A DNA stretch of 24,229 nt from a virus. Lineage: Duplodnaviria; Caudoviricetes. Made by a program: the position numbers and the translations under genes. Location of the stretch: IMG/VR virus record IMGVR_UViG_3300044448_001381, positions 1 to 24,229 of that record. One strand, written 5' to 3'. Every line of letters starts with the position of its first letter. The first letter of the stretch is position 1. The notes below the pieces were generated by a model. It ran no database searches, was not told where the DNA came from, and worked only from the letters and a program-made list of their open reading frames with translations. This document shows, in pieces, positions 1-24,229 of this stretch.

Positions 1-3000
1 AAGAGAGCTCTTCGTCGCGCTGCTCGCGGCCGATCTCTCCGTAGAGCTCGCGCTGCCGAGCCTCGAGCGCGGCTGCCACTTCGCGCACCTTGTATTTGCC
101 ACCTGGCTCTAGCCCATACTTCTCCAGCGTCTCGCTGCCCCGGCGGATGTCGTCGGTTTGCTCCAAGATGCGGGCGCTGCTGCTGAAGTCGCCGCGGTTC
201 TGGGTGGACTTAATCTGTGCGGGATCAAATACCGCAATGCCCCCGCTGATAGTGTCCACGATCCCGTCAAACCCTTCAGCACGGACCTCGGCGTCAAGCT
301 GACTAAACGCCTCGTCACGCGACGCTCCCGCGTCCATTTTCTCTTGCGCTCGCTTGGCGTAGACGTCTGCACTGATGGGTTTCTGGACAGCTAGGTAGGC
401 AGGGTAAACTTGTGGCGCGTCGCCTCGGCCCGTCATCTGCGCGAACTCGGCGCTGCTGCTGGCTGCTTCGCCTGTAGCGGCAAAGTAGAACTTGCGCGGC
501 CCCCAACCCATGCCGCGTTGCATGCCCTCAGCGTCTGTCGCCTTCAGAATGTCAAACCGATCAAAGCTACGGGCGCTGCCATGGTAGACCCTTAGCGGCT
601 GGCCGTTCTCGTCGACGACCGTGCTGCCCCCGAACCACGCGACGAAGTTGTCTGCGGCTGGGCGGCCATTCGGAGCGACGCGGTCGCCGAAAGTTTGAGC
701 TGCCCACGACACTACCTCAGGCCGGTAGGTGCTGGGGTCGTAGTCGGCGTCAGCTGGCTGGTCAAAGTCCTCGCTAAACAGGATGGCGTCTGGGTCGTCG
801 AAGGCGTCCGGGTCTTCATCCTCTGGGCGCTGCGGGCGTGACCGCTCGCCGGCCTCGCGCTCCATCCGATCCATGCGTTCGCCTGTGAACCCCTCAGCAG
901 TCACCATTGACCCGTCTAGCGCGTCGTTCACGGCGTTGAGGAACGCCGTCTCTAGACCCTCGGTCTCGACGTTGTATCCGTCTAAGAACCCAGCAGCCTG
1001 CGCTTCTCGAGCTGCGGCCTCAATGTTGCTTCCCCCTTCTCGGCGAACCAAGCGGCGCTGCCGAAGCTGCCCAGACCGCGCCTCAATGTCGACGCCCATC
1101 TTGCGCCACTGATCTAGAGTGAAGCCTCCTTGAGCGTTTACAAACCCAAGCAGCTCTTGCGGACGTCGTCCTGAGCGTAGGTTCTGCGCGCGCGCGTCGG
1201 CCGCAGGTTGAACGCGGCCGTCCAGGTTGCGCACAATCTCTAGGCCAAGATTGTCGAACCACTGGTCGAACGGCAAGCCCTCCTGGACGTTGAAGTTCTT
1301 GTAGGCCGCTCGCATCATGCCCATCTGCATCTCGATCGCTGCAGACGCTTCGCTGCCCGTAACCTTGGCGTCTCGATACATTCCCACCAACGCGCGACGC
1401 ACTTTGCCTACCTGGTCGGCCTCGCGGTTGTGCTCTTCCAGCGCCTGCTCAACAGCCGCCTCTTCGGCTTCAACAGGATCGCCAAATCCTTCTGCCGCCT
1501 CTGTCGCTCCAGCAGCTCGGCGCGTTTCTTGCCGAGCTCGCTCCACGGCCTCCTCGCGCTCTTGGAACTCCTCGAAGGACATGCGGTCGTCGCCCATGCG
1601 GAACGCGGGCTTGATCGCGTCAAACAGCCCCTTGCGGGGGACCACCTCGGTCTTGATTCGGTCAATGCCGACCACGACGTCGACCGTGTCGCCCAGCAAC
1701 TGCTCTAGCTCCTCGGCTTGCTCCATCTCAGGCATGATGTCGCGAGCCTCGTCTTCGCCGATGCCAGCTGCGCGGAGCTTCTCCCGCAACTTGTAAAGCG
1801 GGATCTTGACGTTCTCTGCGCCACTGTCCCGCGCAACCTCTTGCATCCACTGGCGGAACGAATCGGGGTCGCGGTCAGCCAACTCTGCAGGAGCCTCTTG
1901 GATCTTGGTCAGGATGTCTTGCGTGCGCGTAACTTCCTTCTTTTCCAAGCTGCGCATCGCGGCAGCTCGATACACGCCGCCGACTCCGCCGATTACCGTC
2001 ATGCCTTGAGAGACTTCCTTGATCGTCTCCCACACCTCAGATCCAAACTGCCCCTCCGAGATGCGTGACTGGTAGGTCTGTCCGTCTAGACCCACTACAG
2101 TCCCAGCGTCTCGAAGGCCCAAGCCGGCCCCTAGAGCCTCCGCAATCATGCGGGCGTTCTCCATGCCAGAGGTCGAGACGCCGCCTTGCCGGGCGATTTC
2201 CTCGAACACCATTTCGTTAATGGTCTGGCCCGTTTCAGTTGCGGTCTCCGTAAGCACCGCGCTCCCTACCGCCTTGCCAATGTCTTTGGCTGTGTCGGTG
2301 ATGCGGACCTTGTCTAGAGGGTTGCGGCTGGTGGTCTTGCGGACCCACTCACCGATAGGGGTCTTGCTGGCTAGACCGGCTACAGCCTTCGCGCCAATGT
2401 AGTCCAGAGCCATGTTGCCTAAGCCCACCGCAATCATGCTGCTGCGGATGGCTCGAGAGTCGTAGTGGCGGTCGTGCATGTCGATAGCCGACAAGCCGCT
2501 GTTGACCATGAAGCTGTTGGCCAAGTAGCCGGTGGTCATGCCCGCCTTGAACCCAATTGCCGCGCCGGGAATCGCGCCAGCGCCCAGAGCAAAAGCGCCC
2601 GCAGCCGCGCCAGCGCCAGCGCCCGCTGCCCCGTATGGCAGAGCAGAAACTGCACCCTCAACAAACTGCCCTGAAAGCGTCAGGGCTGGCGACAGGAACG
2701 CAATGTCTGCACCCTCGAGCTCTCGCAGCTCGTTCTGCAGCTTGGCTATCTGCTCCCACTGCTCAGGGCTGAGGTCGCTAAGCGCCATGCCGGCAGCCTC
2801 TTTGCCCAGCTTGTTGAGCAGCCAGCCCTTCTTGGCGTCGTTGAAGAGCTGCTCCACAGTCGTGAGCTCAGGCGTGATGTCCCACGCTACGTTGGCGAAC
2901 CGGGGGTTGGTCAGCGCGTCGTAGGTGCTTGGAGCTGTCTTGCGCAGACGCTCGCGATCAACTTGGAGAGACTGAAAGATCCGCCGATAGGTCGGCAGGT

Positions 3001-3343
3001 TGTCTCGGATCGCGGCCTCAGAGACTCCGTAGTCCTCTAGCTTGTGGCCAATCTTCCTGATCTCAGATCGCAGCCTAGCGTCCTGCTGTGACGCCAAGCG
3101 GAAGGCGGTTACGAAGTCCTGCTCTCGCTGCTCGGGCGACTTGGCTGGCCCCAAGGGCGTCATCGGCGGGCGCGCGAGCTCAAGCTCGGCCGGGTCCACG
3201 GCCGTCCCAAATTGATACAGCAGCCGGCGGAAGCCTGGGGGAGTCGGTGGCGTAGTGTTGCTGTAGAAGTCGCTGCGCGGCGGCTGCGGCCCTTGCTGGC
3301 CGCTAGCAGGGAACAAAGGCGGGATCAGGCTGTTGTTGCTCAT
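1..3343 (-). CDS. Large internal virion / ejection protein (positional equivalent of T7 gp16), polyvalent type with an ART domain; partial, runs off the left edge
   Basis: Manual translation from ATG at 3343 (MSNNSLIPPLFPASGQQGPQ...) stays open to base 2 (>1100 codons). It is absent from the ORF track because there is no stop in the window. Contains a Gly/Ala hydrophobic stretch (YGAAGAGAGAAAGAFALGAGAIPGAAIG) and an ART-like region. Follows two other internal virion genes. Confidence 0.88.
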   Translation of the reverse strand, partial: MSNNSLIPPLFPASGQQGPQPPRSDFYSNTTPPTPPGFRRLLYQFGTAVDPAELELARPPMTPLGPAKSPEQREQDFVTAFRLASQQDARLRSEIRKIGHKLEDYGVSEAAIRDNLPTYRRIFQSLQVDRERLRKTAPSTYDALTNPRFANVAWDITPELTTVEQLFNDAKKGWLLNKLGKEAAGMALSDLSPEQWEQIAKLQNELRELEGADIAFLSPALTLSGQFVEGAVSALPYGAAGAGAGAAAGAFALGAGAIPGAAIGFKAGMTTGYLANSFMVNSGLSAIDMHDRHYDSRAIRSSMIAVGLGNMALDYIGAKAVAGLASKTPIGEWVRKTTSRNPLDKVRITDTAKDIGKAVGSAVLTETATETGQTINEMVFEEIARQGGVSTSGMENARMIAEALGAGLGLRDAGTVVGLDGQTYQSRISEGQFGSEVWETIKEVSQGMTVIGGVGGVYRAAAMRSLEKKEVTRTQDILTKIQEAPAELADRDPDSFRQWMQEVARDSGAENVKIPLYKLREKLRAAGIGEDEARDIMPEMEQAEELEQLLGDTVDVVVGIDRIKTEVVPRKGLFDAIKPAFRMGDDRMSFEEFQEREEAVERARQETRRAAGATEAAEGFGDPVEAEEAAVEQALEEHNREADQVGKVRRALVGMYRDAKVTGSEASAAIEMQMGMMRAAYKNFNVQEGLPFDQWFDNLGLEIVRNLDGRVQPAADARAQNLRSGRRPQELLGFVNAQGGFTLDQWRKMGVDIEARSGQLRQRRLVRREGGSNIEAAAREAQAAGFLDGYNVETEGLETAFLNAVNDALDGSMVTAEGFTGERMDRMEREAGERSRPQRPEDEDPDAFDDPDAILFSEDFDQPADADYDPSTYRPEVVSWAAQTFGDRVAPNGRPAADNFVAWFGGSTVVDENGQPLRVYHGSARSFDRFDILKATDAEGMQRGMGWGPRKFYFAATGEAASSSAEFAQMTGRGDAPQVYPAYLAVQKPISADVYAKRAQEKMDAGASRDEAFSQLDAEVRAEGFDGIVDTISGGIAVFDPAQIKSTQNRGDFSSSARILEQTDDIRRGSETLEKYGLEPGGKYKVREVAAALEARQRELYGEIGREQRDEELS
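170..649 (-). other. ADP-ribosyltransferase-like domain (ART-PolyVal type) within the large ejection protein
   Basis: NFVAWFGGSTVVDENGQPLRVYHGS...GWGPRKFYFA...QVYPAYLAVQKP...EGFDGIV...IAVFDPAQIKSTQNRGDF follows the motif order known for ART domains of phage polyvalent proteins. Confidence 0.82.
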
Positions 3344-3348
3344 GCGTC

Positions 3349-5688
3349 TTAGTTGCGCTTCAAGTCAAGCATGTCCATCGCACCGCCCATGACGCGCTCG
3401 TAAAGACTGCGCTCAGGGCTTGGGATTGTCGCTGCCCGCGGGTCTCGCTGGTCGCGAGGCAGGCTCAGTTGGCGCAGGTATTCGTCCGCAATTTCTTGCG
3501 GCCCGATGTAGACATTGGTCCCTAGTCGGTCTTTCAAAATTTCCGTGATGGCGTCTTGGGCGTTCTTGCCCACGTTTGCATTTAGCCACTCCACAGAAGT
3601 GAACTTGCGCACTGGCACCTCTAGACCTTCAACTTCCGACGTCTCGTCTGTGACCTGACTGATGTCTTCGATGATGCCAGGCATTGCCTGTTCCCAATCT
3701 GTGCCGTCGCTGCCCCCGTGCAGGCCATACCTCCGCAGAAACTCATCCGACTCCATCACAGAGTTCAGAGCTTTGCGTTGACCAGAACGGCGCGCGCGTT
3801 GGTTGACGTCGTCATCCTTGTTAGTGCCTAAACCAACAAGGCTCACGATGTTCTGCTTGATCTGGGCGATTCGGTCATCTCGAGCCTCACGCTGACTCTC
3901 AACCCTCGCCTTGCTCAAGTTGCGCCAAGAGCTCATGTACCTGCGGACCTCCTTGGCGTCGGTGACACCAAGGGCGGTCAGCATGCCCCGCACTTCGTCC
4001 CTCGTCATGGTGCTCCACTGCACCGGCACGCCGGGGGTAAAGACGCTGCGCGTATCCATGCCCATGGCGTAGAGATCAGCCATGTCTTGGGTGTCCACAG
4101 TGACGATGCCACCTTCTTCTAGCTCGTCGAGGACGAGGCGGATCTCGGTGTTGACGCTTTCAAGCCTCGCCTCGCGCTGTGGGGCTTGAGCCTCCGTCAC
4201 CGTCTTGACCACCGCGCCTAGCTGCCCTGTGCGGCGCAGCTCGTTGATATTGGGCAGCGAGAAAAGGTCGGCGTCGGGGTCTTGCCGCAGGAACTGCATG
4301 GCCTCGTCGTAGGCAGCGGCACCCTGCTCAAGGTGATCTCGCTGCATCTGCGCAATCTTTCGCGTCGCTTGGCCCCGAAACCGGTCAGCTTCGTCTGGCG
4401 GCAGGTTGCGCTTCGCAATCATGTCTTCGACCTTGCCGCGGATATACACAGCCCGCTGCGAAGGACTTGGCAACTCGTCCTCAGGGGTTGGACCTTCTGG
4501 CCCAACCTCTGAAGCCGAGATGATTTGGTTGAGCTCAGACGACATCTGGTTGGCAGCTTCGGCGTCTGCCGCGGCCTGCTGGGTCTTCATCGCCGCGGTG
4601 CGGCCCCGCTTAATCTGCGCGCGGTATTGCTCGCGCTCTAGGGTCGTCAGGCTCGAGCGCATCTCTTCGGCCGAAGGCTCCTGCTCAACGTATCGGCCTT
4701 CTGGGTCTTGCAGCGGCATGTTCGCGGGGAACGTGTAGTAGCGGCCGTTGTCAGGCCGGTAGTACCACTTCATGCCCGCAGCCTTTTCACCCTTCAGCGT
4801 CTTGTGAAACGTCGGGTGGTGCGGCTTCTTCAAGATCATGCCAGTGTTTGGCCCGCGGTCTACGCGGCTAGGCCAGTGCCCATCCTCTGGCTCAATGCCT
4901 GCAGCGACAGCATCGTCCATGTAGTAGTCGACGCCAGCGTCGTCGTCGCCCGTCCGCAGCATTGCCTCGGCGTCGTCGTAGCGGCCCGCTGTAATTAGGC
5001 TCGCGACAGCCCTAGAGTGCGCAGCGCGCTCTGCATCGCGGACTGTTTGCGCGCGCTCTTGCGGCCCCTGGCCTTGCAGGTCGGCAAAGTCGCCAGCAAC
5101 TTGGCGCAACTCGGCCAAAGCGTATCGGCGCTCCTGCATCATCTGAGCTGCAGCCGCCGGATCGTCTGGCGTCGGCTGCGTCATCAAGCCCACGTAGTCT
5201 TGGGCGTGGCTGTCGACTGCTGCCTTCTTCTCGCCAACGTTGTAGGCGCGCACCTGTTGAGCTGCGTGGCTGTCAATAAGGCTGCGAGACCTGTCGCGAC
5301 GCTGCTTGCTGTATCTTTCGTAGAGCTCGCGCTGCCGCGGGTTCTGCAGTCTTTCGCCAAACTGCTGGCGCTGCTGCTCTAGCTCGGTCACGGCGGCTTC
5401 GTAGCCGTCCTTGGCGGCGCGGCCTAGCTGGCTGCGAAACCCCTTCATGGGGTCTAGCACGCCTCGAGTGTATTCATCAAACAGGTTGGCGGCCGACTGC
5501 ACCTCAGCCTCGTCTACCTCCACCTGCATCTGCTCGCCTAGCGCGCCGACCCCTTGCCCGAACGTCGACATGGCTTGACTGATCTGCTCGGCTTGAGCTA
5601 AGCCAGGGGGCGTGGGGATGCCAGGCGATCGCGCAGCTCGAAACCCTGCAGACGTGGCTGGCATTGCGCCAAACTTGGGCACCCTCAT
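3349..5688 (-). CDS. Internal virion / ejection protein (T7 gp15 position), 779 aa
   Basis: Helical Q/A/E/R-rich protein with a Pro-rich N-terminus (MRVPKFG...); position between the small and large ejection genes; SD-like GAGGAGGAG upstream. Confidence 0.75.
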   Translation of the reverse strand: MRVPKFGAMPATSAGFRAARSPGIPTPPGLAQAEQISQAMSTFGQGVGALGEQMQVEVDEAEVQSAANLFDEYTRGVLDPMKGFRSQLGRAAKDGYEAAVTELEQQRQQFGERLQNPRQRELYERYSKQRRDRSRSLIDSHAAQQVRAYNVGEKKAAVDSHAQDYVGLMTQPTPDDPAAAAQMMQERRYALAELRQVAGDFADLQGQGPQERAQTVRDAERAAHSRAVASLITAGRYDDAEAMLRTGDDDAGVDYYMDDAVAAGIEPEDGHWPSRVDRGPNTGMILKKPHHPTFHKTLKGEKAAGMKWYYRPDNGRYYTFPANMPLQDPEGRYVEQEPSAEEMRSSLTTLEREQYRAQIKRGRTAAMKTQQAAADAEAANQMSSELNQIISASEVGPEGPTPEDELPSPSQRAVYIRGKVEDMIAKRNLPPDEADRFRGQATRKIAQMQRDHLEQGAAAYDEAMQFLRQDPDADLFSLPNINELRRTGQLGAVVKTVTEAQAPQREARLESVNTEIRLVLDELEEGGIVTVDTQDMADLYAMGMDTRSVFTPGVPVQWSTMTRDEVRGMLTALGVTDAKEVRRYMSSWRNLSKARVESQREARDDRIAQIKQNIVSLVGLGTNKDDDVNQRARRSGQRKALNSVMESDEFLRRYGLHGGSDGTDWEQAMPGIIEDISQVTDETSEVEGLEVPVRKFTSVEWLNANVGKNAQDAITEILKDRLGTNVYIGPQEIADEYLRQLSLPRDQRDPRAATIPSPERSLYERVMGGAMDMLDLKRN

Positions 5689-5690
5689 CT

Positions 5691-6416
5691 CTAGCTCCTC
5701 CTCATGTATGCGGCCCGGTCTTTCAGGAATCCGCCAGTCGCCGAGATAAACTGCGCGCCTCCTGAGCTCAGCGGCTCAATGCGGTTGGCGGCGCTTCGCA
5801 GACTGCCAGCTCCGACGTTAGACAGCAGGCTCTGGTTGCGGAAGTTGGTTTCAGCAACACGAGCATCCCCAGCCCTGGATACAGCTTGGCGGTTGATAGC
5901 AACCCGCTGCACTTCCTTGACGATCTCGGTGGTGTCCGTGACGTCTCTGGCGCTGCCTTGGTCGATCACAACGCCGCGCGCTGCGGCGCTGGTACGCTGG
6001 CGCGCCTTAACCTGACCCGCCTCAGCAGTCATCTGAGCAATTGCAGCTCGCCCCTGCTGCATCATCGCCCCTGCGTTTCGCTCCGCGCGGCGAGCATTCA
6101 TGTTGCTCATGAACGCTTCATGCTCAAGCATTCGAGCCTGCCCCTTGGCCTGCTCCTTGCCGACTTGCGCAGAGTAAACTGCGCCGAAAATGCTAGAGAC
6201 CGCGCCAGCAATTGAGGTTGCCAGCCCAATGTTCTGCAGGCTTGCTGCGGTCTCGGCGTTCTGAATAGCGTCTGCCTGCGTCTGCATTGCAGGGCTAAAC
6301 ACCTGCTCGCCTGGCTGGTTGATTGGCACGGCCGGCGTGCCGCCAAAGATTGGCGTGAGCAGCTGGCTCTGATCTAGCCCGTAGAACGGGTCGCCGTGGT
6401 TGGGCGTGTGTGGCAT
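5691..6416 (-). CDS. Small internal virion / ejection protein (T7 gp14 position), 241 aa
   Basis: Hydrophobic Gly/Ala segment (IGLATSIAGAVSSIFGAV) followed by a coiled region and a QRTSAAARGVVIDQGSARDV motif typical of this class; directly after the nozzle; GGAG upstream. Confidence 0.78.
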   Translation of the reverse strand: MPHTPNHGDPFYGLDQSQLLTPIFGGTPAVPINQPGEQVFSPAMQTQADAIQNAETAASLQNIGLATSIAGAVSSIFGAVYSAQVGKEQAKGQARMLEHEAFMSNMNARRAERNAGAMMQQGRAAIAQMTAEAGQVKARQRTSAAARGVVIDQGSARDVTDTTEIVKEVQRVAINRQAVSRAGDARVAETNFRNQSLLSNVGAGSLRSAANRIEPLSSGGAQFISATGGFLKDRAAYMRRS

Positions 6417-9400
6417 CTAGTCTCCAATCTCCGTGAGCAGGCAGATGTTCAGAATAGTGGCAGGCAAAGGCAGCGACTGACGGACAAACATCTGCCCGCT
6501 CTGCGTCCACTCAGACGGGACAGATGTCTCAAACTCGCCGGACTGCAGCGAGTTGGTGGTCATGCTGTCGACAGTGACAAGCGACGAGCTCGACGGCCCT
6601 ACCTGCAGGCCGGCGGTGTTTAGCAGCCTCAGCCAAGCGTCGCGAACGATCTTGCTGGTGCCTTGCCCAAACCCTTCGACCTGGTAAGCCTGCGGCAACG
6701 TCTGCATGTCGCTGTCGTAGCTCAAGCCGACGATGACGCGCGCAGCCGGCGACCCCAAGCTGATCTCGCCATTGGCGACTGTGTAGGTCTTGGTGTAGCT
6801 GCCATCCTCTACAGCTTGCACGGTCTGCCCGTTCAGGTGCGCCAAACCAGTCACCGTCTTGGTAGCCATGGCCCACGTCGAGATCGTCGCGCTGTAGACC
6901 GTCTGCGGCAGGTCGCGCAGGAGGCGCACGTCTACCTCGGTCCCGCTTGGAGCTGTCAGGATTTCCATCGAGTAGCTCTCGCCGCCCGAGGTCACCTGCA
7001 AGAACTCCCCGATGTCCGCAGGGCTAAACGCCACGCCACTAGCAGTGACGCGCACGGTGTCGCCTACCCGGTAGCTTGCCGTCTGCTGGAACGTGATCGT
7101 GGCCCCGCCAGTGTAGGTGCTCGAGTATCCGTCGCGCACCGAGGCGCTGTCGACGAACACGCTGTCGTCAAGGTCGACCACGACGTCGGGGACCATGCGC
7201 TCGATGCTCCGAACTCCGTCCCGCACCACTACGACGTAGGTCGTATCCTGCAGCCCTTCAGGCACAACGCACACGCTCTCAAACGACGCGGTGCCGCTGT
7301 CGTGCTGGTGCCAAGCCATCACCTCCTCTTCGGGAATGTAGGTGCATCCCAGCAGCTTGTTGCTGCTGCTGACCCACCACATGATCGGATACGGCGCTTG
7401 CTGGAACGCAGCGTCGGTGAGCTCGTAGTTGTCGAACAGGTGCGAGGCTCGCAGGCTGATGTCGCCGGACAAGTAGCCCTGCCTCTGCTGGTTAAACATC
7501 ACCGACCGAACGTGCCCGCCGCGCGCCGCGGCGTAGGCCACGACGTTGTTGACCATGATCGGCTGGACGTTGTTGGCACCCACCTCTCCTTGCTGGCGGA
7601 CAGCCACGGTCTCCGGCGTGATTGCGTCGCTGTTGATGGTAAACAAGCGCCACTCGCCCTGCTGGGTCAGCAGCATCAAGTCTTGCATCGGCACAATGTG
7701 CCGGACCACCGCGGCCTCTCGAGCTGCAAGCGTCACGCTGATGCGGTCGGTGTCTTTGACTGGCAGCGAGTAGCTCATGTCTGACTCGGTGCCGCTGCGC
7801 GTCATCAACAACGTGCGCGGGCGGTTGTTGCTGCCGCCGAATACGCGCCGCTGCTCGAAGTAGCTGACTGCGCGGGCGTGGTTGTTGGTCCCGTTCAGGA
7901 AGTCGTCGCGCAGCGGGGGCGTGATCGACATGTCTTCTTCGGCGCTGTTGTCGTCGACGAAGGTCGTCTCTTCGGTCTCGGCGATCAGCCCGAACAGCCC
8001 GTCGAACTCGCGGTAGACGCGGTAGCGCACAGCTCCAGGGATCGCATTCCACGTCAGCGTGTTGGTTGCGCCGGCCACGTCAATGATGTTGCTAGCGGTA
8101 GCTGGCGTGTCCTGCGCAAAGCTCTCGCTGCGCGCAGCGTCCAGAGCTGTCACCTTGTATTTCTGCTCGCGATCTGCGCTGTTGCTAGCGAAGTAGACAT
8201 TGACGTCGACGTAACGCGTCCCCGTCGCTGTATACGGTGCGCCAGAGCCTCTGCCAGGCATCCACGTCCCATCTTCTCGCTGGAAGCGAATCCGGTAGTC
8301 GCCAACGTTTGTTATGTCTTTCGCCGTGCTGTGACCTACTTGGTAGTAGCCGTCGCCTGACTTGTCCGCTGGGAAATACTGGCTAGCTGACCCGCCAGAC
8401 GGAGTGCTGCTGTGTTCAATGAACACTATGTCGCCGACGGCTAGACCTTTAGCTCCTGAAAATCGCAGGGTAGATGCGGCGGTGGAGTTTGGGGCTGTCT
8501 CTCCAAACGCAAACTCAGCGATGTGGCCAGTAGGGCCGACGCCGCCCATACTCGCCAAGCTGATGTGAAGGTATTCTAGCGTCAGCTTTAGTTTTGCGCC
8601 TCGGTCAACGGTAGGCGTGCCTAGCGTAGGCGTCGCAACGTTTGGCTCGAACGTGACCGACTGCGTCGACCAGTGGGCTAGGCCGTAGCGGATGAGCTCA
8701 AGCGGCGCGTGGCTCGGGTGCGCCAACGTCATGACGTCGTTGCTCTGCGTGTAGGTCAGCTTAGCCAGCTCTGTGTCGCTGTAGGGCAGGTCAAACGTGT
8801 AGGTGCCGTCTTCAGGCAGCAGCTCCCACTTGCTCATCACTGGCGTAGCCGCCAAACCCGTGACGTCTACTGTTGCTCGGTAGACGCCATGCGTGGCCCC
8901 GCCACCCTCTGTTCCAGCAAAGAAGACTGTAGCTCCCTCGAGGTATCGGCGATGCCAGTCTTGATCGCCCATCGAAGCCGTTGCAGTCAGGGCTGGGCCG
9001 TTGCGCACATCGCTGATGCGAAAGTTGTTCGCGTCTACTACCTCGACGACGTAGTAGTCGATGGTCGTGTAGAACCCCAGCGTCTCTAGCGTTGGGCTAG
9101 TGGTCTGCGACCGGAAGCGGATGGTGTCGCCAACAGCTAGCCCGTGACTGGTTGACTCAATATCCTGCAGGTCGTCCGTCTGGGCATTGATTGCTTGGTT
9201 GCCGCCTTGGTAGTTATCGGGCACCTCGCTGTTAAGGAACACCCGCAGCGTCCCCGACAGCGTGCCGTCAATGCCTTGCGCACTGCCGCCTGATTGGTTC
9301 AGCGTAATTGTGCGGCTGTCTACAACCTGCGCCTTGTAGGTCGTTCCGGGGGTTAGCCCTAGCATTTCGCTGCCGATGAGCTGGACCTCGTCGTTGGTCG

Positions 9401-9767
9401 ACAAGCCGTGCCGGCTGGCAAAGGTCAGCGTCTCGGCCGTTGTGTCGACAGACTCAATGCTCCCGCCCTTCGGCGTAGCCCACGTCACCAAGTTGCCGTC
9501 CTTCCAGATCCGGCCACGCTGGTGGCTGAGCTCGATGGCGTAGGCTTCGGTGTCGTTGAACTTGAACGGGATCAGGCGCGACTTGTAGCTGTCGCTGTAG
9601 GCCGCGCCGGCGTAGCGCATCCCCACCCGGCGGTCGAGCACACCCTGCGGGCGCACGATGAAGTTGCGGCAGGTGGCCAACCCATACTGATACTGGCGGA
9701 CGTCGATCCGACCCTGCATCTCAGGGCTGATCTCGCCAGAGCTGAAACTGATCTGCGTTGCCTTCAT
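6417..9767 (-). CDS. Tail tubular protein B / nozzle (T7 gp12-like), 1116 aa, enlarged by insertions
   Basis: N-terminus QISFSSGEISPEMQGRIDVRQY...CRNFIVRPQG...SRLIPFKFN; YTQSNDVMTLAHP; FEQRRVFGG; AWHQHD; C-terminal QSLPLPATILNI. ATGA overlap with the upstream adaptor gene. Confidence 0.92.
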   Translation of the reverse strand: MKATQISFSSGEISPEMQGRIDVRQYQYGLATCRNFIVRPQGVLDRRVGMRYAGAAYSDSYKSRLIPFKFNDTEAYAIELSHQRGRIWKDGNLVTWATPKGGSIESVDTTAETLTFASRHGLSTNDEVQLIGSEMLGLTPGTTYKAQVVDSRTITLNQSGGSAQGIDGTLSGTLRVFLNSEVPDNYQGGNQAINAQTDDLQDIESTSHGLAVGDTIRFRSQTTSPTLETLGFYTTIDYYVVEVVDANNFRISDVRNGPALTATASMGDQDWHRRYLEGATVFFAGTEGGGATHGVYRATVDVTGLAATPVMSKWELLPEDGTYTFDLPYSDTELAKLTYTQSNDVMTLAHPSHAPLELIRYGLAHWSTQSVTFEPNVATPTLGTPTVDRGAKLKLTLEYLHISLASMGGVGPTGHIAEFAFGETAPNSTAASTLRFSGAKGLAVGDIVFIEHSSTPSGGSASQYFPADKSGDGYYQVGHSTAKDITNVGDYRIRFQREDGTWMPGRGSGAPYTATGTRYVDVNVYFASNSADREQKYKVTALDAARSESFAQDTPATASNIIDVAGATNTLTWNAIPGAVRYRVYREFDGLFGLIAETEETTFVDDNSAEEDMSITPPLRDDFLNGTNNHARAVSYFEQRRVFGGSNNRPRTLLMTRSGTESDMSYSLPVKDTDRISVTLAAREAAVVRHIVPMQDLMLLTQQGEWRLFTINSDAITPETVAVRQQGEVGANNVQPIMVNNVVAYAAARGGHVRSVMFNQQRQGYLSGDISLRASHLFDNYELTDAAFQQAPYPIMWWVSSSNKLLGCTYIPEEEVMAWHQHDSGTASFESVCVVPEGLQDTTYVVVVRDGVRSIERMVPDVVVDLDDSVFVDSASVRDGYSSTYTGGATITFQQTASYRVGDTVRVTASGVAFSPADIGEFLQVTSGGESYSMEILTAPSGTEVDVRLLRDLPQTVYSATISTWAMATKTVTGLAHLNGQTVQAVEDGSYTKTYTVANGEISLGSPAARVIVGLSYDSDMQTLPQAYQVEGFGQGTSKIVRDAWLRLLNTAGLQVGPSSSSLVTVDSMTTNSLQSGEFETSVPSEWTQSGQMFVRQSLPLPATILNICLLTEIGD

Positions 9768-12700
9768 CGGTTGCGGTCCCAGTCCGACAGCTCGCCGGTC
9801 TCGCCGCGGTCGCGGTCAAACTCCGCGAGGTGGTAGGTCTCCAGCTTGCGCTCGCGCGTCTTGGTGGCGTCGAACGCGGTCGCCTGCTGCATCATAAACT
9901 CGAACATCTGCTGGCTGCTTTGCGCCGCCTTGACCCCTGCCTCGCCCTTAATCAGCGGGCCAGCCAGCAGCGTAGCGAGCTTCCACGACAGCGCCTGCAC
10001 GAACATCTCGCTGTAGTGGTGGGGGTCGGTGACCTTGGCGTGATAGCGGAGCACCACGTCGTCTTGGTTGCAGTAGATGCGCCGGGTGTAGTTGGCGTCG
10101 AGCTCGATCGCATACTCGAGCGGGGTGTGCCGCCCCATGTAGCAGACGTCGTCCTTCGGCTCCTTCGGCAGCACCGCCAGCACGCCGACGAAGTCGTCGG
10201 GCAAGTAGAAGCTGTAGAGCCACTCGGTGCGGTCTGTGGTCGCCTTGGTCGGGCTAGTGCGGCGAATGCTGAAGTCCCACGGGTGGCGCTGCAGCACGCC
10301 GTTGAGCGCCAGGTCGTAGAACTGCGCGCACAGGTCGGCCTGCCGGCTGCCGTCGCTCGGACGGAAGGCGGTGATGGTCGCCTTGTCGCCCAGGTTGGCC
10401 AGCGCCAGGTTGCAGATTTGGACGTCGGTGTAGGCCGGCTCCACCTGCAGGCTCTCCCACGCGGTGAACAGGCTCTTGCCCAAGTAGTCCATGCCGACGC
10501 CGCTGTATCGGATGTATTCCGTGCCGCCCAAGTCAGCCTCGTAGTTGGTCGAGACGCTGGTCAGATCGACGTAGCGGCTGTGCGGATCTTCGTCTGCCAC
10601 AGCCTTGATCGCCGTGTTGACTGCCTCAGCACTTGTGCGCAAGACCGCGGTGCCATCCAGCGCAGTCGGCGTGGTGTGCTTCTCGCGGACCAAAGCCTGC
10701 ACGAACGGGATCCGCTCGGCTGCCTTGGTCGACAAGCCGGCGCTGACGACGGCCGCTCGCAGGTCTTTCTTGAGCTGCCGCAGGCTCGCCTTGTAGTTCT
10801 CGGACAAGGTCGTCGACTTGGCTTCCTCCTCGCCTTGCATCCACGTCACGAGCTCGACTTCTCCAGTGTCGCCCTGCTCGTCGAGCGCGCGCTTGACGCC
10901 AGCCAGCACGGCCTCGAGGCGCGCAAAGCAGCCATCAGGCTCGCCCTTGCTCCAGCTCACCTGCCGCGCAGGGTCGTAGTGCCCAAAGCCCACGCCGGTC
11001 TCGGTGCCGATCTCGCGGTGCTGGATGGTCGATCCAGGGAACGCGCAGTTGATGTGGAGAATCGGCTCGCCGTAGTGGGTCGCCATCCGCAGCGCCAAGG
11101 TGACGCCGCTGCTGATCTCGATGCCTGGCCGGCGGCGCGGGCCGCGGTCGGGCTGGTAGACCTCTGGGACGCTGTATTGGCCGGGGTAGTTGAAGCCGGG
11201 CGGGAAGGGGTTGTCTTTCCCCAGAGCGTCCACGCACACCATGTAGTGCGTCCCCGACTCCGTCGAGCTCGACTCGTGGCTGACAGCCGTGCCGCCGTAG
11301 GTCTCGCTGTAGGTGAACGCCCCGGTGCTGCGGGTGAATCCCGTGATGTAGTAGGTCTTTCCCGGTGTCAGGCCGTTAGGCAGCTGGCCGGTTGTGAAGA
11401 ACTGCACCGCTGCGTTCGTGTAGAACTCCGCAATGGCCGCGTCCCCGGACACGGTGTTGGTTGACGCCAGCGTGACCGCGTAGGGCGTCCCCTGGCCCGC
11501 GCTACGGCCCTCAAACGGTGACCATGGTAGGATCTTGCAGAACTCGTCAAACGGGACGGCAGAGCCGCTCACAGGCGGCGGCTCGATGACGAACTTGTCG
11601 CCCTCCTGCGGGGTGGCCGACCAGGTGCCGTTGTGGTGCAGCTTCGACACTGTCGCGCTTCCGGTCTCGTCGAGTTGGACATGCTTGAGCATGACCGACT
11701 TCCCGACGTTTGCCGAGCTGGCCGTGGCCGCGCTCGAGCATCGAAGCTGCAAGCCGTTGAGGTAGCCGCTGAACTGCGACAGGCGGTTTGACGCGTGGAC
11801 GTTGTCCACAATCGCCTCGTCGCTGCTGTAGGCCAAGTCCTCGCCGCCGACTTCGTCGCTGACGTAGAAGCTGCAGTGGCTCTCTGGCCGCGTGATCGTG
11901 CAGACGCCAGAGCCAGTTCCGCTAAGGGCCACAACAATGCCCCCCAGTTGCGCAAACTTGTTGGTCGGGATGCCTGACGGCGTGATCGCGTCTCCAGTGG
12001 CGCTGCCCGCTGCCAGCGTGATGGTGGTGCTAGTGGTCGCCTTGACGTAGTAGGTGGTGCTGGAGCTAAACCCGCCTGGCGTGTCGTCGTCGCTGGTGAA
12101 CTTGACGGTTTGCCCTACGTAGAACGTGTGAGCACCCTCGAACACCGTCAAGGTTGCCGCGCTCGTGCTGACAATGAGCTTGACCGGACGCGCGTCTAGA
12201 AGCTGGAAATCGTAGCCATTGGTCAGTGGCTGCGCAAAGTAGCTTGTGCCGTTGGTGATGCCGGTAGCTGGGGTGCCGCCTGAGAACACAATTTCTTCGC
12301 CAAAAGTCAGCCCATGGGCGACATCGAAAACGCCCGACGCGGTCCCTGTGCGCAGCGTGTTGGACCCATACGCGCCAACCGTCTCTGTCCAAGTGTAGCT
12401 CTGCTGCTCGCCAGCTTCGGCGACACGCGTGACGTATAGCCGCGACGCGTTGAGGTCTCCGTGCGCTCGCAACTGATACTGGGCAGTGGTCCCTCCACCC
12501 TCAGCTACAACGCCCGTGAGGTTTTTGGCGGTGCCCCCCACGGTGTCCGCAACTTTGAACGTGGTTGCCGTAACGTCTCGCACAAAGTAGTCCTGCCCGC
12601 CGGTTAGGCCAGCAGGGAACAGGGTGCCGTCCATTTTGATGCGCTGGCCCTCAGCTAGGCCGTGGCCGCTGTTCAAGTTGGGCGAGGAAGTGCTGCCCGT

Positions 12701-13813
12701 AAACACATCAGAGCTGACGTCAAACGTGGCTGTGAAGTTTGTGATCGTCGAGACGCCTGCGTAGCCGCCTACGCTTTCCGTCAGCGCAATCGGCATCCCC
12801 GGCCGCACCTGCATGCTAGGCATCGTGAGCCGGAACTTCTGCGGGCCGCTGTCTAGCGAATACTCTACGCCGATGCGGATGTTCTTGGCGTCCTTGTTCG
12901 GGTCGGACTCGAGGCTGCTGCCCCCGTCGCGGTAGCCGCCGAGCTGCCTGTTCAGCACGAGCGACCCGGTAGCCGAGGCCGCGTTGGCCATGAGCACGAG
13001 CTCGTGGTCGAACACCTCGTTCTCGGCCGGAGCTGGGTCTAGCGGCGGCTCGACGTTGAGCACGAACGGGTCGCCGTCTGTCCGGTCAATAACCCCGCCC
13101 GGCACCGCGGTGTGCGTGGTGTTGGTCCGGTGCCGCGTGATGGTCATCGGGAAGACCTGCGCCACCTTGATGTTGGTCACGGTGCCGGTTCCCGTAACGG
13201 CATCGCCGGTTGGCCACTCCTCTACGGTAAACGTGGTGGTCAAGGGCGTAGTCTTGACCTTGTAGGCGCGGTCTCCAAAGATCAGCCCGCTTACGCCGCC
13301 CGCGGCGCTGATGCCGAACGTGACGTAGTCGTCGACCGCCAGTCCGTGGGCACCGGACGTGGTGAAGGTGCCGCTGCTTAAGCCTGTCAGCGTCTTCACG
13401 ATGCCGCCGGCTTGGCCCATCATGTCGGTCGTGACGCGGTGCGGGAGCTGGCTGCTGCCGCTTAGCCGGAACCGGCCGGGGTAGTCCGACGTCGACTTGT
13501 CGTAGGTCAGGTAGGACGGCGTCGGGTTGTAGAACACGGCCTGCTTGACCATCTGCAGGGCCGCGCCCGCGCAGTTGGCCGTCTGGAACTCGCCGATCTC
13601 CTCAGCTCCTAGCGCGTCGGCTGTCCACCCGCCGGGGAACGTGCCGGTCAGCTGGAACGTGTCCTTGTAACTCCCTTGGGCGAACGTTGGGCCGCCCGTC
13701 GTGCTGGGGTTCCGCAGCGCGTAGAAGTCGTAGAGGGCTTCCCACCCTTGGATGTCGCCAACGGCCGATGCGTTTTCCTGCCCAGCCTCGAGAAGAATGC
13801 GCACCTTGGCCAT
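9764..13813 (-). CDS. 1349-aa fusion: degenerate SGNH/SASA esterase fold with inserted beta-repeat modules, plus C-terminal tail tubular protein A / adaptor (T7 gp11-like)
   Basis: The C-terminal ~220 aa (YTDVQICNLALANLGD...LCAQFYD...VLQRHPWDFSIRR...WLYSFYLPDD...FVQALSWKLATLLAGPL) is a typical podovirus adaptor in the expected position. The remainder has SASA-like blocks (LLEAGQEN; PILHINCAFPGSTI; VTWMQGE; IPFVQA) and HGLxxG modules. Confidence 0.85.
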   Translation of the reverse strand: MAKVRILLEAGQENASAVGDIQGWEALYDFYALRNPSTTGGPTFAQGSYKDTFQLTGTFPGGWTADALGAEEIGEFQTANCAGAALQMVKQAVFYNPTPSYLTYDKSTSDYPGRFRLSGSSQLPHRVTTDMMGQAGGIVKTLTGLSSGTFTTSGAHGLAVDDYVTFGISAAGGVSGLIFGDRAYKVKTTPLTTTFTVEEWPTGDAVTGTGTVTNIKVAQVFPMTITRHRTNTTHTAVPGGVIDRTDGDPFVLNVEPPLDPAPAENEVFDHELVLMANAASATGSLVLNRQLGGYRDGGSSLESDPNKDAKNIRIGVEYSLDSGPQKFRLTMPSMQVRPGMPIALTESVGGYAGVSTITNFTATFDVSSDVFTGSTSSPNLNSGHGLAEGQRIKMDGTLFPAGLTGGQDYFVRDVTATTFKVADTVGGTAKNLTGVVAEGGGTTAQYQLRAHGDLNASRLYVTRVAEAGEQQSYTWTETVGAYGSNTLRTGTASGVFDVAHGLTFGEEIVFSGGTPATGITNGTSYFAQPLTNGYDFQLLDARPVKLIVSTSAATLTVFEGAHTFYVGQTVKFTSDDDTPGGFSSSTTYYVKATTSTTITLAAGSATGDAITPSGIPTNKFAQLGGIVVALSGTGSGVCTITRPESHCSFYVSDEVGGEDLAYSSDEAIVDNVHASNRLSQFSGYLNGLQLRCSSAATASSANVGKSVMLKHVQLDETGSATVSKLHHNGTWSATPQEGDKFVIEPPPVSGSAVPFDEFCKILPWSPFEGRSAGQGTPYAVTLASTNTVSGDAAIAEFYTNAAVQFFTTGQLPNGLTPGKTYYITGFTRSTGAFTYSETYGGTAVSHESSSTESGTHYMVCVDALGKDNPFPPGFNYPGQYSVPEVYQPDRGPRRRPGIEISSGVTLALRMATHYGEPILHINCAFPGSTIQHREIGTETGVGFGHYDPARQVSWSKGEPDGCFARLEAVLAGVKRALDEQGDTGEVELVTWMQGEEEAKSTTLSENYKASLRQLKKDLRAAVVSAGLSTKAAERIPFVQALVREKHTTPTALDGTAVLRTSAEAVNTAIKAVADEDPHSRYVDLTSVSTNYEADLGGTEYIRYSGVGMDYLGKSLFTAWESLQVEPAYTDVQICNLALANLGDKATITAFRPSDGSRQADLCAQFYDLALNGVLQRHPWDFSIRRTSPTKATTDRTEWLYSFYLPDDFVGVLAVLPKEPKDDVCYMGRHTPLEYAIELDANYTRRIYCNQDDVVLRYHAKVTDPHHYSEMFVQALSWKLATLLAGPLIKGEAGVKAAQSSQQMFEFMMQQATAFDATKTRERKLETYHLAEFDRDRGETGELSDWDRNR

Positions 13814-13828
13814 AGTCGTGTCCGTCGT

Positions 13829-14032
13829 CTAGCTGCTTGGGTCTGTCTGCTGCTCCGTCTTCGGTGCAGGTTTGCGCCGCCGGCGTGGTTTTACCGGCGG
13901 CGCAGCTGGAGTTTCATACTCCAGCGGCCGTGCCCAGTCGGGCATGTCGCGACCTTCGGGGATCGTGACGCGCTGGCCAGGCCAGATGCGCTGACCAGCG
14001 TGCCACGCCCGTTTGGTTGCGATCACTTCCAC
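13829..14032 (-). CDS. Small hypothetical protein (67 aa) between cement and adaptor genes
   Basis: GTG start 3 nt after the cement stop and fills the gap. Short beta-type N-terminus (VIATKRAW..G.RI.PG) with a basic Pro-rich tail, as often found at this locus. Confidence 0.7.
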   Translation of the reverse strand: MEVIATKRAWHAGQRIWPGQRVTIPEGRDMPDWARPLEYETPAAPPVKPRRRRKPAPKTEQQTDPSS

Positions 14033-14035
14033 GGA

Positions 14036-14533
14036 TTAGCCGAGCGCCGGAGCGCCGTCAGCGTAGGCGTGGATCTTTGGGACGGCCTTGGTGATGTAGG
14101 CGTCGATCGAGCCGCTGGCCAGCGCCGTGGTCGCAACGTCGCACGTCACGCCCAAGTATCGAAGGTATTCGACACCTTCTTGGCCGAGCTGCGCAGCCAT
14201 CAAGACCTTGCCCGCGGTCAGCACCTTGGCACTCGCCGCGGCGTTGCCAGCCTTCGTGGTGAACGTAGCTTCCTTGAGGATGCTGCTGTTTGCGTCGAAG
14301 CTGGTGTCGCTGTCGGTCACCAAACGCACCGTGAACGTGCCGTCCGACGCGCTGTCGGCCAGCTTGATCTCGCTAGCCGCAGACACAACAAAGTAAAGCG
14401 GCTCGCCAACCCCGATGTCGCCAGGATCAGCCTTGCCCAAGTCAATGTGGGAGCCCTCCTTGACATTGGTGCCGGTGCCAGTGGTGAGAGTCTCGTTGTC
14501 GCAGATCTCGCCAAACGTTGAAAGAATTGCCAT
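14036..14533 (-). CDS. Capsid cement / decoration protein (Bbp16-like), 165 aa
   Basis: The true start is probably ATG 14533 (MAILSTFGEICD...), preceded by TAAGGAG; the 334-aa track ORF is over-extended. Motifs IDLG...DIGVGEPLYFVV...YLRYLGV....GSIDAYI; directly after the major capsid gene. Confidence 0.85.
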   Translation of the reverse strand: MAILSTFGEICDNETLTTGTGTNVKEGSHIDLGKADPGDIGVGEPLYFVVSAASEIKLADSASDGTFTVRLVTDSDTSFDANSSILKEATFTTKAGNAAASAKVLTAGKVLMAAQLGQEGVEYLRYLGVTCDVATTALASGSIDAYITKAVPKIHAYADGAPALG

Positions 14534-14544
14534 GAGTCTTCTCC

Positions 14545-15582
14545 TTACGTGCGGGTGACAGAAGTTTCGGAAGTGGTGAGCGAATCGCTCAGAAGCACCG
14601 GGATGCCGTTGATGGCGTCGACCTCGCGGCCGGCCAGCTCCATGCGCGTCAGCGTGCTCGCTGCCGTGCCAGCCTTCGCTTGCAGGCGAAGGAACTCCAT
14701 GATGCCCTCGTTGCAGACGATGACCTTCTTGTCGGTCATGCCGCGGCGAGTGCGGGCCATCATCCGCGACAGGATGTCGTAGAGGTTGGGACCCGTTGCT
14801 GCGTCCGCCTTGAGCTCGCTGAAGTCGACCTGAGCGCGAGCGCAGGTGCGCCAGTCGCGCAGGCTGAGGCCACAAGCCCAGCGGTAGTGCGTCCGGTGCG
14901 CCTCGAAGCGACCGCCGGCCGAGCCGTCCGAGCTCGCGTCTTCGATCGTGACGACACCCTTGTAGTCTTCCTTGAGACCCATGGTGTAGCCCTTCGGGTA
15001 GAGGCCGTGCAGCGCCTGCGGGCCAAAGCCCAGCAGCCACATCGACGTGTCCGTCGTGGTGCCCTCGGCGATGACGTTGCGCTTGTTCTCCGCGGCGGTA
15101 GCCGTCGCCGATCCGTTCGACTGCAGCTCTGACACGTCGTAGCGCGCCGACAGCCCCGTGAACGCTTCCGGCTCAGTGCCTTCGTCGCCATAGAACCACG
15201 TCGACATGAACTCCTCGGTGAGACCCGCGACAAACGCGGCGTTCTCGCTGAGAAGCCACCCGGCGCTGTTGCCGTTGGCTTCCACCAAGTCAACGTCGAC
15301 CTCGGCGTAGGCGTGCATGATGCCGGTCGTGTCCCGGATCTGACGCGTCTCGCTCTTGGTCGGCTGGACGCCGCCGTAGAGCTTGCGCCAAGTCGGCGCG
15401 GGCAGGCCGGTGCGAATGGTGGTCTTGTGACCTTCGCCGTCGTTGCACTCAATCCATGGGATGACATCGGCGAGCTCGTTCTCCTTGCGGATCAGCTCGA
15501 TGATGTCTGCGATCTTGCCATCGCGGTTGATGCGATTGACATAGTCCACCATCGTGGGGTGGCTGGTTGCTGAAACACTCAT
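14545..15582 (-). CDS. Major capsid protein (HK97 fold, BPP-1/epsilon15 type), 345 aa
   Basis: Motifs IPWIECND...HKTTIRTGLPAPTWRKLYGGVQPTKS; EPEAFTGLSARY; HGLYPKG; YRWACGLSLRDWR; INGIPV. SD AGGAG upstream. Confidence 0.95.
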   Translation of the reverse strand: MSVSATSHPTMVDYVNRINRDGKIADIIELIRKENELADVIPWIECNDGEGHKTTIRTGLPAPTWRKLYGGVQPTKSETRQIRDTTGIMHAYAEVDVDLVEANGNSAGWLLSENAAFVAGLTEEFMSTWFYGDEGTEPEAFTGLSARYDVSELQSNGSATATAAENKRNVIAEGTTTDTSMWLLGFGPQALHGLYPKGYTMGLKEDYKGVVTIEDASSDGSAGGRFEAHRTHYRWACGLSLRDWRTCARAQVDFSELKADAATGPNLYDILSRMMARTRRGMTDKKVIVCNEGIMEFLRLQAKAGTAASTLTRMELAGREVDAINGIPVLLSDSLTTSETSVTRT

Positions 15583-15596
15583 CTCTTACTCCTGAA

Positions 15597-16244
15597 TCAG
15601 TCGTTCAAGTCGCTGCCGGGGAAGTGCGATCGAGCAGTGCTCTGTGGCGCTTCGTCCCGGCTCTGCCCAGCGACGAAACGTCCGTCGCTAATGGCTCCAC
15701 GGACCCGCTTCGCAAACCCCAGAATGGCTGGGTGGTTCACGAGTCCCCATTCGGTCAACACCTGCAACGCGTGACCTTCGGGATCGAACGTGGCGAAAGC
15801 CTGCTTGGCTTCCGTGAGCGACTGCTGCAGCTTGGCCCCGCCGATCTCGGGGTGCTGCTTTGTCTCCGCTGCCCACTGCTCCATCATCTGTTGGTGGAGC
15901 TGCTGGTAGTGCTGCGTAAACGCAGGACCAACTTGGTCGAGAACTTTCTGGGCCTGCTCGTTAGAGAGGCCCTCTTGCGCCGCTGCTTCGCCTAGAGCTC
16001 GCACAGGTGACGATCCCACGTCGACGTTCGTCCCTTCCGGGGCGGTAAACGTCCACGCGCTAGCGTCCTGTTGCACAGGCTCGTTCGATCCCTCGGGTTG
16101 TGCCGAGGTGTCTTGACCCTCCTCCGTAGCCGTGCCCTCCGAGGTCACGGTGTCCAATAGGCTGGTCGGGCTTTCAGCGGCGCTGCTGCCACCGTTGTCG
16201 GGGGCGGCCTGCGCGGCTAGTTCAATCGTTTGCTCTTCGGTCAT
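15597..16244 (-). CDS. Capsid assembly / scaffolding protein, 215 aa
   Basis: Acidic disordered N-terminus, GLSNEQAQK and WGLVNHPAIL...ISDGRFV motifs; immediately upstream of the capsid gene; SD AGGAG. Confidence 0.82.
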   Translation of the reverse strand: MTEEQTIELAAQAAPDNGGSSAAESPTSLLDTVTSEGTATEEGQDTSAQPEGSNEPVQQDASAWTFTAPEGTNVDVGSSPVRALGEAAAQEGLSNEQAQKVLDQVGPAFTQHYQQLHQQMMEQWAAETKQHPEIGGAKLQQSLTEAKQAFATFDPEGHALQVLTEWGLVNHPAILGFAKRVRGAISDGRFVAGQSRDEAPQSTARSHFPGSDLND

Positions 16245-16524
16245 ACTGCTCCTGCAGTGCTCGCAAAACTAGATCGGGAGACAGCTGCATGGCCTCGTGC
16301 CACATGTCCACGGCACGATCGCGAAGGACGCATCTCTCTGCGTCATTCACAACGTGCGGCGACAGGAGGGCGGGACCGACGTCGTGTTGCCACCATTGCC
16401 GGCGGCCCCACTCGGTCTGCAGCAGCGACCGCAAGTCCTGCTTCCGCACATCGCGAACACGCTTGCGCGCGTCGCGTTGCTTCGCCTCGAGGGCGTCAGC
16501 GTCTGCAGGATCGTGGTCAATCAC
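16222..16524 (-). CDS. Bbp19-like small head-region protein, 100 aa
   Basis: DLRSLLQTEWGRRQWW motif; position just upstream of the scaffold gene, which it overlaps. Confidence 0.68.
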   Translation of the reverse strand: MIDHDPADADALEAKQRDARKRVRDVRKQDLRSLLQTEWGRRQWWQHDVGPALLSPHVVNDAERCVLRDRAVDMWHEAMQLSPDLVLRALQEQYDRRAND

Positions 16525-16559
16525 CCGCGCAAACTAACCAAATGCGGTGCGCAGGTAAA
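16525..16559 (-). promoter_or_regulatory. Putative sigma70-type promoter, probably leaderless, for the head/tail operon
   Basis: On the minus strand TTTACC (16559-16554), 17 nt, TAGTTT (16536-16531), 6 nt, GTG (16524). No SD before the GTG. Confidence 0.55.
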
Positions 16560-16568
16560 TGAGCGGAA

Positions 16569-16610
16569 CGCGCTGTGGCTTCCCGTGTTATATCGCGCGG
16601 GGACAACGCG
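16569..16610 (-). other. Interrupted stem-loop in the largest intergenic gap (possible terminator or processing site)
   Basis: Minus-strand CGCGTTG-TCCCCGCG...CACGGGA-AGCCA-CAGCGCG can pair with a bulge. No clear poly-U tail. Confidence 0.3.
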
Positions 16611-16628
16611 TGCAGAGCTAGTGGAGTC

Positions 16629-16919
16629 CTACCACTTGGTCCGGTTGGCCCAGTAGGCCGCCGACATCTTGCCCTTGGCGATGTTCTTGGCGTGCCGGTC
16701 CTTGAACGCCTTGTTGCGCTTGCTGCCGTCTGGGCTGCCCTTGACGCCCTGCTGGCCGAACCTGATCACCTTGACCTGTTCGCCCTGCTTGGCCACAACG
16801 ACGTGGCTCTTGGTCTTGTGACCTGGCGTGCGCTTCGGCTTGTTCACCGCGCTCACGCCAGCTCGCTTCTTGGCAGACTCGACCTTCGAGCTCGCCGCGC
16901 TTTTCTTCTTAGCTGCCAC
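16629..16919 (-). CDS. Lys-rich basic hypothetical protein, 96 aa
   Basis: VKVIRFGQQG...KAFKDRHA...MSAAYWANRTKW resembles a widespread small phage family of unknown function; GTG 2 nt after the upstream stop. Confidence 0.85.
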   Translation of the reverse strand: MAAKKKSAASSKVESAKKRAGVSAVNKPKRTPGHKTKSHVVVAKQGEQVKVIRFGQQGVKGSPDGSKRNKAFKDRHAKNIAKGKMSAAYWANRTKW

Positions 16920-16921
16920 GC

Positions 16922-17074
16922 CTACCTCTTCTTCGCAGTCTTCTTCGACTTCCGGAATGCCTTAGCGGTAGGCGCGCCCTTTGCGCCCGGCTTGCGCATC
17001 TTCTCGCCGCTGCCAGCCGCGATGCGCTTCCGCTTCGCGTTGATGTTGGCGTAGAGACCTTTCTTGGCTGCCAT
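16922..17074 (-). CDS. Very basic 50-aa protein (MAAKKGLYANINAKRKRIAAGSGEKMRKPGAKGAPTAKAFRKSKKTAKKR)
   Basis: Manual translation, below the ORF-track cutoff. SD GGGGAG; fills the gap exactly; the GLYANI.AKR and KGAPT pattern is one I recognise from small phage proteins. Confidence 0.85.
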   Translation of the reverse strand: MAAKKGLYANINAKRKRIAAGSGEKMRKPGAKGAPTAKAFRKSKKTAKKR

Positions 17075-17086
17075 AGCTCCCCCGTG

Positions 17087-17224
17087 TCAGTTGTTAAGTA
17101 GGCAGAACACTGCCCACCAGAATGCGCCGCAGAACGCAAGCAGGCCCAGCCACACCGCGCTGTGCGCGTTGAGGTAGGGCACTTGACGCGCACGCTCGCG
17201 GCGGTTGCTCAACAGTCCGTCCAT
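17087..17224 (-). CDS. Small single-TM protein, 45 aa (MDGLLSNRRERARQVPYLNAHSAVWLGLLAFCGAFWWAVFCLLNN)
   Basis: Manual translation; TGATG overlap with the upstream gene; basic N-terminus followed by a ~20-aa hydrophobic segment. Confidence 0.68.
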   Translation of the reverse strand: MDGLLSNRRERARQVPYLNAHSAVWLGLLAFCGAFWWAVFCLLNN

Positions 17225-17505
17225 CAGACGGGCAGCGCCTTGGACATGACCCGGCCAACCGTGTCGGTGACCCAGTCGGTGATCGCCTGCACGGCGTTGG
17301 CGGCCTCGGCTTGGCTGATGTTGGCGAGCGTCGCCTTGACAATCGCAACCTCGGCGGCGGCAGCTCCAGGGTCAGTCAGCGCGAGCATGGCCACGCGGCC
17401 GGCGTCGGACGCCATGGCTGCCAGCATCTCCTGCTTGGCGGGGTCGGTGACGGATGCCTTCAGCTTGTCAGCGAGGGCTTCCACAGATTCGTTCAGGTCG
17501 CTCAT
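17224..17505 (-). CDS. Ala-rich helical hypothetical protein, 93 aa
   Basis: ATGA overlap with the lipoprotein gene; strongly C/G-ending codons; amphipathic helical pattern. Confidence 0.8.
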   Translation of the reverse strand: MSDLNESVEALADKLKASVTDPAKQEMLAAMASDAGRVAMLALTDPGAAAAEVAIVKATLANISQAEAANAVQAITDWVTDTVGRVMSKALPV

Positions 17506-17732
17506 TTCTTCTTGGTGTTGGCTTCGATGCGAAGCTGCCAGGTGTCGAGGAGACGCATGCGGGAAGCCTTGGACGGAGCGTCGAGCTTCTCGTCAGCCTC
17601 CACGTAGGCGCGGTAAGACGGCGCGATTGCGTCGTAGGTCAGTTGGTCGGCCTTCACGTAGGCATCAGCAACGCTGATCCCTTCGCAGCCGGTGAGCAGC
17701 GCCAGAGCTGCCAAAGCGCAGAGCTTCTTCAC
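17502..17732 (-). CDS. Putative lipoprotein, 76 aa
   Basis: MKK, hydrophobic core and lipobox LTG-C (Cys16); GTGA overlap with the upstream gene; AAGGA SD. Confidence 0.8.
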   Translation of the reverse strand: MKKLCALAALALLTGCEGISVADAYVKADQLTYDAIAPSYRAYVEADEKLDAPSKASRMRLLDTWQLRIEANTKKK

Positions 17733-18232
17733 TTGGTGTCCTTAGGTTTCGGGGTGTCGGGTTTCTTGGTGGGTGGCTTCGGAGCGTCGTGCCCGTTGCC
17801 GTTTGGTTCTTCCGTCGGACTGCCCTCGGAGATAATCGAGCGCAGGTTGGCCATCAGACCCGTCACCAGCAGCGTAAGCAACGCCGAAGCGACCGAGACC
17901 GATTCGTCGGGGATCGCGCCCGTGCCTAGCATGACGATGAACCCGCCGATCAGGATGCACAGGATGAACGGCGTCGTCTTGGCGAGGTTGAGTCGCGCGG
18001 CCTCTGTGGCAGAGGTGTTGAGCTTAATGCGCGCGAGCTCGAGTTGGATCTCTTCGCGGCGCATCTCGCGCTCAGCCTGCTTCTCAGCTTTCTCGCGAGC
18101 GACGATGGCGTTGTAGCGCGCCTGCGCTTCCTTCGTCTCCTCGCGCTTCATGCGCAACGCAGCTTTCTCGTCCTTCACGATGATCGTCTGCGGGTTGGAG
18201 GTGTCGGTGTCGAGGTCGTCATTCTTGGCCAT
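17729..18232 (-). CDS. Membrane protein with N-terminal coiled coil, two TM helices and a Pro/Lys tail (holin-like topology), 167 aa
   Basis: TM segments FILCILIGGFIVMLGTG and VSVASALLTLLVTGLMA separated by a short loop; charged termini. Confidence 0.72.
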   Translation of the reverse strand: MAKNDDLDTDTSNPQTIIVKDEKAALRMKREETKEAQARYNAIVAREKAEKQAEREMRREEIQLELARIKLNTSATEAARLNLAKTTPFILCILIGGFIVMLGTGAIPDESVSVASALLTLLVTGLMANLRSIISEGSPTEEPNGNGHDAPKPPTKKPDTPKPKDTK

Positions 18233-18239
18233 GGTTAGC

Positions 18240-18482
18240 TCATAGGTATCTGGTCAGTAGTGCTGCCGTCACCGGGATGGCTCCGCCGATCAGCCCTGCT
18301 AGGCCGCAGCGAACCTCGAGGGACGCGATCTTCTTCTCGATGTCGAACAGGCGCGAGTAGAGCTCTCGCATCTCGCCCTTGAAGTTGTTGCGCTCTTCGC
18401 GGATCTCGGTCGTGAGCCGTTCAATGCTGTCCATAACCAGACGCCGGTATTCATCCCAGCCGTTGCCGTTTGCCTCAGACAT
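18240..18482 (-). CDS. Small coiled-coil protein with C-terminal TM anchor, 80 aa
   Basis: Heptad pattern followed by GLAGLIGGAIPVTAALL; 8-nt overlap with the upstream gene. Confidence 0.75.
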   Translation of the reverse strand: MSEANGNGWDEYRRLVMDSIERLTTEIREERNNFKGEMRELYSRLFDIEKKIASLEVRCGLAGLIGGAIPVTAALLTRYL

Positions 18483-20079
18483 GCCGAATGATCCGTAGCA
18501 GGGTGCCGTTGACGACCATGTTTGCCGTTCCGTCTGCGTCGGCCTCGGCTTGGAACTTGAGCTTGTCGCCGCTGCTCAGGCTCAGAATGGTGCTCAGCGT
18601 CACGCTACCAGTGTTCTGGTCGGTGTCGCGCGAAGAGTAGTTGCTGGCGGTGTGCATGCTCTGTCGCACAAACCCGCTACCGGTGTCGAGCCACGTTCGA
18701 CAGAACGCCTCGACGCGGTTGTTGCCGCTGATGCGGAACGAGCAGTCGATCTGGTAGCGACCCGCTGCTGCGATGTTGATGATCGTGTTGTCCGACGTGT
18801 CGGTTCCGCTGTCCTCGTCGTCGATCTGGATGTTGCCAGTCGAGTCCGCCAGCGCGTCCGACGAGGCCGTGTCCCACGATGCGTAGATGGTGGTGTTGGC
18901 TACCGACGCCGTCGACGTGCCGACAGCTAGCATCGTGCTGACCTTGGCATCCGTGGCCAGCTTGGCTGCCGTCACGTTTGCGTCCGTGATCTTGACGGTA
19001 GTGACCGCGTTGGTGGCTAGCCGCGAGGCGTCGACAGCGCCGTCTGCAATTGCCGCTGCGACCACGGCGTCGTCGGCGATGTGTTCACTGCCGACAGCGT
19101 CGTCTGCCAGCTTGGCTCCGGTGACAGCGTCTGCGCCGAGGCGAGCTGTGTCGACGGCTCCGTCTGCGATGGCGGCGCTGCCAACAGCGTCGTCGGCCAG
19201 GTGCTCGCTGCCGACGGCATCGTCGGCGATCTTGGCACCGGTCACGGCGTCTGCCGCCAGCTGCGTCGTGCCCACAGCGCCGGCCGCAATCTTCGCAGAC
19301 GTCACCGCGTTGGCGTCGATAGCTGCGGTCTCGACCGCGCCTGTAGCAAGTAGCGTGGCGTTGACAGCGCCGTCGGCGATCATGGCCGTGGCGATGTCGC
19401 CGGTTGCGATGTGGAGCGCCTTGGTGCTTCCGTTGTAGGTTAGCGGCGGCTCTAGCCCGACCTCCTGCAGCGCGGCTGCCCCGGCTGTCGGGTTGGCTAG
19501 AAGTTTGCCGGCGGCAGCAGTCAGGCCCAGCCCTACCAGCGTGCCGCTGACGTTGTTGTCGATGCTTGGCCCAGTGACGAACGCCTCGCCATCATCGTCC
19601 CCCACCTTGGTCACCACGGCCACCCGCTGAACCGTGTCCGACGCTCCAGTCGGTGCGGTCTTGGTGAACGCGCCCGCGGTCGCGCTGACGTAGAGCTCGT
19701 CGCCGACATCGTAGGTGCCATCAGGCAGGGCCATGTCTCGGAGGTGGCCCAACAGGACGACCCGGCCGTTCAACGCGGTTGCCGTCGTCTCCCGCATAAA
19801 CCCCATGGCTGGCATCTTGGCTGCGTCGTCAGCGTCTGCCAGAGCTACTAGAGCCTCGCCGTCGCTGTTCGCACCAGAGACGTAGACCAGCGCGTTGGCC
19901 GCGATGTCGCTGCCCGTCTCATTGCGCACAGGCACAGACAGCGCATCGACGAGCTCGGTCAGCTCGCCAGTGGCACCCTGCAAATCAGAGATGCGAAGGC
20001 CGCTCCGCTGCAGCAGCTTCCGCCACACATGCCGGTCATACGGCAGCGGCGGAGCGTCGCGGTCGCTGGCCCTCGACAC
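18475..20079 (-). CDS. Fibre-like virion protein (probable head fibre): N-terminal capsid-cement-like beta domain, decapeptide-repeat shaft, C-terminal C1q/BclA-like jelly roll; 534 aa
   Basis: VRNETG.DIAANALVYVSG...VGDELYVSATAGAFTKTAPT; 15 x 10-aa repeats; INIAAAGRYQIDCSF...LSTILSLSSGDKL. Confidence 0.68.
   Translation of the reverse strand: MSRASDRDAPPLPYDRHVWRKLLQRSGLRISDLQGATGELTELVDALSVPVRNETGSDIAANALVYVSGANSDGEALVALADADDAAKMPAMGFMRETTATALNGRVVLLGHLRDMALPDGTYDVGDELYVSATAGAFTKTAPTGASDTVQRVAVVTKVGDDDGEAFVTGPSIDNNVSGTLVGLGLTAAAGKLLANPTAGAAALQEVGLEPPLTYNGSTKALHIATGDIATAMIADGAVNATLLATGAVETAAIDANAVTSAKIAAGAVGTTQLAADAVTGAKIADDAVGSEHLADDAVGSAAIADGAVDTARLGADAVTGAKLADDAVGSEHIADDAVVAAAIADGAVDASRLATNAVTTVKITDANVTAAKLATDAKVSTMLAVGTSTASVANTTIYASWDTASSDALADSTGNIQIDDEDSGTDTSDNTIINIAAAGRYQIDCSFRISGNNRVEAFCRTWLDTGSGFVRQSMHTASNYSSRDTDQNTGSVTLSTILSLSSGDKLKFQAEADADGTANMVVNGTLLRIIRHV
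18961..19410 (-). repeat. 15 tandem imperfect 30-nt (10-aa) coding repeats, consensus [IL]AxxAVxxxx
   Basis: IATGDIATAM IADGAVNATL LATGAVETAA IDANAVTSAK IAAGAVGTTQ LAADAVTGAK IADDAVGSEH LADDAVGSAA IADGAVDTAR LGADAVTGAK LADDAVGSEH IADDAVVAAA IADGAVDASR LATNAVTTVK ITDANVTAAK. Confidence 0.92.
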
Positions 20080-20081
20080 GC

Positions 20082-21770
20082 CTACACGCCCCCGTAACCG
20101 CTAAACGAATCCTCGGGCGTCTCTGGCTGCGCGTCCTGCATCTCCTGCTCGATCGCCTGCGTCTCGGCAACAGCCTTGCCAGCTGGAGCTGCCGCCTGCA
20201 GAGCAGCGAGCTGTTGCTCGGCCGCGGCCTGCTGCGCGCGCTGCTGCCGCATCTCGGCCACCTCTTCTGGAGACCGCAGGCTCTGCGGGTCCATGCCGAT
20301 CTTGCTGGCGTATTGCCGCAGATACTGGTCGGTGTCGAGGATGTCGATCGCCTCAGGGTGCGTCTGCGACAGACCCTGCAACACGGCTTGGAAGCGGTCG
20401 TCCTGCGCCGCGCCTACCGCTTGCTGAGCCTGCGCGAGCATGCTGATGAACTCGACCTCGAGGTCGGTCTCCTCGAGCTCTGGCGGTGCCGGCGGGAACA
20501 TGCCCCGCTCGACCATGTGCCCAAACGTCTGGGTGACCAGCGGCTGCAGCAGCTCGTTGTGGAGGCGCTCCAGCGTCGGGCCGAGCATGGTCAGCTTCTC
20601 TTCGTGCCGCTCGGCCACCTCGGTCGCCGTCATGCTCTTGGTCGTGCTGGCCAGCATCAGGAACAAGTCGGCGTAGAACCGGCTGTTGATCCGCTGCTCA
20701 TGCGTGACGATGTGGTTCTGCAAGTCGCTGAGCTCGAGCGTGGTCTGCCACACCGGGGTCACGCGCTGGTCGCCGGGGATCTCCGTGTGCCCGCCAGGCA
20801 TCTTGTCGATCTCCATACCCTTGAGCGCAGCTGGACCCTGCGTCGGCGGCTTGGTCTTGTAGTCGATCGCCTGGCCTAACCGCTTGGTCATGGACTGCAG
20901 CGCGCGGATGTCGCCGAGCGCCGTCATGCCGGGGCTGCTGCCGTAGATGTCACAGCCCGATGTCGACCACCGCGGCGCGAGCACCGGAAACTCCCGATAG
21001 CCCTCTTCCAGCAAGACGTCGTTGGCTTGGCTGGAGCTGCCCTTGCCGCCGGCCTCGAAGTAGACGCTGCGGAACGGCATGTTGACGCCGTCCATCTTGC
21101 TCTCGTCTCGGTCGAAGCGAGGCTCGATCGCGTGGATCACCGTGCGCCATTCGTCGTAGCGCCCGTTGTTGTAGCTGTTGCGGCAAGCCTGGCTCACCTT
21201 GTCCAGCCCGAACATCTCGACCATCTGCGAGATGGTCATGTCGAACTCGCGGTAGCAGGTGTTGATCTCCTCCTCCGCGTTCGCACCCAGCGCATACTGG
21301 CCAGCAGTCAGCGGGTAGTGGTGGATCACCCGGTCGGGGTGCGGCAGCAGCACGCCCGCGGCGGTGCCGTAGAGCGCGAGCTCCTGATAGTAGCGCGGCA
21401 GCGCACGGTAGGTGTTGCTGCGGTTGAACACGCGCAGGATCTGCTTAGACGCCATCGACAGCCAGTCCTCGACCGGCTTGTAGCTGTTCAAGTCTGGGTC
21501 CGGTGACGCCAAGCGCATCCACGGCCGAGCTGGACTGGTCGCGCCCGCCATCATGCCTGCGACAAGGATCTCGAGCGCGCCGGTCGCCGTGCTGTTGTAG
21601 ATCAGCCGGTGCTTCTTGTCGCCGCGGTTGCGGTCGTCGTGGTTCCACTGACCCGTGCGCGGCAGAACGTGGTCTGCTAGGTCGCGCCAGTGCGTCTCCC
21701 ACGAGGCCCGCTCGGAGTAGAGGCGAGACTTGCGCGTGCGCAGCTGCGTGATCAGTGGTCGCTTGTCCAT
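20082..21770 (-). CDS. Portal protein (head-to-tail connector, T7 gp8/Bbp21-like), 562 aa
   Basis: GMMAGATSPARPW; ELALYGTA; PVLAPRW....IYGSSPGMTALGDIRALQ; MTATEVAERHEEKLTMLGPTLERLHNELLQPL; VEFISMLAQAQ. Confidence 0.96.
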   Translation of the reverse strand: MDKRPLITQLRTRKSRLYSERASWETHWRDLADHVLPRTGQWNHDDRNRGDKKHRLIYNSTATGALEILVAGMMAGATSPARPWMRLASPDPDLNSYKPVEDWLSMASKQILRVFNRSNTYRALPRYYQELALYGTAAGVLLPHPDRVIHHYPLTAGQYALGANAEEEINTCYREFDMTISQMVEMFGLDKVSQACRNSYNNGRYDEWRTVIHAIEPRFDRDESKMDGVNMPFRSVYFEAGGKGSSSQANDVLLEEGYREFPVLAPRWSTSGCDIYGSSPGMTALGDIRALQSMTKRLGQAIDYKTKPPTQGPAALKGMEIDKMPGGHTEIPGDQRVTPVWQTTLELSDLQNHIVTHEQRINSRFYADLFLMLASTTKSMTATEVAERHEEKLTMLGPTLERLHNELLQPLVTQTFGHMVERGMFPPAPPELEETDLEVEFISMLAQAQQAVGAAQDDRFQAVLQGLSQTHPEAIDILDTDQYLRQYASKIGMDPQSLRSPEEVAEMRQQRAQQAAAEQQLAALQAAAPAGKAVAETQAIEQEMQDAQPETPEDSFSGYGGV

Positions 21771-22081
21771 CAGGCTGGGCCGCCCCCGCCGCCAAGCGTC
21801 GTTGCGCTTAAGCCCATCGGCCCCGTCATCGTGGTGCCGCCGACGCCCTTGTTCGATGCCATGCCTGCGACAGGGTTCGGCTTGCGACGGTTAGCTCGAC
21901 GCATGCGCATGCCTTCTTCGCGTTCGCGCGACATAGCTGCGGACTCGGCCTTGCTAGCTGCGGCCCCCTGCGCTTGCCGCCCTCGGCGAGCTTGGTTAGC
22001 TGACTGCTGACCTTGCAGAATGCTTGAGCCTGTGCCAGCGACTGCTGCTGCGATCATCGCAACCTCGAATCCAGTTCCCAT
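21770..22081 (-). CDS. Small Gly/Ala-rich virion-associated protein preceding the portal, about 103 aa
   Basis: Likely start ATG 22081 (MGTGFEVAMIAAAVAG...), 2 nt after the GNAT stop. The C-terminal TTMTGPMGL..TTLG motif is typical of pre-portal proteins; TGATG overlap with the portal gene. Confidence 0.75.
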   Translation of the reverse strand: MGTGFEVAMIAAAVAGTGSSILQGQQSANQARRGRQAQGAAASKAESAAMSREREEGMRMRRANRRKPNPVAGMASNKGVGGTTMTGPMGLSATTLGGGGGPA

Positions 22082-22083
22082 GT

Positions 22084-22548
22084 CTATGCCTTCTTCATGT
22101 AACAGGTAAAGGTCGCGCGGTAGTCGTCGCGACCGGCCATAATTCTGTCCAGCCGGCTGTGTGCCGGCGCGTGCCACACCATGTCGGCGTGATACTCCGC
22201 TGCGGTGTCCTCGGCCGCGCGCATTAGCAAGTTGCCGACGCCCGATCGCCGCACGGTTGGCTTGACGAACAGCGAGTCGTTGACCAGCTGCATCTGCCCT
22301 GAGTTGTGCAGGTGCTCGACCAACACGCAGCAGCAGTAGCCGACCACCTCGTCATCGAGCTCGACGACCCAGATGATCAGCCGGTCGGCGTCCTCGAGCA
22401 TCTGGTATTGATCCCAGTCAGGATCGATGTTGCGCAGGCCAGTGTCTCGAGCGACCTCGCAGAAGTGGTCGACAAACAGAGTGCCAACGCCGGGGGAGCG
22501 CATGTCATCTACGCATCCCAGCCGCAAGGTTAGGGTGTCGGTGGCCAC
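22084..22548 (-). CDS. GNAT-family acetyltransferase, 154 aa
   Basis: DPDWDQY; EVVGY; acetyl-CoA motif A LFVKPTVRRSGVGNLLMRAAE. Confidence 0.88.
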   Translation of the reverse strand: MATDTLTLRLGCVDDMRSPGVGTLFVDHFCEVARDTGLRNIDPDWDQYQMLEDADRLIIWVVELDDEVVGYCCCVLVEHLHNSGQMQLVNDSLFVKPTVRRSGVGNLLMRAAEDTAAEYHADMVWHAPAHSRLDRIMAGRDDYRATFTCYMKKA

Positions 22549-22560
22549 GCGCGGATTCTA
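22549..22560 (-). promoter_or_regulatory. Putative -10 element of a leaderless promoter for the GNAT-portal operon
   Basis: Minus-strand TAGAAT (22560-22555), 6 nt, GTG (22548). No SD and no canonical -35. Confidence 0.5.
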
Positions 22561-22598
22561 TGGACCGAACACCGTCAGCCCTAGGGGGTGGCGCAAGT

Positions 22599-23924
22599 TT
22601 ACGCGAACGGGTTGTGGTCCTGTGCAGAGCGTCGTGGACGCTTCCGCACACGCGCCTCCACATTTGCGACCGGTGCAGCCAGCGTCAGCGCCAGCGCGTC
22701 GGCGATGTCTGGGCTGCCGCTGCCGTCGAGGCGCTTCTTGATCTGCTCCTTGGACTCAAGCACCTTGCGGCCTGCGCTGTCGTAGGTGTAGGTCGGCGTC
22801 GCCAGCTCCTTCTTGAGAGCTAGCAGGTTCGGGATCGCCCCGCCGCCCTTGATCCACGAGCGCATCTCCCACCACATCTCGGTGCGCCGGTTCTTGAACT
22901 GCTCGTGCAGCGCCTTGCCCCCGAACGGAACCTCGATGACCTGGTGCCCCAGCTGCCGCAGCCGGTCGATCACGCCAGCCCCAGCTCCGCTGTCGATGAA
23001 CACGGCCGCGGGGCTGTGCCGCTCGATCTGGTGAGCTACGCGCGCGGCGAGCTCCATGTTGTCGATGTCGCGGATGACGATCGGCTCGAACATGGCCAGC
23101 CCCTGCCGCCTGACGATCACTGAGCGGTCGTCTCCGAAGCGGGCCGGGTCCACCCCTAAGATCACTGGGGCGCTGACAATCGTCGCTTCACGGCCCGTGT
23201 AGCGCCTCTGAGCGGCTTCCTCAGCATCGGCTAGTGAGATCAGCTGGTCGTCGCCGCTGGCCGTGAAGTCGCACAGCATCTCGCGCGCCCACGCCGTGTC
23301 GTCCATGTCCCGGCGCAGACGCTCGACCTCCCGCGGATCCAGCGCCTCGGTGTCCTCGACCGTGTATCTAGCGGCGAACCAGTCGCGGTCGTCCTCAAGC
23401 ATCCGCTCGCTGGCCTTGAAGAACAGCTCGGAGAACAGGTTCAGCCCCTTGGGTGTGCCGATGAACAGCGCCCAGCCCAGCCGGTCAGCCAGCGCCGGCT
23501 GGATAATCTCGTCCCAGACCTCCGGCTTCATCTGCGCGACCTCGTCCATGACCACGCCGTCGAGGCGCACCCCACGCATAGCGTCTGGGTTGTCTGCCCC
23601 ATAAAGCCTGATCATGGCACCGTTTCGGAAAGTCACCGACAGGTCGCCCTCGCGCACGTCGACAGACCCGGTGCGGATCATGCCGTCCAGCGTGGCCTTG
23701 AGCTCGCGCCAGGCAATGGCTGTGGCCTGCTTGAGCTCGGGAGCTACATAGAAGAACAGCCCCTGCGGCTCGGTGAAGCGCAGCGCCTGGTCGACGAGCT
23801 GCATGACGCCGAGCTTGGTCTTGCCAGCGCGGCGGTGCAGGGCGAGCACCGAGAACCGCTTGCAGCTCTCGTGGACCTCGCGCTGCCACTGGCGCGGCTC
23901 ATACTTGAGGCTGATCGTTGTCAT
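22599..23924 (-). CDS. terL: Terminase large subunit, 441 aa
   Basis: Walker A HRRAGKT, Walker B GVVMDEVAQM, FIGTPKG coupling motif, RNase H-like nuclease ILGVDPARFGDDRSV...SPDIADALALT. Confidence 0.96.
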   Translation of the reverse strand: MTTISLKYEPRQWQREVHESCKRFSVLALHRRAGKTKLGVMQLVDQALRFTEPQGLFFYVAPELKQATAIAWRELKATLDGMIRTGSVDVREGDLSVTFRNGAMIRLYGADNPDAMRGVRLDGVVMDEVAQMKPEVWDEIIQPALADRLGWALFIGTPKGLNLFSELFFKASERMLEDDRDWFAARYTVEDTEALDPREVERLRRDMDDTAWAREMLCDFTASGDDQLISLADAEEAAQRRYTGREATIVSAPVILGVDPARFGDDRSVIVRRQGLAMFEPIVIRDIDNMELAARVAHQIERHSPAAVFIDSGAGAGVIDRLRQLGHQVIEVPFGGKALHEQFKNRRTEMWWEMRSWIKGGGAIPNLLALKKELATPTYTYDSAGRKVLESKEQIKKRLDGSGSPDIADALALTLAAPVANVEARVRKRPRRSAQDHNPFA

Positions 23925-24174
23925 GCTTGCGCAGCATAGCCTCCTGCGAGCGTAGCACGGCCGCGCTCATCTGCTCGTTGGTCACCCCGGCGTCCTCCTC
24001 TACCACCTCACTGTCCACCAGCTGGCCGGCTTCGTCATAAGCTCCGACGAACACGCGCCGCACCGTGAGCTCGTGCGTGCCGACGCCGTCGTCGCCGAAG
24101 ACCTGCACGACCGCGCGGCCCCAGTCCTTGAGCTTCCACTCCTTGATCTGTCTCCTATTCGTCTCACCTGACAT
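23899..24174 (-). CDS. Hypothetical protein, about 91 aa
   Basis: Track ORF 23899..24183. GAGGAGG abuts the first ATG but lies 9 nt from ATG 24174, which is the likelier start. Overlaps the terL start. Confidence 0.6.
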   Translation of the reverse strand: MSGETNRRQIKEWKLKDWGRAVVQVFGDDGVGTHELTVRRVFVGAYDEAGQLVDSEVVEEDAGVTNEQMSAAVLRSQEAMLRKHDNDQPQV

Positions 24175-24229
24175 CTCGACCATCCTCCTCGGCTACTTGC
24201 CTCAAATTGTTGGATTGGGGAACGCCCGT
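24164..24229 (-). CDS. 3' end of an upstream gene, possibly the terminase small subunit (partial)
   Basis: An open frame TGVPQSNNLRQVAEEDGRDVR* enters from the window edge. Support is limited to position and a TGVP tail; only 22 codons are visible. Confidence 0.35.
   Translation of the reverse strand, partial: TGVPQSNNLRQVAEEDGRDVR

Follow-up and report, generated by a model that had tools for sequence, protein, structure and literature searches.

Podophage tail adaptors such as Bbp14 of BPP-1, Carin-1 gp46 (8CK1), T7 gp11, and PhiXacm4-11 gp29 typically form 12-mer rings in known structures, with helix 1 placed in a lower bundle beside the nozzle, which is the usual site of fibre docking. 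The BPP-1, Carin-1, T7, and PhiXacm4-11 adaptors are stand-alone proteins of ~200 aa on which separate fibres dock (PMC13730344; bioRxiv 10.64898/2026.02.16.706137). An accessory domain at the adaptor N-terminus, present in 12 copies at the ring periphery, is described for roseophage R4C and RcGTA, and the authors consider a role of the R4C domain in adsorption unlikely (PMC10276861). SGNH domains are established receptor-binding esterases of phages (PMC13123978, PMC9569702). Esterases of this fold displayed on the virion include G7C gp63.1, Possum gp66, Klebsiella prophage receptor-binding proteins, the Pan3 tailspike (9VYH), and N4 9LC0_I, which are separate fibre or spike proteins. Phage phi29 carries twelve glycan-acting neck appendages, which are separate trimeric proteins, and the Klebsiella KP32 tail tubular protein A reportedly has hydrolase activity in the ~190-aa adaptor itself.

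In the window, that is, the whole 24,229-nt stretch of DNA analysed, an uncultured marine phage encodes an adaptor that shares its profile and fold with the Bbp14 type over the C-terminal ~220 aa, but carries a fused arm of 1,125 residues where BPP-1- and T7-type adaptors are short chains with docked fibres. The proposed arm would resemble the neck appendages of phi29 and the reportedly active adaptor of KP32, although the former are separate trimers and the latter has the activity within the adaptor. As in the SGNH receptor-binding proteins, an esterase domain is carried on the virion, but it belongs to the adaptor polypeptide and is likely dead. Compared with the R4C domain, which is 106 aa long, Ig-like, and in contact with the capsid (PMC10276861), the arm is ten times larger, has an enzyme fold, and bears variable modules. 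The window is a 24-kb fragment whose end falls within the large core-protein gene. Its gene order (capsid, Bbp16-like protein, small ORF, adaptor, nozzle, and core) matches that of BPP-1, and the portals are 48% identical. The features of the fusion and of the two genes that bear on its role are as follows.

9764..13813, minus strand: esterase-fold appendage and podophage tail adaptor in one chain, 1349 aa, ATG start
13724..13813, minus strand: start of the split SGNH domain, aa 1-30, comprising its first beta-strand and its block I, with GQEN at aa 11-14
13181..13396, minus strand: beta-barrel repeat 1, aa 140-211, missing from several relatives
12179..12913, minus strand: hypervariable stretch, aa 301-545, including repeats 2 (aa 369-435) and 3 (aa 485-543)
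11969..12175, minus strand: beta-barrel repeat 4, aa 547-615
11504..11806, minus strand: middle domain, all-beta and conserved, aa ~670-770 (GLQLRC...GDKFVIEPPP), retained even by the shortest members of the family
11267..11491, minus strand: beta-barrel repeat 5, aa 775-849
10442..11230, minus strand: body of the SASA/CE6 SGNH domain, aa 862-1124
10444-10442, minus strand: possible internal start, in-frame GTG (Val1124) with GGAG at 10457-10454, which would yield a stand-alone adaptor of 226 aa
9764..10432, minus strand: podophage tail adaptor domain of the BPP-1 Bbp14 / Carin-1 connector type, aa 1128-1349
6417..9767, minus strand: enlarged nozzle, 1116 aa (phrog_376, E 4.7e-163), with two copies of the arm's barrel repeat (aa 105-169 and 194-265)
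18475..20079, minus strand: fibre-like protein, 534 aa (phrog_892 tail fibre, E 4.8e-30), between portal and scaffold

The original prediction of a single uninterrupted 1349-codon ORF was confirmed by the ORF call, the translation, and four of four runs, and the ATGA overlap with the nozzle start is present, with 4 nt shared with the nozzle ORF. Third-codon-position GC is 0.70-0.94 across the whole ORF. The assignment of the last ~220 aa to a podovirus adaptor also held, as aa 1129-1329 match phrog_394 (E 3.9e-37, profile 3-184 of 190) and aa 1130-1300 match the Carin-1 connector 8ck1_E (E 3.1e-13); the domain is 36% identical to Bbp14. The helix bundle and beta-dock fold is seen in the predicted full fusion of a short relative, L060 (738 aa; pLDDT 93.0, pTM 0.90), which matches 8ck1_E (TM 0.84 of target, rmsd 2.7, E 2.3e-13) as well as T7 gp11 7box_N (E 9e-5), 6r21_M, and 5mu4, which we take to be the KP32 tail tubular protein A. 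The adaptor gene directly precedes the nozzle gene, but instead of the stand-alone ~200-aa chain of T7 gp11 and BPP-1-type adaptors it encodes the 1349-aa fusion. Each of the five complete relatives has exactly one phrog_394 match, in every case as part of an open frame 742-1449 aa long. As the fusion is the sole adaptor of this family in these genomes, the appendage is most likely carried by the 12-mer adaptor ring.

Structural modelling and Foldseek comparison of the N-terminal part, checks proposed along with the original prediction, identified the appendage as a split O-acetylesterase fold with inserted barrels. In the AlphaFold model of aa 1-1135 (pLDDT 87.7, pTM 0.86), strand 1 (aa 3-11) and the body (aa ~862-1124) of an SASA/CE6 O-acetylesterase pack together, with ~830 residues inserted between them. 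The SGNH fold has a VIA Z of 24.6 (rmsd 2.3, 226 aligned; model 3..1123 onto 1zmb_A 1..228), and further structural matches of the arm model are the Pan3 tailspike (9vyh, Z 22.4), NanS (3pt5, Z 21.6), G7C gp63.1 (4qnl, Z 12.0), and the N4 tail chain 9LC0_I. Foldseek returned 1zmb, 2apj, and 3pt5, while the esterase body matches PF03629 with E 3.1e-5 and a score slightly below the cut-off. The domain thus shares its fold (Z 21.6-24.6), the GQxN of block I, and the QGE of block III with the SASA/CE6 esterases (PF03629; 1ZMB, 2APJ, and NanS 3PT5), but differs from them in being split after strand 1, in its catalytic residues, and in being fused to a virion ring protein.

Block I reads GQEN, in which Glu13 replaces the Ser nucleophile of the GQSN found in most relatives, and the DxxH of block V is replaced by E-Y-I-R, with Arg1102 in place of the catalytic His of most relatives. 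Because both catalytic residues are replaced, the esterase domain in this phage is likely a dead enzyme, judging from its sequence. The QGE of block III is kept at aa 993-995. Among the 188 of 194 homologues retained, with de-replication incomplete and 31 rows unscored or misaligned, QGE occurs in 163, both Ser and His in 128, and Ser without His in one scored row only, which appears to be misaligned. The Ser is lost in separate tree branches (the window clade, P0009, P0012/13/16, P0014, the L007-L013 group, and L090; residue labels were assigned by regular expression and some are erroneous), and dead versions therefore persist with the fusion kept.

The distal barrels diverge far faster than the esterase and adaptor and are swapped between near-identical strains. 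In P0001, aa 301-545 are 59-74% identical to this phage, whereas over the esterase body and the adaptor the two are 100% identical, and contigs of run X18 show replaced stretches in the same region. The number of barrels per arm varies among relatives from 0 to 6 detected. Weak matches, below the cut-off, were found for three of 70 repeats to Pfam End_beta_barrel (PF12195; best E 1.3e-5) and for three of 70 to E1_FCCH (PF16190; best E 4.2e-5). The repeat also has an Atlas value of 0.90 to an E1_FCCH cluster and a weak match to the endosialidase beta-barrel 4hiz (E 0.23). To our knowledge, no sugar-binding role is known for E1_FCCH. Matches to antibody light chains (E 0.003 and 0.026) were dismissed as composition noise. 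The fast divergence of the distal barrels resembles that of receptor-binding modules.

The preferred reading, to which we assign a probability of roughly 0.6, is that the protein is an adaptor with a disarmed esterase and five barrels, and that up to 12 monomeric arms likely grip host polysaccharide without cutting it. The proposed mechanism starts from a single chain with the adaptor at its C-terminus, which is the sole adaptor in complete relatives. The esterase is predicted to close from aa 3-11 and aa 862-1124 and to be joined to adaptor helix 1 by a link of 4-5 residues; its orientation is defined in the L060 model. By analogy with G7C- and Possum-type receptor-binding proteins, the arm of most relatives may bind capsule or O-antigen and, as an active O-acetylesterase, remove its acetyl groups, whereas in this lineage the domain may have become a binding-only module or a pedestal, and host range would be tuned through exchange of the distal barrels. 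A collar of glycan-binding arms likely stands in for tail fibres. The original prediction of a multi-domain, probably glycan-binding appendage therefore stands in part: the fusion is real and conserved, and a glycan-related role fits the SGNH/SASA fold and the barrel swapping.

The number of arms could be lower if an internal start (GTG 10444) or proteolysis produced short adaptors, giving a mixed ring or shed arms with fewer than 12 (e.g., six) remaining, which we consider unlikely. The in-frame GTG at Val1124 has a GGAG 9 nt upstream, and 5 of 32 loci (this one included) have a start codon with an SD-like word at the junction, compared with 1.6% of background windows, so some rings may be mixed. 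Moreover, 10 of the 32 loci have an ATG exactly five codons before the adaptor V/I-D/E-I-C motif, near the starts of stand-alone adaptors (P0174 and P0177), and twelve ~120-kDa arms would crowd the small ring (an estimate made without a model). However, 27 of the 32 loci lack an SD-linked start, the loci are kin rather than independent, and GGAG arises by itself from the Trp-Glu codons in the final esterase helix. Just 3 of 92 database proteins have a Met at -5, this Met may be left over from the ancestral start, and the 4-5-residue link is well predicted in L060, unlike a typical cleavage loop.

The absence of a fibre or tailspike gene, as originally claimed for the tail region, holds for the tail operon, but the fibre-like gene at 18475..20079 is present elsewhere in the window. 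The N-terminal part of its product resembles capsid cement domains, which suggests that it is likely a head or vertex fibre; Phage_cement_2 is found on 12-23% of the members of the nearest clusters, which is a lead only. Fibre-like ORFs between portal and scaffold are also found in complete relatives. The T7-type tail-fibre domain PF03906 was found in none of the five complete relatives, with controls equally blank. In three complete relatives, none of the 40 ORFs scanned with PHROG, out of 91 listed, matched a tail-fibre family, and the core-protein gene and the early genes are direct neighbours; both findings are suggestive only. Given these fibre-like genes and the barrels of the nozzle itself, the main receptor binder may be something other than the arm. 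It is rather unlikely that the arm serves as a secondary adhesin holding virions on marine exopolymer, gels, or sheaths, with host recognition left to the nozzle and the portal-region fibres. The retained fold with a dead active site, the barrel inserts of the nozzle, the separate fibre-like gene, and the marine source would all fit such a role, but rapid swapping of distal barrels between otherwise identical strains better fits host-range selection, and the intact catalytic pair of most relatives suggests a specific acetylated substrate.

A purely bracing arm is quite improbable. It has a precedent in R4C (PMC10276861) and would agree with the repeated loss of catalysis while the domain is retained. 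On the other hand, Ser and His are kept together across deep divergence in the majority of homologues, the barrels vary in number and swap distally, and an acetylesterase fold is needless for bracing. An assembly artefact uniting two genes is next to impossible, since contigs of four of four runs (2014, 2017, 2024, and 2025) span 10400-10500 with zero gaps and no stop or frameshift near 10440 (X8, 10257-12148; X13, 10150-10618; X14, 10255-10776; X18, 9600-11785), and the fusion recurs in 18 clusters at 90% identity, in 116 of 145 new clusters at 50% identity, and in 61 of 93 loci.

The suggested search of viral metagenomes for adaptors with long N-terminal extensions thus showed the fusion to be common in uncultured phages, yet no deposited phage and no description of it was found. 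None of 128 matches to the esterase-plus-adaptor query in deposited phage records covers 80% of the query, 25 records among the matches listed match essentially the adaptor part only, and the L060 appendage has no match in these records. The literature search, which covered main texts and mostly openly readable papers, returned no description of the fusion. A query of 20 clusters gave no organism or informative name. The only genome-contig match, a 3.8-kb contig assigned to a Flavobacteriales MAG but possibly mis-binned, offers no reliable pointer to the host. One candidate stand-alone adaptor, P0173 (235 aa, 78% to the adaptor), is probably a fragment, as it starts in the last esterase helix and lies on a 2.6-kb contig.

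Other phage types carry this arm on Ad1- and gpW-type adaptors, and a single origin for the arm fused to different adaptor types is rejected (AU p 1e-4). Among 15 representatives with the esterase but without the podophage adaptor, nine terminate in another adaptor type. The other six end in or just past the esterase and are fragments or degenerate, except P0067 and P0148, which were left unclassed. The C-terminal domain of L034/L039 has no PHROG match, and from its motif and its position before a Neck1/gpG-like ORF it is probably Mu gp36-like. We tentatively propose, at less than even odds, a widespread and undescribed host-recognition design, in which uncultured aquatic phages place a carbohydrate esterase with plug-in barrels on the first head-completion ring of any adaptor family (podophage, Ad1/DnaT_2, gpW, and probably Mu gp36-like), a 12-fold neck collar replaces fibres, and several lineages, that of this phage among them, were independently disarmed to a barrel-swapped glycan gripper.

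Adaptors are generally regarded as small and conserved structural rings, and the search for receptor-binding proteins centres on tail fibres and spikes. In a large family of uncultured phages, a glycan-acting module appears to sit on the adaptor itself, and such adaptor-borne modules would escape annotation and host-prediction pipelines. The family naturally provides both active and dead acetylesterases on a shared scaffold, which offers a test of the need for catalysis versus binding in infection, and the adaptor N-terminus emerges as a site that tolerates 12-fold display in phages of different tail types.

The tail adaptor of the window phage is encoded at the end of one uninterrupted 1349-codon frame (9764-13813, minus strand), as originally predicted, and third-position GC is high along its full length. 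The gene is preceded by the major capsid gene, one for a Bbp16-like protein and a 67-aa ORF, and an ATGA is shared between its end and the nozzle start. Its flanks (nozzle, core proteins, portal and terminase) are arranged as in BPP-1-like podophages, and the portal is 48% identical to that of BPP-1. The adaptor assignment of the C-terminus also held, with aa 1129-1329 matching phrog_394 (E 3.9e-37) and the same region matching the Carin-1 connector 8ck1_E (E 3.1e-13). Window DNA was found in seawater and marine metagenomes. A GNAT acetyltransferase gene (22084-22548, minus strand) lies between terminase and portal, as it does in the complete relatives G001 and G005.

The N-terminal appendage, or arm, is predicted to be a split esterase, with strand 1 at the N-terminus and the remainder ~830 residues downstream, because residues 3 to 1123 of the AlphaFold2 model (aa 1-1135, pLDDT 87.7, pTM 0.86) align with the entire CE6 esterase 1zmb_A (structural aligner, Z 24.6, rmsd 2.3, 226 aligned). 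The next structural matches were 2apj, the Pan3 tailspike 9vyh (Z 22.4) and NanS (Z 21.6), and Foldseek was concordant. The Pfam SASA match on aa 970-1025 is weak (E 3.1e-5) and stronger in relatives (down to 2.9e-13); the alignment motifs are GQxN of block I (aa 11-14), QGE (aa 993-995) and the DxxH position near 1100. In the model of the minimal relative L060 (738 aa including the adaptor, pLDDT 93.0, pTM 0.90), the last helix of the esterase is separated from helix 1 of the adaptor by 4-5 residues, and the adaptor matches 8ck1_E at TM 0.84.

The catalytic Ser and His are both kept in 128 of 188 homologues and both absent in 15; a further 14 were scored as lacking only Ser (several being mis-calls or fragments) and one as lacking only His (apparently misaligned), while 30 rows had one unscorable site. 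The window phage carries Glu13 and Arg1102 in their place, and its domain is therefore likely a pseudo-enzyme, judging from sequence. Both substitutions are common to the homologues P0001-P0005, and the nearest outside relatives, P0006 and P0007, have both catalytic residues. In a quick tree of 110 rows, Ser was lost on several separate branches.

Almost all of the insert is beta strand, and a barrel repeat of ~65 aa occurs in it five times; 0 to 6 copies were detected in relatives. The repeat has a weak likeness to the endosialidase beta-barrel and to E1_FCCH (3 of 70 repeats each); the endosialidase barrel binds sugar. P0001 is 100% identical to the window in esterase body and adaptor and 59-74% identical over aa 301-545, and P0003 is 93-94% identical in the former and 23-34% across aa 301-620. 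Contigs of run X18 contain replaced stretches matching the variable region. This pattern of variation would be expected for receptor-binding modules. Barrel repeats also occur elsewhere: two copies lie in the enlarged window nozzle (6417-9767), and the nozzles of L012, L015 and L030 are likewise enlarged (1413-1429 aa; 1-4 arm-type repeats per nozzle in the group). A Bbp16-like protein 3' of the capsid gene in the complete relative G005 (L097:15215-15973, minus strand) has one repeat inserted, as seen by eye. The very large proteins P0122 (2987 aa), P0153 and P0161 contain 14-20 stretches matching the barrel region, and the C-terminal segment of P0122 is presumably flagellin-like.

When long proteins were searched with the adaptor, 18 clusters matched (997-1513 aa). 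Long N-terminal extensions on adaptors proved common when 1.84 billion representatives were searched with a profile: an esterase body precedes the adaptor in 116 of the 145 new proteins listed. A previous description of them was not found, in that the part of the literature that was searched held no esterase-adaptor fusion. Among 93 loci, many of them near-copies of one another, 61 have esterase and adaptor within one ORF, with the nozzle next wherever the contig reaches, 22 have the appendage joined to a different C-terminus and 10 are interrupted by a contig end. The sole phrog_394 match is located inside the fusion in all five complete relatives. An esterase-plus-adaptor query matched 128 of 50,697 deposited phage records, none over 80% of its length; among the matches listed (25 of 128), essentially only the adaptor part was covered, with BPP-1 Bbp14 (36%) among the best. 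The L060 appendage had no match among deposited phage records.

The arm is also joined to phrog_477 Ad1/DnaT_2 adaptors (loci L029, L046, L049, L050 and L091; E to 3e-42); in L029, genes for head closure, neck and terminator proteins come next. In L043 and L045, where the fusion lies 3' of terminase, it is joined to phrog_2545 adaptors of gpW-like type. A fourth C-terminus type, which may be Mu gp36-like, precedes a Neck1/gpG-like ORF in L034 and L039. In L034:9918-19705, a gene block of the long-tailed type, the esterase arm sits on this domain in adaptor position, and neither the domain nor the tail genes had PHROG matches. Keeping the podophage fusions together in the esterase-body tree was rejected (p-AU 1.4e-4, on 48 of 110 rows picked after the larger tree had been viewed), so more than one transfer of the arm between adaptor types has taken place.

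Five proteins consist of tandem podophage adaptor domains:
P0070 (1073 aa), ~6 repeats
P0078 (629 aa), ~3 repeats
P0084 (958 aa), ~5 repeats
P0101 (745 aa), ~4 repeats
P0107 (1530 aa), ~4 repeats
A 12-mer would need two copies of the 6-repeat, four of the 3-repeat or three of the 4-repeat form, and these multiples suggest covalently pre-linked adaptor rings.

The original prediction saw no separate fibre gene in the tail region. The window does have a fibre-like gene (18475-20079, minus strand; 534 aa, short repeats, N-terminal part leaning to capsid cement domains), yet it lies between portal and scaffold. Because the core-protein gene is cut by the window's end, fibre absence cannot be read from the window. 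In three complete relatives there is no gene between the core-protein gene and the early genes, fibre-like ORFs lie between portal and scaffold, and the 40 of 91 ORFs scanned gave no PHROG tail-fibre match. It is plausible that the arm replaces tail fibres. The portal-scaffold interval is variable in relatives, with further fibre-like and glycan-related ORFs. In the large core protein (2-3343, minus strand) an LPD22 domain occurs together with an ART-PolyVal domain (ADP-ribosyltransferase, E 1.8e-17); the relatives' gene exceeds 3,600 codons and has ParB-like or DNA methyltransferase domains in their place.

The rings of related adaptors are 12-mers, with first helices in the lower bundle and fibres docking at the periphery (bioRxiv 10.64898/2026.02.16.706137; PMC13730344), and SGNH domains of phage receptor-binding proteins de-acetylate surface polysaccharide (PMC13123978; PMC9569702). 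In our preferred reading (probability roughly 0.6), up to 12 arms would stand as a collar on the adaptor ring; they would be active esterases in most relatives and a binding-only or pedestal domain in the window phage, with specificity residing in the swappable barrels. A mixed ring via an internal GTG at 10444 is rather unlikely, SD-linked starts at the junction in 5 of 32 loci (background 1.6%) speaking for it. Adherence of the arm to non-host polymers would be a little more surprising. A structural brace is improbable; that role was proposed for the small N-terminal accessory domain on the R4C adaptor (PMC10276861). An assembly artefact can be dismissed as extremely improbable, with contigs of all four runs examined spanning the junction gap-free (10400-10500).

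Both parts of the fusion protein were already known separately, as was a small N-terminal accessory domain on the adaptor of R4C. What the window adds is the apparently dead active site and its repeated origin, the swapping of barrels and a test for movement of the arm between adaptor types.
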